DNA from: Planctomycetota bacterium | GTDB lineage: Bacteria > Planctomycetota > UBA8108 > SXIK01 | Reading direction: 5' to 3' | Length of the DNA stretch: 64,000 bases | Assembly (NCBI GenBank): GCA_965223265.1 | Contig: OZ244999.1 | Coordinates: 3,680,001-3,744,000 of the forward strand | Shown: positions 1 through 64,000 of the stretch, one piece after another | Numbering within the stretch: the stretch's first letter is position 1 | How the letters are laid out: each line of letters starts with the position of its first letter | Program-made: the position numbers and the translations under genes | The notes under the pieces: generated by a model | Told to the model about the DNA's origin: nothing | What the model saw: the letters and a program-made list of their open reading frames with translations, nothing else | Databases searched by the model: none

Positions 1-2
1 TT

Positions 3-1178
3 CGACCACGCACGGCCGACGGCGGCCCGCTGGTCGTCGCTTCAGATGGTGCCCGCCGGACTATGCATCAAATCGTCTATTCTGTCGAAGGTCCTGACTC
101 AAGCGCGATCGTCGTCACACGTGTATTGAACGATGAAATCGTTCACGAGCCGGTCGTCGGTAGCCGCCGCACTCTCGAACGTCCAGTGATCGCGCTGAAC
201 CCGAACTCGAATCGGTCACTCGTTGTCTTCGAGCAACCATCGAGCGATGGCAGCGGCAAAGAACTCATGGCGACTTACTTCGAGCCTTTCGCCATGGGAA
301 AAATAGGCCCAGAGTTCCCTCTCGCGACAGCGGAACACGCGGCCCTCATTTCAAGCTCCGAGGAGAGTTTCCTCTTCAGTTGCGTGGGTCCCGACGGTGT
401 TGTCACCGGGCGTATCACCGGGATGCACATTGAATCGGTTCTCGACGAACCGCTACCGTTGGTCGAACAACCCTTCCTCTCCGGCATCGAAAGCAACCCG
501 CCGCTCGTTGGCTTCCGCTCGCAGCTGGCGACGATTTCGCAGGTTCAAGGCGTCATTTTCACGGTGCCAGGTGAGCTCCCCCCGAACTCTCCTCCGGCCG
601 TCGATGCAGGCGAGGACATCGCCGTCGAAGCGGGCGCGCGGCTCGAACTCACCGCCACTGCTGGCGACGACAACGGCGAGCCATTGGCGTTTCGGTGGTG
701 CGAGATCACAGAGGCTCGCCTTGAGTGTCTTCAGCCCGCGACGTTCAATGACGGCTCCTTCTCAGTCGTGATGCCAATCGACGCTGCCGGATCGGTTCGT
801 CGCTTCGAGGTGTGCGCGGACGATCTCCGCACGGAGCCAGCGTTCTCCTCCTGCGACGTCGTCGAAGTCACGGTCACGGCTTCAACGCCGAAGATGACCT
901 TTCGCCGCGGCGAATGTAACGCCGACGGCGACATCGATATCTCTGACGCCGTATTTACGCTCGGGTTTCTCTTTCTCGGCGAGGAGCAGCCGGGTTGTCT
1001 CGACGCGTGCGATTCGAACGACGATGGCTCACTGGACATCTCCGATGCCATTGCGACGCTTGGAATACTGTTTCTCGGGCAAGGCGAGATGCCGCTACCA
1101 GGTATGAAGGCGTGCGGTGTCGACCCAACGGAAGACGATGTCAGCTGTGACGAAAAGCCTGCTATCTGCGAAAAATAG
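3..1178 (+). CDS. Secreted/surface protein, 5'-partial, with PKD/Ig-like domain and C-terminal planctomycete-type dockerin-like (paired EF-hand) domain
   Basis: The frame is open from base 3 through ATG 63 to TAG 1178. PPAVDAGED...LELTATAGDDNGEPLAFRW is a PKD/K319L-like start. The C-terminal FRRGECNADGDIDISDAVFTL...DACDSNDDGSLDISDAI...CGVDPT is a duplicated Ca-binding dockerin-like motif. Confidence 0.8.
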   Translation, partial: RPRTADGGPLVVASDGARRTMHQIVYSVEGPDSSAIVVTRVLNDEIVHEPVVGSRRTLERPVIALNPNSNRSLVVFEQPSSDGSGKELMATYFEPFAMGKIGPEFPLATAEHAALISSSEESFLFSCVGPDGVVTGRITGMHIESVLDEPLPLVEQPFLSGIESNPPLVGFRSQLATISQVQGVIFTVPGELPPNSPPAVDAGEDIAVEAGARLELTATAGDDNGEPLAFRWCEITEARLECLQPATFNDGSFSVVMPIDAAGSVRRFEVCADDLRTEPAFSSCDVVEVTVTASTPKMTFRRGECNADGDIDISDAVFTLGFLFLGEEQPGCLDACDSNDDGSLDISDAIATLGILFLGQGEMPLPGMKACGVDPTEDDVSCDEKPAICEK

Positions 1179-1183
1179 ATATT

Positions 1184-1221
1184 GGGGTGCGAGCCGCATC
1201 TCTGCGAAATCCTACGGTAAG
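1184..1221 (+). repeat. Left terminal inverted repeat (IRL) of Tn3-family element
   Basis: GGGGTGCGAGCCGCATCTCTGCGAAATCCTACGGTAAG fits the Tn3-family GGGG...TAAG 38-bp IR pattern. Confidence 0.93.
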
Positions 1222-1292
1222 GAGCTCCTCGGAGCCGCCGTTACCGTAGGTTTTGGGCCAATCCCGGCCGATTCGGCTTGATGCTGCCCTTT

Positions 1293-1406
1293 CATTGCGC
1301 ATCATCATGGTGGGAAAGCAGACTTATGCGCAATGCAGTGACGGTGAAGCTGGTCTTATGCGCAATGAACAGGGGGTCTATCGAGGGGGTCTACATTGCG
1401 CATAAG
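1293..1406. promoter_or_regulatory. Putative internal resolution site / recombinase operator: four CTTATGCGCAATG boxes
   Basis: Boxes at 1293-1305 (reverse, imperfect), 1323-1335 and 1355-1367 (forward, identical) and 1394-1406 (reverse, perfect, overlapping the recombinase start). AGGGGGTCTA is also repeated at 1371-1380 and 1384-1393. Confidence 0.7.
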
Positions 1407-2343
1407 TCGGAAGGCAAAGCCGAAGCAAGGGGTCGCCGACTGGCTCGGAGACTTCCTCCAGAGCCTCACCAAGGCCGACCTCAGCCCCCGAAGCGTTGAG
1501 GCCTATCGGCGCGACCTGGAACTTTTCCACCGCTGGTTCAGGAACCTCCGCGACAAAGATGCACGCTGGCAGACGCTCTCGAGCATCGATCTCATCAGCT
1601 ACCGTCAGCACCTTGTCACCGTCGAACGGCGAAAACCTTCGACGGTGAATCGGCGGCTCCATTCCCTCAGGCGTTTTTGTCGGTGGGCGAGAAACGAAGG
1701 ACTGCTCGATGAGGACCCCTCTGCTGACGTCAAGACGATCCGCGACGGAACTCAGCGCCGCCCTCAAGGGCTCCACCAATCCGAGGTCCATGCTCTTCTT
1801 CGCGTTGCCGGTGAATCGGGACGTGGGCATGCCAAGCGCAATTACGCGTTGGCGCAGTTTTTTCTTCAGACGGGCGTGCGACTGAACGAAGCCGCTTCGA
1901 TGTGTATTGCCGACGCGACAATCCGTGCTCGCACTGGCGTAGCGCGAGTGCGTGAAGGGAAAGGACGGAAGCAGCGAGAGGTGCCGCTTAACGCCACCGC
2001 TCGTCGGGCGCTTCGTAGATACCTCGACAGTCGGAGTCGAGCCAAACCAGACGACCCGCTCTTTGAGAGTGGGCGCGGTTCGCGGCTCTCCGCGCGCTCC
2101 ATCCAGAATACGATTTCCGAGCTCGCTCGCCGCGCGAAGATTACCCGCCTTGAAGTCTCGCCACACACGCTTCGCCACACGTTCGCCCTCTGGTACCTGC
2201 GCGACAACCCTGGAAAGCTCGTCGAGTTGGCGAATCTCCTCGGGCACGAATCCCTCGATACAACGGCAATCTACACACAGCCCTCACGAGATGATCTTCA
2301 AGCCGACCTCGAGAGAAGCTCGCTCAATGTCTACGACGACTGA
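1396..2343 (+). CDS. Tyrosine recombinase (XerC/D-like; TnpI-type cointegrate resolvase)
   Basis: N-terminal SAM-like domain (LSPRSVEAYRRDL), catalytic motifs TGVRLNEA, GKGRKQR, HTLRHTF and LLGHESLDTTAIYT; lies directly upstream of and overlaps tnpA. Confidence 0.92.
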   Translation: MRISRKAKPKQGVADWLGDFLQSLTKADLSPRSVEAYRRDLELFHRWFRNLRDKDARWQTLSSIDLISYRQHLVTVERRKPSTVNRRLHSLRRFCRWARNEGLLDEDPSADVKTIRDGTQRRPQGLHQSEVHALLRVAGESGRGHAKRNYALAQFFLQTGVRLNEAASMCIADATIRARTGVARVREGKGRKQREVPLNATARRALRRYLDSRSRAKPDDPLFESGRGSRLSARSIQNTISELARRAKITRLEVSPHTLRHTFALWYLRDNPGKLVELANLLGHESLDTTAIYTQPSRDDLQADLERSSLNVYDD

Positions 2344-5296
2344 GGGAACAGAAACTCTTGAGCGCTTCCTCACCTCGAAGCAGCGTCGAAACCCGATCGT
2401 TTTGCCTCAGGATTCAAGCGATGAGGAACTCGCACGGGACTGGACCCTCTCTGAGGCCGACAAGGCCGAGGTCCTTCGCTGTCGGGGAGAAGACTATCGG
2501 AGAAGTTTCGCTCTCCAGCTCTGTGTCCTTCGAAACTACGGGCGGTTCCTCCGTGAGTACGGCGCGGTACCTGCGCGGATTGCAAACCACCTCGGCCGCC
2601 AAGTGGGGCTTGCTCCGGTACTCCTCTTCCTCCCGCCAACTCGCGAGGCGACGGAACTCGAGCACCAGCGCCGAATCCGTGACCATCTTGGCGTTCAACC
2701 CTTCGACTCGTCGGTTGAGACAAGGCTCAAGCGCTGGGTCCGGGTGCGAGCCCGAGAAGGGATCTCGTCGCTCGAACTTTTTCGCCGTGCAGAAGATGTC
2801 CTGCGCTCTTGGAGAATCCTGCTTCCAGCACCCTCGACCATCGAGCGGATTGTCGCCTCGGTCTCCGCCCGCGCGCGGCACGGGCTCTTTGACGAGGTCT
2901 TCGGCCGCGTGACTCCAGAACTGCGCCGGGCGATCGATCAACTCCTCGAGGCTCCCGACGGCGATCGCAAGTCTCCCCTCTTTCTTCTCAAGGAGTATCC
3001 ACCGGAGGCAAGCGCTGGTGCGATCAACCGGTTCATTGAGCGGTACCACTTTCTGCGTTCAATCGGTGTGGGAGAGATCGACCTCTCAGGCGTGCCGTCC
3101 ACTCAGGTGGGCTCTCTTTCTGCGCTCGCAAGACGTTACGACGCTCATTCCCTGAAGCGTTTTGCCGAAGGGAAGCGTTACGCTATGGTGGCCTGCTTCC
3201 TGTTCGAAGCCCAGCGAACCACGCTTGATCACGTGGTCCTCATGCACGACCAATTCGTGACGACGATGTCTCGAAGGTCCAGGCACAGCTTCGAAGACCG
3301 CTATCGAGCGGTACGCAAGAAAGCCAAGCAAGGGTTCGACATTCTCCTTTGTGCCGTTGAGGTCCTCCTCGACTCGAAGAGGCCACGGAGTGAAGTCCTC
3401 GACGAACTCTACAGCGAAATCGATGAGCACGAGCTTCGAGAAGCGAAGGAGGCCTGCCGAGATCTCCAGCGGCTTGAAGACCGGGGTTTCGTCGACGCCT
3501 TCTCTTCGCGCTACTCGCATTTCCGCCGCTACCTCCCGAAGTTTCTTGAGCTACCCTTCGAGGGAGAACCGGGTGCGGAGCCTCTTCTCGATGCGCTTTC
3601 TCTCGTACGCGCACTCGATTCCGGCGAGAAAGCGACACTCCCCCCGGAGACGCCCATTCGCTTTGTACCCAAAGCCTGGCGGTCGGCTCTCGAAAAGGAT
3701 CCTGGATCCATCGACAGGCGCGTTTGGGAACTCGCGCTTGCCGTTGGAGTGCGTGACGCCTTGCGCTCAGGCACTCTCTACCTCCCCGAGAGTCGCCGCC
3801 ATGTTTCCTTCTGGAACCTCGTCTACGACGAAGAACGCTGGGAAGAGGAACGCGAGGAGGCGTACGAAGAGCTTGAGCTCCCGACAGAGCCCGACGACGA
3901 ACTCGCGCGGCTCACTCAGGAATTCGACGAGGTGGCGCGACGCACTCAAGAAGGCTTGCGAGAGAACGACTTCGCCTCGATCGAGAACGACAGCCTCAGG
4001 CTTCGGCGTCAGGACAGACTCGAGCTTCCAGAGCGCGTCAAGAAGCTGAAGCAGGTAATCGAGACGCACCTTCCCCAGGTCCGCATCGAAGACCTACTCA
4101 TGGACGTAGATTCCTGGTGCGGCTTCACAAAAGAACTTCGTCCGCTCGGGGGTTACGAGCCCCGCTCCGAAAACCTCGACGTGGCCCTCTTCTCAGCGCT
4201 CATAGCCCACGGTACGAATCTCGGGATTGCGGCCATGGGCCACAGCGTCGAGGGCATGACCGTCGATACGCTTCAATACGCGAGCCGGTGGTTCCTTCGT
4301 GAGGAGACGCTGAAGGCGGCGAACGCCGTCCTCGTTAACTACCACCACGAGCTGCCGTTGAGCTCGGTGTGGGGTGACGGAACTGCCTCGTCCTCAGACG
4401 GGCAGAGGTTTGGAATCCAGGCGAGCTCGCTTCTTGGGAGTTTCTACCCCAGGTACTTCGGTTACTACGATCGAGCGGTGACTATCTACACCCACACCTC
4501 GGACGAGTACTCGGTCTTCGGAACGCGGCCCATCTCCTGCGCGCCTCGGGAAGCTCCGTGGGTCCTTGACGGCCTTCTTGAAAACGACACGGTCCTCAGG
4601 CCACGAGAGCACTACACGGACACAGGCGGCTACACCGAGCACGTCTTTGGACTTTGCGACCTCCTCGGCTACTCCTTCATGCCGCGCCTTCGTGATCTCA
4701 AGGACCAGCAGATCTATAGGGTGAAACGCGATGGGGGCTACGGACATCTCGACTCGCTCTTTCGCGGTGGTATCGACACGGCCCTCATTCGCGAGCAGTG
4801 GGATTCGCTGGTGCGAGTCGCCGCGTCGCTTCGAAACCGCACCGCTCCGGCACATGTGGTCCTCAAGCGACTCTCCAATCGTGCCTCGACAGACCGGCTC
4901 GCGAAGGCACTCACCATGCTCGGCAGAGTGCTGAAGACGAACTACATCCTCCGCTATCTTCACGAGGCGGACCTACGATATCGCGTTCAGCTTCAGCTCA
5001 ACCGTGGAGAGTCCCGCCACTATCTCGCTAAGCGGCTTTTCTTCGCCGACCGAGGTGAGTTTCGAACGGGGGACTACGAGGAGATCATGAACAAGGCGAC
5101 GTGCCTGAGCCTTCTTTCCAATGCCGTCGTGGTCTGGAACACGGTGCGCATGGCAAAGATCGTCGAGCAGCTTCGGGAAGCTGGCGAAGAGGTTTTCGAC
5201 GAGGACCTCCGGCATATCGCTCCGCTGGCACACCGACATGTGATCCCGAACGGGACTTATCATTTCGGTCGTCGCAGAGCTGAGAGCGCCCGGTGA
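2327..5296 (+). CDS. tnpA: Tn3-family transposase (989 aa)
   Basis: DUF4158-like N-terminus (RRSFALQLCVLRNYGRF) and DDE_Tnp_Tn3 motifs SSSDGQRF, HYTDTGGYTEHVFGLCDLLGYSFMPRLRDL, QLNRGESRHYLAKRLFF. ATG 2327 overlaps the recombinase 3' end and gives a typical TnpA length. Confidence 0.95.
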   Translation: MSTTTEGTETLERFLTSKQRRNPIVLPQDSSDEELARDWTLSEADKAEVLRCRGEDYRRSFALQLCVLRNYGRFLREYGAVPARIANHLGRQVGLAPVLLFLPPTREATELEHQRRIRDHLGVQPFDSSVETRLKRWVRVRAREGISSLELFRRAEDVLRSWRILLPAPSTIERIVASVSARARHGLFDEVFGRVTPELRRAIDQLLEAPDGDRKSPLFLLKEYPPEASAGAINRFIERYHFLRSIGVGEIDLSGVPSTQVGSLSALARRYDAHSLKRFAEGKRYAMVACFLFEAQRTTLDHVVLMHDQFVTTMSRRSRHSFEDRYRAVRKKAKQGFDILLCAVEVLLDSKRPRSEVLDELYSEIDEHELREAKEACRDLQRLEDRGFVDAFSSRYSHFRRYLPKFLELPFEGEPGAEPLLDALSLVRALDSGEKATLPPETPIRFVPKAWRSALEKDPGSIDRRVWELALAVGVRDALRSGTLYLPESRRHVSFWNLVYDEERWEEEREEAYEELELPTEPDDELARLTQEFDEVARRTQEGLRENDFASIENDSLRLRRQDRLELPERVKKLKQVIETHLPQVRIEDLLMDVDSWCGFTKELRPLGGYEPRSENLDVALFSALIAHGTNLGIAAMGHSVEGMTVDTLQYASRWFLREETLKAANAVLVNYHHELPLSSVWGDGTASSSDGQRFGIQASSLLGSFYPRYFGYYDRAVTIYTHTSDEYSVFGTRPISCAPREAPWVLDGLLENDTVLRPREHYTDTGGYTEHVFGLCDLLGYSFMPRLRDLKDQQIYRVKRDGGYGHLDSLFRGGIDTALIREQWDSLVRVAASLRNRTAPAHVVLKRLSNRASTDRLAKALTMLGRVLKTNYILRYLHEADLRYRVQLQLNRGESRHYLAKRLFFADRGEFRTGDYEEIMNKATCLSLLSNAVVVWNTVRMAKIVEQLREAGEEVFDEDLRHIAPLAHRHVIPNGTYHFGRRRAESAR

Positions 5297-5420
5297 GCTC
5301 AGCGGGATGCGGTCCAATGGGTCAGCTATGGCTCCGGGACAGAAATGTCTGCATCCCCAATATTTTCCGCAAATTCTTCAGACAAGAACTGGTTCCCTCG
5401 GGGTCTTTTCCAATGAAGAT

Positions 5421-5975
5421 ATGAGCGACCGTGGTTGCACCCCAGACGACTCTGGAATCCAGGAGCCGAACTCAGGGTCGCGCTTAGGCTTCCTTTACGA
5501 CGCCTACGGCGCCGAACTCTTTCGCTACGCTTCGATGCTACTGGCTGACCCCCACAATGCGGAGGACGCACTACAACAAGTGTTTCTCAAGCTTGCCCGC
5601 AGAGGAAGAACGACACGAATCAACTCGCCCTGGAGCTACCTACGCCAGGCGGTACGCAATGAATGCTACCGCATCCTCCGATCACGCCGTACGGAGGAAG
5701 AGATGCAGAGGAGCGATGTGTCACAACTACTTGAAAGTCACAGTCCGGCCCAGTTTGCCGAGGAAAATGACGAGCGCCTCAGACTCGAGCGAGCTCTTAG
5801 GACCTTGCCACCCGAACAGCGCGAGGTGGTGCATCTGAAGGTCTACGAAAAGAAGACTTTCAAAGAGATTTCCGAGATGACGTTCGTTTCTATCAACACC
5901 GCAAGCAGCCGCTATCGCTACGCCTTGGAGAAGCTTGCGTTGCTTCTTAAGGAAGAAAGAAGGTCCAAGGAGTAA
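5421..5975 (+). CDS. ECF-type RNA polymerase sigma-70 factor
   Basis: Region 2 (LYDAYGAELFRYA...AEDALQQVFLKL...WSYLRQAVRNEC) and region 4 (LRTLPPEQREVVHLKVYEKKTFKEISE...SINTASSRYRYAL). Start could also be the upstream ATG at 5307. Confidence 0.9.
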   Translation: MSDRGCTPDDSGIQEPNSGSRLGFLYDAYGAELFRYASMLLADPHNAEDALQQVFLKLARRGRTTRINSPWSYLRQAVRNECYRILRSRRTEEEMQRSDVSQLLESHSPAQFAEENDERLRLERALRTLPPEQREVVHLKVYEKKTFKEISEMTFVSINTASSRYRYALEKLALLLKEERRSKE

Positions 5976-5978
5976 TTC

Positions 5979-6356
5979 GTGGAAAACCATCGTGAGTTGG
6001 AATCCCTGCTGGAGAAGTACTGCCCCCGAGGCCCAAGGCCGGGATTCCGTTCACAGGTCATAGCGCTTACCAGCGCGTGTCATGAGCGTACTCGTTTGCG
6101 CAGAAAGTCATTGGTGTGCAGCCTCGCTGCGGCTCTTCTTCTCTTTGCCATTGGGCTCAGCGTCACGACAGAGGCGATTTATCGCGAAAACGCGGACATC
6201 CTGAGAATCGGGGAGTACGAATGGACCAAGGAGGCCGAGGAAATCGCCGGGATCCTTGGTGGCGGAGGCTGGGGGCGTAGATATCTCTCTCTGCAACTGG
6301 CCGCCGGGATCCTCGTGGACCCTTCGGCGATGGATGTACGGAGACCATTGAAATGA
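5979..6356 (+). CDS. Small single-TM protein, putative anti-sigma factor
   Basis: Starts 4 nt after the sigma stop with SD AAGGAG. ELESLLEKYCPRGPRPGFRSQV is followed by a TM helix (LVCSLAAALLLFAIGLSV), the usual layout of membrane anti-sigma factors. Confidence 0.6.
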   Translation: MENHRELESLLEKYCPRGPRPGFRSQVIALTSACHERTRLRRKSLVCSLAAALLLFAIGLSVTTEAIYRENADILRIGEYEWTKEAEEIAGILGGGGWGRRYLSLQLAAGILVDPSAMDVRRPLK

Positions 6357-7759
6357 AACCAGAGATTCGAGCAAGAAAGCCGTTATGGCGTCGCGTCATA
6401 GGACATTTCGGCACGAGCGTCGAGGCCACCCGAACAAGAATGCCGCTGTGGCGTCGCATCCTTCGACGTTTGGCCTTTGGCCTCGTGGCGCTCATCGTCC
6501 TCTTTCTTGCCGCACGCTCCGTCTGGCTCTTTGTCACCGCTCGAGCCATCAAAGAGGAACTCGCGGCGATTCGCGCCGCGGGTGAGCCGGTGACTTTCGA
6601 GGATCTCGACCGCGCCCACGCAAAGATTGACGCTGGGGACGACGCCGCACGCTTCTACCTGGCGGCGATCTCTTTGATGGAGGGAACGGAAGAAGAAGAG
6701 GACTTGCTGAGCATCTACGTGGCCAAAGCTGAGCAGTGGCCACTCGAGTTGCCCAAGGACGGAGCCCAGGAACATGCGGAACGTCTCTTAGGGCGCAACG
6801 AGCAGGTGCTTGAACTGGTCGACAAGGCAGCCCTGCTACCGGAGTGCCGCTATGACATGCGGGTCCGACAGGGAGCGAAGGCCGTGCTCGAAGGCATAGA
6901 CGGACCGCGCAATCTTGCCTCTCTGGCGACGTTACGCGTCGTCCACAAAGCGCTACGGAAGGAAGGAGATGCGGCTCTGTCTGCGGTGGTCTCGGCGGTG
7001 CGGCTTTCGCGCGTCTTCGAGCGAGAACCGACGCTCATTCTCCACCTGCTCGCCACGGGGCTACGAACCCAGGCCATCGGAAAGGTTCCCCTGGTACTCG
7101 AGAGTGGACCTTCCGACGCCGCCCTGGTGAGACTCGAAGAGGCACTCCGGGCGGCGGACCGGCCGGAGCGCCTCTCCGACAGCCTGCTCGTCGAGCGTGT
7201 GTTTTCTCTGCTCTTTTCCAAGAACATCTTTGTCGGGACCCTAACCCTGAACATGCCCGACGGAAGCTTCTACGGTCAGTTCCCAGTGAATTTCGGCAAT
7301 CGCCCGTTCTTCCAGAGTATGGCTCTGGGCTACTTGCGCGACCTGGGCAAGTTCCTGCGGGCCTCGCGACAGCCTTGGCCGGAGATCTTGGGCGCCTTTG
7401 AGAAGATTCAAGCCGAAAGCCAGTTCGGAAAGATGCTTCAGTCCGGGTGGGAACATACTCTCGCGAGCATTGGTAGGTCCCTAACTGTGGCGCGTAGCGC
7501 CCGCGTTGCCGTCTTCGTGGAGCGTTATCGTTTAGCGAACGGTCGCTTCCCGGAGTCACTCGCGGAACTCGACACGGCCTTCGCCGAAAGCCTGCCGAGC
7601 GACCCGTATTCTGGAGGCAGCCTTATTTTGCGCCGCGAGGACGGGAGCTACACAGTTTACGGAGTCGGTGCGAACCAGAAAGACGACGGTGGCGCGGTCA
7701 AGAGGGACGAACAAGGAGAGTCCCTGGACGTTGGGGTGCGCGTGCGCCAGAGCAGGTGA
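6353..7759 (+). CDS. Membrane-anchored helical protein with GspG/pseudopilin-like C-terminal motif
   Basis: ATGA overlap with the upstream gene, N-terminal TM (LAFGLVALIVLFLAA), C-terminal ERYRLANGRFPESLAEL...LPSDPYSG...VYGVGANQKDDGG. Confidence 0.7.
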   Translation: MKPEIRARKPLWRRVIGHFGTSVEATRTRMPLWRRILRRLAFGLVALIVLFLAARSVWLFVTARAIKEELAAIRAAGEPVTFEDLDRAHAKIDAGDDAARFYLAAISLMEGTEEEEDLLSIYVAKAEQWPLELPKDGAQEHAERLLGRNEQVLELVDKAALLPECRYDMRVRQGAKAVLEGIDGPRNLASLATLRVVHKALRKEGDAALSAVVSAVRLSRVFEREPTLILHLLATGLRTQAIGKVPLVLESGPSDAALVRLEEALRAADRPERLSDSLLVERVFSLLFSKNIFVGTLTLNMPDGSFYGQFPVNFGNRPFFQSMALGYLRDLGKFLRASRQPWPEILGAFEKIQAESQFGKMLQSGWEHTLASIGRSLTVARSARVAVFVERYRLANGRFPESLAELDTAFAESLPSDPYSGGSLILRREDGSYTVYGVGANQKDDGGAVKRDEQGESLDVGVRVRQSR

Positions 7760-7829
7760 GGCTACCGGTGGCAGGTAGACACGACGTGTGTGACGTCAGG
7801 TGGCGGGGTGGCCTCATTGCGCATAATTC

Positions 7830-7867
7830 GCTACCGTAGGATTTCACAGAGATGCGGCTGGGACCCC
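7830..7867 (-). repeat. Right terminal inverted repeat (IRR) of Tn3-family element
   Basis: Reverse complement GGGGTCCCAGCCGCATCTCTGTGAAATCCTACGGTAGC, 33/38 identical to IRL, followed by the ATATT TSD. Confidence 0.93.
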
Positions 7868-7898
7868 ATATTGAGTGATTGAGTGCTTAGGTCCGTGC

Positions 7899-7936
7899 GG
7901 GGACGTCTTCCATGGAGAGACGTCCCTGTTTTTTTT
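7899..7936 (+). terminator. Rho-independent terminator (original terminator of the dockerin-domain gene)
   Basis: Stem GGGACGTCT (7900-7908) / AGACGTCCC (7918-7926) followed by TGTTTTTTTT. Confidence 0.8.
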
Positions 7937-8019
7937 GTTGACCGTGCTGAAATGGGAAACGGGAGTGCGCATGGGCTGGAGAGTATGCGTGGGCGTGGGC
8001 GTAGGCGTTCCGTTGCTCT

Positions 8020-8163
8020 GCCTCTGACTCCGTATCTGCATCTGTCTCCGTCTCCGCCTCTGACTCCGTATCTGCATCTGTCTCCGTCTCCGCCTCTGAC
8101 TCCGTATCTGCATCTGTCTCCGTCTCTGCCTCTGACTCCGTATCTGCATCTGTCTCCGCCTCC
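8020..8163. repeat. Tandem repeat, 4 x 36 bp (GCCTCTGACTCCGTATCTGCATCTGTCTCCGTCTCC), built from GNNTCY hexamers
   Basis: Copies at 8020, 8056, 8092 and 8128, head-to-tail without spacers. Confidence 0.9.
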
Positions 8164-8295
8164 GCTTCCGTCTCTCCCTCCCGTCATCCCTACCCCCTCA
8201 CGGCGGGGCGTCGATTGCGATCCACAGCAACTTCGCTTACGATTTCGGTCCGAGTCACACACTTTTCTCCCGTCTTCTCCCAGCCCTCATCCCCA

Positions 8296-9489
8296 GTGAA
8301 GTTTTCCGTCACCTTGCCGATTGACGTCTGGGATCCGTCGCGGGGTGGGACCGAGCTCTATCTGGATCGCCTGTGCCGTGACCTGACTCAGCGGGGGCAC
8401 GAGATCACGGTGCTGTGTCTCTCGAGCCGCGTGTCACGCCCTGATGTCGACTCCAGGGGGTCGAGATTCCGCATTCAACACGTCCGCATCCCGATGTGGC
8501 CGCGGTGGCGTCGAGAGATTGCGTTTGCTCGCTTCGCCTGGCGCGAGCACGCGAACTCTGGGCGCGACGTGCTTTTTGCAGTCCGGCATGCGCTCAAGGC
8601 GGACCTCTACCAGCCGCACGGCGGGTCGTATCGTGTCGCACGCCGCGAACGCCTCAAGAGCTATGGCTGCGTGGCTCGGACGCTGCACACTCTTAGCTCC
8701 TTGGCACGGCCGACGTTTTGGGCGCTGCGCTGGCTCGACCGCGCGGTGTTCGTCCACTCGCCGGACGTCCTCGTCATCGCGGTGTCAGACAAGATCGAGC
8801 GCGAGTTTCGTCAAACGTATCCAACCATCGACTTTCGCTGCGTCCAGCTCCGTAACGCCGTCGACTTGGAGCGGTTTCACGATCAAGACCGAGACCTCGC
8901 GTCTCAGCGTCTCAAGGAGCAGTTGAACGTCGGCTCGGGAGAGCATGTCGCCGTCTTCGTCGCGCATCAGTTCTTACTCAAGGGGCTCCGTCACGCTATT
9001 GAATCGATCGCACGGTCGGCAGCCTGGCACCTGGTGGTCGCCGGACGAGGTCGACCGGCATCATTTCGGCGGCTGGCAAAAAAACTGGGTGCCGAACGCC
9101 GTGTCCACTTCATCGGTCCAGCGCGCGACAGCCGTACTTTGCTGGCGGCGGCCGACGCATGTCTCCTGCCGACTTACTATGACACCTGCTCGCTGGTCAT
9201 CCTCGAGTCACTCGCTTGTGGCACGCCGGTCGTCACCACGGAGCAGAGCGGACTTTCCGAGCTCCTCGCAAAAAGCGAGGGTGGGATCACGATTCCGAGC
9301 CCGGATGCGATCGCAGACACGGTGAGCGCTCTCGCAACCATCGCATCGGACTGGTCGCGTTATCACGCCGCAGCGCTCAGGGTTCGCAGCCAGATCGGAT
9401 GGACCGAACTCGTCGATGAATTTGAGCGCATCTTGACGCGCGCCGCACTGGAGCGTCGCCAGATGTCAACAAAACCGAGTGGCAGGTGA
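8296..9489 (+). CDS. Glycosyltransferase family 4 (WaaG/RfaG-like)
   Basis: GGTELYLDRLCRDLTQRGHEITVL, LKGLRHAIE, AADACLLPTYYDTCSLVILESLACGTPVVTT. GTG 8296 chosen as start (ORF track uses TTG 8215). Confidence 0.88.
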   Translation: MKFSVTLPIDVWDPSRGGTELYLDRLCRDLTQRGHEITVLCLSSRVSRPDVDSRGSRFRIQHVRIPMWPRWRREIAFARFAWREHANSGRDVLFAVRHALKADLYQPHGGSYRVARRERLKSYGCVARTLHTLSSLARPTFWALRWLDRAVFVHSPDVLVIAVSDKIEREFRQTYPTIDFRCVQLRNAVDLERFHDQDRDLASQRLKEQLNVGSGEHVAVFVAHQFLLKGLRHAIESIARSAAWHLVVAGRGRPASFRRLAKKLGAERRVHFIGPARDSRTLLAAADACLLPTYYDTCSLVILESLACGTPVVTTEQSGLSELLAKSEGGITIPSPDAIADTVSALATIASDWSRYHAAALRVRSQIGWTELVDEFERILTRAALERRQMSTKPSGR

Positions 9490-9517
9490 AACGTTCAGCG
9501 AACCGGTCACCGAACGA

Positions 9518-10672
9518 CTATGTCGCCGATGAGTCCGGCCGCAGCGGATCGGGACCTCCCAACTCGCTGCGAAGAACCGATTCCATGATGTACCCTTCCG
9601 CCGTCCGTCGCGGCCCCTCGCAGTTTGCCTCTTCACGATACGCGGCCCTGGTCTTGCGGCGGCAGTACGACGAGTACATCTGCTCAGCCGTTGGATATCC
9701 GTCGATCGCGGGACGTCGCGACATCGCAAGGATCGAATTCACCTCGTCTGGAGTGACGACGACGAGATCGTGGTCCATCATGTACTGCTTGACCTGATTG
9801 AGCTCCTCGAACGAAAGAGCAAAGAGAAACTCCTGAAACGCCTGATGCTCGTCGCTCGGAACGTCATCACGCGAAAAGTAATTGACGAATCGAGACTCGC
9901 ACTCCGCAGCGATCAGTGAGAAAACTTCGGTGACGCCCATCATCGATCCGAAAATCGTCCGCACTTTCCCTCGTGCACGCCAAGCCGAAAGAAGCACCGA
10001 TGGGAAACTCTCAACCGACAGCTCGACACTTTGGTTCCACGTCAGGATCAGCTTCTCCGCGGCGAGCTTGCGGATCGGGACGTCACTGCTCTCGTTTGTC
10101 AGCACACTCGAGAGGATCTCATCGGAGAGTTTGACGTAGACGGCGTCACCGATGAGTCCATCGACTCCCTCCCGCGTCTCGCGTTGATCTCCGGGGAGGT
10201 AGTCAAGAAGGTGGCGTAGCGCACGAAAGAAGTTGATCTTGGTCTGCACAAAAGCGCGCCCGAGCACTGCCTTGGTAGGGATACGAAAGTCGAACACAGC
10301 GTCGCCGACGCTGCAGAGCGACTCGATGAGCGTTGTCGCATCTCGCTGGCGTCCCCCAAAGACCGACGGCGAACCAGCGGTGGGGGTCGAGCGAATGGCA
10401 CTAGCGAGCAACGGCAGGCTGCGCGCGGACTCCACGAGGTGCGATCGGACTCCGTTCGCCGCGTCCTCATCCAGGGCAGGAATCAGTTCGACGCAGCGCC
10501 GCAGCATTTCGAATTCCCGTTCGTGAAGACACTCCTTGAGTGTGGGGAGCTCGTGTTCTAACTCTTTCGGGGTCAAGGCATTCGCTCTAGCACCGATCGT
10601 CGGACTCAATCGTAAATCCCCGCTCTCGTGAGCGCAGGCCCCAGGATATCGTACCACAGACATCAACAACAC
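9518..10672 (-). CDS. Hypothetical protein (helical, no recognised family)
   Basis: 384-aa ORF with protein-like composition, convergent with the GT gene; start uncertain. Confidence 0.7.
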   Translation of the reverse strand: MLLMSVVRYPGACAHESGDLRLSPTIGARANALTPKELEHELPTLKECLHEREFEMLRRCVELIPALDEDAANGVRSHLVESARSLPLLASAIRSTPTAGSPSVFGGRQRDATTLIESLCSVGDAVFDFRIPTKAVLGRAFVQTKINFFRALRHLLDYLPGDQRETREGVDGLIGDAVYVKLSDEILSSVLTNESSDVPIRKLAAEKLILTWNQSVELSVESFPSVLLSAWRARGKVRTIFGSMMGVTEVFSLIAAECESRFVNYFSRDDVPSDEHQAFQEFLFALSFEELNQVKQYMMDHDLVVVTPDEVNSILAMSRRPAIDGYPTAEQMYSSYCRRKTRAAYREEANCEGPRRTAEGYIMESVLRSELGGPDPLRPDSSAT

Positions 10673-10923
10673 GAAGGACGACCTTCATTCCATTCAGTTC
10701 GCCAACCACTCTTGTGTGCCTGCAGTTCTCTGACCTAAAACAGCCCTGAGCCGACCCATTCACCTGGCTCGAAGCACTGTCTCAACAAGCTGACGGCCCT
10801 GGGCACGCTCGGAGGCTAAAGGCTCGGTTTAGATACATTCCTCCGACTGCTCGCACAGAAGCTATAGCTTGCCTTGTCAGCGGTGAGTTGAGCTCGTGGT
10901 CAAAGAATTCAGTCATATTCTTG

Positions 10924-10953
10924 TTGACTTTTTTATTTTGGACTCCAAACTAT
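10924..10953 (+). promoter_or_regulatory. Putative promoter with overlapping palindromic operator (MarR candidate)
   Basis: TTGACT at 10924-10929 in an AT-rich patch; perfect inverted repeat TTTGGA-C-TCCAAA (10937-10949) just upstream of the redoxin SD (GGAG) and ATG 10972. Confidence 0.5.
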
Positions 10954-10971
10954 CTATGGAGAACAAATTCC

Positions 10972-11484
10972 ATGCACCATCCTGTCGCACCAGATCTCAT
11001 CACCAGTCAGTGGTTCGGAACGGATCGCCCTCTCCGTCTCGTCGACTTTCAAGGCAAAGTCGTTGTTCTCGAGGCGTTCCAGATGCTGTGCCCAAGCTGC
11101 GTCACTCACGGGCTGCCGCTGATGAAGGAGGTGCGGCGAACTTTTCGAGAAGAGGATGTCGCGGTGATCGGTCTACACACAGTCTTTGAACATCACGACG
11201 TCATGAATCCGGCTGCGCTCAAGGCATTCATCCACGAGTACCGCATCGATTACCCGGTCGCCGTCGATTCCCCGGCAATCAATGGCGACACCCCGCAGAC
11301 CATGGCCGCATACAGAATGCGCGGCACCCCGACGACTGTGCTCATCGACCGACAGGGGAATCTCCGGGAGCAGATGTTCGGAGCTGTCTCGGGCTTGGCG
11401 CTCGGTGCAAAAATCGGGATGCTGCTCAACGAAGAAGCGGTAGGCTGCAATGAACAGGGTTGTGAGCCACGGAGAGGTATCTGA
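10972..11484 (+). CDS. Redoxin (TlpA/AhpC-TSA-like thioredoxin-fold protein)
   Basis: GKVVVLEAFQMLCPSCV (CxxC), VIGLHTVFEHH, YRMRGTPTTVLIDRQG. Confidence 0.88.
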   Translation: MHHPVAPDLITSQWFGTDRPLRLVDFQGKVVVLEAFQMLCPSCVTHGLPLMKEVRRTFREEDVAVIGLHTVFEHHDVMNPAALKAFIHEYRIDYPVAVDSPAINGDTPQTMAAYRMRGTPTTVLIDRQGNLREQMFGAVSGLALGAKIGMLLNEEAVGCNEQGCEPRRGI

Positions 11485-11487
11485 GAG

Positions 11488-12156
11488 ATGGTGTCCGACG
11501 ACCCGCAAGGCCTTCCTCAGCGCGTCGCCACAGGCTTTCAAAAGATAGCTCTCGTGATGCGACATGAAGCGTGGAGGGCCGCAGGAGGCCGAGGGCTCAC
11601 TCCGACTCAGGCACAAGTCATATCGATCATCTCGAATGCAGACACACCTATTGGACTTGCTCAGGTTTCATCGGAGCTTGCACTCACTCCTGGCACCGTG
11701 AGCGAAGCGGTGCGTGTTCTCGTTGAGAAGGGCCTCGTTGAGAAGTCGCGCCACGAGCATGACCGCCGCGCGATCAGGCTACGTCTGACTCGCAAAGGGA
11801 AAAGAGAGGCAGGCACGAGCTCGGAAGCCGTGCGCACGATCGTCGACGCGGTGCGGTCTATGAATTCGGAACAGCAGAACGGCCTGATCCGTGGCCTGAT
11901 AGCAACCATCCGATCGTTACAGGAACAAGGACAAATTCCAGTTGCTCGCATGTGCGTCGGCTGCACGTTCTTCCGTCCGAATGTCCACATTGCCGCGACG
12001 AAATCGCATCATTGCGAATACATCGACGCGCCGATAGGGGACAGCGACCTGCGATTGGAGTGTAAAGACTTCGAACCCGCGGATGCCGAAACCAGCCGAC
12101 GTCTTTGGGCATCGCTTTGTGAACATCGCCCGCTCTTGGATGGAGACGCTGATTGA
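11488..12156 (+). CDS. MarR-family transcriptional regulator with C-terminal Cys-rich extension
   Basis: GLTPTQAQVI...TVSEAVRVLVEKGLVEK...DRRAIRLRLTRKG winged HTH; C-terminal RMCVGCTFF...HHCEYID...LRLEC. Confidence 0.88.
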   Translation: MVSDDPQGLPQRVATGFQKIALVMRHEAWRAAGGRGLTPTQAQVISIISNADTPIGLAQVSSELALTPGTVSEAVRVLVEKGLVEKSRHEHDRRAIRLRLTRKGKREAGTSSEAVRTIVDAVRSMNSEQQNGLIRGLIATIRSLQEQGQIPVARMCVGCTFFRPNVHIAATKSHHCEYIDAPIGDSDLRLECKDFEPADAETSRRLWASLCEHRPLLDGDAD

Positions 12157-12205
12157 ATCTCGGGTTGATATCCTGTTGGACGAGCTAGAAGAAAGGAGCC
12201 CTTCC

Positions 12206-12436
12206 GTGACCAGCGCGATCTTTTACCATGCCGGTTGCCCCGTCTGTGTCGAGGCGGAGCGCACCATCGCCACAGCTCTCGACACTGACCGCTTCGCGGT
12301 CGAAATTGTTCATCTCGGCAAAGACAAAGGCCGCATCCAAGAGGCCCGAACCGCAGGCGTGCGCTCCGTTCCAGCCTTGGTCATCGGAGGCCAGCCGTTC
12401 CACATCAACCACGGCGCCGATCTCAGCGAGCTGTAG
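12206..12436 (+). CDS. Small thioredoxin-like protein
   Basis: SD AAAGGAG, GTG start, FYHAGCPVC (CxxC), GVRSVPALVIGG. Confidence 0.82.
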   Translation: MTSAIFYHAGCPVCVEAERTIATALDTDRFAVEIVHLGKDKGRIQEARTAGVRSVPALVIGGQPFHINHGADLSEL

Positions 12437-12507
12437 CTCGTGGAGCGGAGAACGCCGCGCGGTCACGCTCGGCGACTTACCATTCGCTTAGCTTCGAGTT
12501 AGCTTCG

Positions 12508-12608
12508 CAGCCCGTTGAAAAAGCGCTTCGAGCTGAAACTAGTCTCTTCGCGTCCAGCCGCGGCGAACGACGGCGTGCGTGAAGAGGCGGCTTCTCAGCG
12601 ACAGGCTG
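12508..12608. repeat. MITE/REP-like palindromic element, internally deleted copy
   Basis: CAGCCCGTTGAAAAAGCGCTTCGAGCTGAAA...CTTCGCGTCCAG...GCGTGAAGAGGC...TTCTCAGC...ACAGGCTG shares extended sequence with 30575-30733. Confidence 0.75.
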
Positions 12609-12617
12609 TGAGGAGAT

Positions 12618-14009
12618 TCAAACCTGAAGCGCCTCGCCGGCCCAGTCAGCCGCGGCCTCCATAATCGACTCAGAGAGCGTCGGGTGCGAGTGAATCGTGT
12701 GGTGGATGTCGTCGACGGTGAGTTCCGCGGCTTTGGCGAGAGCTAGCTCCCCAATGAGTTCAGTCGCTTCAGCGCCGCAGATGTGCGCGCCGAGGATTTC
12801 CCCGAATTTTGCGTCCGCGATGATCTTCACGAACCCCTCCGTATCACCGACAGCGACAGATTTGCCGTTGGCCGAGAACGGAAAGCGTCCCACCTTGACG
12901 TCATGTCCTTGATCCCTCGCTTCGGTCTCTGTCAAGCCAACTGAGGCGACCTGTGGGTGGCAATAGATGCACGCTGGAATGGTTGAATAGTCGATCGGTT
13001 GTGGATTCTTTCCCGCTATGTGATCTGCGGCATGGACAGCCTCGCCGCTGGCGACGTGAGCTAGCGCGGGTTGGCCACAGACGTCACCGATCGCGTAGAC
13101 GCTGCCAATCGACGTACGACAGTGTTCATCCGTTCGGACAAAACCTCGCTCGACGACGACACCGATCTCCTCCAGCCCCAGCCCTTCGGAGTTGCCGCGA
13201 ATGCCTACAGCCATGAGAGTCTTCTCCGAGACCACCTCGCTCTCCTTGCCGTTGGTTTCGAAGGTTGTCACCGTTTCGCCCTCACGGACAGCGACACCTT
13301 TGACGCGACTGGAAGTGTGAATCTTGATGCCGCGCTTCTTAAACGACCTCGCCAGTGCCGCGCAGATGTCATCGTCCCCAGTCGGCAAGACTTTGTCCAT
13401 GTACTCGACGATCGTCACCTTGGTGCCGAAGACCGCGTAGAAGTATGCGAATTCCAAGCCAATCGCTCCAGCGCCAATCACGGTGAGCGACGCGGGAACG
13501 TGCTCGGTCACCATCGCCTCCTTGCTTGAGATGACGTGCGCCCCATCGATCTCAACGCCAGGGATCGTCGCCGCATGGGCACCTGTTGCGATGATGCTGT
13601 GCTTCGTCGAAATTTCTTTCTGCTTGCCCCCGGATTCAACAACCGCTATGCGATTCGGTGTCACGAAGCGCCCGGATCCGTTCAATACCGTGATCTTGTT
13701 CTTCTTCATCAAGTGCGCGACGCCCTTTGAAAGCTTGTTCGCAGCGTCGCGGCTACGCTGAATCACCTGACTCCAATTGACATCGACGCTGCCGACGTCG
13801 AATCCCCACTGTGCGGCAGAATTCAAAAACTCGTAGTTTTCCGCAACTCGAAGCAGAGCTTTTGTCGGAATGCAGCCCCAATTCAGACACACCCCGCCGA
13901 GGGCGTCCCTCTCAACGATCGCCACAGACATTCCGTGCTGCGCGGCACGAATCGCGGCAACGTAGCCGCCAGGGCCAGCTCCTATGACAACAAGGTCGTA
14001 CATCTCCAT
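12618..14009 (-). CDS. lpdA: Dihydrolipoamide dehydrogenase (E3)
   Basis: GAGPGGYVAAIRAAQ, GGVCLNWGCIPTK redox disulfide, HSHPTLSE. Confidence 0.96.
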   Translation of the reverse strand: MEMYDLVVIGAGPGGYVAAIRAAQHGMSVAIVERDALGGVCLNWGCIPTKALLRVAENYEFLNSAAQWGFDVGSVDVNWSQVIQRSRDAANKLSKGVAHLMKKNKITVLNGSGRFVTPNRIAVVESGGKQKEISTKHSIIATGAHAATIPGVEIDGAHVISSKEAMVTEHVPASLTVIGAGAIGLEFAYFYAVFGTKVTIVEYMDKVLPTGDDDICAALARSFKKRGIKIHTSSRVKGVAVREGETVTTFETNGKESEVVSEKTLMAVGIRGNSEGLGLEEIGVVVERGFVRTDEHCRTSIGSVYAIGDVCGQPALAHVASGEAVHAADHIAGKNPQPIDYSTIPACIYCHPQVASVGLTETEARDQGHDVKVGRFPFSANGKSVAVGDTEGFVKIIADAKFGEILGAHICGAEATELIGELALAKAAELTVDDIHHTIHSHPTLSESIMEAAADWAGEALQV

Positions 14010-14087
14010 GATCGAAGGATCGTCCCGTCAAATGTGATTGGTCGGCCGCCACAAAAACGGCAGTGTGATTCGCCGTGACAACCGCCG

Positions 14088-15419
14088 TCAGAGCGCAAGC
14101 GATGCCGGATTCTCAAGTATCGTCTTCAAATCGCGCATGAAGTGTGCTGCTTGGGCACCGTCGACAACGCGGTGATCGCAGCTGATCGTACAGTCCATCC
14201 GCTTGCCGGGAACCAATGCGTCACCGTCGACGACCGGGACGTCGCGGATCGCACTGACGGCCAAGATGCAGGCTTCCGGAGGATTGATGATGGCGGTAAA
14301 GCTCTTAACCCCGAACATGCCGAGATTGCTGACTGTGAAGGTGCTTCCCTGGTAGTCATCGGGCGTGAGTTTGCGTTCTTTCGCCTTCTGAGCGAGCTCA
14401 CGAACCTCCGTGGAGATCTGGGACAGTCCCTTCAAGTGGCAACCACGGATCACCGGAGTCACTAAACCGTCAGGCAGCGCGACCGCGACGCCGATATCGA
14501 TCGACCGGTAGTGGCGCACGACGTCACCTTGCCAGGACGCGTTCAGGTTGGGATGCCGCGTCAGAGCGAGCGCTGCCGCCCGGAGCACAAAGTCGTTGAA
14601 ACTGATCTTCACGCCGTCGAGCTGATTGAGGTGGGTGCGTGCTTCCACGGCCCGCTTCATGTCCACTTCCATGCTGAGATAGAAGTGAGGCGCCGTGGTC
14701 GCGCTCTGCGACAGTCGCTCGGCGATCACTCGCCGCATAGAGCTGACCTGAACGTCCTCATAGGTCTGCGCCGGGACGGCGTCGTGACTGAGAGCCTGGA
14801 ATGGAGGCGGTGCAGTGCTTGCAACGACCGTTGTCTGCGATGTTTCTCTCGCGCGCGCCGCCGCCAGCGCACGTTCGATGTCGCGCTTCACCACACGCCC
14901 CTCTGGGCCGGTACCGGCGACCTCCCGGACGTTGAGTCCAAACTCGGCGGCCATGCGGAGTGCGAGAGGCGACGCCAACACACGACGGCCGTCCGCGTGA
15001 GAAGCCGGCGCGAGTGGCTCGGCGCGGATGTCTGTCGTCGCCGAGACAGAGCTCTTCGCAGCCGGCGCAGCGACAGCAGCGGTGTTCTGTTCACGTGTCG
15101 CTGAGCTAGGCTGCGCCTCCACCCTCGCGGTGGGCTGCGCTTGCGAAAGCCCCGCCAAGAGCTCCGTCAAATCCTCGTCCGGGCTCTCCTTGATCACAGC
15201 GATGGGCTGACCGACAGCGCAGCTCACCCCGTCGCCGACGAGGAGCTTGCCGATCACGCCTGCGTCGTATGCCTCGAGCTCCATGTTCGCCTTGTCGCTC
15301 TCGACCTCCGCGATCACCTCGCCCGGCTCGACTGCGTCGCCCTCAGATTTGAGCCACGACAGGATCTTGCCTTCCGTCATGGTGTCGCTGAGCTTCGGCA
15401 TCTCAATCACTATGGCCAT
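14088..15419 (-). CDS. pdhC: Pyruvate dehydrogenase E2, dihydrolipoamide acetyltransferase
   Basis: MPKLSDTMTEG lipoyl domain with ESDKA, ASPLA E3-binding domain, SCDHRVVDG catalytic motif; ATG 15419. Confidence 0.94.
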   Translation of the reverse strand: MAIVIEMPKLSDTMTEGKILSWLKSEGDAVEPGEVIAEVESDKANMELEAYDAGVIGKLLVGDGVSCAVGQPIAVIKESPDEDLTELLAGLSQAQPTARVEAQPSSATREQNTAAVAAPAAKSSVSATTDIRAEPLAPASHADGRRVLASPLALRMAAEFGLNVREVAGTGPEGRVVKRDIERALAAARARETSQTTVVASTAPPPFQALSHDAVPAQTYEDVQVSSMRRVIAERLSQSATTAPHFYLSMEVDMKRAVEARTHLNQLDGVKISFNDFVLRAAALALTRHPNLNASWQGDVVRHYRSIDIGVAVALPDGLVTPVIRGCHLKGLSQISTEVRELAQKAKERKLTPDDYQGSTFTVSNLGMFGVKSFTAIINPPEACILAVSAIRDVPVVDGDALVPGKRMDCTISCDHRVVDGAQAAHFMRDLKTILENPASLAL

Positions 15420-15457
15420 GTCGCATTCCTTGTCTCGGTCTCGGCCCCAAGTGGCCC

Positions 15458-15484
15458 ACAGCGAACAGCGAACAGCGAACAGCG
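15458..15484. repeat. Short tandem repeat (ACAGCGA) x ~3.9 between pdhB and pdhC
   Basis: ACAGCGAACAGCGAACAGCGAACAGCG. Confidence 0.7.
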
Positions 15485-15524
15485 CCGGGCACAAGGCCTG
15501 GCGACTCCTCGAGCGCGCAACTCT

Positions 15525-16505
15525 CTAATCAAGATACATGACCTTCTTCACAGCCCGGACGCCGCGCTCAACACTTGGTAGTACCGTCTTTTCGAGCGAA
15601 TGCGCGTATGGCATCGGCACGTCGAGCGACGTGACTCGCTCAATCGGTGCGTCAAGGTGGCTAAAGCAGCCGTTGTAGACGCGCTCCGCGATCTCGGCTC
15701 CGACGCCGCAAAACTTGAAGTTCTCCTCGATGATCACGGCGCGATTCGTCCTGCGAACCGAACGAAAGATGAGCTCGTCGTCAAGCGGCTTGATCGTCCT
15801 GACATCGATCACCTCCGCGTCGATGCCTTGGTGGGAAAGCTCATCGGCAACCTTCATCGACAGGTCAACCATCTTCGACCATGAAACAATCGTCACATCG
15901 CTTCCCGGCCTTTTGATCTCAGCCTGACCTATCGGGATCACGTACTCCTCGTCCGGGACCTCGCCCTTGTCACCGTACGTCATCTCGCTTTCGAGAAAGA
16001 TGACTGGATCGTCGTCACGAATCGCCGACTTGAGCAGCCCCTTGGCGTCCATCGCCGTCGAATACGTCACCACCTTGAGACCGGGAAAGTGAGAGTAGAG
16101 CGGCTCGAACGACTGCGAATGAGTAGCGCCGAGCATATGGGCTGCGCCGTTCGGCCCACGGAATACGACGGGGACGTTGAATTGCCCACCCGACATGAGG
16201 CTCATCTTCGGCGCGTTGTTGACGATCTGATCCACTGCTTGCAGAGCGAAGTTGAACGTCATCATCTCGATGATTGGCCGCAGACCGACCATCGCGGAGC
16301 CGATCCCCACGCCAGCGAACCCGCACTCCGTGATCGGTGTATCGATGACACGCTGCGGACCGTACTTGTCAAGTAACCCTTGACTCACTTTGTAAGCGCC
16401 GTTGTAGAAAGCGACTTCCTCGCCCATGAGAAAGACGTCCGGGTCACGGCTCATCTCTTCGTCCATGGCTTGGTTGAGCGCCTCTCGGATCTGTAGGAGC
16501 GCCAT
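15525..16505 (-). CDS. pdhB: Pyruvate dehydrogenase E1 beta subunit
   Basis: VFLMGEEVAFYNGAYKVSQGL, DTPITECGFAG, VFRGPNG, HSQS. Confidence 0.95.
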   Translation of the reverse strand: MALLQIREALNQAMDEEMSRDPDVFLMGEEVAFYNGAYKVSQGLLDKYGPQRVIDTPITECGFAGVGIGSAMVGLRPIIEMMTFNFALQAVDQIVNNAPKMSLMSGGQFNVPVVFRGPNGAAHMLGATHSQSFEPLYSHFPGLKVVTYSTAMDAKGLLKSAIRDDDPVIFLESEMTYGDKGEVPDEEYVIPIGQAEIKRPGSDVTIVSWSKMVDLSMKVADELSHQGIDAEVIDVRTIKPLDDELIFRSVRRTNRAVIIEENFKFCGVGAEIAERVYNGCFSHLDAPIERVTSLDVPMPYAHSLEKTVLPSVERGVRAVKKVMYLD

Positions 16506-16507
16506 GG

Positions 16508-17545
16508 TTAGGTCCGCCTCTCGTTGCTATAGGGATCGTTCTTGTAGACAAAGTCGTACACCGTGTCAGGTGACGGCTCTGGGCTCTTCTCTGCTTGCTC
16601 CATCGCGCTTCGGATCTCAGCCGTGACCGCTCGGTCGATCTCTTTCATTTCCTCTTCGGTCGCGATCTCCCCTTCGATCAATTGCTGTGAGAGCAACAAA
16701 ATCGGGTCACGCCCGCGCTGCTTGTCGACCTCTTCCTTCGTGCGGTAATGCGAGTGGATCGGGTCCGACATCGAGTGGCCGCGAAAGCGATACGTGCGGA
16801 TCTCAAGAAACGACGGATGGCCCTTACGGGCCTCGGCGACTGCTTTGGCGACGCCATCATAAACCTTCAAGACGTCCATGCCCTCGATGCGGGAGTTCGC
16901 CATGTCGTAGCCGGCGGCCTTTTTGTGCAGGTCATACACAGAGCTCGCGCGCTCCACCGGCGTGCCCATGCCGTAGCGGTTGTTCTCGCAGATATACACG
17001 ATCGGGAGGCTCCACAGCGCGGCGAGGTTCAGCGACTCGTGAAACGCCCCGTTGTTCACGGCTCCCTCGCCAAAGAAGCACAACGTCACCGTGTCCTCTT
17101 GTCTGTATTTCGAGGCGAAAGCGAAGCCCGTACCCAGCGGAATGTGCGCCCCGACAATCGCATGGCCACCGAGGAAGTTCTTCTCTTTGTCGAAGAAGTG
17201 CATCGACCCGCCCCGCCCTTTAGAACAACCATCCACGCGCCCGAACAGCTCTGCGAAGCAAGCCTCCGGTTCGAGTCCGCGCGCTAGCGCCATGCCGTGA
17301 TCACGGTAGGTCGTGAGGACATAATCGTCCGGCCGGATCGTCGCCAAGGCACCGACAGCAACGGCTTCTTGGCCGATGTAGAGATGGCAAAAGCCACCGA
17401 TTTTGCCCTGGCCGTAGGCCTGCGCGGCGCGCTCCTCGAGGCGACGAATCCGAAGCATCTCGCGCAGCATGGACTTCAACTGCTGCTCTGTCAGTCCGTA
17501 GGAATCCACCATGGGTTTCTCTGTAGTCTTGTCGTCAACCGGCAT
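16508..17545 (-). CDS. pdhA: Pyruvate dehydrogenase E1 alpha subunit
   Basis: [31 protein letters not shown] motif, [12 protein letters not shown]. Confidence 0.95.
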
Positions 17546-17796
17546 GTTTCGTCCTACAGGTCTTCGGCGTAGGGGCGAGAATCATCCTGGAAAAAATTAC
17601 CGCCGTCCTGGCAGGACAGCGGCCACATCGAGCCGAACACTGGCACCTAACTATTTAATCTGAAAGAACTTATCGTCCACGTCGGGAAGCTCGCAAGCGT
17701 CGTCCACCATCGCACCCGGGGGGTTACCGTCGCCTGACGCGCTCGAGCACGCCGCACCGCTCGTCGATCGGTTCGGATGTCGTGCGGACCCGCCAC

Positions 17797-17898
17797 TCAG
17801 TCGCTTTCTTTACGGCGCCCCCACATGATGTATCCGACCCCCATGAGGAGAACCGGAATGATCACACCGGCCATGGCGAGGTAGGGAAAAAGGCTCAT
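17797..17898 (-). CDS. Putative 33-aa single-TM small protein
   Basis: MSLFPYLAMAGVIIPVLLMGVGYIMWGRRKESD: hydrophobic helix followed by a basic stop-transfer; weak SD. Confidence 0.4.
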   Translation of the reverse strand: MSLFPYLAMAGVIIPVLLMGVGYIMWGRRKESD

Positions 17899-18064
17899 CG
17901 GCTTTTCGTGACTCGGCAGCGCCTCGCGCACCCTAGTGCGATGACCTCTTTCACAGGCTGCGGGTGAGGCTGGAACTCGAAGTATCGAATTCGACAGGAT
18001 GCCCGCGATGGGAGAGGCTTGCAAGCGAAAGACGCTGGAGCGCGTGCGGGAATTCCACTTCCCC

Positions 18065-18730
18065 TCACACGTCAAGGCTTGAAGCCGAGCGTGGCCGGCG
18101 AGGCCGCCGAACCGCCAGGCCAAGAAGCGAAAGCGAGACGAGCAGTCCAAGCCGTGCCGTGGGCTCCATCTCACCAGCTGCGGCCGAATCGCTCGAAATC
18201 CCTACGCTCCCCACGAGCGACCTCACGCGTTCCCGCGGCACGTCTACAGGCGCCGTCCAGGACAGCAGATAGACGTCAGTGGCAGCAATCGTATAGATCA
18301 CCTGCCGGAGAGTTTCGCCCTTTTCGAGATGGAGGAGCACGCGACCTTCATACGCCGGATACCCCGCCACCGTCGTCGTCGAGCAAGCCTCGAGCTCAAC
18401 CCGGCCGACACCGTCCAGTTGGCGCGCAGCGTCCAGCACGCGAGTCGAAAATGACTCACGACCGATCTCACTGACGACACTCAGGTGCTCTGCTCGGGCA
18501 ATTGAGACCGTCTGCTCGCGACCGCCCGGTTGAGCCCAGGTGGCAACGTCTGTCGCTCTCCCGTCGACCGTTCCAGCTCGATCAACACTCTGGAGATTCC
18601 AACTATCTGGAACTTCCAGGTGCATTGCACCGACATGAACGGTCCTCGCGCTCACCATGGAAACGCTCATAAAGCTCACGGCAGTGACAAGAACGAACAA
18701 CGTTTTCGGACACCTTCGACGCAGAATCAT
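18065..18730 (-). CDS. Exported protein (PsbP/DcrB-like motifs) with C-terminal PEP-CTERM-like anchor
   Basis: Signal peptide; LEVPDSW and TTTVAGYPAY motifs; C-terminal MEPTARLGLLVSLSLLGLAVRRPRR. Confidence 0.55.
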   Translation of the reverse strand: MILRRRCPKTLFVLVTAVSFMSVSMVSARTVHVGAMHLEVPDSWNLQSVDRAGTVDGRATDVATWAQPGGREQTVSIARAEHLSVVSEIGRESFSTRVLDAARQLDGVGRVELEACSTTTVAGYPAYEGRVLLHLEKGETLRQVIYTIAATDVYLLSWTAPVDVPRERVRSLVGSVGISSDSAAAGEMEPTARLGLLVSLSLLGLAVRRPRRPRSASSLDV

Positions 18731-18975
18731 GGAACTTCTCTCGTGGTGGTTTTCCGAGAACAGGCTCAACCTCCGAAGAAGTATGCCCCCAAGTCCGGAA
18801 ACACGCCAACGGGTCCGATAGAATGCACCCGATAACGCTCCATGGCTCTCACTAGGTTATGAGCCTCATCCGCTAATTTCCAGCGTGGCCTCAGCTTATG
18901 GGGACCTACCGACACGGGGTTAAACACACGAAAAAGAGGTGTTATCGGCGGGTCCACCGCGGCGAAGCCTGTCGA

Positions 18976-20049
18976 CTATCGCCGCTGCTCGCCACTGAGT
19001 TGATGCAGCGGAATCGCAAAGAGAAGAGGTGTGTAGTGTGCGAAGTGTCCGTCCGCGTTGTCGCGGCCGGTGAGGCGGTAGTTTCCCCGCACTGAGTCGG
19101 GATCATTGACCAGCCACACCGTGTCGCCATGCGCCGCGACGCCCTCGGGTGAAACCCAGCGCACGGCCTGACCACTGGGGTCAGTGAGCTTCAAATCGAC
19201 GACGCGGCGGACCTGACGTCTGTGGAGATCGATGATGAGAAGGCGTTCTTGGTCTCGACAGAGCCCGACAACGGTAGGCGACGGTGCACCCGGCAGCATC
19301 GCCAAGCCGTTCAGATTCAGCCGGGCGCTCGGTTTGTGTGCGGGGCGCCCGAGTGCGGCAAAGTCGATGTCGACAACCTCAGGTGCTGCGCTTTCACCAC
19401 CGCGAGCGCTCTGCAGCGGCACGACGAGCAGACGCGGCAAGCGGTCAGCCGCGCGCTCATAGGCGAGCAGGACGGAATCGCGATGTACGAGAATTCCTTC
19501 GAGACGAAAATTGGTGTCACCACGCCATGGCTCGAGCTGGTTGAAGTTGATCGGTGTGTACTGAAGCAGGGTCGCCGAGCGAGTGCCCTCGATCTCGATT
19601 TCGACGATGGAGGGAAACTTGTCCTCGACCGCTACCAAGAACCGGCCGTCATGACCAGGAAGCGACGCGATGCCTTCGAAGTCCGGATTCGGACGGGCCA
19701 AAAAGGCCTGCGCGCCGGGACGCTCGCGCAGCTCCGCAGCAATTTTCGGTCGCAGCGGGGGAGCGGCGAGACGCGCGCTCTTGGGGTCGATTGCCAGCAC
19801 GTGTCCGGGATAGCGACTGCGCTGGTCACCGACCGACCACAGGAGTCCGCGATGCCAAACAAGCCCGGAGGTCTGCAGCCCACGTCGAGAGCCCTCCGGT
19901 GGCGTCGCATTGCCGCGTTCATCCAGAATCCAGCGACCACGATTCTCTTGCAGCTCAGCGGCAAACGCCGCCGAAGGCGCGATCAAACCGCAAAGGAGCG
20001 CCACACGCCACGTCGAGCCGAGACGCATGGGCGAGGAGGTCTTTCTCAT
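18976..20049 (-). CDS. Secreted beta-propeller-like protein (phytase-like/SdiA-regulated-like)
   Basis: Signal peptide ending AFA; repeated blade motifs QTSGL, DFEGIA, RLEGI, NLNGLA, SPEGVA. Confidence 0.6.
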   Translation of the reverse strand: MRKTSSPMRLGSTWRVALLCGLIAPSAAFAAELQENRGRWILDERGNATPPEGSRRGLQTSGLVWHRGLLWSVGDQRSRYPGHVLAIDPKSARLAAPPLRPKIAAELRERPGAQAFLARPNPDFEGIASLPGHDGRFLVAVEDKFPSIVEIEIEGTRSATLLQYTPINFNQLEPWRGDTNFRLEGILVHRDSVLLAYERAADRLPRLLVVPLQSARGGESAAPEVVDIDFAALGRPAHKPSARLNLNGLAMLPGAPSPTVVGLCRDQERLLIIDLHRRQVRRVVDLKLTDPSGQAVRWVSPEGVAAHGDTVWLVNDPDSVRGNYRLTGRDNADGHFAHYTPLLFAIPLHQLSGEQRR

Positions 20050-20282
20050 GATCGCTTTCGATTCCGGTGTTGACTCGCCCCTTGAGCAGACGAAGAATCG
20101 ACCGCTCAAGGTCAAGAAGGAATGACTACAGACAATCCCGCTGCAGCTTCCACGAGCAGATCATACCATGAGGGCAGGACGCACCACAGATCGGCGGCCA
20201 CACGCTGGACGTGACAGTCGAGGAGCGTCCAAGAACGACAAGACGCAGAATCGTCCTCAGCACACACAACGAACCTGAAGGA

Positions 20283-21419
20283 ATGGCAGCCACCATGGAA
20301 TCAAGCTCTTGCGAGCTCAGCTACTTGCCTCGATTGCCTCAAAAAAGAGACACCGGCATTGGCTGCATCGGCGCCGGTTTCATTATGGCTGACTGCCACC
20401 TCGTCGCGTACCGCAGTGCCGGCTTTCGCCCCGTTGCGATCGCCAATCGCACGCGCGCTCGCGCCGAGAGTGTGGCAGAGCGGCACGGAATCCCACACGT
20501 CTACGACACCTGGCGTGAGCTCGTGGCCGACCCCGAAGTCGAGGTCGTCGACGTCGCGGTGCCACCCCAGCACCAGCCACCGATCATCGAGCAGATCGCC
20601 GCGGATCCGTGCGGCGTGCGGGCAATCTTAGCTCAGAAGCCGCTGGCGATGGACTACGCGACAGCACTCCGCCTCGTCGAAGCTTGCGACCGCGGCGGAA
20701 TCGTGCTCGCTGTGAATCAAAACATGCGCTACGACCAGTCCATCCGTGCGCTCAAGGACCTTCTTCGCCGGGGCGACCTCGGCGATCCGGTACTCGCCAG
20801 CATCGACATGCGCGCCATTCCACATTGGATGGATTGGGCGCGCGGCGAAGACAAATTGACGTTCTACCTTATGAGCATTCATCACCTGGATACGTTTCGT
20901 TTTCTCTTCGGCACGCCGGAACTTGCCCTCGCGAGCTGTCGTCCCGATCCTCGACTAGAGTTTCCTCACATTGACGGCATCACCATGTACATCCTCGAAT
21001 ACTCCTCCGGGCTGCGCTGCCTTGGACTCGAGGACGTGTGGACTGGACCAGCGCGCGAAGGTGCCGCCGCGGACATCGCCATCAAGTGGCGCGTTGAAGG
21101 AACGGAAGGCCTGGCGACCGGAACAATTGGCTGGCCACACTATCCGGAACGCGTCCCGAGCACGCTACGCTACTCGGCGAAAGCAACCGGAGCGCAGTGG
21201 TTCGAACCGAAATGGGACGAGGTATGGTTCCCCGATGCATTCGTCGGCACCATGGCACAGCTCCTCGTCGCGCTCGAAGAGTCGACTGAAGCGGAGATCA
21301 ACGGCCGCGACAACCTCGACACCATCGCCCTCGTCGAGGCGTGCTACCGCGGCGCCACGGAGCATCGAGCGGTGCGGATTGATGAGATTCGAAAAGGTCC
21401 GGTGCAGGGTTCAACATAG
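20283..21419 (+). CDS. Gfo/Idh/MocA family oxidoreductase
   Basis: IGCIGAGFI, AQKPLA, VNQNMRYD, MSIHHLD. Confidence 0.88.
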   Translation: MAATMESSSCELSYLPRLPQKRDTGIGCIGAGFIMADCHLVAYRSAGFRPVAIANRTRARAESVAERHGIPHVYDTWRELVADPEVEVVDVAVPPQHQPPIIEQIAADPCGVRAILAQKPLAMDYATALRLVEACDRGGIVLAVNQNMRYDQSIRALKDLLRRGDLGDPVLASIDMRAIPHWMDWARGEDKLTFYLMSIHHLDTFRFLFGTPELALASCRPDPRLEFPHIDGITMYILEYSSGLRCLGLEDVWTGPAREGAAADIAIKWRVEGTEGLATGTIGWPHYPERVPSTLRYSAKATGAQWFEPKWDEVWFPDAFVGTMAQLLVALEESTEAEINGRDNLDTIALVEACYRGATEHRAVRIDEIRKGPVQGST

Positions 21420-21557
21420 GCGCCGCTCACCTCAATGAGTGAGCGAAACATCACCACGCGCATCGCTTCTTGTGGCGCCGTGCAGGCGCAGCAACCAGCA
21501 AACCAGACGTCGTGCCCGTTGACTCAAAGGCGGCCGCAAAAAACGCCCGGCGATCGG

Positions 21558-22004
21558 TCAGCTCGCCGACTCGCCAACCAAGTCCGAGAGATCGACAAGC
21601 TCCACGCCCAGACGCTCGGCGACTTCGAAGATCCGCTCGTCACGGTAAAACTCGCCGAAGCAGATCCGTTTCAGACCCGAGTTGAGGATGAGCTTGAAGC
21701 AGTTCCAGCACGGACTCGCGGTCGTATAGATGTGGCCGTCGTTGATGGTGACACCGTTCTTGGCGGCCTGGATGATCGCGTTCGCTTCCGCATGAATCGT
21801 GGCAACGCAGTGGCCATTCTCCATCATGTGGCCGACGTCGTCGCAATGCGCCAAGCCGGCGATCGAACCGTTGTAGCCGGTCGAAAGGATGTTCCGGTCC
21901 CGGACGATCACCGCTCCGACGTGCTTGCGGTCGCAGGTGGACCGTCCCGACACTTCGATCGCGATGCGCATGAAGTACTCGTCCCAGCCCGCACGCTTCG
22001 ACAT
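21558..22004 (-). CDS. dCMP deaminase (ComEB-like)
   Basis: WDEYFM, RSTCDRKHVGAVIV, STGYNG, HAEANAI, SPCWNC zinc motifs. Confidence 0.92.
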   Translation of the reverse strand: MSKRAGWDEYFMRIAIEVSGRSTCDRKHVGAVIVRDRNILSTGYNGSIAGLAHCDDVGHMMENGHCVATIHAEANAIIQAAKNGVTINDGHIYTTASPCWNCFKLILNSGLKRICFGEFYRDERIFEVAERLGVELVDLSDLVGESAS

Positions 22005-22075
22005 GTTTTTGATCCCTATTCTCACCGCAACGCGCGAACTGAGCGTTCACGGCGTGCCAAAGAGTGGCGGAAGAA

Positions 22076-23434
22076 TCAAAGATTCTCGCGCCGCGACGGC
22101 CGCACCGCGCCGCGGCGGCGCGATCGCTTCTTGTTCTTCGCTTCCCACTCGCGGAGCTCTGGAAGATTCTCCTCGACCTTCAAGAAGATGTCGGCGAGTT
22201 TCTCCATGCGTCCAGCGACGTTCTCAATGTAGTTCCAGTCCATGTCCATCGACTGCGCGATCTTCTCCTCACAGCCTGGATACTGCTCTGAGCGGTAGTC
22301 GACGCCAGCGTCCTTAAGATGCTGCGTCCAAATCGTCTTCGGACCTCGATAGCCACGGGTCCGCAAACGCTCCCAGTGCGGAATGGGAGACGGTACGTAG
22401 CTGCCGAGTTCGAGCCCCTCAGCCGCCATCGCCTTGACAAAAGTCTCGCGTTTGACGCCGCACGCCTCATTGAAGTTCATACTGAGAGTGTAGTACCCAG
22501 GAAGCTCTCCATTCGCGTAGCGAGGAAATGTCACGCACTCGCTGTTGGCGAGGAGTTTTCTCAATCGTGCGACGTTGCGCCGGCGTCCGTTGATTTCGCG
22601 CTCAACCTTCTTCAGCTGCTCGGTGAGCAGCACAGCAACGACCGGCGAAAGTCGATAGGAGTACACGAGCGAATCGACATATGGCATAAGCTTCGTGGGG
22701 AACCCGTCGTCGGGTGAGCGTCCCATGTGCTGACAGCAGAGCGCCGCCTTCCAGTAGACGTCCTCATGCTTAGTGATCAGGTAGCCGGCTTCGGTCGTAC
22801 CGAGCAGCTTGAAGCCCATGCATGAAAAGCCACCCACATCGCCGAACTGTCCCACTTTCTTGCCGGCGATCATGGCGCCATGTGCTTGGCTTCCATCTTC
22901 GATCACTGGAATCTTGTGGCGGCGCGCGACCCGCATGATGGCTGGCATGTTGGCAGGCTGCCCGTGGATGTGGACGGGCAGGATCGCTCGCGTCCTTTTC
23001 GTGATGCGGGGCTCAATCGTCGCTGGGTCCATCAGCCCGGTCTCGGGCAAGACGTCGGTGAAGACCGGCACGGCACCGCAGTGCAGTATGCATGAGACGG
23101 AGGCGCCCCACGAGTAAGGCGTCGTGATGACCTCGTCACCTGGCCCGATTTCGAGCCCGACGAGGCTCATCTGGAGCGACGCGTGTCCTGACGAAACGAC
23201 CATCGCGTGTTTCGCCTCCTGCCAACGACAGACCGCCTCTTCAGCCTCATCGATGATGGGGTGATGCTTGCCAAGCCCGACAGTCATCCCCTTCTCGAGC
23301 AGCTCGGAGGCGCGGCGAAGGGCACGCGGTGAAAACCGTGGATGCTGGTCAGGTGCGACGGCGCCGAGCGCCCGCCCACCCAAGAGTGCGAGCTTCTTGG
23401 TGCTTGTCGTTCGTTTGGTCTTCACTTGATGCAT
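22076..23434 (-). CDS. DegT/DnrJ/EryC1/StrS family PLP-dependent aminotransferase
   Basis: VSSGHASL, GPGDEVITTPYSW, AILPVHIHG, IEDGSQAHGA, FSCMGFKLLG (PLP lysine). Confidence 0.88.
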   Translation of the reverse strand: MHQVKTKRTTSTKKLALLGGRALGAVAPDQHPRFSPRALRRASELLEKGMTVGLGKHHPIIDEAEEAVCRWQEAKHAMVVSSGHASLQMSLVGLEIGPGDEVITTPYSWGASVSCILHCGAVPVFTDVLPETGLMDPATIEPRITKRTRAILPVHIHGQPANMPAIMRVARRHKIPVIEDGSQAHGAMIAGKKVGQFGDVGGFSCMGFKLLGTTEAGYLITKHEDVYWKAALCCQHMGRSPDDGFPTKLMPYVDSLVYSYRLSPVVAVLLTEQLKKVEREINGRRRNVARLRKLLANSECVTFPRYANGELPGYYTLSMNFNEACGVKRETFVKAMAAEGLELGSYVPSPIPHWERLRTRGYRGPKTIWTQHLKDAGVDYRSEQYPGCEEKIAQSMDMDWNYIENVAGRMEKLADIFLKVEENLPELREWEAKNKKRSRRRGAVRPSRRENL

Positions 23435-23737
23435 CGCGCTCTCCGTCTTCTAGCCGTTGTTTGGCGCCGGGCCCCTGTGTCTCGTGACCTTGGGCCATGA
23501 CCTCTCAAGGATTGAGTCGACCCTCGTCGCGGGGCGCGCCGAGACCTCCTCCTGAACTGGCGGCGAAATCGTGCCCAATTGGCGCTGAGTAAGGCAGGAG
23601 ATCAGCGGAAAACACGAGGATAGAGGAGAGACGAATGCGTGTCAACGGTCGTAGGATCTCGCCGCGCTGAGCGCATACGAAGACGTGGCACACACCATCA
23701 TGCACGCACACCGCCACGAGCACGCAGCGGCCCGGGC

Positions 23738-24217
23738 TCAATCCGCCGCGCGGCGCTCGAGGGCCTGTTCGAAACGCTCGCGACCGAGTCGTGCGAGGCC
23801 GATGATCGTTGCCGCGACGATTCCTGCGGCGACCGTTTCGTCGAGGTCAGCCTTCACCGCGCACGAGCCAGAAAGTGAAGAGACGTAGACATTCGGATTC
23901 GGGGCGAGCTCGCTGCGGCCCGCCGCTTCGAGCTCTCGCACGGTTTGGAGCAGCGGCTCGAAAACCGATGCGACGAGTGCAGGGGACGTTCGATCTAGAT
24001 CGGAAAGAAAACTGTCCAACGACGCGTCGGGATCCTGCTCAAACCAGTAGTTGCCCGGTACGGTTTCGCCGCCAGGCGCCCCGGCCAGAAACTGCCGCAC
24101 TGAGTCGACCCCCAGGCGTCCCTTGTGCGAACGAGCGCGTGCCTCGTGATACGCTTTCAACACGAGGTCGCGAAGAGTCTGCTCGTCCACCGCGATCCGA
24201 CTGGTTCGCTTTGCCAT
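23738..24217 (-). CDS. Hypothetical protein
   Basis: Strong SD (GAAGGAG) before ATG 24217; 159 aa, co-oriented with its neighbours. Confidence 0.6.
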   Translation of the reverse strand: MAKRTSRIAVDEQTLRDLVLKAYHEARARSHKGRLGVDSVRQFLAGAPGGETVPGNYWFEQDPDASLDSFLSDLDRTSPALVASVFEPLLQTVRELEAAGRSELAPNPNVYVSSLSGSCAVKADLDETVAAGIVAATIIGLARLGRERFEQALERRAAD

Positions 24218-24343
24218 GGCTCCTTCGCCTCCGAAAACAGTCTTTCTCTGACTTCTTACTTCGGCCACACTCGCTGTCAGCGTAAGTGAAGTGCACGTAT
24301 GCCACGCTCGGCACCGCCGGCTCGCAACGAGTTGGAAACTCGC

Positions 24344-26806
24344 TCACACACCGTCCCGGGCGTCGCGAAGACGTGCCTGCTCCGAACAATCCTCGCAGGG
24401 CTGATAACCTGGAAGCGGCAGAATGTGCGTGTGGATCGCGTCGAGCATCCAATCGGCGCTGGGGAAAAAAAGATCCTCCAGCTCGGCAGCAGGCGTGATC
24501 CAGTTTTTCGCACCGACGACGACGGCGGGAGCGTCCAGATCGTCGAACGCGAGTCGCTGTACATCAGAGGCCACGGTGTGAAGGAAGCTGCCTCGCTCGC
24601 AAGCATCTGACGTCAACATGAGACGCCCCGTCTTGCGCACTGACTCGAGAACCGGTGCGTAATCGAGCGGCACGAGACTGCGAAGATCGATGATCTCCGC
24701 ACTGACGCCAAACTGCTCAAGTCGCTGCGCGGCGTCGAGAGCGCGGTAGAGCGTCGCGCCGACCGTCAGGATCGTCAGATCGGAACCAGCGCGTTTGATG
24801 TCCGGCAACCCGATCGGGATCGTGTACGAAGCACTCGGCACTTCCGGCTGAAACTGCTCAGTGATGCCGTAGAGTCGTTGACTCTCAAAAAAGACCACCG
24901 GGTCGTCGCCGCGTAGTGCTGTCGTCATGAGTCCCTTAGCGTCGTACGGCGTCGCCGGAAAAACGACCTTCAACCCGGGAATGTGTGCGGCAAGCGATGT
25001 CCAGTCTTGCGAATGCTGAGCACCGTACTTGCTCCCGACGCTGACGCGGAGGACCACCGGCATGCGCAGCACTCCGGCTGACATCGATTGCCACTTGGCA
25101 AGCTGGTTGAATATCTCGTCACCCGCGCGTCCCATGAAATCACAGTACATGAGTTCGACCAAAGCGCGCCCGCCTTCGATCGCGTAACCCACTGCAGAGC
25201 CGACAATGGCGCCTTCCGAAATCGGCGCGTTGAAGAGTCGGTGGTAGGGGAGCGACTCCGTCATACCGCGATAAACTGCGAACGCGCCATCCCAATCACG
25301 GTTCTCTTCGCCATAGGCGATGAGCCGGCGATCAGAGTAGAATCGCTCGATGATCGCCTCGAAGAGACCGTCACGGAGTGAGACAGCGCGCCCTTCCGAG
25401 AGCGGCTCGCCCGTCCGCGCGTCAACGCCCGAGCGGCTCTTGCGCGCAATCGATTGCACACGGCTGTTTTCTGAGAGCGGTTTGAGAACGTCACCGTGAC
25501 CGATCCCCGGCGTCGAGCCGCTGGCGTCATGGCAAAACATCACCGCGGCGATGCCCGGTGACTCCAGGCGGGGCGAGATCTCCGAGTCGATGGCGAGTCG
25601 AAACGCGCTAAGAAGACGCGCATCGATCTCGCGGCGTACGTCGTCAAGATCGGTCTGCGAGCAAATGCCCGCCTCGATCACCTGCGCCCCGTACTCACGA
25701 ATTGGATCGACACTTCTCCACAAGTCAATCTCCTCACGGGTTCGATAGGCGCTCGCGTCGCTTGGCGAATGCCCACTCTGGCGGTACGTTTGGATGTCCA
25801 GCAGCACCGGCCCTTCACCGCGGTGGATCACCTCCAGCTTGCGGCGAAACGCGTCGATGACGGCAAGCGGGTCATTGCCATCAATCGTCTCAGAGTGGAG
25901 GTTGAAGCGGTTGACACCAGCCCCCATGCACGCCAGCCGCTCAAACGCCATGGTCTCGCCACGGGTCTGGCCGCCCATGCCGTAGAAGTTGTTCATGAAC
26001 GCGAAAATGATCGGCAGGCCGCCGCGATACTCGTCGTCCCAAAGCGTCCAAAACTGCCCCATCGAAGCAAAGTTCAGCGCCTCCCACACGGGTCCACATC
26101 CTGACGACGCGTCGCCGATGTTCGCGACGGTGATGCCTGGGGCACGCAGTACTTTCTTGTAGAGGGCTGAGCCGGCAGCGATGTCTGCGCTGCCCCCGAC
26201 GAGCGCATTGTTAGGAAAAACGCCAAGAGGAGGGAAGAACGCGTGCATAGATCCACCCAGCCCTCGATTGAAGCCAGTGGCGCGCGCAAAAATCTCGGCC
26301 AGAAGCCCGTAGATCAGATAGTTGATGGCCTGATCCTTCACCGACTGCGATTCCATGTGATCGACGACGCGGAGCGGATCGCCGTCGAGATAAGTTTCCA
26401 TCATCCTCTGAAGTTGATCGTCCGCGAGTTTCTCGATCGCGCTCATGCCCTTGGCGATGATCTCGCCGTGGCTGCGGTGGCTGCCAAAGATATGGTCGTC
26501 GGTGCCGAGGAGAAAAGCCTCGCCCACAGCAGCCGCCTCTTGTCCAACCGAGAGGTGAGCGGGTCCCTTGTGGTCGTACGGAATTCCCTGGTAGCCCCCG
26601 AGCTTTTTGACCTCGCCAAGCATCTCCTCAAAGGCGCGAATGAGCGACATGTCGCGATAGATATTGAGCGCGTCAGTGCGGTTCAAATGCCCCGCGGCCA
26701 ACTCGTCGACCAGACCACCGCGATAGTGATTGACCGGGATTGGCTGAATCTCGACTGTCTCTTTACGTCGCACCTCTTCCGGCACGACGACAATCCGCTT
26801 GACCAT
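24344..26806 (-). CDS. Fused 2-oxoacid/acetoin dehydrogenase E1 alpha+beta
   Basis: Alpha part GPAHLSVGQEA, GLGGSMH, NIGDAS, TYRQSGHSPSD; beta part YGEENRD, FNAPISEGAIVG, GAQHSQ, IIDLRSLVPLD. Confidence 0.9.
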   Translation of the reverse strand: MVKRIVVVPEEVRRKETVEIQPIPVNHYRGGLVDELAAGHLNRTDALNIYRDMSLIRAFEEMLGEVKKLGGYQGIPYDHKGPAHLSVGQEAAAVGEAFLLGTDDHIFGSHRSHGEIIAKGMSAIEKLADDQLQRMMETYLDGDPLRVVDHMESQSVKDQAINYLIYGLLAEIFARATGFNRGLGGSMHAFFPPLGVFPNNALVGGSADIAAGSALYKKVLRAPGITVANIGDASSGCGPVWEALNFASMGQFWTLWDDEYRGGLPIIFAFMNNFYGMGGQTRGETMAFERLACMGAGVNRFNLHSETIDGNDPLAVIDAFRRKLEVIHRGEGPVLLDIQTYRQSGHSPSDASAYRTREEIDLWRSVDPIREYGAQVIEAGICSQTDLDDVRREIDARLLSAFRLAIDSEISPRLESPGIAAVMFCHDASGSTPGIGHGDVLKPLSENSRVQSIARKSRSGVDARTGEPLSEGRAVSLRDGLFEAIIERFYSDRRLIAYGEENRDWDGAFAVYRGMTESLPYHRLFNAPISEGAIVGSAVGYAIEGGRALVELMYCDFMGRAGDEIFNQLAKWQSMSAGVLRMPVVLRVSVGSKYGAQHSQDWTSLAAHIPGLKVVFPATPYDAKGLMTTALRGDDPVVFFESQRLYGITEQFQPEVPSASYTIPIGLPDIKRAGSDLTILTVGATLYRALDAAQRLEQFGVSAEIIDLRSLVPLDYAPVLESVRKTGRLMLTSDACERGSFLHTVASDVQRLAFDDLDAPAVVVGAKNWITPAAELEDLFFPSADWMLDAIHTHILPLPGYQPCEDCSEQARLRDARDGV

Positions 26807-27069
26807 TCGGCGTCTCTATCCTTATCGAAAACTCAAAGACTCTCAGGCGGAGACGCGTCGGGGCGGTCGGTCGACCGCACGCCCCGAACCGGCGTCGGGC
26901 TACGCGTCGCACCAGATTCTGTCGGCGCAAATCCGCGAGTCGTCGGAAATGAACGGCCCCTCAGTCTACCGTAACCGGCGCAGCCGGCAAGCTCACGCAT
27001 GAAGGAAAGTTTTCAGGCAAAACGTTCCCCAAACGTTACCCATCGAGAGAGCGCCGGCACCAGACCCGT

Positions 27070-27732
27070 CTATCGCTTCACCGGGACGTTTTGCGGTGGC
27101 ACAGGCGTCCCGTCTTCGTAGACGAAAGGCCGCAGTTGCGGAGCGCGATTGATACCGACCGACACGATCGAGTCGAGTTGAACGGTCTCACCGAAAGCGT
27201 CGAGGTCGATGCGAAGCACTCGCGAGCTCTGCCAAGAGAAGAGCTCACGATCGTTGACGACTCGCCCATCGGCGTCTTCGTGTCCATCGACGACAAGATT
27301 GCTACCGAGCGTTTTGACAGGCTGGGCGAAGAGAATCTCCAGCGTGGTGCCGCGTTCACTTCGTCGCAGCGTCGCGACGACCCGCTCGTCTCTCACAAGG
27401 CTCTTCGCTGCGTCTGGATAGACACTGACCACCAGAAACGGCAGGCTCGCGCACGCGAAGAGCACGGTACACGGAAATCCGATCCACGCAGCCACCCCCG
27501 GATCGCCGTCCGACTGACGAATGCTCCGTAAGACGACTTGCCACGCCAGGAGACTCGCGCCCCCGAGCGTCAATCCCGCGCCCAGCGTGAATAGACTCCC
27601 CTGAGCTCTGCTACCAAAGAGAAGTACGCTCACGCACCAGATCGCCGCGACGCACACCAAAACGCCGCCGAAGAGGAGCGTGAATGCATGTCCGCGCCCG
27701 GACGCTACTCCTCCCATTCGTCTCGTAACCAC
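27070..27732 (-). CDS. Hypothetical membrane protein (3 TM + soluble C-terminal domain)
   Basis: Three hydrophobic helices followed by a beta-rich tail. Confidence 0.6.
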   Translation of the reverse strand: MVTRRMGGVASGRGHAFTLLFGGVLVCVAAIWCVSVLLFGSRAQGSLFTLGAGLTLGGASLLAWQVVLRSIRQSDGDPGVAAWIGFPCTVLFACASLPFLVVSVYPDAAKSLVRDERVVATLRRSERGTTLEILFAQPVKTLGSNLVVDGHEDADGRVVNDRELFSWQSSRVLRIDLDAFGETVQLDSIVSVGINRAPQLRPFVYEDGTPVPPQNVPVKR

Positions 27733-28193
27733 CTCAAGGTCCAGCGTCCATCGAAGTACGCGTCCTCGAACTCGTGAGCTCGCGCACTGACGTAGACGCC
27801 GTTGACGTACTTCGGGCTCTGAATGTTCCCATCCAGACGAAAGGCGAAAAACGAATCCTTTGCGTCGACGATCCTCAGCTCAGCGCTGCGGCTCTCGGTG
27901 GCTGGTTTGATTTCGCCGTAGAGCTCTGGCAGCTCGCCCTTCTCTTGCGGAGGCGGCGAGATTTCGACAAGCTCCGCCTCCTCTCCGGGATTCAAGAGGC
28001 TTTGGCCCCAGTCCGAATCAATCCACACTTCTCGTGGTTCGACCGGGAAGTTCTCCTGCCCACGCTGCAGCTGCATTGTCAGCTGCCAGACGCCAGTGCG
28101 CAGCGTCGGGCTACCGCAGCCAGCGACGGCGACGAGGGTAGCGGCGGCTACGGTCATCAAGAGAGCGCGCTTGTGAGCTTGTACGGTCAACAT
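27705..28193 (-). CDS. Hypothetical lipoprotein
   Basis: Lipobox LVAVAG-C after a hydrophobic signal; SD GAGGA. Confidence 0.65.
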   Translation of the reverse strand: MLTVQAHKRALLMTVAAATLVAVAGCGSPTLRTGVWQLTMQLQRGQENFPVEPREVWIDSDWGQSLLNPGEEAELVEISPPPQEKGELPELYGEIKPATESRSAELRIVDAKDSFFAFRLDGNIQSPKYVNGVYVSARAHEFEDAYFDGRWTLRWLRDEWEE

Positions 28194-28496
28194 AGGTCCT
28201 CGACTCGTTCACTTTTCCTAACATTTCCTGAGCGCGGCTGCGCCAACTTTTTGCCGTCTGTGGCGACAATTCGCTCACTCGCACTCAGCCGCAAGCAGGC
28301 GACCCCGACGCGTGAACTCGGTCACGATGGGATCCACACATCTCTCTTTTCGTACCCTCGGGTCGTTCAAATTCAAAAAAAACTTCCCTCGGCTCTTTCG
28401 GGCTGGTAGGCATAGCACCCGTCTCACCCCTACTCATTGGGGGCAGACCTCTCGCTTACCGCTGCAGAGCGGCGGCCCCACACCGGCAATAGCATC

Positions 28497-29282
28497 ATGA
28501 CCGACCTCAAACGCCGTCTCGAAGTCGGCATCGCGGCCGCCACCGAGGCTGGCCGCGTGACACAACGTTACTTTCAAACGGAAATCGAAGTCGAATTGAA
28601 GGGCGACCGCTCGCCGGTGACCATCGCCGATCGCGAGGCCGAGTCGCTTTTGATCGACCGCCTGCGCGCGGCCTTCCCCGACGACTCGATACTGGGCGAG
28701 GAACACGGCGAGCAGCCAGGCACGTCGGGCTACCAGTGGATTCTGGATCCGATCGACGGCACCAAGTCATTCGTTCAAGGCGTGCCGCTCTACGGCGTCA
28801 TGGTGGGGCTCCTCGACCCGACGCGCGAGCCGGTATTGGGTGTAGTCGTGCTGCCAGGACTCGACGAAGTCGTCGCCGCGGCGCGCGGCCATGGCTGCCA
28901 CTGGAACGGTCGCGGAGCGCGCGTCTCCGAAGTGGACGAGTTGGACCAGGCCTGCCTCGTGTTCACCGACTTAGTCGGCTTCGACATGACAGCACGAAGA
29001 GAGGCCTTCGATCGCGTGCGCCAGCGCGTACGGGTCGTGCGAGGGTGGGGGGACTGTTACGGCCACATCTTGGTGGCGACGGGACGCGCGGAGGTCATGC
29101 TTGACCCGATTCTGTCGGTCTGGGACTGTGCTGCATTGCCGCCGATCTTGGCGGAAGCCGGAGGGCACTTCACGGACTGGCACGGTCGCACGACGGTCGA
29201 CGGGGAAAGCGGCATTTCAACCAACGCCCACCTCAACGCTGAAGTTCTCAAGCTGGTTCGGGAGCCGGCATCGGACCTATGA
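28497..29282 (+). CDS. hisN: Histidinol-phosphatase, inositol monophosphatase family
   Basis: KGDRSPVTIADRE, ILGEEHG, WILDPIDGTKSF, RGWGDCYG, WDCAAL. Confidence 0.82.
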   Translation: MTDLKRRLEVGIAAATEAGRVTQRYFQTEIEVELKGDRSPVTIADREAESLLIDRLRAAFPDDSILGEEHGEQPGTSGYQWILDPIDGTKSFVQGVPLYGVMVGLLDPTREPVLGVVVLPGLDEVVAAARGHGCHWNGRGARVSEVDELDQACLVFTDLVGFDMTARREAFDRVRQRVRVVRGWGDCYGHILVATGRAEVMLDPILSVWDCAALPPILAEAGGHFTDWHGRTTVDGESGISTNAHLNAEVLKLVREPASDL

Positions 29283-30574
29283 GCGGCTGGGATGCGGTGG
29301 CGCTGGTGGTCGCAGTTTTTTGGCTCGGGCTTCTCGCGAATCGCGGGCGCTCTTGGCCGCGTGAGCTCCGTCTACCGTCTCCAATCCCCAACAAGGCGAC
29401 TGAAACGATCGTGGAGACAACGACCGGCCCGGCAGCTCCGGGGCCTTCCTCACCGCAAGTAGCGGTGATCATCCCGGCACGCAATGAAGCGGACCAACTG
29501 CCGGATTCGCTGCCGCCGCTCTTGGGTCAAACGCAACACCTCGCCCAAGTCGTCTTGGTCGACGACAACTCGACCGATGGTACGGCCGCAACTGCGCAGC
29601 GCGTGGCTGCGTCGGTTGCAGGCGGTAAGGACAAGCTCAGGGTCGTCAAAGCACCGCCGCCCGCTGAGGGCTGGACCGGAAAGCTCCACGCGCTGCAATG
29701 CGGTTTGCTCGCCCTTGAAAGCCCGCCCACTCAGCCAGCGCCTCAGCGTCCCGACGAGACACTGCCGCAACCACTCGCAGGTAATCAGCACGACGAGAAA
29801 TCGTCTTCGAAACGAGACGCCTGGCTGCTTTTCACCGACGCCGACATCCTGCATCCCTCTGACTCGCTCGCACGCCTTCTCGAACAAGCTCGGCGCGGTG
29901 ACTATGACCTTGTTTCGGTGATGGTCCGCCTCCGCGCACAGACGTTTTGGGAGAAGGTATTGATCCCGCCGTTTGTCTATTTCTTCCAGCTCATGTATCC
30001 ATTTCGCAGCGTGGCCAACCCGCAATCACGCGTCGCTGCCGCGGCCGGCGGATGTATTCTGCTGCGTCGATCGGTCCTCGAAAGCAGCGGCGGGCTCGAA
30101 GCGATGAAGTCGGCCCTCATCGACGACGTTACCCTGGCACGCCGGATCAAGGACGCTGGGGGACGCTGTTGGCTCGGGCTTGAATCCGAGATGACTTCGC
30201 TCCGTGGCTACGATCGCCTCGGAGACATCGTCGACATGGTGGCGCGCACAGCGTTTACAGAGCTGCGCTATCGATACAGCGCGGTCATCGCCTGCTGGAC
30301 TATCCTCGGCCTCTTTTTCGTCGGCCCGCCGCTGCTGGCTCTGCTGGCAGCTCTTGCTGTCGCACCGTGGGCGGTTTTCCTAACGCTGTCCGCCTGGTGC
30401 ATCCAAGCCATCTCGCTGCGCCCGGTCGTGGCGCACCACGGCGTCGGCTCGTGGTTCAGCTTCACGCTGCCTCTCGCGTCGTTTCTCTACGCCTGCATGA
30501 CGACGATTTCGGCGTGGCGCCACTGGCGCGGCCGCGGCGTTCGCTGGCGAGACCGCATCCAGGCAACGAGTTAA
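29279..30574 (+). CDS. hpnB: Hopanoid-associated glycosyltransferase family 2 (HpnB-like)
   Basis: IIPARNEAD, GWTGKLHAL, LFTDADI, FFQLMYPF, AAAAGGCILL, ALIDDVTLA, MVARTAFTEL. Confidence 0.85.
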   Translation: MSGWDAVALVVAVFWLGLLANRGRSWPRELRLPSPIPNKATETIVETTTGPAAPGPSSPQVAVIIPARNEADQLPDSLPPLLGQTQHLAQVVLVDDNSTDGTAATAQRVAASVAGGKDKLRVVKAPPPAEGWTGKLHALQCGLLALESPPTQPAPQRPDETLPQPLAGNQHDEKSSSKRDAWLLFTDADILHPSDSLARLLEQARRGDYDLVSVMVRLRAQTFWEKVLIPPFVYFFQLMYPFRSVANPQSRVAAAAGGCILLRRSVLESSGGLEAMKSALIDDVTLARRIKDAGGRCWLGLESEMTSLRGYDRLGDIVDMVARTAFTELRYRYSAVIACWTILGLFFVGPPLLALLAALAVAPWAVFLTLSAWCIQAISLRPVVAHHGVGSWFSFTLPLASFLYACMTTISAWRHWRGRGVRWRDRIQATS

Positions 30575-30737
30575 CAGCCTGTTGAAAAAGCGCTTCGAGC
30601 TGAAAACTGGTCGCTTCGCGTCCAGATCAGCCGCGGCGAACGCAGGTAATCTCCGAGATTCTCGAGGCTCGCCGCGGCTGATCTGGGCGTGAAGAGGCCG
30701 GTTTCTCAGCCGAATGACTTTTTCAACGGGCTGTTAA
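30571..30737. mobile_element. Non-autonomous palindromic MITE/REP-like element
   Basis: TTAA-CAGCCTGTTGAAAAAG...CTTTTTCAACGGGCTG-TTAA terminal IRs and a long internal hairpin (CCAGATCAGCCGCGGCGA / TCGCCGCGGCTGATCTGG); related copy at 12508-12608. Confidence 0.75.
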
Positions 30738-30800
30738 CTGAACTAGCAGCGCCAGGTATTCATTTCGAAGCCCCGAGCGCGACGAACCATGGCCGAGGCG

Positions 30801-31307
30801 TCAATCGCGCGCATTCCTGGAGTTGTTTTCCGCCTCCACCTGGCGCTGGCAGTCGACGCACAGTGCCGCGAATGGCAAAAACTCGAGCCGAGCGACCGCA
30901 ATCGGTTGGTCGCACGCCTCGCACACTCCATAGTTTCCGTGCTGGATCTTGTCGAGAGCTACATCGATCTGCTCGAGCGTGCTCGCGCTGAGATCAACCA
31001 AGGCGCAAACGGAGTCCATGTCGGCGCCGTCCGCGGACATCTCCTCGAGGTCGGCGAGGTGGTGGCGCTCATCCGAACGCAGCGCGTCCAATTGATTCGC
31101 CTGCTGTTGCTCAATACTGCGGCGACGTTCGAGCAAGCTGACTCGAATGCTCTCGATGGCAGCCGTATCGAAGCTGTCGCTACGCGGACGACTCGGATCA
31201 TCGTCGCCGCCTGCAGCTCCATTTCGTGAGGGACTCACCGTGTTGTCGGTTGCGATCTTGCCCGAAACACGGCGATCGCCGCCTGTACTTTGCGAATCTG
31301 GCGTCAT
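30801..31307 (-). CDS. TraR/DksA C4 zinc-finger protein
   Basis: Coiled coil followed by ALDKIQHGNYGVCEACDQPIAVARLEFLPFAALCVDCQ. Confidence 0.88.
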   Translation of the reverse strand: MTPDSQSTGGDRRVSGKIATDNTVSPSRNGAAGGDDDPSRPRSDSFDTAAIESIRVSLLERRRSIEQQQANQLDALRSDERHHLADLEEMSADGADMDSVCALVDLSASTLEQIDVALDKIQHGNYGVCEACDQPIAVARLEFLPFAALCVDCQRQVEAENNSRNARD

Positions 31308-31400
31308 GCTTGCTTTCTATCTCGAGACGACGTGGAATTCGACTGTGACGCGGGTCGTCACCTTCAAAACGCGGAGCTGCGGCGGACGCGCTGAATACAT

Positions 31401-31471
31401 TCTGAAGTTGCAGTCTCTGAAGTTGCAGTCTCTGAAGTTGCAGTCGCTGAAGTCGTCGCTGAAGTTGCAGT
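31401..31471. repeat. Tandem repeat TCTGAAGTTGCAGTC x3 plus two degenerate units
   Basis: Units at 31401, 31416 and 31431, then GCTGAAGTCGTC and GCTGAAGTTGCAGT. Confidence 0.85.
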
Positions 31472-31682
31472 GAGTCGCAAACGGTAGAACGCTGACTCGC
31501 AACGATCAACTCTGCATTCTGCTCCAGGACTCAACAATTCTCGTTACGTTGATGAGGTTACCACTTGGGTCTTGATTCTGCACTCAGGTTCTTCTGACAA
31601 TCCGGACATCCGCGAATGTCCACCAATCGAATCACGATGACCGTCAAAACGCGCCGGCAAGCGCTGAAAAACGACGACTGTT

Positions 31683-31707
31683 TGGCTGCCAAGAAAGGAC
31701 TCGAACC
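31683..31707 (-). other. Isolated tRNA 3'-end-like fragment (possible att remnant)
   Basis: Minus strand GGTTCGAGTCC-TTT-CTTGGCA-G-CCA has exact T-loop-to-CCA spacing; no matching 5' tRNA half. Confidence 0.4.
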
Positions 31708-31986
31708 GTGAAGATTCGGATGGTCTCAGCCTCGATGTCGTAGGCTTACGGCCACAGATCCCCGCGAATGCAGCCTTGACTCTGATTTTCCCTGGTGACA
31801 AGGATCGAGCTTCGATTCGCAGGATGGCTCTGATCGTTATCGGGTTGAGATCCCGGCCTGCCGTCGCTAGGCGAGAAAAATGGATGCAGAGACGATTGAC
31901 AACCCGCTCCTTCGCACGGGCCCGCAGCAGCTGCCGCGGTTTCGAGTTACCATGACCATCGCAGCAGACCTGACAGACGCTATCGG

Positions 31987-33969
31987 ATGAATCGCCGCGC
32001 CTCCAAAGAAGCCATTTTTGTTGTTGAATCAGCTGACGCGCCGCTCGCCGCACGCATGCGTCCGCGGGATCTCAGTGAGTTCGTCGGTCAAGAGCATATC
32101 CTTGGCGAGGGGCGCCTGCTGCGACGAGCTATTCAAGCCGATCAACTCGGTTCGCTCATTTTCTCTGGCCCACCCGGGTCCGGGAAGACGACGCTCGCCC
32201 AGGTGATCGCCCAGACCACTCGCGCGGAGTTCGTAACGATGAACGCGGTCTTCGCTGGCGTCAAAGATATCCGCGCGGCGGTCGAACAAGCTCGCCAGCA
32301 CCGCGCCGCGAGCGCAGAAGTAGACGCAGACGCCGCCTCGAACGATTCGGGTACTCGGAGTGTAGCCAACAAGACGATTCTGTTTGTCGACGAAGTCCAT
32401 CGTTTCAACAAATCCCAGCAAGACGCACTGCTACCGCACGTCGAGAACGGCACGCTGACATTCATCGGAGCGACAACTGAAAACCCGTATTTCGAAGTCA
32501 TCAAAGCCCTCGTCAGTCGCTCCCGCGTGTTCGAGCTCAAGCCACTGACGGACGAAGACGTCGTGAAGATCCTCAGCACCGCCGTGGATGACGTCGAGCG
32601 TGGCCTTGGCACACAGGACATACATCTGGAAGACGAGGCGGCGGAGCATCTGGCGAAGATCGCACAGGGCGACGCGCGTAACGCTCTGAACGCGCTCGAG
32701 CTCGCGGCCAAAACGACGGCACCCGACGACGCAGGTCGCGTGACGATTGACCTCGCGGTCGCGGCCGAATCCATCCAGCGACGGGCACTGCTCTACGACA
32801 AAGATGGCGACGCTCACTACGACACGATCAGCGCCTTCATCAAGAGTCTGCGCGGCTCCGACCCCGACGCTGCGCTCTACTGGATGGCGCGCATGATTCA
32901 AGCCGGCGAGGATCCGCGCTTTGTCGCCCGGCGGATGGTCATCTTCGCCAGCGAAGATGTCGGTCTGGCGGACCCCTTGGCGCTCCAGGTCGCAACGGCG
33001 GCCGCACACGCCGTGGAATATGTCGGCTTGCCGGAGTGCCAGTTCAACCTGACGCAAGCTTGCCTGCATTTGGCGCTCGCACCTAAGTCAAATAGTACTC
33101 TCGGCTACTTCGCAGCGCTCAAGCATCTCTCCGAGGGCGCTCCGGACGCAGTGCCAAACCACTTGAAGGATCCGAGCCGCGATAAGAAGGGGCTCGGACA
33201 CGGCGCTGGCTACAAATACCCGCATGCCTTTCGCGAGCACTGGACCACGCAGCAGTATCTGCCTGACGGCATGCAAGGAGCGTCGTTCTACACTCCCGGC
33301 TGGCTCGGGTTCGAACGACAACTCGCCGCCGCGCACCGTGAACGCGCCGGCCGGCAAGAGCGCGCGCTTCTCGATTTCGAACACAGTCGCAAAGAACGCT
33401 CCCGAATCGACGCCTTTCGGACCCGGCTCGAAGACGACTACGGCGAACGCGCTGTGACGCTGCGCGACGAGGTGCTGCGCCTCGTCGGTCTCGATAGAGT
33501 CAAACGCGCCTTGGTGGTCGGACGTCCACGCCTCCTCAGCCAAGGCATTCTCTGCGAACAACCGATGGTAAAGATTTGTGCCGCGTATTCCGATGAAAGG
33601 GAGGCCCGCACGGAGTTAGCGGAACTGAAGAAGTGGTCGCTCGATCGCCTCGTGCACGCCTGGGTTGCGTCGCTGGGGGACCTGCCGGTCGCCGACGCGC
33701 TGTTCGAAGCCGCCGTGATCTGGCGCACCATCGCTCAGACCGCCTCTCCGGCTGCTTTCGTCGCTGAGATCTGGCGCGTCCTCCGCCCTGGGGGCGAAGT
33801 TGCTATCGGCGAACGCGCCGAAGAGAAGTCGGACGTCGAAAATCACCTACGGCGGGCCGGGTTCGCGCAGATAGAATCATCGATCAAGGGCGGAGCCGTT
33901 TTGGTTTGGGCAAAGAAGACGGAGAGCGAGGCCGCCGGCGCCGACCTTTTCGAGCGTTCGATAGAGTGA
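31987..33969 (+). CDS. rarA: Replication-associated recombination protein A (RarA/MgsA) with C-terminal methyltransferase-like extension
   Basis: APLAARMRP, GPPGSGKTTLA, LFVDEVHRFNKSQQDALL, HYDTISAFIKSLRGSDPDAA, YKYPH; tail ends EIWRVLRPGG...LRRAGF. Confidence 0.9.
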   Translation: MNRRASKEAIFVVESADAPLAARMRPRDLSEFVGQEHILGEGRLLRRAIQADQLGSLIFSGPPGSGKTTLAQVIAQTTRAEFVTMNAVFAGVKDIRAAVEQARQHRAASAEVDADAASNDSGTRSVANKTILFVDEVHRFNKSQQDALLPHVENGTLTFIGATTENPYFEVIKALVSRSRVFELKPLTDEDVVKILSTAVDDVERGLGTQDIHLEDEAAEHLAKIAQGDARNALNALELAAKTTAPDDAGRVTIDLAVAAESIQRRALLYDKDGDAHYDTISAFIKSLRGSDPDAALYWMARMIQAGEDPRFVARRMVIFASEDVGLADPLALQVATAAAHAVEYVGLPECQFNLTQACLHLALAPKSNSTLGYFAALKHLSEGAPDAVPNHLKDPSRDKKGLGHGAGYKYPHAFREHWTTQQYLPDGMQGASFYTPGWLGFERQLAAAHRERAGRQERALLDFEHSRKERSRIDAFRTRLEDDYGERAVTLRDEVLRLVGLDRVKRALVVGRPRLLSQGILCEQPMVKICAAYSDEREARTELAELKKWSLDRLVHAWVASLGDLPVADALFEAAVIWRTIAQTASPAAFVAEIWRVLRPGGEVAIGERAEEKSDVENHLRRAGFAQIESSIKGGAVLVWAKKTESEAAGADLFERSIE

Positions 33970-33982
33970 CGGGAGAAGTCGG

Positions 33983-36367
33983 ATGATCAAGAAAGCTGCA
34001 GTGATCGGAGCTGGGACAATGGGCGCCGGGATCGCCGCGCAACTCGCAAACGCGGGAGTGCCTTGTCTCCTGCTGGACATCGTGCCACCGGACCTTTCAG
34101 GCGCCGACGCAAACGCTCCGGCGACCCGTTCGCGCTTCGCCATCGAGGCGATCCAGCGCATGGCGAAGGGCCGACCCGCTGGGTTCATGGACCCAGCCGA
34201 CGCAACACTTGTGACGCCTGGCAACATCGACGACGACCTCGCCAAGATCAAAGACTGTGATTGGATCGTCGAGGCGGTGACCGAACGTCTCGACGTGAAA
34301 CGCAGTCTCTACGAAAAGATCGCCAGCTGCCGCAGTCCAAAGAGCATCGTCTCGTCGAACACCTCCGGACTTTCGCTGAGCCTTCTCACCGAAGGACTCG
34401 ACGATAGTTTTCGCCGCAACTTTCTGATCACGCATTTCTTCAACCCGCCACGCTACATGTATCTCCTCGAGATCGTCCCCGGCCCAGAGACGAGTCCGGA
34501 GGCCCTCGATCGCATCGAAACGTTCTGCGACGTTCGCCTTGGCAAAGGTCTGGTGCGTTGTAAGGACACAGTGAATTTCATCGCCAATCGAATCGGCGTC
34601 TACGTCATGGGCATCGGCGCGCAGCTCATGGTGGAAGAAGGCCTCAACATCGAGGAAGTCGACGCGATCACCGGACCGGCGCTGGGAAGACCTAAGACGG
34701 CCTCGTTCCGCCTGCAGGACCTCGTCGGCATCGATGTCTCCGTGATGGTGATGGAGAACGCGCAAAAGCTGCTGCCGGATGACGAAAGCTTGGCAAAGTT
34801 TTCACCGCCAGAACTCCTCACACGCCTCGTGAAAGAAGGCCGCTTGGGCCGCAAGAGTGGCGAGGGGTTCTACAAGAAAGTTGGCAAGGAGATCCACGTT
34901 CTCGATCTGGAGACGTTCGAATACCGCGCGCCGCGCGAGGTTCAGTTCTCCAGTCTCGAAGCAGCGCGCAAAGCCGGTGGCGCGGCCGAACGCATCAAGA
35001 CGCTGATCTCGGGCGACGACGCGGCCGCCCGCTATGCTTGGCGCCTGCTCGCTGAAACCCTCCTCTATTCCGGTCGGCGCATTCCCGAAATCTCCGATGA
35101 TATTGTCAGCGTCGATCGCGCACTGCGCTGGGGTTTCAGCTGGGATCTCGGACCTTTCGAGGTTTGGGACGCGATCGGTGTCAAAGAATCGACTGCGCGC
35201 ATGAAAGCCGACGGAGACGAGATTCCCACCGCCGTCCAGACGCTGCTTGACTCGGGCCACGACAGTTTCTACGGCTATCTGGAAGAAGGCGGTGGCAAGC
35301 GACGCGCCTACTTTGACCTCCCGAGTAAGTCGTACCAGGTCATCACACCGCGCCCGGGCGTACTTCTTCTCGACGACGTCCGTGAGCGTACGCGACCACT
35401 CCACACGACCTCGGATGCGAGCGTTTGGGATCTCGGCGATCGTGTCCTCGGAGTCGAGTTCCACTCGAAAATGAATGCCATCTCCGGCGAGACCCTCGAG
35501 ACGATCGAGCGCGCCATTGACACCGCGGAGGAGGGTGAGTGGGCCGGCGTAGTCGTCGGTAACCAAGCCGCGCACTTCTCGGTCGGAGCCAACCTGAAGA
35601 AAGTCTCACAAGCGCTCGACGAGAAAAAGTGGGAAGACGTCGAAGCGATGATTCGACGCTTTCATGCCACTGTCCTTCGTATGCGCTACGCTGCTAAACC
35701 GGTCGTTGTCGCCGCGCAAGGCATGGCGCTCGGCGGCGGTTGCGAGATCATCCTTGCCGGTTGTCGTGCCCAAGTCGCCGCCGAGAGCTACATCGGCCTC
35801 GTCGAGCTTGGAGTCGGCTTGATTCCCGGTGGGGGTGGTACGCGCGAGCTCGCCTGTCGCGCCCACGAAAGGACGCCAGCGAGCGCTTCGACGGTGCTGT
35901 TCCCGTTCGTCAAGGAGTACTTCGAGACGGTCGCTCAGGCGACGACGTCCGGCAGCGCGGCCCAGGCGCGCGCGCTCGGGTTTCTGCAGCCGCAAGACGG
36001 CGTCAGCATGAACAAGGATCGCGTCCTCGCGGACGCTAAGGCCAACGTTCTCCTCCTCGCAGCGGCAGGCTACCAGCCACCTCGGCGTCGAACAAACGTG
36101 CGCGTCGCAGGCCTCACTGGTTGGGCGGAGTTGAAAGTGCTGCTCCGCCAATATCAAGCGGGTGGGTTCATCAGCGACTATGATGCTCATCTGGGAAGAC
36201 AGTTCGGTTATGCCCTCTGTGGTGGCGACGTCGACCCAGGCTCGACTGTCACTGAAGAGTATCTCCTTGGTCTGGAGCGTGAGGTGTTCATGAGCCTCCT
36301 GGGCGAGGAAAAGACCCGCGCCCGAATCGAGCACACGCTGCGCACTGGTAAACCGCTGCGCAACTAG
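33983..36367 (+). CDS. 3-hydroxyacyl-CoA dehydrogenase / enoyl-CoA hydratase (FadN-like)
   Basis: VIGAGTMGAGIA, SSNTSGL, HFFNPPRYM; C-terminal crotonase FSVGANL, ALGGGCE, GLVELGVGLIPGGGG, TGKPLRN. Confidence 0.92.
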   Translation: MIKKAAVIGAGTMGAGIAAQLANAGVPCLLLDIVPPDLSGADANAPATRSRFAIEAIQRMAKGRPAGFMDPADATLVTPGNIDDDLAKIKDCDWIVEAVTERLDVKRSLYEKIASCRSPKSIVSSNTSGLSLSLLTEGLDDSFRRNFLITHFFNPPRYMYLLEIVPGPETSPEALDRIETFCDVRLGKGLVRCKDTVNFIANRIGVYVMGIGAQLMVEEGLNIEEVDAITGPALGRPKTASFRLQDLVGIDVSVMVMENAQKLLPDDESLAKFSPPELLTRLVKEGRLGRKSGEGFYKKVGKEIHVLDLETFEYRAPREVQFSSLEAARKAGGAAERIKTLISGDDAAARYAWRLLAETLLYSGRRIPEISDDIVSVDRALRWGFSWDLGPFEVWDAIGVKESTARMKADGDEIPTAVQTLLDSGHDSFYGYLEEGGGKRRAYFDLPSKSYQVITPRPGVLLLDDVRERTRPLHTTSDASVWDLGDRVLGVEFHSKMNAISGETLETIERAIDTAEEGEWAGVVVGNQAAHFSVGANLKKVSQALDEKKWEDVEAMIRRFHATVLRMRYAAKPVVVAAQGMALGGGCEIILAGCRAQVAAESYIGLVELGVGLIPGGGGTRELACRAHERTPASASTVLFPFVKEYFETVAQATTSGSAAQARALGFLQPQDGVSMNKDRVLADAKANVLLLAAAGYQPPRRRTNVRVAGLTGWAELKVLLRQYQAGGFISDYDAHLGRQFGYALCGGDVDPGSTVTEEYLLGLEREVFMSLLGEEKTRARIEHTLRTGKPLRN

Positions 36368-36429
36368 GACACACCGATGCCAAGAGCTCAGGATGCATCA
36401 GCGATAGAAAAACACTCGGAGAAAGAGTC

Positions 36430-37608
36430 ATGAAAGAGGCTGTGATCGTCAGCGGAGCCCGTACACCACTCGGCAAAGGGCGCAAGGGAAGCCTACGCAC
36501 GGTTCGACCGGACGACCTAGCCGCGGCGACGATTCGCGCCGCGCTCGAGCGCACTCCAGGTCTCAAGGCCGACGAGATCGAAGACGTGATCATGGGCTGC
36601 GCCATTCCCGAGCAAGAGCAAGGCATGAACGTCGCGCGCATCGCCAGCCTGAAAGCAGGGCTACCGGTGACCGTGCCGGCAGTGACCGTCAATCGATTCT
36701 GCGCCTCCGGACTGCAGACGATCGCCATGGCCGCCGAAGCGATTCAGTGCGGTCGCGCCGACGTCATCGTTGCCGGCGGCACCGAAAGCATGAGCCTGAT
36801 TGGCATGTTCTCGCGGGCCTACCCGAATCCAGAATTCGCCGAGACGAATCCTGACGTCTACCTAGGCATGGGACTGACGGCAGAAAACCTCGCTCAGAAG
36901 TACGGCATCTCCCGCGAAGCATCGGATCAGTTTTCACTCGAGAGCCATCAAAAGGCATCGAAAGCGATCGCCGACGGGAAATTCGCCGGCGAGATCGTCC
37001 CGATCGAGGTCGAACATCGTCGACCGAAGCCTGGCGGCGGCATTGACGTTGGCTCGGTATCGATTGACACGGACGAATGCCCTCGACCTGACACGTCGCT
37101 CGAAGGCTTGAGCAAACTGCGGCCCGTGTTTCACAGCCGCGGCACGGTGACGGCGGGAAACGCCTCACAAATGAGTGACGGCGCCGCCGCCGTCGTCGTC
37201 ATGTCGAAAGAGCGTGCCGACAGCATGGGGCTGAAGCCACTGGTGACATTCCGCAGCTTCGCGGTGGCTGGCGTTGAGCCAGAGATCATGGGCATCGGTC
37301 CCGTCAAGGCTGTGCCAAAAGCCCTGGAAAGTGCGGGACTCAAACTCGATGACATCGACCTGATCGAACTCAATGAAGCTTTCGCGGTGCAGGCGCTGAG
37401 TGTCATGCAAGAGCTCGAGTTGCCAGCAGAGAAGGTGAATGTCAATGGCGGCGCGGTCGCGCTCGGCCACCCACTCGGCTGCACAGGTGCGCGGCTGAGT
37501 CTGTCGGCTTTTCATGAGCTCGAGCGACAAAAGAAGCGTTTCGCGCTCGTCACGATGTGTATCGGCGGCGGCATGGGCGCCGCGGGGATCTTCGAGCGAG
37601 CCTCGTGA
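36430..37608 (+). CDS. fadA: Acetyl-CoA C-acyltransferase (3-ketoacyl-CoA thiolase)
   Basis: NRFCASGLQ, ELNEAFA, GHPLGCTG, TMCIGGGMG. Confidence 0.93.
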   Translation: MKEAVIVSGARTPLGKGRKGSLRTVRPDDLAAATIRAALERTPGLKADEIEDVIMGCAIPEQEQGMNVARIASLKAGLPVTVPAVTVNRFCASGLQTIAMAAEAIQCGRADVIVAGGTESMSLIGMFSRAYPNPEFAETNPDVYLGMGLTAENLAQKYGISREASDQFSLESHQKASKAIADGKFAGEIVPIEVEHRRPKPGGGIDVGSVSIDTDECPRPDTSLEGLSKLRPVFHSRGTVTAGNASQMSDGAAAVVVMSKERADSMGLKPLVTFRSFAVAGVEPEIMGIGPVKAVPKALESAGLKLDDIDLIELNEAFAVQALSVMQELELPAEKVNVNGGAVALGHPLGCTGARLSLSAFHELERQKKRFALVTMCIGGGMGAAGIFERAS

Positions 37609-37855
37609 GGCCCGTGCGTTCGCTGGAATTCTTGGCCCTTGGTTCGACGCGGTCGATCCGACCCAACATGGTTCCGCGCGGCGTACTCCACAACGATCAC
37701 GACGACGAGTGAGCCCGTGGTTTTCTGGCGCTCTTTTTCTGCGACGGTGAGGTAGAATCGTCACCGCCAAACACGAACGACAGCCGCGGGCGACGTGAAG
37801 GTCTCGCCAACCGGCGGCGAATGCATCTTCGAGCGCGAATTAGACGCCAGACGCC

Positions 37856-39298
37856 GTGCAGCGAGACGAAATCCGAAAGCGCCAACGCGAAAAACTCCGC
37901 CAGCTGCTCGAAACCATTGAAGCGAGCCATCCATTCTATCGCGCCAAGTTGAGTGGCAGCGCGTGGCGCAAGGTCGGATCCGCGGACTCGCGGGCGCCAT
38001 TGACATCGCTTCTCGACGCGCTGCCGCTCACGACGAAAGACGAACTCGAAGCGTCCCAGGCGCACTCGCCACCCTACGGCGACCTGCTCACGTATCCTCT
38101 GGAGCGCTACACGCGGCTTCACCAGACCTCTGGTACTACTACGGGCTCACCTCTCGCTTGGCTGGACACGCAGGAGAGCTGGAGCTGGATTCTCGACTGT
38201 TGGGACCAGATCTTCGCAGCTGTAGGAATCGAGACACACGACCGGTTCTTCTTTCCGTTTTCGTTCGGCCCCTTCATCGGATTCTGGGCTGGATTTGAGG
38301 CTGCGACCCGCGCTGGACACTTCGTGCTGCCCGCTGGCGGCATCCGCACTGCGCTGCGCCTTCAATTGCTAGAACGTCACGGGGCGACCGTCGTCGTCTG
38401 CACACCGACCTATGCCCTTCACATGGCGGAGGTGGCGAGAGCGGAAAGCTGTGACCTGCGGAACTCCCGTGTGCGAGCGCTCATCGTCGCGGGCGAACCA
38501 GGGGGCTGCATCGGCCCAACGCGTGAAAAGATCGAAACTGCGTGGGGCGCACGGTGCTTCGATCACTGCGGCATGACGGAAATCGGTTCGTTTGGGATCG
38601 AGCCTGAGCACCACCGCGGCGCACTGCACGTGCTTGAGTCAGACTTCATCGTCGAGGTTCTGCACCCGGATACGGACCGGAGGAAAGCGAGCGGCGAACG
38701 CGGCGAGCTCGTCATCACCAATCTTGGGCGAACCGCAAGCCCTCTGATTCGGTACCGGACAGGCGACCTGGTGGAGTGGGTTGACGAGCCTTATGATGAC
38801 GCTATGCCCTATGGATGGCTCGAAGGCGGAATCCTCTCCCGACTGGACGACATGGTCATCGTCCGCGGTAACAACATCTACCCCGCAGCGGTCGAACGCG
38901 TGCTCCGCGGAATCGATGGCATCGCTGAGTATCGCGTACGGGTTTTGAAGCGCGGAGAGCTGACGCACCTCGTCGTTGAGATCGAACCGGACGACGTCTG
39001 CAGTACTCCTGATAGCAGAGAAAATCCGGGGAAAGATGCTGCGATCCCGCGAGCCATCGAGGAAGATGCTGAGCTGCAGAAAGCTCCGCACGACACGTCG
39101 TTGCCGGCTACGCCGCAAGAACTCGACGCCGAAGACCGTGCTCACTCCGATGCGGCGATGCGGTTGTCGAATCGTGTCCAGCGCGAGCTCGAGAGGAAAC
39201 TATCGTTCCGCGCTGAGATCAAGACGGTGCCGCGCGGCAGCTTGCCGCGTTTTGAGCTCAAGGGTAGACGTTGGATCCGAGAAGACACCGAATCTTGA
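37856..39298 (+). CDS. Phenylacetate-CoA ligase-like AMP-forming enzyme
   Basis: HQTSGTTTG, TPTYALHMAE, VAGEPGG, DHCGMTEIG, IRYRTGDLV, RLDDMVIVRGNNIYP. Confidence 0.87.
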   Translation: MQRDEIRKRQREKLRQLLETIEASHPFYRAKLSGSAWRKVGSADSRAPLTSLLDALPLTTKDELEASQAHSPPYGDLLTYPLERYTRLHQTSGTTTGSPLAWLDTQESWSWILDCWDQIFAAVGIETHDRFFFPFSFGPFIGFWAGFEAATRAGHFVLPAGGIRTALRLQLLERHGATVVVCTPTYALHMAEVARAESCDLRNSRVRALIVAGEPGGCIGPTREKIETAWGARCFDHCGMTEIGSFGIEPEHHRGALHVLESDFIVEVLHPDTDRRKASGERGELVITNLGRTASPLIRYRTGDLVEWVDEPYDDAMPYGWLEGGILSRLDDMVIVRGNNIYPAAVERVLRGIDGIAEYRVRVLKRGELTHLVVEIEPDDVCSTPDSRENPGKDAAIPRAIEEDAELQKAPHDTSLPATPQELDAEDRAHSDAAMRLSNRVQRELERKLSFRAEIKTVPRGSLPRFELKGRRWIREDTES

Positions 39299-39487
39299 AC
39301 CCACAAGCGAAAAGACGTTCGCACATGACGATTGAACACATGATTTCGCTGACGCTCGATGATGACTGATGACACGGAGGAGAAAGACGTGACCAAGAAG
39401 ACTCGACGCTGCCGCTCGCCCCATCGTTGTTTGCGGCACGATCGTGATGGCCTGCGCGGTGGAGCGCTGCCGAGGTCAGGGCGCCGG

Positions 39488-41728
39488 ATGATGCGCAAGC
39501 TCACCGCGTGGCTGGTCGGCGGCGCGTTTCTTGTCAGCGCTGTCGAAGCAGGCGATTGGCCGAGCTGGCGCGGCCCTGAACATAACGGCGTCTCTCGTGA
39601 GTCTTCACTGCCTGAGCACTGGCAAGTGCTGTGGAAAACGAGTCACGGCGGCCGCTCGACGCCGGTAGTCTTCGGCGACCACGTCTACATCCTCAACAGC
39701 GCCGGTCGCGGCATCGAAGAAAGCGAGCGACTTCTCTGCTTGCACCGCGAAACCGGTGACGTCATTTGGGAACATCGATTCAACGTCTTTCTGACCGACA
39801 TCCCGTCACCTCGGATCGGTTGGTCAAGCCCAGTAGTCGACCCCGAAACCGGTCATGTCTATGCCCACGGCGTGCAGAACACCATCCTCTGCGTTTCGAA
39901 GGACGGCAAGCTGCTCTGGCAGCGACAGATGCACGAGGAGTATGGCACGATCAACGGCTATGGCGGACGCACGCACACGCCGATCATTGACGAAGACCGT
40001 GTCATCATTAGCTTTCTCAACTCCAGTTGGGGTCCTCATGCGCGTGGACGCCATCGATACGTGGCTTTCGACAAGCGCAACGGCTCGGTCATCTGGTGGT
40101 CAGAGCCAGGAGGGGCACCTCTTGACACCACGTACTCGACGCCCGTCGTCGCTGTCATCGGTGGTGTTCGACTGCTCATCGGAGGCAATGCCGACGGCGC
40201 AGTCTACGCTCTGCAGGCACGTACCGGAAAGTCGGTGTGGAAGTTCTCCCTTTCGAAGCGCGGGATCAATGTCTCCGTAATCGTCTGGAAGGAAAAGGTC
40301 TACGCTTGCCACAGCGAAGAGAACGTCGACCAAGCGATCATGGGCCGCGTCGTTTGCATTGACGCGACCGGCAGCGGTGACGTCACGAAGACACATGAGG
40401 TTTGGCGCCGCGACGGCATCCTCGCCGGCTACTCCTCACCAGCGCTGAAGGATGGCAAGTTGTACGTTTGCGACAACTCGTCGAACCTCTACTGCCTCGA
40501 CGCGCTCAGCGGCGACGAGCTGTGGGAAGAGAATATCGGCACCGTCATGAAGGGCTCACCTGTCGTCGGTGACGGGAAGATTTACGTCGGTGAAGTCAAT
40601 GCCCGGTTCTACCTCCTCGATGAGGCGGAGATCGAGCAGCGAGCCGCGGCGCGCAAGCGAGGCAATAGCGAGCTCGAACCGCTCGAACCGCTGCAGACAT
40701 TCGCGGCGAAGGAGGCGGTGGTCGAAGTCTTCGGCTCCCCGGCGATCGCTAACGGACGCGTCTACTTCACCACGCGTGATGAGGTGTACTGCCTGGGTGA
40801 CAAGGAATGGAAGGGCACCTCCGGCGAAACGGCTAAGCTAGCCGAGGAGAAGCCTGCGGCCGCCGATGCCAAAGGAGCACAACTGCAAATCCTGCCGGCC
40901 GACGTGTTAGCGCAACCGGGCGACCAAGTGACGTTCCGCGCTCGCGTCTTCGATGCCGATGGACGCCTCCTCAAGGAATCGGTGCGGCCGCAGTGGGGCC
41001 TCGCCATGGGGCTCGTGGGTGACGTCAACGCGGAAGGGAAATTGGCGCTCAACGCCGCCGAGCAGTACCGTCAAGGGGTCGTCGTGGGGCGCCACGGCGA
41101 CCTGGAGCAACGCGCCCGCGTACGCGTCGTGCCGCGACTACCTCTCGGATTCGATTTCGATGACCTGGCCGACGGTAAGCCGCCGCCAGCGTGGGTCGGA
41201 GCCGGCATCAAGTTCGTCGGCAAGACACACGGCGGTCACAAGGTCCTCCATAAGACAGCGACGAACTCCAAGTTCATCGACGCAGAGACATTTATCGGCA
41301 TGCCCGGCTGGAAGGACTACACGATCGAGGCGGATGTGCTGGGCACGGAGAAGCGGCGCAATCTGCCGAACATCGGCGTCATCAACAGTCGCTATACATT
41401 CGTACTCATGGGAAATCACCAGCGGCTGAGAATCGTGTCATGGATTCCACAGCCGCGTCTCAGCGAACAGATCAAATTCGAGTGGAAGAAAGACACGTGG
41501 TACCGCATGAAGTTCAGCGTCGAGAATCGTGACGGAATTGCAGTCGCCCGCGGCAAAGTGTGGCCGCGTGATGAAACTGAGCCCGCCGAATGGATGGTCT
41601 CAGTCGAAGACCCCAACCCCAATGGCGAGGGAAGTCCCGGTCTCCATGGCTACTCCGCCGGCACGACGAGCCGATCATCCGGCACCGAGATCTACTACGA
41701 CAACGTCAAAGTATACCCAAACAAGTAG
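39488..41728 (+). CDS. Secreted PQQ-like beta-propeller protein with C-terminal ConA/DUF1080-like domain
   Basis: Signal peptide, DWPSWRGP, repeated SxP...W blades; C-terminal DYTIEADV...WYRMKF...ARGKVWPRD...IYYDNVKV. Confidence 0.85.
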   Translation: MMRKLTAWLVGGAFLVSAVEAGDWPSWRGPEHNGVSRESSLPEHWQVLWKTSHGGRSTPVVFGDHVYILNSAGRGIEESERLLCLHRETGDVIWEHRFNVFLTDIPSPRIGWSSPVVDPETGHVYAHGVQNTILCVSKDGKLLWQRQMHEEYGTINGYGGRTHTPIIDEDRVIISFLNSSWGPHARGRHRYVAFDKRNGSVIWWSEPGGAPLDTTYSTPVVAVIGGVRLLIGGNADGAVYALQARTGKSVWKFSLSKRGINVSVIVWKEKVYACHSEENVDQAIMGRVVCIDATGSGDVTKTHEVWRRDGILAGYSSPALKDGKLYVCDNSSNLYCLDALSGDELWEENIGTVMKGSPVVGDGKIYVGEVNARFYLLDEAEIEQRAAARKRGNSELEPLEPLQTFAAKEAVVEVFGSPAIANGRVYFTTRDEVYCLGDKEWKGTSGETAKLAEEKPAAADAKGAQLQILPADVLAQPGDQVTFRARVFDADGRLLKESVRPQWGLAMGLVGDVNAEGKLALNAAEQYRQGVVVGRHGDLEQRARVRVVPRLPLGFDFDDLADGKPPPAWVGAGIKFVGKTHGGHKVLHKTATNSKFIDAETFIGMPGWKDYTIEADVLGTEKRRNLPNIGVINSRYTFVLMGNHQRLRIVSWIPQPRLSEQIKFEWKKDTWYRMKFSVENRDGIAVARGKVWPRDETEPAEWMVSVEDPNPNGEGSPGLHGYSAGTTSRSSGTEIYYDNVKVYPNK

Positions 41729-41833
41729 CGGGCCTCGCCTCGCGCTGCGGCGAAGGCACCGCGAGCCAGCGGCTCTCTTGGTGACCGCAGCAGGGTCGAA
41801 GTTCAGAGCGACGAAACCGGAAAGAAACGACGC

Positions 41834-43363
41834 ATGGGAGAGCAGAAAAAGATGTCGATCCAATTGAGGAGTGCGATCGCGGTTGGAGCGATCGCGGCTT
41901 TGATGGGAGCACTTGTTGTTGGCGGCTTAGAGCGTTCACACGCGGGCGCTGGCGAAAAGGCGTCGAGCGCCAAAGAGACGTTTAAGATCAAACCGGGTGA
42001 ATGGCCCATGTGGGGCGGGACGCCAGAGCGCAACATGGTCAACTTCGTCGACAAAGGGATTCCGCATGAGTGGGACGTCGAGAAGAAAACCAACGTCAAA
42101 TGGGTCGCAAAACTGGGTTCGCAGTCCTACGGCAACCCGGTGATCGCGGGAGGCAAGATCTTCGTCGGCACGAACAACGAAGCCCACGTCAACTCGAAAA
42201 TCAAAGGCGACAAAGGCGTCATGATGTGTTTCGAGGAGGGTAGCGGCAAGTTCCTCTGGCAGATGGTGCACGACAAACTCGAAGCAGGCCGCGTCAATGA
42301 TTGGCCGGAACAGGGGATCTGCTCGTCGCCGGTCGCGGAGGACGGGCGCATCTACTACGTGAGCAATCGGTGCGAAGTCGTCTGCGCTGACGTCGATGGG
42401 TTCTTGGACGGCGAGAACGACGGCCCCTTCAAGGACGAAAAGTACAAGGACCCCATCGACGGCGACATCATCTGGTCGTACGACATGATGGAGGAACTTG
42501 GTGTCTTCCCACACAACCTCGCGACCTGTTCACCGCTCGTCATCGACGACATTATCTTCGTGATCACGTCGAACGGAGTTGAGCGCGATCACATCACGAT
42601 CCCCAACCCGCGCGCACCAAGCTTCATGGCCCTCGACAAGAAGACCGGCGATCTCATCTGGGACAACGCCGACCCTGGCGAGGGCATCCTCCATGGCCAG
42701 TGGGCGGCGCCGTCTTACATCCATGCTGGTGGTCGACCGCAGATCATCTTCCCCGGAGGCGATGGATGGGTCCGAAGCTATGCGCCCAAGACCGGCCAAA
42801 AAATCTGGGAGTTCGACTGCAACCCCAAGGACTCCAAGTGGGAACTTGGCGGTCGAGGAACGCGCAACAACATTATCTCCACCGCCGCGTGCGTCAATGG
42901 CATCGTCTACATCGCTGTCGGACAAGACCCGGAGCACGGCGAGGGGATCGGCCATCTGTACGCTATTGACGCGTCGCAGACCGGCGATATAACCAAGACC
43001 GGCGCCAAGTGGCACTTCGGTGGCGAAGAGTTTAAACGCACGATCTCCTCCTTTGCCGTGGCGGACGGCTTAGTCTACGCCGCCGACTTGAGCGGTTTCT
43101 TGCACTGCCTTGATGCCGAGTCGGGTCGGTCGAACTGGGTACACGACACCTTCGCCGCGGTCTGGGGTTCGCCCACCGTGATCGATGGTAAAGTGTTCCT
43201 CGGCGACGAGGACGGAGACGTAGTGATTCTCGAACATGGCAAGACACTCAAAGTACTCGCCGAGCACAATATGGACGCCTCCGTCTACACGACACCTGTT
43301 GCAGCCGGTGGCGTGCTCTACATCGCAACGCGAACTCACCTCTACGCCATCGAAGAGAAGTGA
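41834..43363 (+). CDS. Secreted PQQ-like beta-propeller protein
   Basis: Signal peptide, EWPMWGGTPERNM, KWVAKLGSQSYGNPV, GICSSP, WGSPTVIDGKV; start 41834 or 41852. Confidence 0.87.
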   Translation: MGEQKKMSIQLRSAIAVGAIAALMGALVVGGLERSHAGAGEKASSAKETFKIKPGEWPMWGGTPERNMVNFVDKGIPHEWDVEKKTNVKWVAKLGSQSYGNPVIAGGKIFVGTNNEAHVNSKIKGDKGVMMCFEEGSGKFLWQMVHDKLEAGRVNDWPEQGICSSPVAEDGRIYYVSNRCEVVCADVDGFLDGENDGPFKDEKYKDPIDGDIIWSYDMMEELGVFPHNLATCSPLVIDDIIFVITSNGVERDHITIPNPRAPSFMALDKKTGDLIWDNADPGEGILHGQWAAPSYIHAGGRPQIIFPGGDGWVRSYAPKTGQKIWEFDCNPKDSKWELGGRGTRNNIISTAACVNGIVYIAVGQDPEHGEGIGHLYAIDASQTGDITKTGAKWHFGGEEFKRTISSFAVADGLVYAADLSGFLHCLDAESGRSNWVHDTFAAVWGSPTVIDGKVFLGDEDGDVVILEHGKTLKVLAEHNMDASVYTTPVAAGGVLYIATRTHLYAIEEK

Positions 43364-43441
43364 ATCCGGCGCGGCGAGTTGCAGACGGGACGAACGTCGC
43401 GTCACGCACGGGTCGGACCAGCGACATGAAGAAGGCTTTGT

Positions 43442-44545
43442 ATGACAAGCGAACGACATCCTGGCACCGCGCCGGCCACAACGAATGAAGTGAGCCAGGC
43501 TCGCGCCAAACTTGACGCCTGGGTCGCGGAAGTTGTCGAATTCCACTTCAACCCAGCGACCGGTTGTCCGTTTTGGCTCGACTATGCGAGTCGACTCGAC
43601 TGGGACCCGCGACAGGAAGTGAAATCGTTCGACGACCTCAAGAAGTTTGATCTTTTCGAGGACGAGTGGCTCCGCGGCGGCCCTGTAGAGCGTTGGGTTC
43701 CCAAGGGCTGCGCTGGCAAGCCCGTCTATGTGTTTGAAACCGGCGGCACGACGGGCGTACCGAAGTCGCGTGTCAACGTCGAAGATTTTCGTATCGACTA
43801 CGAGCTGTTTTCTGAGACGCTCTCCGACACCGGCTTTCCACGCGGCGCCGATTGGCTGTCGATCGGCCCGACGGGCCCACGCCGACTGCGCTTGGCTGTC
43901 GAACATTTAGCCCAATACCGTGGCGGCATTTGCTTCTGCGTCGACATGGATCCACGCTGGTTCACCAAGTGCCTGAAGAAGGGGTGGACGCAGGCGGCTC
44001 TGGCTTACAAGGACCATGTCATCGACCAAGCCTTGACGGTCTTACGCGCGCAGCCAGGTGTCCACTGCCTGTTCACAACACCAAAGCTGCTGGAAGCGCT
44101 ATGCGAAAAGGTGTCGCTAGAACAAGTTGGAATCACTGGCATCTTCTGCGGCGGCACACAGATGGACGCAGCGTTTCACAAGCGTGCTCGGGAGGAATTG
44201 GCTCCGAACGCCGAATTCGTGCCGACCTACGGCAACACGCTCATGGGGTTAGCGTGCCATAAACCGTACGTGCCCGAAGACGACTATGCGGTGATCTATC
44301 ATCCGCCACACCCACGTGCTGTCCTCGAGGTCGTCGATCCGGACGTGCCAGAGCGCGTGGTCGACTACGGCGAGTCCGGCCGCGTCAAGCTGACGACGCT
44401 GACCAAGGAGTTTTTCGTGCCTGGTTTCCTCGAGCGCGATGAAGGGGTGAGATCACCCCCGATCTCCATGTACCCCTGGGACGGCGTCCGCGACGTCCAA
44501 CCTTTCTCGCGCTCCAAGACACCGCTCGTCGTCGGCGTCTACTGA
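43442..44545 (+). CDS. EhpF-like atypical adenylate-forming (ANL/LuxE-like) enzyme
   Basis: HFNPATGCPFWL, FETGGTTGVPK (P-loop), PTGP, DMDPRW, TTPKLL, GGT, YG, ERD and C-terminal GVY match the motif order of the phenazine-modifying enzyme EhpF as I recall it. Confidence 0.75.
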   Translation: MTSERHPGTAPATTNEVSQARAKLDAWVAEVVEFHFNPATGCPFWLDYASRLDWDPRQEVKSFDDLKKFDLFEDEWLRGGPVERWVPKGCAGKPVYVFETGGTTGVPKSRVNVEDFRIDYELFSETLSDTGFPRGADWLSIGPTGPRRLRLAVEHLAQYRGGICFCVDMDPRWFTKCLKKGWTQAALAYKDHVIDQALTVLRAQPGVHCLFTTPKLLEALCEKVSLEQVGITGIFCGGTQMDAAFHKRAREELAPNAEFVPTYGNTLMGLACHKPYVPEDDYAVIYHPPHPRAVLEVVDPDVPERVVDYGESGRVKLTTLTKEFFVPGFLERDEGVRSPPISMYPWDGVRDVQPFSRSKTPLVVGVY

Positions 44546-44572
44546 CGGCTCCACGGTAGGAAACCAAAAGAC

Positions 44573-45793
44573 ATGAGCTCGCGCACGAGCCCAGACACGA
44601 CCCAATCGCACCTTTTGGCGACACGGACGACGCCGTTGACCTCCTTTGACTACCGTCCGCGAACGCGGCTGAAATACGGCGTCGGAGTGTTGGACGAACT
44701 CGGCAAGCTCGCCGCGGCGGAGGGTGCGACACGCGTTCTTCTCGTGACCGATCCCGGCATCGAGCGAGCTGGCCACGCGCAGCGCGCCGTCGAGTCGCTG
44801 CGTCGCTGCGGTCTCGAGGTTGCGGTGTTCGATGGCGTGGAAGAAAACCCTACCTCCCTTCACGTCAGCGCTGGCGTTGAGGTAGCGCGCACCGAAGGCA
44901 TCGATTTCCTCGTCGGCATCGGCGGTGGCAGCTCGATGGATTGTGCCAAGGGAATCAACTTTGTTTACTCGTGCGGTGGACAAATTCGCGACTATTGGGG
45001 CATCGGCAAGGCGACTCGCGACCTTCTGCCAATGATCGCGGTACCGACGACCGCCGGAACGGGAAGCGAAACTCAATCGTTCGCTCTTATCTCAGATCCT
45101 GTGACGCATCAAAAGATGGCATGTGGAGACGCGCGCGCCGCATGCCGGTTGGCGCTTCTCGATCCATCGCTCACGTTGTCGCAGCCGCAACCCGTGACCG
45201 AAGCAACCGGAACTGACGCGATCGCCCACGCCGTGGAGACCTACGTCACGAAGCGCCGCACACCTCTCTCGATGATGTTCGCGCGAGAGGCGTGGTGCCT
45301 ACTTCGCAGCAGCTTCCCGCGCGTGCTTGAAGCACCTAACGACGTCGAGGCCAGAGGGCGCATGCTCATCGGCGCAGCGTACGCCGGCATCGCGATCGAA
45401 AACTCGATGCTCGGCGTCGCACATGCCGCGGCGAATCCGCTCACCGCGATGAAGGGAACCGTACATGGTGCCGCTGTCGGCATCTTTCTCCCGCATGTTG
45501 TTCGCCTCAATGCCACGAGCGTTGGTGACGACTACGATGCACTCGCTGCAGCGTCGCACCTTGACGCTCCCGACACACTGGCGCTCGATGGACCCCCAGG
45601 CGAGCCCCTCGCACAACAACTCGAATCGATTTTTTCGAAAACAGAGCTGCCGCGCGCGCTGCGGCAGTGTGGCGTCACTGCAGGCGACATCCCCGCACTC
45701 ACTCAGGGAGCGCAGAAGCAATGGACCGCAGAGTTCAATCCACGACGTTTCGATCGAGACGACTTCGAAGAGCTGTATCGCTTGGCCTATTGA
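44573..45793 (+). CDS. Iron-containing alcohol dehydrogenase
   Basis: LLVTDPG, GIGGGSSMDCAK, VPTTAGTGSE, DAIAHAVE, GVAHAAA, HG. Confidence 0.9.
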   Translation: MSSRTSPDTTQSHLLATRTTPLTSFDYRPRTRLKYGVGVLDELGKLAAAEGATRVLLVTDPGIERAGHAQRAVESLRRCGLEVAVFDGVEENPTSLHVSAGVEVARTEGIDFLVGIGGGSSMDCAKGINFVYSCGGQIRDYWGIGKATRDLLPMIAVPTTAGTGSETQSFALISDPVTHQKMACGDARAACRLALLDPSLTLSQPQPVTEATGTDAIAHAVETYVTKRRTPLSMMFAREAWCLLRSSFPRVLEAPNDVEARGRMLIGAAYAGIAIENSMLGVAHAAANPLTAMKGTVHGAAVGIFLPHVVRLNATSVGDDYDALAAASHLDAPDTLALDGPPGEPLAQQLESIFSKTELPRALRQCGVTAGDIPALTQGAQKQWTAEFNPRRFDRDDFEELYRLAY

Positions 45794-47196
45794 CCCTTCT
45801 CCTCACAGCAGCAGTCGCCTGGTTGCTCATCCCACAACAAGCGAGCGGCCGGTCGCAGACTGACGCGCGCGAGGATCAGCAATCAGCAGAGTCAACGTCG
45901 AGTGCTCCAGCCCTCGAACCTTCGGAACCTACACCGAAGATAGACGTGTCGTCTGAGGCGCCCCTCGAAATGAGCGCACCATGGACGACGTTCCGTGGCG
46001 GCTCGCTTCAGCGTGGTTGGCGGCGCGGAAGCGTCGCCGCGACGCCGCGCCTGGTGTGGGTCTACGACGCAGAGAGCGCTGTCGAGTCGACGGCAGCGAT
46101 CGATGCTGGGCGAGTCTTCATCGGTAGCGACGAGAAAGGCATCCTCGCCCTGGCGCTCGACGCCAAGAGCGACATAGGGGAACTCCTCTGGACTTTTCCG
46201 AATGAGTTCGGAGTGCAGGCGTCGCCGGCTGTCAAAGGAGATCGCGTTTACTTTGGCGACATTCTCGGCGTCTTCTGGTGCATCAGCGCGACGACAGGAA
46301 AAGAGCTCTGGAAGCTCGAGACCGAAAGCGGTGCCGAGATCTTGTCATCTGTGAGCTTCGATCGCGACCGAGTCCTCTTCGGATCATACGACGCCACACT
46401 CTACTGCCTGCGCGCTGACGACGGCAAGCCCGTCTGGACTTTCACGACGGAGGGGCCGGTACACGGTTCTCCCGCGGTGGCGGCCGGCCACACGTTCGTC
46501 GCTGGCTGCGATGAGCAGCTAAGGATCGTGTCGCTGACCGATGGCAAGGAGGTCGGCGCTGTCCCCATGGGCGGCAACAACGCCGGCTCACCTGCGATCG
46601 TCGGAGAGCGACTCTTCGTCGGCACGCTCGCCGAAGAAGTTCTGTGCGTGAACTGGCGAGAGATCGTCGCGCAGAGCGCGGCACGCGCAGCGGCGGTGAC
46701 GCCCTTAGCCTCTGGGTCCGAGGCAGCCACCGACTCGACGACCAGCGAGCGGGAAACACCGTCGGGCGAGCGAGCAAGCCCGGGCGTGATCTGGCGATAC
46801 AATCCGCCGCGCAGTTTTCAGTTCTACGCCTCACCTGCAGTGGGTCGCGCCAAGGTCAAAGGCAAGGAGTCGTGGGTCGTAGTGATTGGTGGGCGCGACA
46901 AGCTCGTGCACGCAATCGACGCGGACAGCGGCGAGGCCATCTGGACTTTCCCCACAAAGGCGAAAGTCGACTCGTCGCCCGTGATCATCGGGGATCGCGT
47001 TGCGGTCGGCGGGCTCGATGGGAACGTTTATTTGTTAGATCTCGAGAGCGGAAAAGAGATTTGGAGCTACGCGGCGGGTTCCAAATTCCAGGCCTCGCCG
47101 GCAGTTGCCGACGGTCGGCTTGTTATCACGTCGAGTGAGGGACTTGTCCACTGTTTCGACCTCAGGCCGCAGACATCTGGGAATGAGTCGCGCTGA
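45721..47196 (+). CDS. Membrane-anchored/secreted PQQ-like (BamB-like) beta-propeller protein
   Basis: N-terminal TM, WTTFRGG, repeated SSP/ASPAV blades with W-turns; start uncertain. Confidence 0.82.
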   Translation: MDRRVQSTTFRSRRLRRAVSLGLLTLLLTAAVAWLLIPQQASGRSQTDAREDQQSAESTSSAPALEPSEPTPKIDVSSEAPLEMSAPWTTFRGGSLQRGWRRGSVAATPRLVWVYDAESAVESTAAIDAGRVFIGSDEKGILALALDAKSDIGELLWTFPNEFGVQASPAVKGDRVYFGDILGVFWCISATTGKELWKLETESGAEILSSVSFDRDRVLFGSYDATLYCLRADDGKPVWTFTTEGPVHGSPAVAAGHTFVAGCDEQLRIVSLTDGKEVGAVPMGGNNAGSPAIVGERLFVGTLAEEVLCVNWREIVAQSAARAAAVTPLASGSEAATDSTTSERETPSGERASPGVIWRYNPPRSFQFYASPAVGRAKVKGKESWVVVIGGRDKLVHAIDADSGEAIWTFPTKAKVDSSPVIIGDRVAVGGLDGNVYLLDLESGKEIWSYAAGSKFQASPAVADGRLVITSSEGLVHCFDLRPQTSGNESR

Positions 47197-47239
47197 TGGG
47201 AGAGATAGCAGGAGCGCCAGCATCGCGGAGTGCGATCTC

Positions 47240-48586
47240 ATGAAGATCGCTGTCGTCGCCACCGGGGCCGCCGGCATGTACTGCGGCAGCTGTTTGCGAG
47301 ACAACGCGCTTGCTGTCGCGCTGCAGAAGCTCGGGCACGAAGTAACCTTCATTCCGACGTACACGCCGCTGCGACTCGACGAGTCGAGCGTCAAGCACGA
47401 ATCGGTGCTCCTCAACGGTGTGCGCGTGTATGCCGAACAGAAACTCTCGTTCGTACGCAGGCCGACGAGCTTCGTACGGCGCCTATTAGGCTCCCAGGCG
47501 CTTCTACGCTGGGTGTCGAACTTGGCGCTCGGAAACGAACCTAAGAAACTCGGCGCGTTGACCGTGTCGATGCTCCAGGGCGTCGACGGCAACCAGAGGA
47601 CGTCGATGGAAGAGCTGATCGAGTGGCTCCACGCCCATGCCCCGTTCGACGTGGTCCACCTCAGCAACAGCCTTCTGAGCGGCGTAGCGCCGGCGCTCAA
47701 GCGCGCCATGGACGTACCCATCACGTGTGGACTGACCGGCGAAGACTACTTTGTCGACGGTCTCGAGCCTCCGTATCGTGACCTCGCCCGAGAACTGGTG
47801 CGTCAGAACAGCCGCTCGATCGACCGCTTCATCGCGCCAACGGATTGCTACCGAGACCTTATCGTCGAGACGTTCACAATCGATCCGAACGCCATTGCAG
47901 TGGTCAATCCCGGCATTTCGCTGCAGGACTACCAGGGCGAGCTCGAAACGCCACCACGCTCCGACGAAACGTTGAAGCTCGGTTACTTCGCCCGCATTGC
48001 GCCGGAGAAGGGTGGACACCTGCTTGTCGAGGCGTTCCGCCAACTCGCCGCTGAGTTTCCACAACTGGAATTGCACATGGCAGGCTCGCTGGGCGGACAG
48101 GGGATTCCCTACGCACGCGGTCTGCGCGCACGGCTAGCGGCGGCTGGATTGAGTCGGCGATTTCACCTCGTCGGGACTCTTGACCGCCAGCAGAAAGTCG
48201 CGTTCCTCCGTTCGCTCGACGTGTTCGCGATGCCATCAATTTACGAGGAGTCCAAGGCGCTGCCGGCCATTGAGGCGCTCGCGAGCGGTGTTCCGATCGT
48301 CGTCCCCGATGCCGGAGCCTTCCGCGAAATCGTCGAACGTTCGGGGGGAGGCGTGCTGCATGAGCCTCGCAGTGCGTCCGACCTCGCCGCCAAGCTCGCT
48401 CTCCTGCTCAAAGACTCCGCGCTGCGCACTCAACATGCGTCGGCGGGCCGCGCCGCTGCACACGAGTGGTTCTCGAGCGCACGCATGGCAGAAGAGACCG
48501 CAGCTGTCTTCGCGGTGGCGGCTTCTGCGGCGAAGGCTTCGCGAACCGAGCGCGACGAAGACAGTCGCTGCGCCGGGCGGCACTGA
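47240..48586 (+). CDS. Glycosyltransferase family 4 with N-terminal CxxC
   Basis: MKIAVVATGAAGMYCGSCLRDN, GYFARIAPEKG, PSIYEESKALPAIEALASGVPIV. Confidence 0.87.
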   Translation: MKIAVVATGAAGMYCGSCLRDNALAVALQKLGHEVTFIPTYTPLRLDESSVKHESVLLNGVRVYAEQKLSFVRRPTSFVRRLLGSQALLRWVSNLALGNEPKKLGALTVSMLQGVDGNQRTSMEELIEWLHAHAPFDVVHLSNSLLSGVAPALKRAMDVPITCGLTGEDYFVDGLEPPYRDLARELVRQNSRSIDRFIAPTDCYRDLIVETFTIDPNAIAVVNPGISLQDYQGELETPPRSDETLKLGYFARIAPEKGGHLLVEAFRQLAAEFPQLELHMAGSLGGQGIPYARGLRARLAAAGLSRRFHLVGTLDRQQKVAFLRSLDVFAMPSIYEESKALPAIEALASGVPIVVPDAGAFREIVERSGGGVLHEPRSASDLAAKLALLLKDSALRTQHASAGRAAAHEWFSSARMAEETAAVFAVAASAAKASRTERDEDSRCAGRH

Positions 48587-48670
48587 ACAACTCCGTGCAA
48601 CGCTGCACAAAAACTGAACGGAAACGATCTGCCGCACAGACGATCGCTCAAGAGACTATCGGAGTACCGC

Positions 48671-49402
48671 ATGACTGGAAAGGAACGGACCGTCGTCGTC
48701 ACTGGCGGCGGCACTGGCATTGGGGCGGCATGCGCTCTGACGCTGGCACGGGAAGGATTCCGCGTCGCGATCTCAGGCCGCCGCGAAGAAAAGCTGCGCG
48801 AAGTTGCTGCACGTGTTGAGGGCGCGGGGGAAATCCTCACGCGCGCCGCAGACGTTGGTGATCGCGACAGTGCGCATGCGCTCATCGACTGGGCTGAGCG
48901 TGAGCTGGGACAAGTCGACATTTTGATCCAAAGCGCCGGCGTCAACGTTCCGAAACGATCCATGGAGGATCTCTCGCCAGCTGATTGGGACCATTTGCTC
49001 CGCATCAATGCCACCGGAGCGTACAACTGCATGCACGCGGTCCTGCCCGGCATGCGCGAACGTCATGACGGCCTCATCGTCAACATCTCCTCAGTCGCAG
49101 GAATCAGGGCGAGCGTTCTGGGCGGCGTCGCGTACTCCGCGTCGAAATTCGCCATGTCGGCGCTCGGCCTCACGGTCGGCATCGAGGTCAAGGATCTCGG
49201 GATTCGCGTCACCAACGTTTACCCCGGCGAAGTGGAAACCCCGCTCCTCGACGACAGGCCAACGCCCGTCAGCGCCGAACACCGCGCGCGGATTCTGCAG
49301 CCCGAAGACGTTGCAGCGCTGGTTCTCACCATCGCCAACCTGCCACCGCGCGCTCACGTGCCCGAAATTCTTATCAAACCAACGCAACAGGCATTCGCTT
49401 AG
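48671..49402 (+). CDS. Short-chain dehydrogenase/reductase (SDR)
   Basis: VTGGGTGIG, NISSVAG, YSASK, PGEVET. Confidence 0.92.
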   Translation: MTGKERTVVVTGGGTGIGAACALTLAREGFRVAISGRREEKLREVAARVEGAGEILTRAADVGDRDSAHALIDWAERELGQVDILIQSAGVNVPKRSMEDLSPADWDHLLRINATGAYNCMHAVLPGMRERHDGLIVNISSVAGIRASVLGGVAYSASKFAMSALGLTVGIEVKDLGIRVTNVYPGEVETPLLDDRPTPVSAEHRARILQPEDVAALVLTIANLPPRAHVPEILIKPTQQAFA

Positions 49403-49523
49403 CCTCGAATTAGGAGCCTTTTCGTGGCCGCCCCCTGGCCGTTTCACACTGAGCTGCGACAGCCCGGACGCATCTCGGTCGACCGCGCGGAGCCGCGGCA
49501 GCTCGTTACAGCACCGAAGAACT

Positions 49524-49961
49524 ATGTCTCACGTCGCCTTCGTCCACAAACGTCGCGTCGAGTTTGCAGACACCGATGTCGCCGGCATCGCTCACTTTTC
49601 GCGTTTCTTCTGCTATGCGGAGGAAGCTGAGCACGCTTTCCTCCGCTCGATCGGCCTCAGCGTTCACAGCGAGCAGAAAGATGGCATCATAGGTTTTCCA
49701 CGCCTGAGAACTCAGTTCGAGTTCGAGCGCGCGCTGCGTTTCGAGGACGAAGTCGAGATTCGGCTCGAAGTCAGGCGTGAAGGGACAAAGAGACTCGTCT
49801 ACAAGTTTTCCTTTTTTCACGATGCAGCGCAGGTCGCGACGGGTGAGTTCATAGTAGTCTGTTGCCTGTGCCACGCGGATGGGCGCATCGAATCTGTGGC
49901 ACTGCCACCGGAGTTTGCCAAACGCATCGACGCGGCCGCGTCCGCCTCGCCACACCATTGA
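49524..49961 (+). CDS. Hot-dog fold acyl-CoA thioesterase (4HBT/YbgC-like)
   Basis: RRVEFADTDVAGIAHFSRFF, LRFEDEV. Confidence 0.85.
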   Translation: MSHVAFVHKRRVEFADTDVAGIAHFSRFFCYAEEAEHAFLRSIGLSVHSEQKDGIIGFPRLRTQFEFERALRFEDEVEIRLEVRREGTKRLVYKFSFFHDAAQVATGEFIVVCCLCHADGRIESVALPPEFAKRIDAAASASPHH

Positions 49962-49977
49962 AGGACCGGACGATAGC

Positions 49978-50691
49978 ATGATCAGCCGCAGCCAGCTCGA
50001 AGTCGTTGGACTCACCAAAGCGTACACGACTCCGACCGAGCCGCTCAGCGTTCTCGAAGCACTCGAACTATCGATGCAGCCCGGCGATTCCGTCGCCATC
50101 ACCGGGCCGTCGGGGTGCGGTAAGAGCACGCTCCTTCACATCCTCGGAACGCTCGATCGGCCAACCGCAGGAAGCGTCCGCCTCGGTGAGACGGACCCGT
50201 TCGAGCTCGGCGAAAAGGAGCTGGCCCGCTTCCGTGGTGAGAAGATCGGCTTCGTTTTCCAAGATCACCACCTGCTTCCACAGTGCACCGCAGTCGAAAA
50301 CGTCCTCGTGCCCCTTCTCGCCGCGGGTGGTGTCGACGACGCCGGTCGCCAACGCGGCGCGCAGCTACTCAAGCGTGTCGGGCTGGCCGACCGCGCGACC
50401 CATCGCCCGGCGGAGCTGTCGGGTGGTGAACGCCAGCGGGTTGCCATCGCGCGCGCTCTGATCCGCGATCCCGATCTCGTTCTTTGCGACGAACCGACGG
50501 GAAATCTCGACCCAAGCTCCGCCGCCGCGGTTGCAGACCTTTTTCTTGACCTCCATGCCGAAGGCGATGGCCTCCTCATCGTTGTGACGCATAGCCTAGA
50601 GCTCGCAGCCCGGTTTGGACGTCACTTGGAGCTGGACGACGGTAAGTTGGTGGACGCTGCCAGCAGCAACAAAACGGAGCCAACTCGCTAG
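49978..50691 (+). CDS. ABC transporter ATP-binding protein (LolD/MacB-like)
   Basis: GPSGCGKSTLL, IGFVFQDHHLL, LSGGERQRVAIARAL, CDEPTGNLD, VTH. Confidence 0.93.
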   Translation: MISRSQLEVVGLTKAYTTPTEPLSVLEALELSMQPGDSVAITGPSGCGKSTLLHILGTLDRPTAGSVRLGETDPFELGEKELARFRGEKIGFVFQDHHLLPQCTAVENVLVPLLAAGGVDDAGRQRGAQLLKRVGLADRATHRPAELSGGERQRVAIARALIRDPDLVLCDEPTGNLDPSSAAAVADLFLDLHAEGDGLLIVVTHSLELAARFGRHLELDDGKLVDAASSNKTEPTR

Positions 50692-50713
50692 GCGCTTTTC
50701 TTAGGCAGGCGCG

Positions 50714-53700
50714 ATGTCAACACGCAAGCGATTTGATCTCAGCAATCTCGCCTGGCGCGGCTTAAGCCATCATCGACGCGCGTATGTAGCAGCAGTGCTG
50801 GCGGCGGCGACGGCGACAGCGATCATCTGCGGTGCATTCTTCGTTGGCGATTCTGTGCGCGGCAGCCTCGAAGCACGCGTCCTCGATCGCCTGGGTCGCA
50901 TCGATCAACTCGTCGAAACGACGGGGTGGGTGCGCCGCGAGCTAGCGACCGAGCTCGAGTCCGACCCGTCGAACGAATCCAACGAGCGAGCAACAGGCGG
51001 CGTCACGGCCGTACCACTGATCATTCAGCGAGCGACGGTGATTCACGCTGACAGTCAGGCGCGTTCGAATACAGTGACGATCTACGGCGTACCGGCGCGC
51101 TTCTGGAGCCTCTGGCCGCACGGTGAGAGAAACGAGACTGAGTTCGCCGACCTTGGGCGCCGTCGTCATGGCTGGCTCAACGCCGAGCTGGCAGATGCCG
51201 TGGGTGCCAAAGCAGAAGAGTCAGTGCTGGTCCACTTGGAGAAACCCAGCGACATTGCGGCTGAGCACCCACTTGGAGAGCGAACGGAACGGCTCCGCCC
51301 GCTGCGTCTGAAAGTGCGCCGGCTCGTTCCGAACGAGGGCGCCGGGCTGTTTCGGCTCGACCAAGGTCAAGGTCCGGTGCACAACCTTTACGTGCCGCTC
51401 GAGATGCTGGGTCGGGCGCTCGAGCGTGAAACCGAGGCCAACGCCATCGTTGTGGCTGCCGGAGAGTTGTCCCCGGAGGCGACGACGACCCGTCTCCACA
51501 CCGCGTGGCATTTGGAAGACGCGGGACTGCGCTTCGAGGTCGACGGCGAACGCGGCTACGCCCGCCTCGAGAGCCGGGAGCTTCTTCTCAGCCCAGCCGT
51601 CCTCGAAGCGGCGAGCAAAACGGCGTTTGATTTGGATGGCCTGACGCTCGAGTCACTGACCTACCTCGCCAACACGATGCGAGTCGGCGAGCGTGAAATT
51701 CCCTACTCCACGGTCACAGCGCTCGGCGTTTGGGAGTCGCAAAGCGGAGCGGTTGCGCCAGCGCTCGCGGCGTTGGCACCTGGTGCCCTCAAAACCGACA
51801 CGATCAACACTGGCGCGCCGCCTCCGTCGATCGTTCTCAACGACTGGGCTGCGGAGGATGCGCAAGCGCAAATTGGCGACACGGTCCGCCTGACCTATTA
51901 CGTCGTCGACGAGCAGCACCAGCTAACGGACGCAGATGTCGATTTTCGCCTCAGCAGCGTCGTAGCGCTGAGCGGTGACGCTGCCGATCCGCATTGGACG
52001 CCGACGTTTCCTGGCGTCTCCGATGCTGACACGCTGCAGTCGTGGGACCCGAGCTTTCCGGTGGACCTCTCGCGCGTGCGGGACAAAGACGACGACTACT
52101 GGGAAGAACACCGAACGACACCAAAGGCGTTCGTCGCACTGGCGAGCGGCAAGGAACTTTGGGCGAGCCGCTTCGGCGTTGCCACGTCGCTGCGTGTACG
52201 ACCCATGCCGCAGCCGGAGGGGGAGAAGGACGGGGACGGGGATGACGCAGAAAGCGACGACTCGCAGCGCCTCGACTCCTGGGCCGCAAAGTTCAAGAGC
52301 ACCCTCCTCCGTGAACTCTCGCCGTCTCAGGTTGGTCTCAGCGTCCAACCGATCCGAGCGATGGGACTCGAATCGGCGCGCGGCGCCACGGACTTCACCC
52401 TCCTTTTCGTCTCGTTCAGCTTTCTCCTCATCGTCGCCGCAGTCGTTCTGCTGACACTCGTTTTTCGGCTCGCCTGCGAGCTCCGATTCGCGGAATTCGG
52501 CACGCTGATGGCGGTCGGCTTCGAACGCCAGAAGGTGCAGTCGCTCCTACTTCGTGAAGGGCTGGGACTGCTCGTCTTCGGCGCGCTCCTCGGTGCCGTC
52601 GCGGGGGTTGCCTACGCGTCTGTTCTCGTCACCGGACTCAAAACGCTGTGGCAAGGCGCGGTCAACGCGCCGTTCCTTCAGCTGCACGTCAGACCGCTGA
52701 GCGTCCTCGCGGGCGCTGGGATCACATGCGTTCTCTCGTTCGTCATGATCTGGCTGGTAGCGCGCCGCGCCAGTCGCCTCGCGCCGGCAAGGCTCTTGGC
52801 AGGCGACACGACAGATCCCGGCGATGGCCAGAGGCGCGCCACCAGATTCGCCGCGCGTTGGCAGTGGTTTGTCGCTCTCGCGCTCGGCGTTGGCGCGGCT
52901 GCGCTTGTGATCTACGGCGCAGCCGTCACCGTGTCTCGACCGGAAGCGATTTTTTTCACTGCTGGGGCGATGAGTCTGGCCTCGGGGCTTCTGACTTTTT
53001 GGATTCTGATCCGCGGCCGCAAGGACTCCGTGCTTCCAGGGCGAGGCCGTGCCGCGCTGTTTTTGTTGGCGGCGCGCAATGCTGGGCGCTCCCCAGGGCG
53101 TAGTCTTTTGACAGTTACCGTGTTGGCAGCGGCGGCGTTTCTCGTCGTTGCCGTCGCGGCTCAGCGTCGCGACGTCAGCCAGTCCACGCCCGACCCTGCG
53201 TCCGGTGATGGCGGTTACGCTCTCATGGCGCGCTCCTCAGTGCCGCTGACGCAGTCGCTCGCAACTGATGCTGGGCGGGAGTCCTTGCAGATCGGCGACG
53301 AGACGCGCCGGCTGCTCGATGCAGCATCCGGGCTGCACGCCTTCCGGGTGCGCCCAGGAGACGACGCCAGCTGCCTCAACCTCTATCGACCCCAATCACC
53401 CCGGATCCTGGGCGCCCCAGCTGGCTTCGTCGCGCAAGGCGGATTTCGCTGGGCGCAGTCGCTGGCAGAAAGCGAGGCGGAGAAGGAAAACCCGTGGCGT
53501 CTCCTCGACCGGGAGTTCCCCGACGGCGCACTCGCCGCAGTCGGCGACCTGAACACCGTCATGTGGATCCTCCACGCCGGCCTTGGTGACACGGTCGAAG
53601 TCGTGGACGATCACGGCCGCACGGTGAAGCTGAGGCTCGTCGGACTGCTGTCACACAGCATCTTTCAGAGCGAACTTGTCATCAGCGCGCAAGCTTTTGT

Positions 53701-54244
53701 TGGCGCGTTCCCACAACTGACGGGCGAGAGCTTTTTCCTCGTCGGCAGCGGACAAGAAGACTCGCCCCAGCTGGCCACCGCTCTTGAAGCCGATTTATCC
53801 GACTGGGGATTCGACGTCACGTCGACAGGCGAGCAGCTGGCGGCGTTCAAACGCGTCGAGAATACCTATCTATCGACGTTTCAAATCCTCGGCGGGCTGG
53901 GCCTCCTCCTGGGGACGCTCGGACTCGCGGTCGTCCTCTACCGCAACGTCACGGAACGGCGCGGCGAGCTGGCGCTTTTGCGTGCGGTCGGCTTTGCCAG
54001 CCGTTCGATTGCCTGGCTGGTCTTCAGCGAAACGATTCTTCTTCTCGGCGTCGGCGTCGTCATCGGCGGTGGCTCCGCTCTGTTAGCGGTCGCCCCGCAG
54101 CTCGCCTCCGCGGCGAGCGAAGTCGACACCCTCGGGCTTGTAGTGACGCTCGTGGTGATCCTAGCCAGCGGCCTTCTTGCGGCGGTGGGAGCGCTGCGCG
54201 CTGCGCTCAAGGCGCCGCTCTTGCCGGCGCTTAGGGCGGGGTGA
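50714..54244 (+). CDS. Large ABC transporter permease (double FtsX/MacB-type)
   Basis: Two large periplasmic domains and two FtsX-like TM bundles (EFGTLMAVGF; RRGELALLRAVGF). Confidence 0.88.
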   Translation: MSTRKRFDLSNLAWRGLSHHRRAYVAAVLAAATATAIICGAFFVGDSVRGSLEARVLDRLGRIDQLVETTGWVRRELATELESDPSNESNERATGGVTAVPLIIQRATVIHADSQARSNTVTIYGVPARFWSLWPHGERNETEFADLGRRRHGWLNAELADAVGAKAEESVLVHLEKPSDIAAEHPLGERTERLRPLRLKVRRLVPNEGAGLFRLDQGQGPVHNLYVPLEMLGRALERETEANAIVVAAGELSPEATTTRLHTAWHLEDAGLRFEVDGERGYARLESRELLLSPAVLEAASKTAFDLDGLTLESLTYLANTMRVGEREIPYSTVTALGVWESQSGAVAPALAALAPGALKTDTINTGAPPPSIVLNDWAAEDAQAQIGDTVRLTYYVVDEQHQLTDADVDFRLSSVVALSGDAADPHWTPTFPGVSDADTLQSWDPSFPVDLSRVRDKDDDYWEEHRTTPKAFVALASGKELWASRFGVATSLRVRPMPQPEGEKDGDGDDAESDDSQRLDSWAAKFKSTLLRELSPSQVGLSVQPIRAMGLESARGATDFTLLFVSFSFLLIVAAVVLLTLVFRLACELRFAEFGTLMAVGFERQKVQSLLLREGLGLLVFGALLGAVAGVAYASVLVTGLKTLWQGAVNAPFLQLHVRPLSVLAGAGITCVLSFVMIWLVARRASRLAPARLLAGDTTDPGDGQRRATRFAARWQWFVALALGVGAAALVIYGAAVTVSRPEAIFFTAGAMSLASGLLTFWILIRGRKDSVLPGRGRAALFLLAARNAGRSPGRSLLTVTVLAAAAFLVVAVAAQRRDVSQSTPDPASGDGGYALMARSSVPLTQSLATDAGRESLQIGDETRRLLDAASGLHAFRVRPGDDASCLNLYRPQSPRILGAPAGFVAQGGFRWAQSLAESEAEKENPWRLLDREFPDGALAAVGDLNTVMWILHAGLGDTVEVVDDHGRTVKLRLVGLLSHSIFQSELVISAQAFVGAFPQLTGESFFLVGSGQEDSPQLATALEADLSDWGFDVTSTGEQLAAFKRVENTYLSTFQILGGLGLLLGTLGLAVVLYRNVTERRGELALLRAVGFASRSIAWLVFSETILLLGVGVVIGGGSALLAVAPQLASAASEVDTLGLVVTLVVILASGLLAAVGALRAALKAPLLPALRAG

Positions 54245-54323
54245 GGCGCGACAAAGATTTCCACCGGAGTTTTCGCCTCAAGGCACGCGCGACCCGGCCG
54301 TTTGAAACCGCAAAGGGCAACGC

Positions 54324-54992
54324 ATGTGGACCAACATCTTTCCTCTGGCCGGCATGGCTGTCGGGACATACCTTGTTTACGCTTTGGCAGAATCTGGGCT
54401 TGAGATGGAGAACTGGGTTCGAGTTTTGGCAAGCGCTGCCATCCCGGTGGCTCACACTTGTTTCGGATTCTACATCGGTGCCCGCATCGATCGCATGCGA
54501 GTCAACCGCTTCATCGGTCGACACACCGAAAAAAACGATCCCGGCGCTACAAAGCGCGGTCGTGTTGCCCGTCTCGTCGAGCTCTGGTGGGTGGTACTGA
54601 GGCTAACGCTTCCGGTGTCGTGCATTTTGGCCAGTCTCTTTCTTCCTCAGTGGCTACGGCAGAACTTCCCTGATGCGACCTTCGTAGCATGGTTGTTAAT
54701 AGCGTTGCAGATTGTTCTCATCCGGCACATCACTCTGGTGGTGCGGGAAGAGCTCGCAGTCCGTCAAACCCACCGCGACCTCAAGGCTCTCTCGAGCCGC
54801 TGGGCATGGTTCGATTGGAATGTGATCGAAGCGCGTGTCCAGAAAATAGCGCCGGCGCTCAGCCGCCTACGAAGCGGAGACCCGATAGAAGACGCGGCTG
54901 ACTTGTTCGATCCTGACTTTTTGCATATGGAGCAGCAGATCCTCGAGAAGGCCGCCAACGAAGAAATAACGAGTGTTTCTGACGTCTCTTGA
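54324..54992 (+). CDS. Hypothetical membrane protein (~4 TM)
   Basis: SD AAGGG, hydrophobic segments, 222 aa. Confidence 0.55.
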   Translation: MWTNIFPLAGMAVGTYLVYALAESGLEMENWVRVLASAAIPVAHTCFGFYIGARIDRMRVNRFIGRHTEKNDPGATKRGRVARLVELWWVVLRLTLPVSCILASLFLPQWLRQNFPDATFVAWLLIALQIVLIRHITLVVREELAVRQTHRDLKALSSRWAWFDWNVIEARVQKIAPALSRLRSGDPIEDAADLFDPDFLHMEQQILEKAANEEITSVSDVS

Positions 54993-55305
54993 GAGATCGC
55001 AGAAGTACTTTGAGGATGTCTTCAACTTTCGGTGCACTCCACATCCGAGCGACGGCGGCACTGTGTGTGTCGAATCGCCACATGTTCACCTCTTTCTCCA
55101 ACAGGCTCGAGGCGCCGCAGAGTTCCTTCGTCAGCAACACCTGTCGTTCGAGGTTGCAGACCTTGAGTGCGTCATCGAGTCGCTCCAGCTTCGAGGCGAG
55201 ACGTATGAAGTGGGTCTCTTCGACGCCTTCGAACATCGAAACTATCGCTGGTGCGAATGGCGTGGTCCAGACGAGATCCGGCTGGAGTGTGTCCAAGTCC
55301 TCTAA
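54973..55305 (+). CDS. VOC/glyoxalase-family protein, possibly 5'-truncated
   Basis: SLERSQKYFEDVFNF, QHLSFEVADL, RGPDEIRLE; the first beta-strand appears to be missing and an in-frame TAA lies just upstream. Confidence 0.55.
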   Translation: MFLTSLERSQKYFEDVFNFRCTPHPSDGGTVCVESPHVHLFLQQARGAAEFLRQQHLSFEVADLECVIESLQLRGETYEVGLFDAFEHRNYRWCEWRGPDEIRLECVQVL

Positions 55306-55317
55306 TCGTGCGGTTTC

Positions 55318-57222
55318 TCACCTCGGAGTGAACTTTCGCCTCTCCTTCGTCTGGCGCCACGTGACGACGACACTCCGAGGCGGCACGTCGACGGCTTGAG
55401 TTTGAAATCTTTGAGATCCAAAATTCGCGACGATGTCGATTTGATCTCCGAAGACCGTCTTCTGAACGGATCGATCCGGCGATAGCCAGACGAAGTCAGT
55501 CAGTGGAAGGAGTGTGAGCTCACGATGGAGCGGCGAGAAGAACTTGTAGTGCGCGCTTATGCGTGCTCGGTGTTTTTCAAGTTCCTTCATGTTCAGATGG
55601 TAGAGCGGCGGCACGTTGTAGAGCAGCTCCCACAGCTCTGTCGTTTGCACCTGGTCACGGAACTTCAGGCTGGCACGCCCCCAGTGGTGTGTGACGACGA
55701 CTGAGTCGTTGAACACCACTTGATAGAGCGGCAGCAAGAAACGAGGGTCGCGAAAGTAGCGGTAGCTCGGCTTCAGCGGCACCTGCATCATGAAGACTCT
55801 CGGGGCATTTGGAGGCCAATAGCCGCCGAGCCAGTATTCGGAGTCCCTATTCTTGAGGTCAGGGTCGCCCCACCCTAGCGTTGGGGCCGTGACTCCATGC
55901 GCGAAGTGGATGTTTCGCGCGACAAGATAAGCCCCACCTTCCGAACCGATGACCGCGCCGTGGGTGCGGTTGATCCACGCCAGTCGGTCGATCCGGGCGC
56001 GCAGATCGTCGAGCTGTGAAGCGGGGCGGATTTCAGAATAGTCATCGAACCATTGGCCGAACGCATCGCAATCGACGAAACACGAATTGAAAGCGTGTGT
56101 CGCCATGATCCCATTGACTCGCTTCTCGACGTAGGGACGGGCAGCGATCGGGCTCAGTACGTAGCCTTTGCCTCGAAAGCCTTGCCGCTTCGTTCCGTCC
56201 ATGTTCATGATCGGGCCGGTTTCGTAGAGTTCCAAGTCGAACTGGGCCGTCACCCAAGTATCCTTCTCCTCCGGATGGTGAATGCTGTGGTATGAGTCGT
56301 ATGGCCCCATGAGGAAGCCCAAGTCGGCAGCTCGGGTTGGTAGTTCTGGTTGGTCCGCCGCGACGTCCAAATCGTTCAGTGTCAGACACATGCGATCGAG
56401 GCCATACGATTTGAGTCGCTCGAGCATTTGCATGGAAACGCCATCTCCCCAAAGGTATGCGTGAGCGGCACCCAGGAGTCGTTCGGCGCGAGGCGTTTGT
56501 CGCAATTTGGCATCGATTCCGACGAATTCTCTCCGACTCGTGAGCCAGCGGCGGAATTGCCTGGCCGGCTCCACCGGCGATGGAGGTCCGAACCGTACGA
56601 CGACGCCGAACTCCTTCCGTTTTCGATTTCTTGTGAATCGATGCGTCGCCTGAAGCGCGAGCGTGTCGCCCTCTGACCGATAGAGCAGATCGGTGTTGAA
56701 CGGATTCGTGAGGATGAAGGTCAGCGAGCGAGTCTTGAGGTGTAGCCCCCAAAACGGCATGGACAACTCCGTCACTCTGAACGACTGATCCGCGAGATAC
56801 TCCCGCCAGACAGTATCGTGCGGCGGGATATACCAGCCGCACGAGTGAGGGACAACGTACCCTTCGACTTCTGGCGCCGCCTTGACGACCGGCCACGTCA
56901 GGTCTTGTTCGCGCTCAGAGATAAAGTTGACGACGAGTTCGTCGGCTCTCAGCCGACACTGTACGTTCAATGCCAGTTCCGGAAGATGCCACGATGCGGT
57001 GTTGCCGTGGACTTTGAGACGAGCAACTGCAGATGCAGTCTTCCGCGGTTCAGAGAGGTTGAGCCGTTCGCCTCCCGGGAAGACGATCTCGATTTTTATG
57101 TTGGACGGATCGATGACAGCTGTCTGCCCGGAATGCGAGAGGCGCACCGCGTCGCCTGCAGTTGCGATCGCACTCCATCCAACAACCATCCAGACGATCA
57201 CTCTAACGTTTGGCGGCTGCAT
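55318..57222 (-). CDS. Secreted glycoside hydrolase, GH101/GH129-related
   Basis: Signal peptide; YLWGDG, GPYDSYHSIH, FVDCDAFG, IGSEGG, LPLYQVVFNDSVV, LLYNVPPLYHL. Confidence 0.7.
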   Translation of the reverse strand: MQPPNVRVIVWMVVGWSAIATAGDAVRLSHSGQTAVIDPSNIKIEIVFPGGERLNLSEPRKTASAVARLKVHGNTASWHLPELALNVQCRLRADELVVNFISEREQDLTWPVVKAAPEVEGYVVPHSCGWYIPPHDTVWREYLADQSFRVTELSMPFWGLHLKTRSLTFILTNPFNTDLLYRSEGDTLALQATHRFTRNRKRKEFGVVVRFGPPSPVEPARQFRRWLTSRREFVGIDAKLRQTPRAERLLGAAHAYLWGDGVSMQMLERLKSYGLDRMCLTLNDLDVAADQPELPTRAADLGFLMGPYDSYHSIHHPEEKDTWVTAQFDLELYETGPIMNMDGTKRQGFRGKGYVLSPIAARPYVEKRVNGIMATHAFNSCFVDCDAFGQWFDDYSEIRPASQLDDLRARIDRLAWINRTHGAVIGSEGGAYLVARNIHFAHGVTAPTLGWGDPDLKNRDSEYWLGGYWPPNAPRVFMMQVPLKPSYRYFRDPRFLLPLYQVVFNDSVVVTHHWGRASLKFRDQVQTTELWELLYNVPPLYHLNMKELEKHRARISAHYKFFSPLHRELTLLPLTDFVWLSPDRSVQKTVFGDQIDIVANFGSQRFQTQAVDVPPRSVVVTWRQTKERRKFTPR

Positions 57223-57291
57223 GCTCTTCGCTCCTTTCGTGCGCCGTGTGTCTGCGTCGGCGAGGAGCACTCGGGGCTTGAAATCAGAGGC

Positions 57292-57720
57292 TCAAACGCT
57301 TGGTTTGTGATCAGCTTGATCGCCCGCTTGTGATCCTCGCTCTGCTTCGCTCCTACCCCGAAGTTCCTTCGCACTCTCTTCCGACCCACTCCCTGATTGC
57401 GCGTGCCGTCGGTGTGACTCTGTGCGTCTCTCCAGGTGCACAGTCGACGTCTGGTTGTTCTCGCGGACAAGACTGTACCCCGCGGAACCTTCCGCAACGC
57501 CGCACAGCTGCCAGTTCACGCCCGTGTGGACCAACCACCAGATGAAGCAGTGGTTCTGCTCTGCGTGTCGCCCCTCGAGAAGTGTCCCTGAGTCATCCTC
57601 GATGAAATCGATGAGCCTCAGGCGAACCTCAACGCTCACCAATGTCTCCCGGTCTTCTGTCTCCGCGAAGACGGAAACTGGACGTATGCGTTTGATCGAG
57701 ATGAGCAGACCAGAAGGCAC
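57292..57720 (-). pseudogene. Possible Tim44-like domain fragment
   Basis: VEVRLRLIDFIEDDSGTLLEG...FIWWLVH...WQLCGV resembles the C-terminal half of Tim44-like domains; no N-terminal part. Confidence 0.3.
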
Positions 57721-57781
57721 ACATGGTCGATCGACCGCGGGAGAATCACTGTCACCTCACTATCAGGCTGCTATAATTGGC

Positions 57782-58240
57782 TCACACTTCGTCCTGCTGC
57801 ACGGCCCAGCAGTGACTCTCGTGTGTCAGTAGACTAAGCGCCTCCACCGTGGAAACCCAGATCAGCTCGTGTCCCGGCGCAGCCGTGGTCGCTGCGGAAT
57901 CGATCAGAGCCGCGCTGAAGAAGGTGCTACGCTTGTCGAAGTACGCGCCTTCGCTCTCGGCATGAACAAGCTGGCTAGCGACGCCGAGCGGCGAGATGAC
58001 CTCGGCCGTGAAGCCGCACTCCTCTCTCACTTCGCGCAGCACAGTGTCCTCAAGCGACTCGGCAGGTTCCTGGCCGCCGCCCGGAAGAAAGACTCCTTCG
58101 ACGGTCCTGACGAGAGCGACACGGTGATGCGCGTCGCGAACGACTCCGTATGCACTCGGGCGCAGCGTATACTCGTGGCCTGGCTCACGCTCACCAAACT
58201 GCGGCGGATCGCTGAAAGTTGGGGCGTTTCCTGATGACAT
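57782..58240 (-). CDS. NUDIX hydrolase
   Basis: RPSAYGVV, Nudix box LPGGGQEPAESLEDTVLREVREECG. Confidence 0.9.
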   Translation of the reverse strand: MSSGNAPTFSDPPQFGEREPGHEYTLRPSAYGVVRDAHHRVALVRTVEGVFLPGGGQEPAESLEDTVLREVREECGFTAEVISPLGVASQLVHAESEGAYFDKRSTFFSAALIDSAATTAAPGHELIWVSTVEALSLLTHESHCWAVQQDEV

Positions 58241-58372
58241 GAACTGATCGGATCTCGGTGCCCTTCAAGAGTTTCCTTGCAGCCAGCCGCGCGGCGACCA
58301 CGGCGCCCTACGGTTCGTGGACGCTGTGGTTTTGATTCAACTCGCGATCTTTCCCGTCTTCTTCAGAGACAC

Positions 58373-59056
58373 TCACCGGGTATCCCGTTGCAGCTGGTAG
58401 ACCGCCCGGATGCGGCGGACGTCTTCTTCGTACGGATCCACGAACTCGTCGACGCTCTGCAGACAGAGCTCGGCGGCAGAGCAGAAGCTTTCGCATTCCG
58501 CCCGCGTCAGCGGCCAGGGCATCTCGCCGCGGTCTTCTCCCTTTTCCCGTGCTCGACAGATCACCAGCAAGACCCCTCGCGGAGCCAAGCACGACGCCAG
58601 ACAGACGATCGCCTGGCCGCGGAGCGCTTCTGGGAGCACCTGCAGCGTGTACACTTCGACCACCAGATCAAACTTTCCAAGCCACGACGGCCTCGGCTCG
58701 AACAGGTCAGCCGCGACGTAGTCGACCTTCGATCCAGCGAATCTCCTCCGGCACCAATCGATCGCCGTCGGCGCGATGTCGAACGCCGTCGTCTCGAAGC
58801 CGGCAGTGGCGAGCGCCTCGGCGTCATCCCCGAGACCGCAGCCGACGACGAGACAGGCTCTCCCCGACTCGCCCGGAGGCTGCCCGCGCAGCCAGTCGCG
58901 TAGGTGCGGATTCGGCCGCAGGTCCGCCCACGGAATGGTCGACGCCTCCCCGCCGCTGGCGCGGTAGAAAGGCTCAAACCACCCCAGCGCGTCGCCCTGC
59001 GCCAAATACGAATTGGCAAGCTCTCGCGCCAAACGTCGCGTGTCGGGATCTTTCAT
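58373..59056 (-). CDS. Class I SAM-dependent methyltransferase (TPMT-like)
   Basis: GWFEPFY...IPWA, LVVGCGLGDDAE, AFDIAPTAI, FDLVVEVYTLQ, PWPLT. Confidence 0.87.
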   Translation of the reverse strand: MKDPDTRRLARELANSYLAQGDALGWFEPFYRASGGEASTIPWADLRPNPHLRDWLRGQPPGESGRACLVVGCGLGDDAEALATAGFETTAFDIAPTAIDWCRRRFAGSKVDYVAADLFEPRPSWLGKFDLVVEVYTLQVLPEALRGQAIVCLASCLAPRGVLLVICRAREKGEDRGEMPWPLTRAECESFCSAAELCLQSVDEFVDPYEEDVRRIRAVYQLQRDTR

Positions 59057-59154
59057 GAGACTCACCATACAATGGCTCGGACCACAATGCTTGCCGCTTC
59101 CCTGCTGCCGTCGACGTTGACTCGTCACGCTTCTGTGCGTAAAAGGAGCTCCAA

Positions 59155-59991
59155 TTGACCGCACTTCGCCACTTCGCATTTACACTCGGCATCCTCAGCG
59201 GCTGCGCGACACAGCACGGCGCCGTCGAGGTGTTTCAGTTCTTCGAGCCCATCCGCCCACCGCGTGCTGTGCAAGTGGTAGCACACCGCGGAGCTGCCGC
59301 GCGAGCACCTGAGAACACTCGCCCCTCGATTACGCACGCGATCGAGGCCGGTGTCGAGTGGGCCGAGCTCGACGTGCGCCGGACGCGCGACGGCCATCAC
59401 GTTCTCTTTCACGACCGCACGCTCGATGCGAAGACAAACGGCAAAGGTCGCCTTGAGGATCACACTCTCGCCGAGCTCAAGGAACTCGACGCCGGTTCGT
59501 GGTTCGCGCCGCGCTTCGCTGGCGAAAAGCTGCTGACGCTTGCTGAGGCGCTTCGCTTGACGAAAGGGAAAATCAATCTCAATCTCGACCTCAAGGCAGT
59601 GAATCACCGGCAGCTCGTAGAGGAGATCCACGCTGCGAAGATGGAACGCCAAGTGATCGTCTACGATAGCGTCGAAGACCTGAAGCGCTTGCAGAAGATC
59701 TCTGCAGGCAAGATCGCCATCATGGCGAAGTGGGAACCGAAGTTGGGCTTCGACGCCTGGATCGCCGAGCTCAAACCGCATTCGGTTGAAGTCGACGCGG
59801 ACGACATCACTGCAGATGTCTGTCGTCGCTTCCGCGCCAAAGGAATCATTGTCGAGGCCAAGATGCTCGGAGAGGCGTGGGATCACGCGGACTACTGGGA
59901 AGAGATGATCGTGGCGGGCGTCCAGCAGCTGCAGACGGACTTTCCCACGCAGGTCCGCGATCACATTCTCGCGCGCCGACCGACGAAGTGA
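59155..59991 (+). CDS. Glycerophosphodiester phosphodiesterase (possible lipoprotein)
   Basis: VAHRGAAARAPENT, ELDVRRTRDG, HDRTL, QTDFP; ILSG-C lipobox-like. Confidence 0.88.
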   Translation: MTALRHFAFTLGILSGCATQHGAVEVFQFFEPIRPPRAVQVVAHRGAAARAPENTRPSITHAIEAGVEWAELDVRRTRDGHHVLFHDRTLDAKTNGKGRLEDHTLAELKELDAGSWFAPRFAGEKLLTLAEALRLTKGKINLNLDLKAVNHRQLVEEIHAAKMERQVIVYDSVEDLKRLQKISAGKIAIMAKWEPKLGFDAWIAELKPHSVEVDADDITADVCRRFRAKGIIVEAKMLGEAWDHADYWEEMIVAGVQQLQTDFPTQVRDHILARRPTK

Positions 59992-60267
59992 CGCGAGGCC
60001 TTGCTTGAAAATCGAGCAGAGCACCATCGCTGCCGTGCGCGTCGTCACGATCCATGAGCAGCAGTGCCGAATTCGCCAACGTGCAGTTTCACGCCAGCAA
60101 TCGAAAGTGAACGGTGAGCGGCGGGCACGCATTATCGGCCACGCGCCTAACAGCACCCCAACGGTGGGATTTTCGGCCCTGCTTCTACGCTCAAACTGCA
60201 GCTTCCATTTCCACGCTTCATGGCGTACAAATTGGATAGCTGTTTTCGGTTACGTCAGGGCAGACGC

Positions 60268-60306
60268 GGACCGAGCGAAAGGACCGAGCGAAAGGACCGA
60301 CCGAAA
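60268..60306. repeat. Tandem repeat GGACCGA(G/C)CGAAA x3
   Basis: 13-bp units at 60268, 60281 and 60294. Confidence 0.75.
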
Positions 60307-60573
60307 GGAGCGGCATAGACGACAGCGGGTGTCGATTCGCTGTCGCTCAGATGAGAGGTGGTTGCACTCTCATCGGCGGCGGCGCGCTTAAGGAAGAATC
60401 GGAGAGAACGAATTCCATCACGTCGCCATTGAAACGTGGCGACATCAACCCGCGAGATCGCAGAGGAATCGGCACTGGCTAGGGCCCGCGTCAGGCGGTG
60501 CATATGCCCGGTCGAAACCTTACTCTTCCATGCGATTCTTCCCCGCCAGGTACCCGAGGCGAAACTGACCCGC

Positions 60574-61692
60574 ATGAAAGTCTTGATGATTCCAGATTTC
60601 TCGGCGGGGAATCCTTACCAGGTGCTCCTCAAACGTGCACTCGAGCAGCACGGGTCGGAAGTCGCCTTCGGTCAGTTCGACAGGTTCGCCGGTGCCGTTT
60701 TACGCCCAGCTCTACGCCACGGGTGGCCGAAGGTGCTCCACTTGCACTGGATCCACACCCTGATCATGGGGCGACGCCCATGGATTCGACGCGTCAAAGC
60801 CATCGAAACGATCGCCGAACTTCTGCTGGCAAGACTCCTCGGACGTAAGGTCGTCTGGACGGTTCACAACGTTACCGGACACGAGACAGACCACGCCGAC
60901 GAGCTCGAATTGACGTTCTATCGCTGGGTTGTTCGCGTCGCCAGCGGAGTCATCGTCCACACCCAACACGCCAAGGCAGCTGTGTCGACGGCCTACGGCC
61001 TAAGCCGCCGCTGCACGGACAAGATCCAAGTTGTCCCTCACGGTCACTACGCCGACTGGTACTCAAAAACCGTCTCCCGTGCGGACGCCCGCGCACAGCT
61101 CGGCCTCGCTGAAGACGAACGCGTTGTACTCATCTTCGGCGCGGTCCGCCGCTACAAGGGCATCGCCCGATTCATCGAGCGATTGGGACCGAATCGAAAG
61201 ACGCAGATTCGAATCGTTCTCGCGGGGAATCCTGGTGACGAAGAGATCGCCAAGCAGATGCATCAACTAGCGGCGAGTGAAGAGCGCGTAGTGTTGCGGC
61301 TCGGATTCATCCCTGACGATGAAGTCCAGGTACTGTTTCGCGCCGCGGACATTGTCACTCTGCCGCAGTCTAGATACTTGACTTCCGGAAGCCTGCTCCT
61401 AGCGATGTCATTCGGGTGCCCGCTCCTCCTCTACGATCATGCATTCGCTCGCGAAGTCGTGGGCGACTACGGCGCTATCTACCTTGACGAGGATTCTCAG
61501 AGCACGATCTGCGAGGAGCTCGACAAAGTGAGCGCCGCCGAGCTCGCCAGAATGGGGGAGGCCAACCTGGCAGCGATCGACAGTTTCGGTTGGGACGCCA
61601 TCGGCGCCAAGACTCTCGCGGTTTACGGCAAGAGCGTGCCCGCAGCCGTAAAGCCGAAGCGCTCTCCGCAGGAGTCGTCGTCGCCGACGTAG
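60574..61692 (+). CDS. Glycosyltransferase family 4
   Basis: GNPYQVLL, LHLHW, VWTVHN, VPHGHY, FGAVRRYKG, TSGSLLLAMSFG. Confidence 0.87.
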   Translation: MKVLMIPDFSAGNPYQVLLKRALEQHGSEVAFGQFDRFAGAVLRPALRHGWPKVLHLHWIHTLIMGRRPWIRRVKAIETIAELLLARLLGRKVVWTVHNVTGHETDHADELELTFYRWVVRVASGVIVHTQHAKAAVSTAYGLSRRCTDKIQVVPHGHYADWYSKTVSRADARAQLGLAEDERVVLIFGAVRRYKGIARFIERLGPNRKTQIRIVLAGNPGDEEIAKQMHQLAASEERVVLRLGFIPDDEVQVLFRAADIVTLPQSRYLTSGSLLLAMSFGCPLLLYDHAFAREVVGDYGAIYLDEDSQSTICEELDKVSAAELARMGEANLAAIDSFGWDAIGAKTLAVYGKSVPAAVKPKRSPQESSSPT

Positions 61693-61943
61693 GTCGGTGG
61701 TGGGGCAGGGGCGAACGTCTTTTAGACGCAAGCACGAACAGCGTGGTCGATCCTTTTGTGTGGCACCTATGAGGGGGAGGTGTGAGTTGTGGGGTGACAC
61801 TGTGAAAACTTTCTCGCTCGGCGAAGAATCTCGCTCTCGTCGCTGGGTGATTGTTGTGAAACACCAACGCAGGTGCGCGTCAGCACGAGGAACGCGATTT
61901 GCTTGTTCGTCTGCACAACTTTAAGAATGAGAGGACGGCAATC

Positions 61944-62090
61944 ATGATGCACGTTGACGAACCGAGTACGCCGCCCCAGCAAACCCCCGCCCCAGACACG
62001 GCGACAGCTCGGCTCCTCGTTGACGAGTACGAGGAGCCGAAGCTGGAGCCGCAAAACAAGGAAGAAGAAGGGGATTTCTGGTGTGACTAA
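61944..62090 (+). CDS. Putative RiPP precursor peptide (48 aa)
   Basis: SD GAGAGGA; MMHVDEPSTPPQQTPAPDTATARLLVDEYEEPKLEPQNKEEEGDFWCD contains a YxxPxL RRE-recognition motif; its stop overlaps the PqqD-like gene. Confidence 0.65.
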   Translation: MMHVDEPSTPPQQTPAPDTATARLLVDEYEEPKLEPQNKEEEGDFWCD

Positions 62091-62409
62091 CGGCGAGGCT
62101 GTGACCTATCAACTCTGCCCTAACGCCATCGTTTGGCGCCTCGAGGCGCCGGGAGTCTTGGTCTACGACATTTCCAGGGACCGCGTTTTCAATGGCAATC
62201 GCACGGCGCAGATGATTCTCGAAGGTTGTGAGAGCGAAACGCCAATCACGGAAATCGCTGCCCAACTCAGTCGCCGCTTTCAAATCCCCGTCGCGCGCGC
62301 TGACACCGACGTCTGTCGTTTCATGCAGCAGCTTGCCCGCTTCAATCTCGTTCAACCGGTGGAGCGAAGTCATGGAGCCGCTGAATGCCCCGGTCAAGGT
62401 CAGTATTGA
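62083..62409 (+). CDS. PqqD-family peptide chaperone (RiPP recognition element)
   Basis: VLVYDISRDRVFNGNRTAQMILEGCESETPITEIAAQLSRRFQIPVARADTDVCRFMQQLARFNLV is a canonical PqqD/RRE pattern. Confidence 0.85.
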   Translation: MTNGEAVTYQLCPNAIVWRLEAPGVLVYDISRDRVFNGNRTAQMILEGCESETPITEIAAQLSRRFQIPVARADTDVCRFMQQLARFNLVQPVERSHGAAECPGQGQY

Positions 62410-62740
62410 TCTGACCTACCGCTGCCCTCTCCGTTGCAGGCACCGCCGCGCCGACACTGGAATGGCTCCCAACTCCTCCGGGGACGAATTGCGACTCGAC
62501 GACATCCGTGCCGTTCTGGAGGATTTGGGACGTATGGGCGTCTTCCGGGTCGCGTTCAGCGGCGGAGAGCCTTTTCTTCGTCCCGACATTGTGAAAATTC
62601 TAGGCCATGCGGCGAACGTCGGGGTCGGGAGAGCGTTCGTCTCAACTTCCGGCATGGCGCTGGACGATCGCAAAGGGCACGCGCTTCGGTCGCTTCGGTG
62701 CGGCTCGCACGCCCGAGCCGTTTTTGCAGTCTTAGCCTAA
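62372..62740 (+). pseudogene. Truncated PqqE/MftC-like radical SAM enzyme
   Basis: APVKVSIDLTYRCPLRCRHR (third Cys of CxxxCxxC is CGC/Arg at 62444-62446), FSGGEPFLRPD, STSG; stops after 122 aa with no continuation in other frames. Confidence 0.8.
62701..62725 (+). terminator. Terminator-like hairpin at the radical SAM breakpoint
   Basis: CGGCTCG-CACGCC-CGAGCCG followed by TTTTT. Confidence 0.5.
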
Positions 62741-62864
62741 CAGCCCGTACTGTTAGGGAACCGATTCTGGAATTCAATCGAAGGGTTCTCGGCGCGAAGT
62801 CGGGTATTTTTGAGACGAACGATTCACTCCACGAGCCTCGAAACCCAGGGATACGGATCTTGCC

Positions 62865-64000
62865 ATGAAGGAACTTCTTTCGAGGGGGCAGTTCCTGTTC
62901 CCGGTCTGCTGCAGCGTCGTTCTCTCCTCTTTCGCGCCCACGATCGCGGATGACCGTGCGAGCCCACGCGGCGTCATCAGACCTTCGCTCGTCCGCCTTC
63001 AACCCGGTGAGACACGAGCCTTCAAGGTGGTGACCCTCGCCACGCGTCTGATGGCGGCGCGCTTGGTCGAAAACGTCGAGTGGTCCGTCAACCACATCGC
63101 TGGCGGTAACGACGAGATCGGTAGAATCGACGGCGCCGGGGTGTACACGGCACCAGGAAAAGTCCCAACGCCGCACGAGGTGCATATCGGCGCGAAGACG
63201 AGTGACACCGCCAACCGCTACCTCTTTGCCACCGTCCTCCTCGGCAAACCGCAACCTGCCTACAAGCTTCTGTGGAGCTGGTCCGAAGTGCCTGAGCGCG
63301 ATGGCCGTCTCGACAAGCCCCACGGCATCGCGTTGGACGTGGACGGCAATCTCCTCATCGCCGACGAGCATGCTTCGCGCGTTATTCGCTACACTCCGAG
63401 AGGCGAGTACCTCAGCGATCTCGGTGGGGGCGAAGGCAGCGAGCGTGGACAGTTCACGAACCCCCGCGAGGTCAAGATCGACGCGGAAGGACGCATCTTC
63501 GTCACCGACAGCAAGGGCGACCGTCCACGCATACAAGTTTTCAGCCGCGACGGTGAGTTCCTGCGCATTTTCGCGGCGAAGGGCACGCGACCTGGCATGA
63601 TTCTTCGCGCCCATGGGATGGCCTTCGATCAAACGCAGCGACTCTTCGTCGTCGACGTGGATAACATGCGCGTGAACGTCTACAGCCACGCGGGCGAGTT
63701 TCTCTACGACTGGGGAAAAGACGGCCCAGACGTCGGCGATTTCAACGCACCGCACGGGCTCGTGGTGGACCCAAGCGGCGACGTCTTTGTCAGCGGCTAC
63801 TACGGCCCGACGCAGAAATTCGATGCTGAAGGAAAGTTCCTCTTCGCTTTTGGCCACGGAGACCCGCCCGATGGCCCCGTCTACTTTCACTCCATGGCTG
63901 GCGACCAGTGGGGGAACGTCTATCTCGCGGTTCGCAACAAGCGTGGCTACGGTGGAGCCGTGCAAACGGATGGCGGTCAACCAGCGTTAAGCATCGTCAA
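62865..64000 (+). CDS. Secreted NHL-repeat beta-propeller protein with N-terminal Ig-like domain (3'-partial)
   Basis: Absent from the ORF track because it has no stop in the window. MKELLSRGQFLF...WSVNHIAGGNDEIGRIDGAGVYTAP...LDKPHGIALDVDGNLLIAD...GQFTNPREVKIDAEGRIFVTD...GDFNAPHGLVVD. Confidence 0.85.
   Translation, partial: MKELLSRGQFLFPVCCSVVLSSFAPTIADDRASPRGVIRPSLVRLQPGETRAFKVVTLATRLMAARLVENVEWSVNHIAGGNDEIGRIDGAGVYTAPGKVPTPHEVHIGAKTSDTANRYLFATVLLGKPQPAYKLLWSWSEVPERDGRLDKPHGIALDVDGNLLIADEHASRVIRYTPRGEYLSDLGGGEGSERGQFTNPREVKIDAEGRIFVTDSKGDRPRIQVFSRDGEFLRIFAAKGTRPGMILRAHGMAFDQTQRLFVVDVDNMRVNVYSHAGEFLYDWGKDGPDVGDFNAPHGLVVDPSGDVFVSGYYGPTQKFDAEGKFLFAFGHGDPPDGPVYFHSMAGDQWGNVYLAVRNKRGYGGAVQTDGGQPALSIV

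Follow-up and report, generated by a model that had tools for sequence, protein, structure and literature searches.

A probably inactive copy of a rare precursor peptide, PqqD-type RRE and radical SAM/SPASM cassette whose peptides share a Trp between acidic residues

The stretch of DNA analysed here, 64,000 nucleotides in length and referred to as the window, carries a locus best described as a decayed copy of a three-gene cassette in which a precursor peptide is encoded together with a separate PqqD-type RRE and a maturase of the radical SAM/SPASM kind. We put at roughly 0.7 the probability that this cassette represents a real family of RRE-dependent radical SAM peptide systems acting on a Trp core and that the copy in the window is dead. 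The same genes in the same order, with an intact radical SAM/SPASM enzyme, are present in five other loci (L068, L143, L182, L183 and L184), two of them on metagenome contigs and three in genomes of the Iainarchaeota phylum. In 6/6 loci, the window included, a short ORF of 32-51 aa with a shared core lies directly upstream of the RRE gene. An earlier note, made from the window alone, had proposed an RRE and radical SAM peptide system in an mftABC-like order and had named in advance, as a check, that orthologous loci should carry a similar upstream peptide; the six loci share that order, and such peptides were found in the related loci.

The features of the locus are collected in Table 1. The window peptide starts MMHV and has the sequence MMHV...LLVDEYEEPKLEPQNKEEEGDFWCD (48 aa); the peptide gene and the PqqD/RRE gene that follows it have 8 nt in common, and the RRE gene and the radical SAM ORF have 38 nt in common. 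A scan for promoters and terminators at the locus yielded nothing above shuffled controls, and no RNA data are listed for it.

Table 1. Positions of the cassette features, numbered from the first letter of the window.
Feature	Position	Strand	Details and basis
Shine-Dalgarno-like GAGAGGA	61929..61935	+	8 nt 5' of the peptide start codon; direct sequence reading
Precursor peptide gene, acidic leader and C-terminal core	61944..62090	+	ATG to TAA, 48 aa; homologous peptides in the same position in L068, L143, L182, L183, L184
YEEPKL leader motif (YE-x-P-x-[L/I]), probable RRE-binding site	62028..62045	+	same motif in 4/6 family peptides
Core D-F-W-C-D, an instance of [D/E]-x-W-x-[D/E]	62073..62087	+	W and acidic W-2 and W+2 in 6/6 peptides
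PqqD-family RRE gene, 108 aa, apparently intact	62083..62409	+	GTG start; Pfam PqqD
Radical SAM/SPASM maturase gene remnant, 122 aa ORF, N-terminal ~110 residues only	62372..62740	+	ATG start; homology to P0002
CGC (Arg) at the expected third Cys of CxxxCxxC	62444..62446	+	sequence reading and alignment

The six peptides share the motif [D/E]-x-W-x-[D/E] near the C-terminus, their tails reading ...DFWCD, ...EFWIES, ...EAW[VA]ESSDL or ...EMWGEGST, with 0 to 4 residues after the core. A lasso-like leader motif, YE-x-P-x-[L/I], is found in four of the six, L182 and L183 being without its Tyr, and the spacing from Tyr to Trp is 17 in two of these peptides (window, L068) and 21 in the other two (L143, L184). 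The expectation of a peptide conserved as YxxPxL...FWCD therefore holds for the leader motif in these four and fails for Phe and Cys: Phe directly precedes Trp in only 3/6 peptides, and Cys directly follows it in only 2/6 (the window and L068, where it lies between Trp and Asp). The tails of L143, L182 and L183 are without Cys, and L184 has its Cys at W-4 rather than W+1. Because Cys is missing or displaced in these tails, chemistry that requires it is not the conserved reaction of the family, and the Trp/Phe/Cys cross-linking originally suggested for the window peptide is not sustained. The tail Trp with its two acidic flanks is the likely site of modification. This comparison covers six loci with genome context, which amount to about four independent lineages, given the close relationship of L182 to L183 and the position of L068 as nearest relative of the window.

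The RRE of the window is recognized by the Pfam PqqD model (E 5.7e-10, 39.8 bits vs a cut-off of 23.4) and scores 31.7 bits with the NCBIfam PqqD equivalog, below the cut-off of 46. Its predicted structure (pLDDT 82.7) has as best PDB neighbours TbiB1 with leader (5v1v_A, TM 0.84 on target), PqqD (5sxy) and TfuB1 (6jx3_B, TM 0.85), and by sequence the top PDB match is again TfuB1 (1.5e-5). The closest superposition of this model is with lasso B1 proteins whose structures include the leader, a result that fits the proposal of the earlier note that YxxPxL is recognized by the RRE. YxxPxL is described as a conserved leader motif of lasso peptides (PMC10368454), and a RiPP family other than lasso peptides has also been reported to use a YxxP motif (PMC13381572). 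The likeness to lasso peptide systems thus comprises a YxxPxL-type leader and an RRE whose nearest relatives in both fold and sequence are lasso B1 proteins. Unlike in those systems, tailoring falls to a radical SAM protein and there is neither lasso cyclase nor B2 protease: no lasso cyclase or leader protease lies beside the RRE in the window, and the genes around the other cassettes are unrelated.

The intact maturases retain CxxxCxxC and the SPASM cysteines and match both Pfam Radical_SAM and SPASM. In a 40-row tree, a single group of 16 rows (SH-aLRT 98) is made up of the five peptide-linked intact enzymes together with eight top representatives, P0021, P0035 and P0044; of these 11 full-length representatives, P0035, identical to the L184 enzyme, is the one covered with its genome context. 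The same 16 rows also come out as the smallest clade when 155 rows are analysed with FastTree (support 86). A model of the intact enzyme (pLDDT 88.1) has as its nearest solved folds the peptide maturases SkfB, SuiB, PqqE, CteB and ChlB. The NCBIfam scores of the intact 357-aa relative P0002 are 134.8 bits for AhbD, 133.2 for WgkB, 133.2 for NirJ2, 128.2 for MftC and 117 for PqqE, all far below the cut-offs; across 13 family members, WgkB is matched by 13/13 and DynA by 6/13, again far below cut-offs. Judged by these sequence comparisons, known Trp cross-linkers are not nearer to the enzyme than other radical SAM/SPASM enzymes are, and searches of the ESM Atlas returned generic radical SAM/SPASM clusters only.

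No curated model names either enzyme or peptide, and 0/6 peptides match NCBIfam at E<=1. DFWCD occurs in no paper found, a literature search for FWCD and EFWIE returned nothing relevant, and no description of the peptide family was found, though similarity networks of cyclophane synthases may list the clade as an uncharacterised cluster. Taken together, this is a real family of RRE-dependent radical SAM peptide cassettes, rare and so far unnamed, in agreement with the undescribed class postulated beforehand.

Against this background, the third gene of the window stands out as a remnant. The ORF matches Pfam Radical_SAM at 40.6 bits (cut-off 29.5), over profile positions 3-98 of 166 only, and aligns at 59% identity to residues 10-121 only of P0002, so that ~110 of ~350 maturase residues are kept. 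It reads CPLRCRHR where P0002 reads CPLRCRHC, that is, CxxxCxxR for CxxxCxxC; the third cluster Cys is present in the other 10 of 11 aligned sequences and missing from the window ORF alone. The SPASM domain with its auxiliary-cluster cysteines, which the intact relatives possess, is absent from the ORF, and the remainder of the gene was found neither downstream nor elsewhere in the 9.18-Mb genome. The region 61800-63000 is covered by contigs of four public runs (two samples of one study, possibly the genome's own source) with 0 differences, and since all four run assemblies match, the truncation is not an obvious assembly slip. The order and overlap of three genes are consequently as the earlier note had them, while a whole enzyme as the third gene is not; that note did speak of a fragment, but the missing cluster ligand and the loss of two thirds of the enzyme's length had escaped it. 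With no SPASM domain, no third cluster Cys and about a third of its residues left, the maturase makes it probable that the window copy is dead. As a relic, the locus therefore tells little about the present chemistry of the organism.

On both sides of the cassette, the window has genes for a GT4 protein and an NHL-repeat protein, and a link to one or the other had been considered possible. Neither proposal survived comparison, as no homologues of the two lie beside the cassette in the five other loci. No NHL gene adjoins any other cassette, and the window GT4 and a glycosyltransferase-like gene of L184 have no similarity to each other. The L184 cassette is neighboured by this glycosyltransferase-type gene and by a nitrilase-like amidase. 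The neighbours scanned include neither a conserved transporter nor a conserved leader peptidase.

The leader binding, target residue and bond type that we infer for intact members can be outlined as follows. The RRE would grip the leader at YE-x-P-x-[L/I] in the manner of lasso B1 proteins and present the C-terminal core to the enzyme. The enzyme, using the SAM cluster together with two auxiliary clusters of the SPASM domain, may then abstract hydrogen from a carbon in the side chain of one of the two acidic residues that flank Trp; joining of this carbon to the indole ring would give a small C-C cross-link of the cyclophane type within the [D/E]-x-W-x-[D/E] core. The specific Trp-to-Asp/Glu bond is a tentative proposal, and if pressed on this point we would lean somewhat against it. 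Were the reaction to proceed in this way, a single Trp bracketed by acidic residues would be a new substrate motif for radical SAM enzymes, perhaps with a new type of bond; the three-gene set is minimal and easily tested in E. coli. In the window, the change from Cys to Arg and the loss after approximately residue 110 would leave peptide and RRE to yield no modified product unless another enzyme substitutes.

The reaction of PqqE links an acidic to an aromatic side chain, namely Glu to Tyr. The family resembles the PQQ system in pairing a discrete PqqD-family RRE with a radical SAM/SPASM enzyme, PqqE being close in sequence and fold. It differs in that the aromatic residue is Trp with x1 spacing rather than ExxxY, P0002 remains far from the PqqE cut-off of 381 bits, and no other pqq genes were seen. 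As in mycofactocin biosynthesis, there are a short precursor, a PqqD-type chaperone and a radical SAM/SPASM enzyme, with the modified residues at the C-terminal end (PMC7491314). Nevertheless, the family peptides lack the Val-Tyr ending, the tail after the core varies in length, and no MftD/E/F-type genes are present among the neighbours scanned. The best of the 13 members matches MftC at E 2.9e-67, estimated at about 228 bits against a cut-off of 265. The core is thus unlike that of either PqqA or MftA, as the earlier note had stated. The cyclophane synthases (triceptide, WprB, WgkB and SuiB/StrB) are likewise radical SAM/SPASM enzymes, which link an aromatic ring to an sp3 carbon in motifs of 3-5 residues. 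SuiB and ChlB are fold neighbours of the family, and WgkB is among the top NCBIfam matches. Triceptides are defined by links on aromatic-X-X motifs (PMC11499958), and WprB provides a precedent for joining Trp to an sp3 carbon at WPR motifs (PMC11851443); the core fits the former motif as W-x-[D/E] in 6/6 peptides and parallels the W-P-R of the latter. In contrast to these systems, the family reaches no curated model (WgkB 133 bits vs 650), forms its own clade and has, in place of repeats, one C-terminal motif in which the Trp is flanked on either side by acidic residues and the bond is a predicted one. From sactipeptides and ranthipeptides it is set apart by the absence of a conserved Cys donor.

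Several other explanations deserve consideration. In a window of 60.6% GC with many spurious long ORFs, the short ORF might be a chance frame, leaving only the RRE and the radical SAM remnant as real. This is hardly credible given homologous peptides with the same motifs and position in five other loci whose GC content ranges from 21% to about 60%. In addition, [DE]xWx[DE] followed by 0-6 residues ends only 6 of 38,126 stop-to-stop frames from 180 unrelated loci. Such a tail is present in the ORF immediately preceding the RRE in each of the five related loci, and the E-G-D codons of the conserved tail differ synonymously between the window and L068. Very improbable, too, is a sulfur-to-carbon link as in sacti- or ranthipeptides, or a Trp-Cys link, using the Cys of F-W-C-D: the thioether-forming SkfB and CteB are among the nearest solved relatives and two peptides have the appropriate Cys, but the remaining tails do not. 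A further alternative accepts the peptide and holds that the window cassette still works, either because another radical SAM/SPASM enzyme acts in trans or because peptide and RRE function without modification. The frames of peptide and RRE are intact, as would be compatible with some remaining function or with a loss that happened very recently, neither stop codons nor frameshifts interrupt the 122 codons of the remnant, and the genome has other radical SAM paralogues. However, these paralogues reach at most 39% identity over partial length and all fall outside the family clade, no second copy of RRE or peptide was found in the genome, and RRE-dependent maturases are normally encoded next to their RRE. 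We regard continued function as quite improbable, and a dead copy of a real family as the preferred reading of the locus.

The most substantial of the competing views, while still unlikely, is that the cassette produces a small molecule or redox cofactor comparable to PQQ or mycofactocin, whose Trp + Asp/Glu core would be cross-linked, excised and used inside the cell. The gene order matches mftA-B-C, as does the placement of the core at the very C-terminus (PMC7491314); of the named relatives, MftC and PqqE score among the best, and PqqE is a close fold neighbour (TM 0.80 on target). The lack of a conserved transporter or leader peptidase also favours a product used internally, as do the retention of the cassette in archaeal genomes of 0.7-1.0 Mb, the glycosyltransferase-type gene adjoining it in the window and L184, and the amidase in L184. 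On the other hand, the two glycosyltransferase genes are not homologous, and homologues of MftD/E or PqqB/C are missing among the neighbours scanned. The variable number of residues after the core argues against MftC-like chemistry on the C-terminal residue, and the cassette is too sparse for a general cofactor, being found in 3/215 genomes of the Iainarchaeota phylum and in none of the samples of four other phyla. It is a long shot to see in the cassette the source of a third redox cofactor or signalling molecule made from a peptide, in addition to PQQ and mycofactocin, built on a Trp-Asp/Glu C-C link for which the literature search found no report among radical SAM enzymes, with the cassette kept even in genome-reduced archaea (DPANN) of the Iainarchaeota phylum and exchanged between archaea and bacteria.

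The scarcity of the family emerged from several searches. In the window's phylum (401 genomes, including its own), 40/400 other genomes match the RRE profile at E<=1e-5, with the peptide in none of the 19 loci inspected by script (L146 in full), which rank above 27 weaker places. With the radical SAM profile, 27 of 401 genomes in the phylum of G437 match at 205-238 bits, the peptide being in none of the 12 of 28 places inspected. One of 401 genomes in the phylum of G1056 was matched, by a sister enzyme with a fused RRE and a different peptide, and 0/401 in that of G1057. Of 60 loci that matched P0002 in a scan of genomic contigs, none belongs to the family, and the two loci from a scan of viral contigs are irrelevant. 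An RRE sought in 60 relatives produced one weak match, L007, which belongs to a different system. Word-based protein searches returned only the window's own RRE and, for the peptide, only the window peptide and the L068-like P0004. Rare as it is, the family spans GC-rich bacteria and archaea of ~1 Mb, an unusual range for RiPP systems that suggests either a function worth keeping or frequent transfer.

The three genes of the cassette are arranged as the earlier note had described them, but the third is a stump that is most probably dead, truncated and with its third cluster Cys replaced by Arg. The second protein carries a PqqD domain (Pfam, 39.8 bits; cut-off 23.4) and matches the NCBIfam PqqD and lasso-PqqD models, both under their cut-offs, while the peptide matches no Pfam or NCBIfam family. 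Peptide and RRE (RiPP recognition element) each occur in a single copy across the genome, and at 0.58-0.62 GC the cassette matches the window as a whole (0.606).

Features of the window cassette and its surroundings
Feature	Coordinates	Strand	Details
GT4 gene	60436-61692		upstream of cassette
GAGAGGA	61929-61935	+	ahead of peptide ORF
Precursor peptide ORF	61944-62090	+	48 codons, ATG to TAA; product MMHV...LLVDEYEEPKLEPQNKEEEGDFWCD
PqqD-family ORF	62083-62409	+	108 codons; GTG start within the peptide's final codons
Radical SAM (rSAM) ORF	62372-62740	+	122 codons, ATG start
Arg codon CGC	62444-62446	+	in place of third cluster Cys
NHL-repeat gene	62865-63998	+	downstream of cassette; runs past window end

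The Radical_SAM match (Pfam) of the third protein spans only profile positions 3-98 of 166, and in the NCBIfam models for PqqE, MftC and WgkB the ORF extends no further than the first ~105 positions. Searching longer proteins yielded P0002, an intact relative of 357 aa with Radical_SAM and SPASM domains, to which the window ORF is 59% identical over residues 10-121; the cluster motif is CPLRCRHR in the window versus CPLRCRHC in P0002. In an 11-row alignment the third cluster Cys is missing from the window row alone, and this row breaks off just ahead of the conserved (R/K)LTFKISLDG block. Among the tblastn matches listed for P0002, none placed further homology in 62001-64000, and when the entire 9.18-Mb genome was searched with P0002, nothing closer than paralogues with up to 39% identity came up. 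Contigs of four public runs, from two samples of one study that may be the source of the window's genome, span 61800-63000 in one piece with 0 differences. Because no remainder turned up in the genome and the run contigs are identical, the data at hand indicate a real truncation; judged by its sequence, the window enzyme is without a cluster ligand, most of the barrel and the SPASM domain.

Intact cassettes were found elsewhere. Scanning metagenome contigs with P0002 identified L068, with an enzyme 95% identical to P0002. Immediately ahead of this enzyme lie a peptide (...EDEVYEKPQLHPQDEEREGDFWCD) and then a PqqD-type protein, and the GTG of the latter overlaps the end of the peptide in precisely the way seen in the window. 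Compared as DNA, the two loci carry synonymous differences in the E-G-D codons that precede FWCD. A more distant metagenome match, L143 (enzyme 31% identical; AT-rich by eye), has the order peptide (MEITNEKYEEPEIAKFPAPGEEGKIAEFWIES), PqqD-like protein, enzyme. The phylum holding a Candidatus Iainarchaeum MAG is placed by NCBI in the kingdom Nanobdellati, which we take to be the equivalent of DPANN, and a search of 215 of its genomes yielded three further cassettes, L182 (peptide ending ...KNGIFEAWVESSDL), L183 (...KKGIFEAWAESSDL) and L184 (peptide MKVPEVDVGTYEKPVIEEIQNPHAQGFCREMWGEGST). In all three, a small PqqD-like ORF accompanies an rSAM/SPASM gene of 329-335 aa, with overlapping ends.

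The defining feature of the six peptides is a single Trp, the sole invariant residue in a MAFFT alignment; with the register set from it, Asp or Glu occupies both W-2 and W+2 in all six, followed by 0 to 4 residues. W-10 is Pro in four of the six. This tail pattern is found in the RRE-adjacent ORF of every family locus and, across 180 unrelated loci, terminates only 6 of the 38,126 frames that are 15 aa or longer; such consistent placement beside the RRE is not chance. A YE-x-P-x-[L/I] leader motif is present in four peptides and is replaced by [K/R]LPIT in L182 and L183. Tyr and Trp lie a fixed 17 residues apart in the two bacterial peptides, those of the window (62028-62081) and L068, and a fixed 21 apart in the two archaeal-type ones, L143 and L184. 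The YxxPxL-type motif resembles that of lasso leaders, where it occupies -17 to -12 (PMC10368454), so that the Trp of the window and L068 sits at the equivalent of lasso-core position +1.

The RRE model (six-row alignment, pLDDT 82.7) gave its best superpositions on three solved structures, TbiB1 with leader (5v1v_A; TM 0.84 on target, rmsd 1.6), PqqD (5sxy) and leader-bound TfuB1 (6jx3_B, TM 0.85); TfuB1 is also its best PDB sequence match (1.5e-5), spurious polyubiquitin rows aside. The enzyme model (13-row alignment, pLDDT 88.1) is closest to SkfB, SuiB, PqqE, CteB, anSME and ChlB, in agreement with a PDB sequence search.

The enzymes form a discrete clade. Against 1.84 billion representatives, P0002 retrieved with HMMER a detached top group (E 1e-97 to 1e-48, 40-59% identity), past which matches form a plateau from 1e-44. 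A quick 40-row IQ-TREE was built from the five peptide-linked intact enzymes, P0002, seven top representatives, 22 lower-ranked representatives picked by rank and five paralogues from genome G441, with fragments P0011, P0014 and P0015 excluded. The first three sets, together with P0021, P0044 and P0035, the last of which is identical to the L184 enzyme, fell into one 16-row group (SH-aLRT 98). In a 155-row FastTree of all listed representatives 300 aa or longer, the smallest clade around the five peptide-linked enzymes comprised the same 16 rows (support 86). As both trees agree, the clade accounts for 11 of the full-length 50%-identity clusters within the top 150 matches, and more divergent members may lie below rank 150. 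Intact members keep CxxxCxxC and eight more SPASM-region cysteines. Clade enzymes reach no NCBIfam cut-off; P0002 scored, in bits against cut-off, 134.8/500 for AhbD, 133.2/650 for WgkB, 128.2/265 for MftC and 117/381 for PqqE.

The three-gene order, the lasso-B1/PqqD-fold RRE, the lasso-like leader motif, the rSAM/SPASM clade and the invariant [D/E]-x-W-x-[D/E] core are thereby established. In the mechanism we propose, the RRE would bind the leader and the enzyme would cross-link Trp to a flanking acidic residue. The link that PqqE makes is between Glu and Tyr. Published rSAM/SPASM enzymes connect aromatic rings with sp3 carbons inside motifs of 3-5 residues; WprB, which acts at W-P-R, and the triceptide synthases, which act at aromatic-X-X, are examples (PMC11499958, PMC11851443). 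MftC chemistry acts on the C-terminal residue (PMC7491314) and is less likely here because the tail after the core varies in length. A thioether is unlikely to be the reaction that the family shares, since its peptides have no conserved Cys. The Trp/Phe/Cys cross-linking residues originally proposed were wrong, with Phe at W-1 in three of six peptides and Cys at W+1 in two. The proposal of an undescribed RRE/rSAM peptide family nevertheless held: at E<=1 the six peptides gave no NCBIfam match, and we found no published description, although supplements to cyclophane-synthase networks might list the clade.

Two sets were covered with the RRE query or profile, 60 relatives and the 400 further genomes sampled from the phylum of the window, and the matches inspected included no family member. 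The same held for the enzyme profile in about 400 sampled genomes of each of three other phyla. In the Iainarchaeota-type phylum, 3 of the 215 genomes searched carry the family. Occasional horizontal transfer and loss could account for this patchy distribution across domains and for the local decay.

A suggested link to the GT4 or NHL gene was not borne out, as neither has a counterpart beside the other family cassettes. The NHL-repeat protein partially matches the ScyF (scytonemin) model (102.6 bits, cut-off 350); a 474-codon opposite-strand ORF overlapping its gene (62556-63980) is probably spurious in GC-rich DNA. A DUF2298 membrane protein adjoins the L068 cassette. That of L184 is flanked by an upstream nitrilase-like CN_hydrolase (L184:242-1045) and a weak Glycos_transf_1 gene (L184:2493-3530) that overlaps the maturase stop codon and has no similarity to the window GT4; both could be tailoring genes in that one locus. 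HxsC-like small rSAM genes adjoin two of the four AT-rich or archaeal cassettes (L143:4721-5581, minus strand, 286 aa; L183:32-937, minus strand, 301 aa). They are 40% identical, score 75-81 bits for NCBIfam HxsC (cut-off 268) and may be a second maturase of this branch.

Other loci also emerged. One Iainarchaeum-type genome has four tandem rSAM/SPASM genes (L168, G441:C122:2400-9600), each with an RRE-like N-terminal extension and all outside the family clade. Fused-RRE sister enzymes have distinct small upstream ORFs at L167:1513-1632 (...FPTFNVPMCSETSLMPGASFCAELPKRK) and L188:2793-2891, minus strand (...SRLWFDFSTSNRIGGKYWI), which look like separate peptide families. In the window's phylum, the top non-self RRE match (L146, G107:C9:27477-30713) adjoins a 320-aa protein and an ORF that, by sequence reading, look HPr-kinase-like and methyltransferase-like, respectively. 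Another uncharacterised cassette (L007, G048:C267:4220-7477) comes from a genome of the same class as the window: its PqqD-like gene, a different one, precedes a 346-aa rSAM/SPASM gene, and a downstream ORF contains PPYDAPAV.
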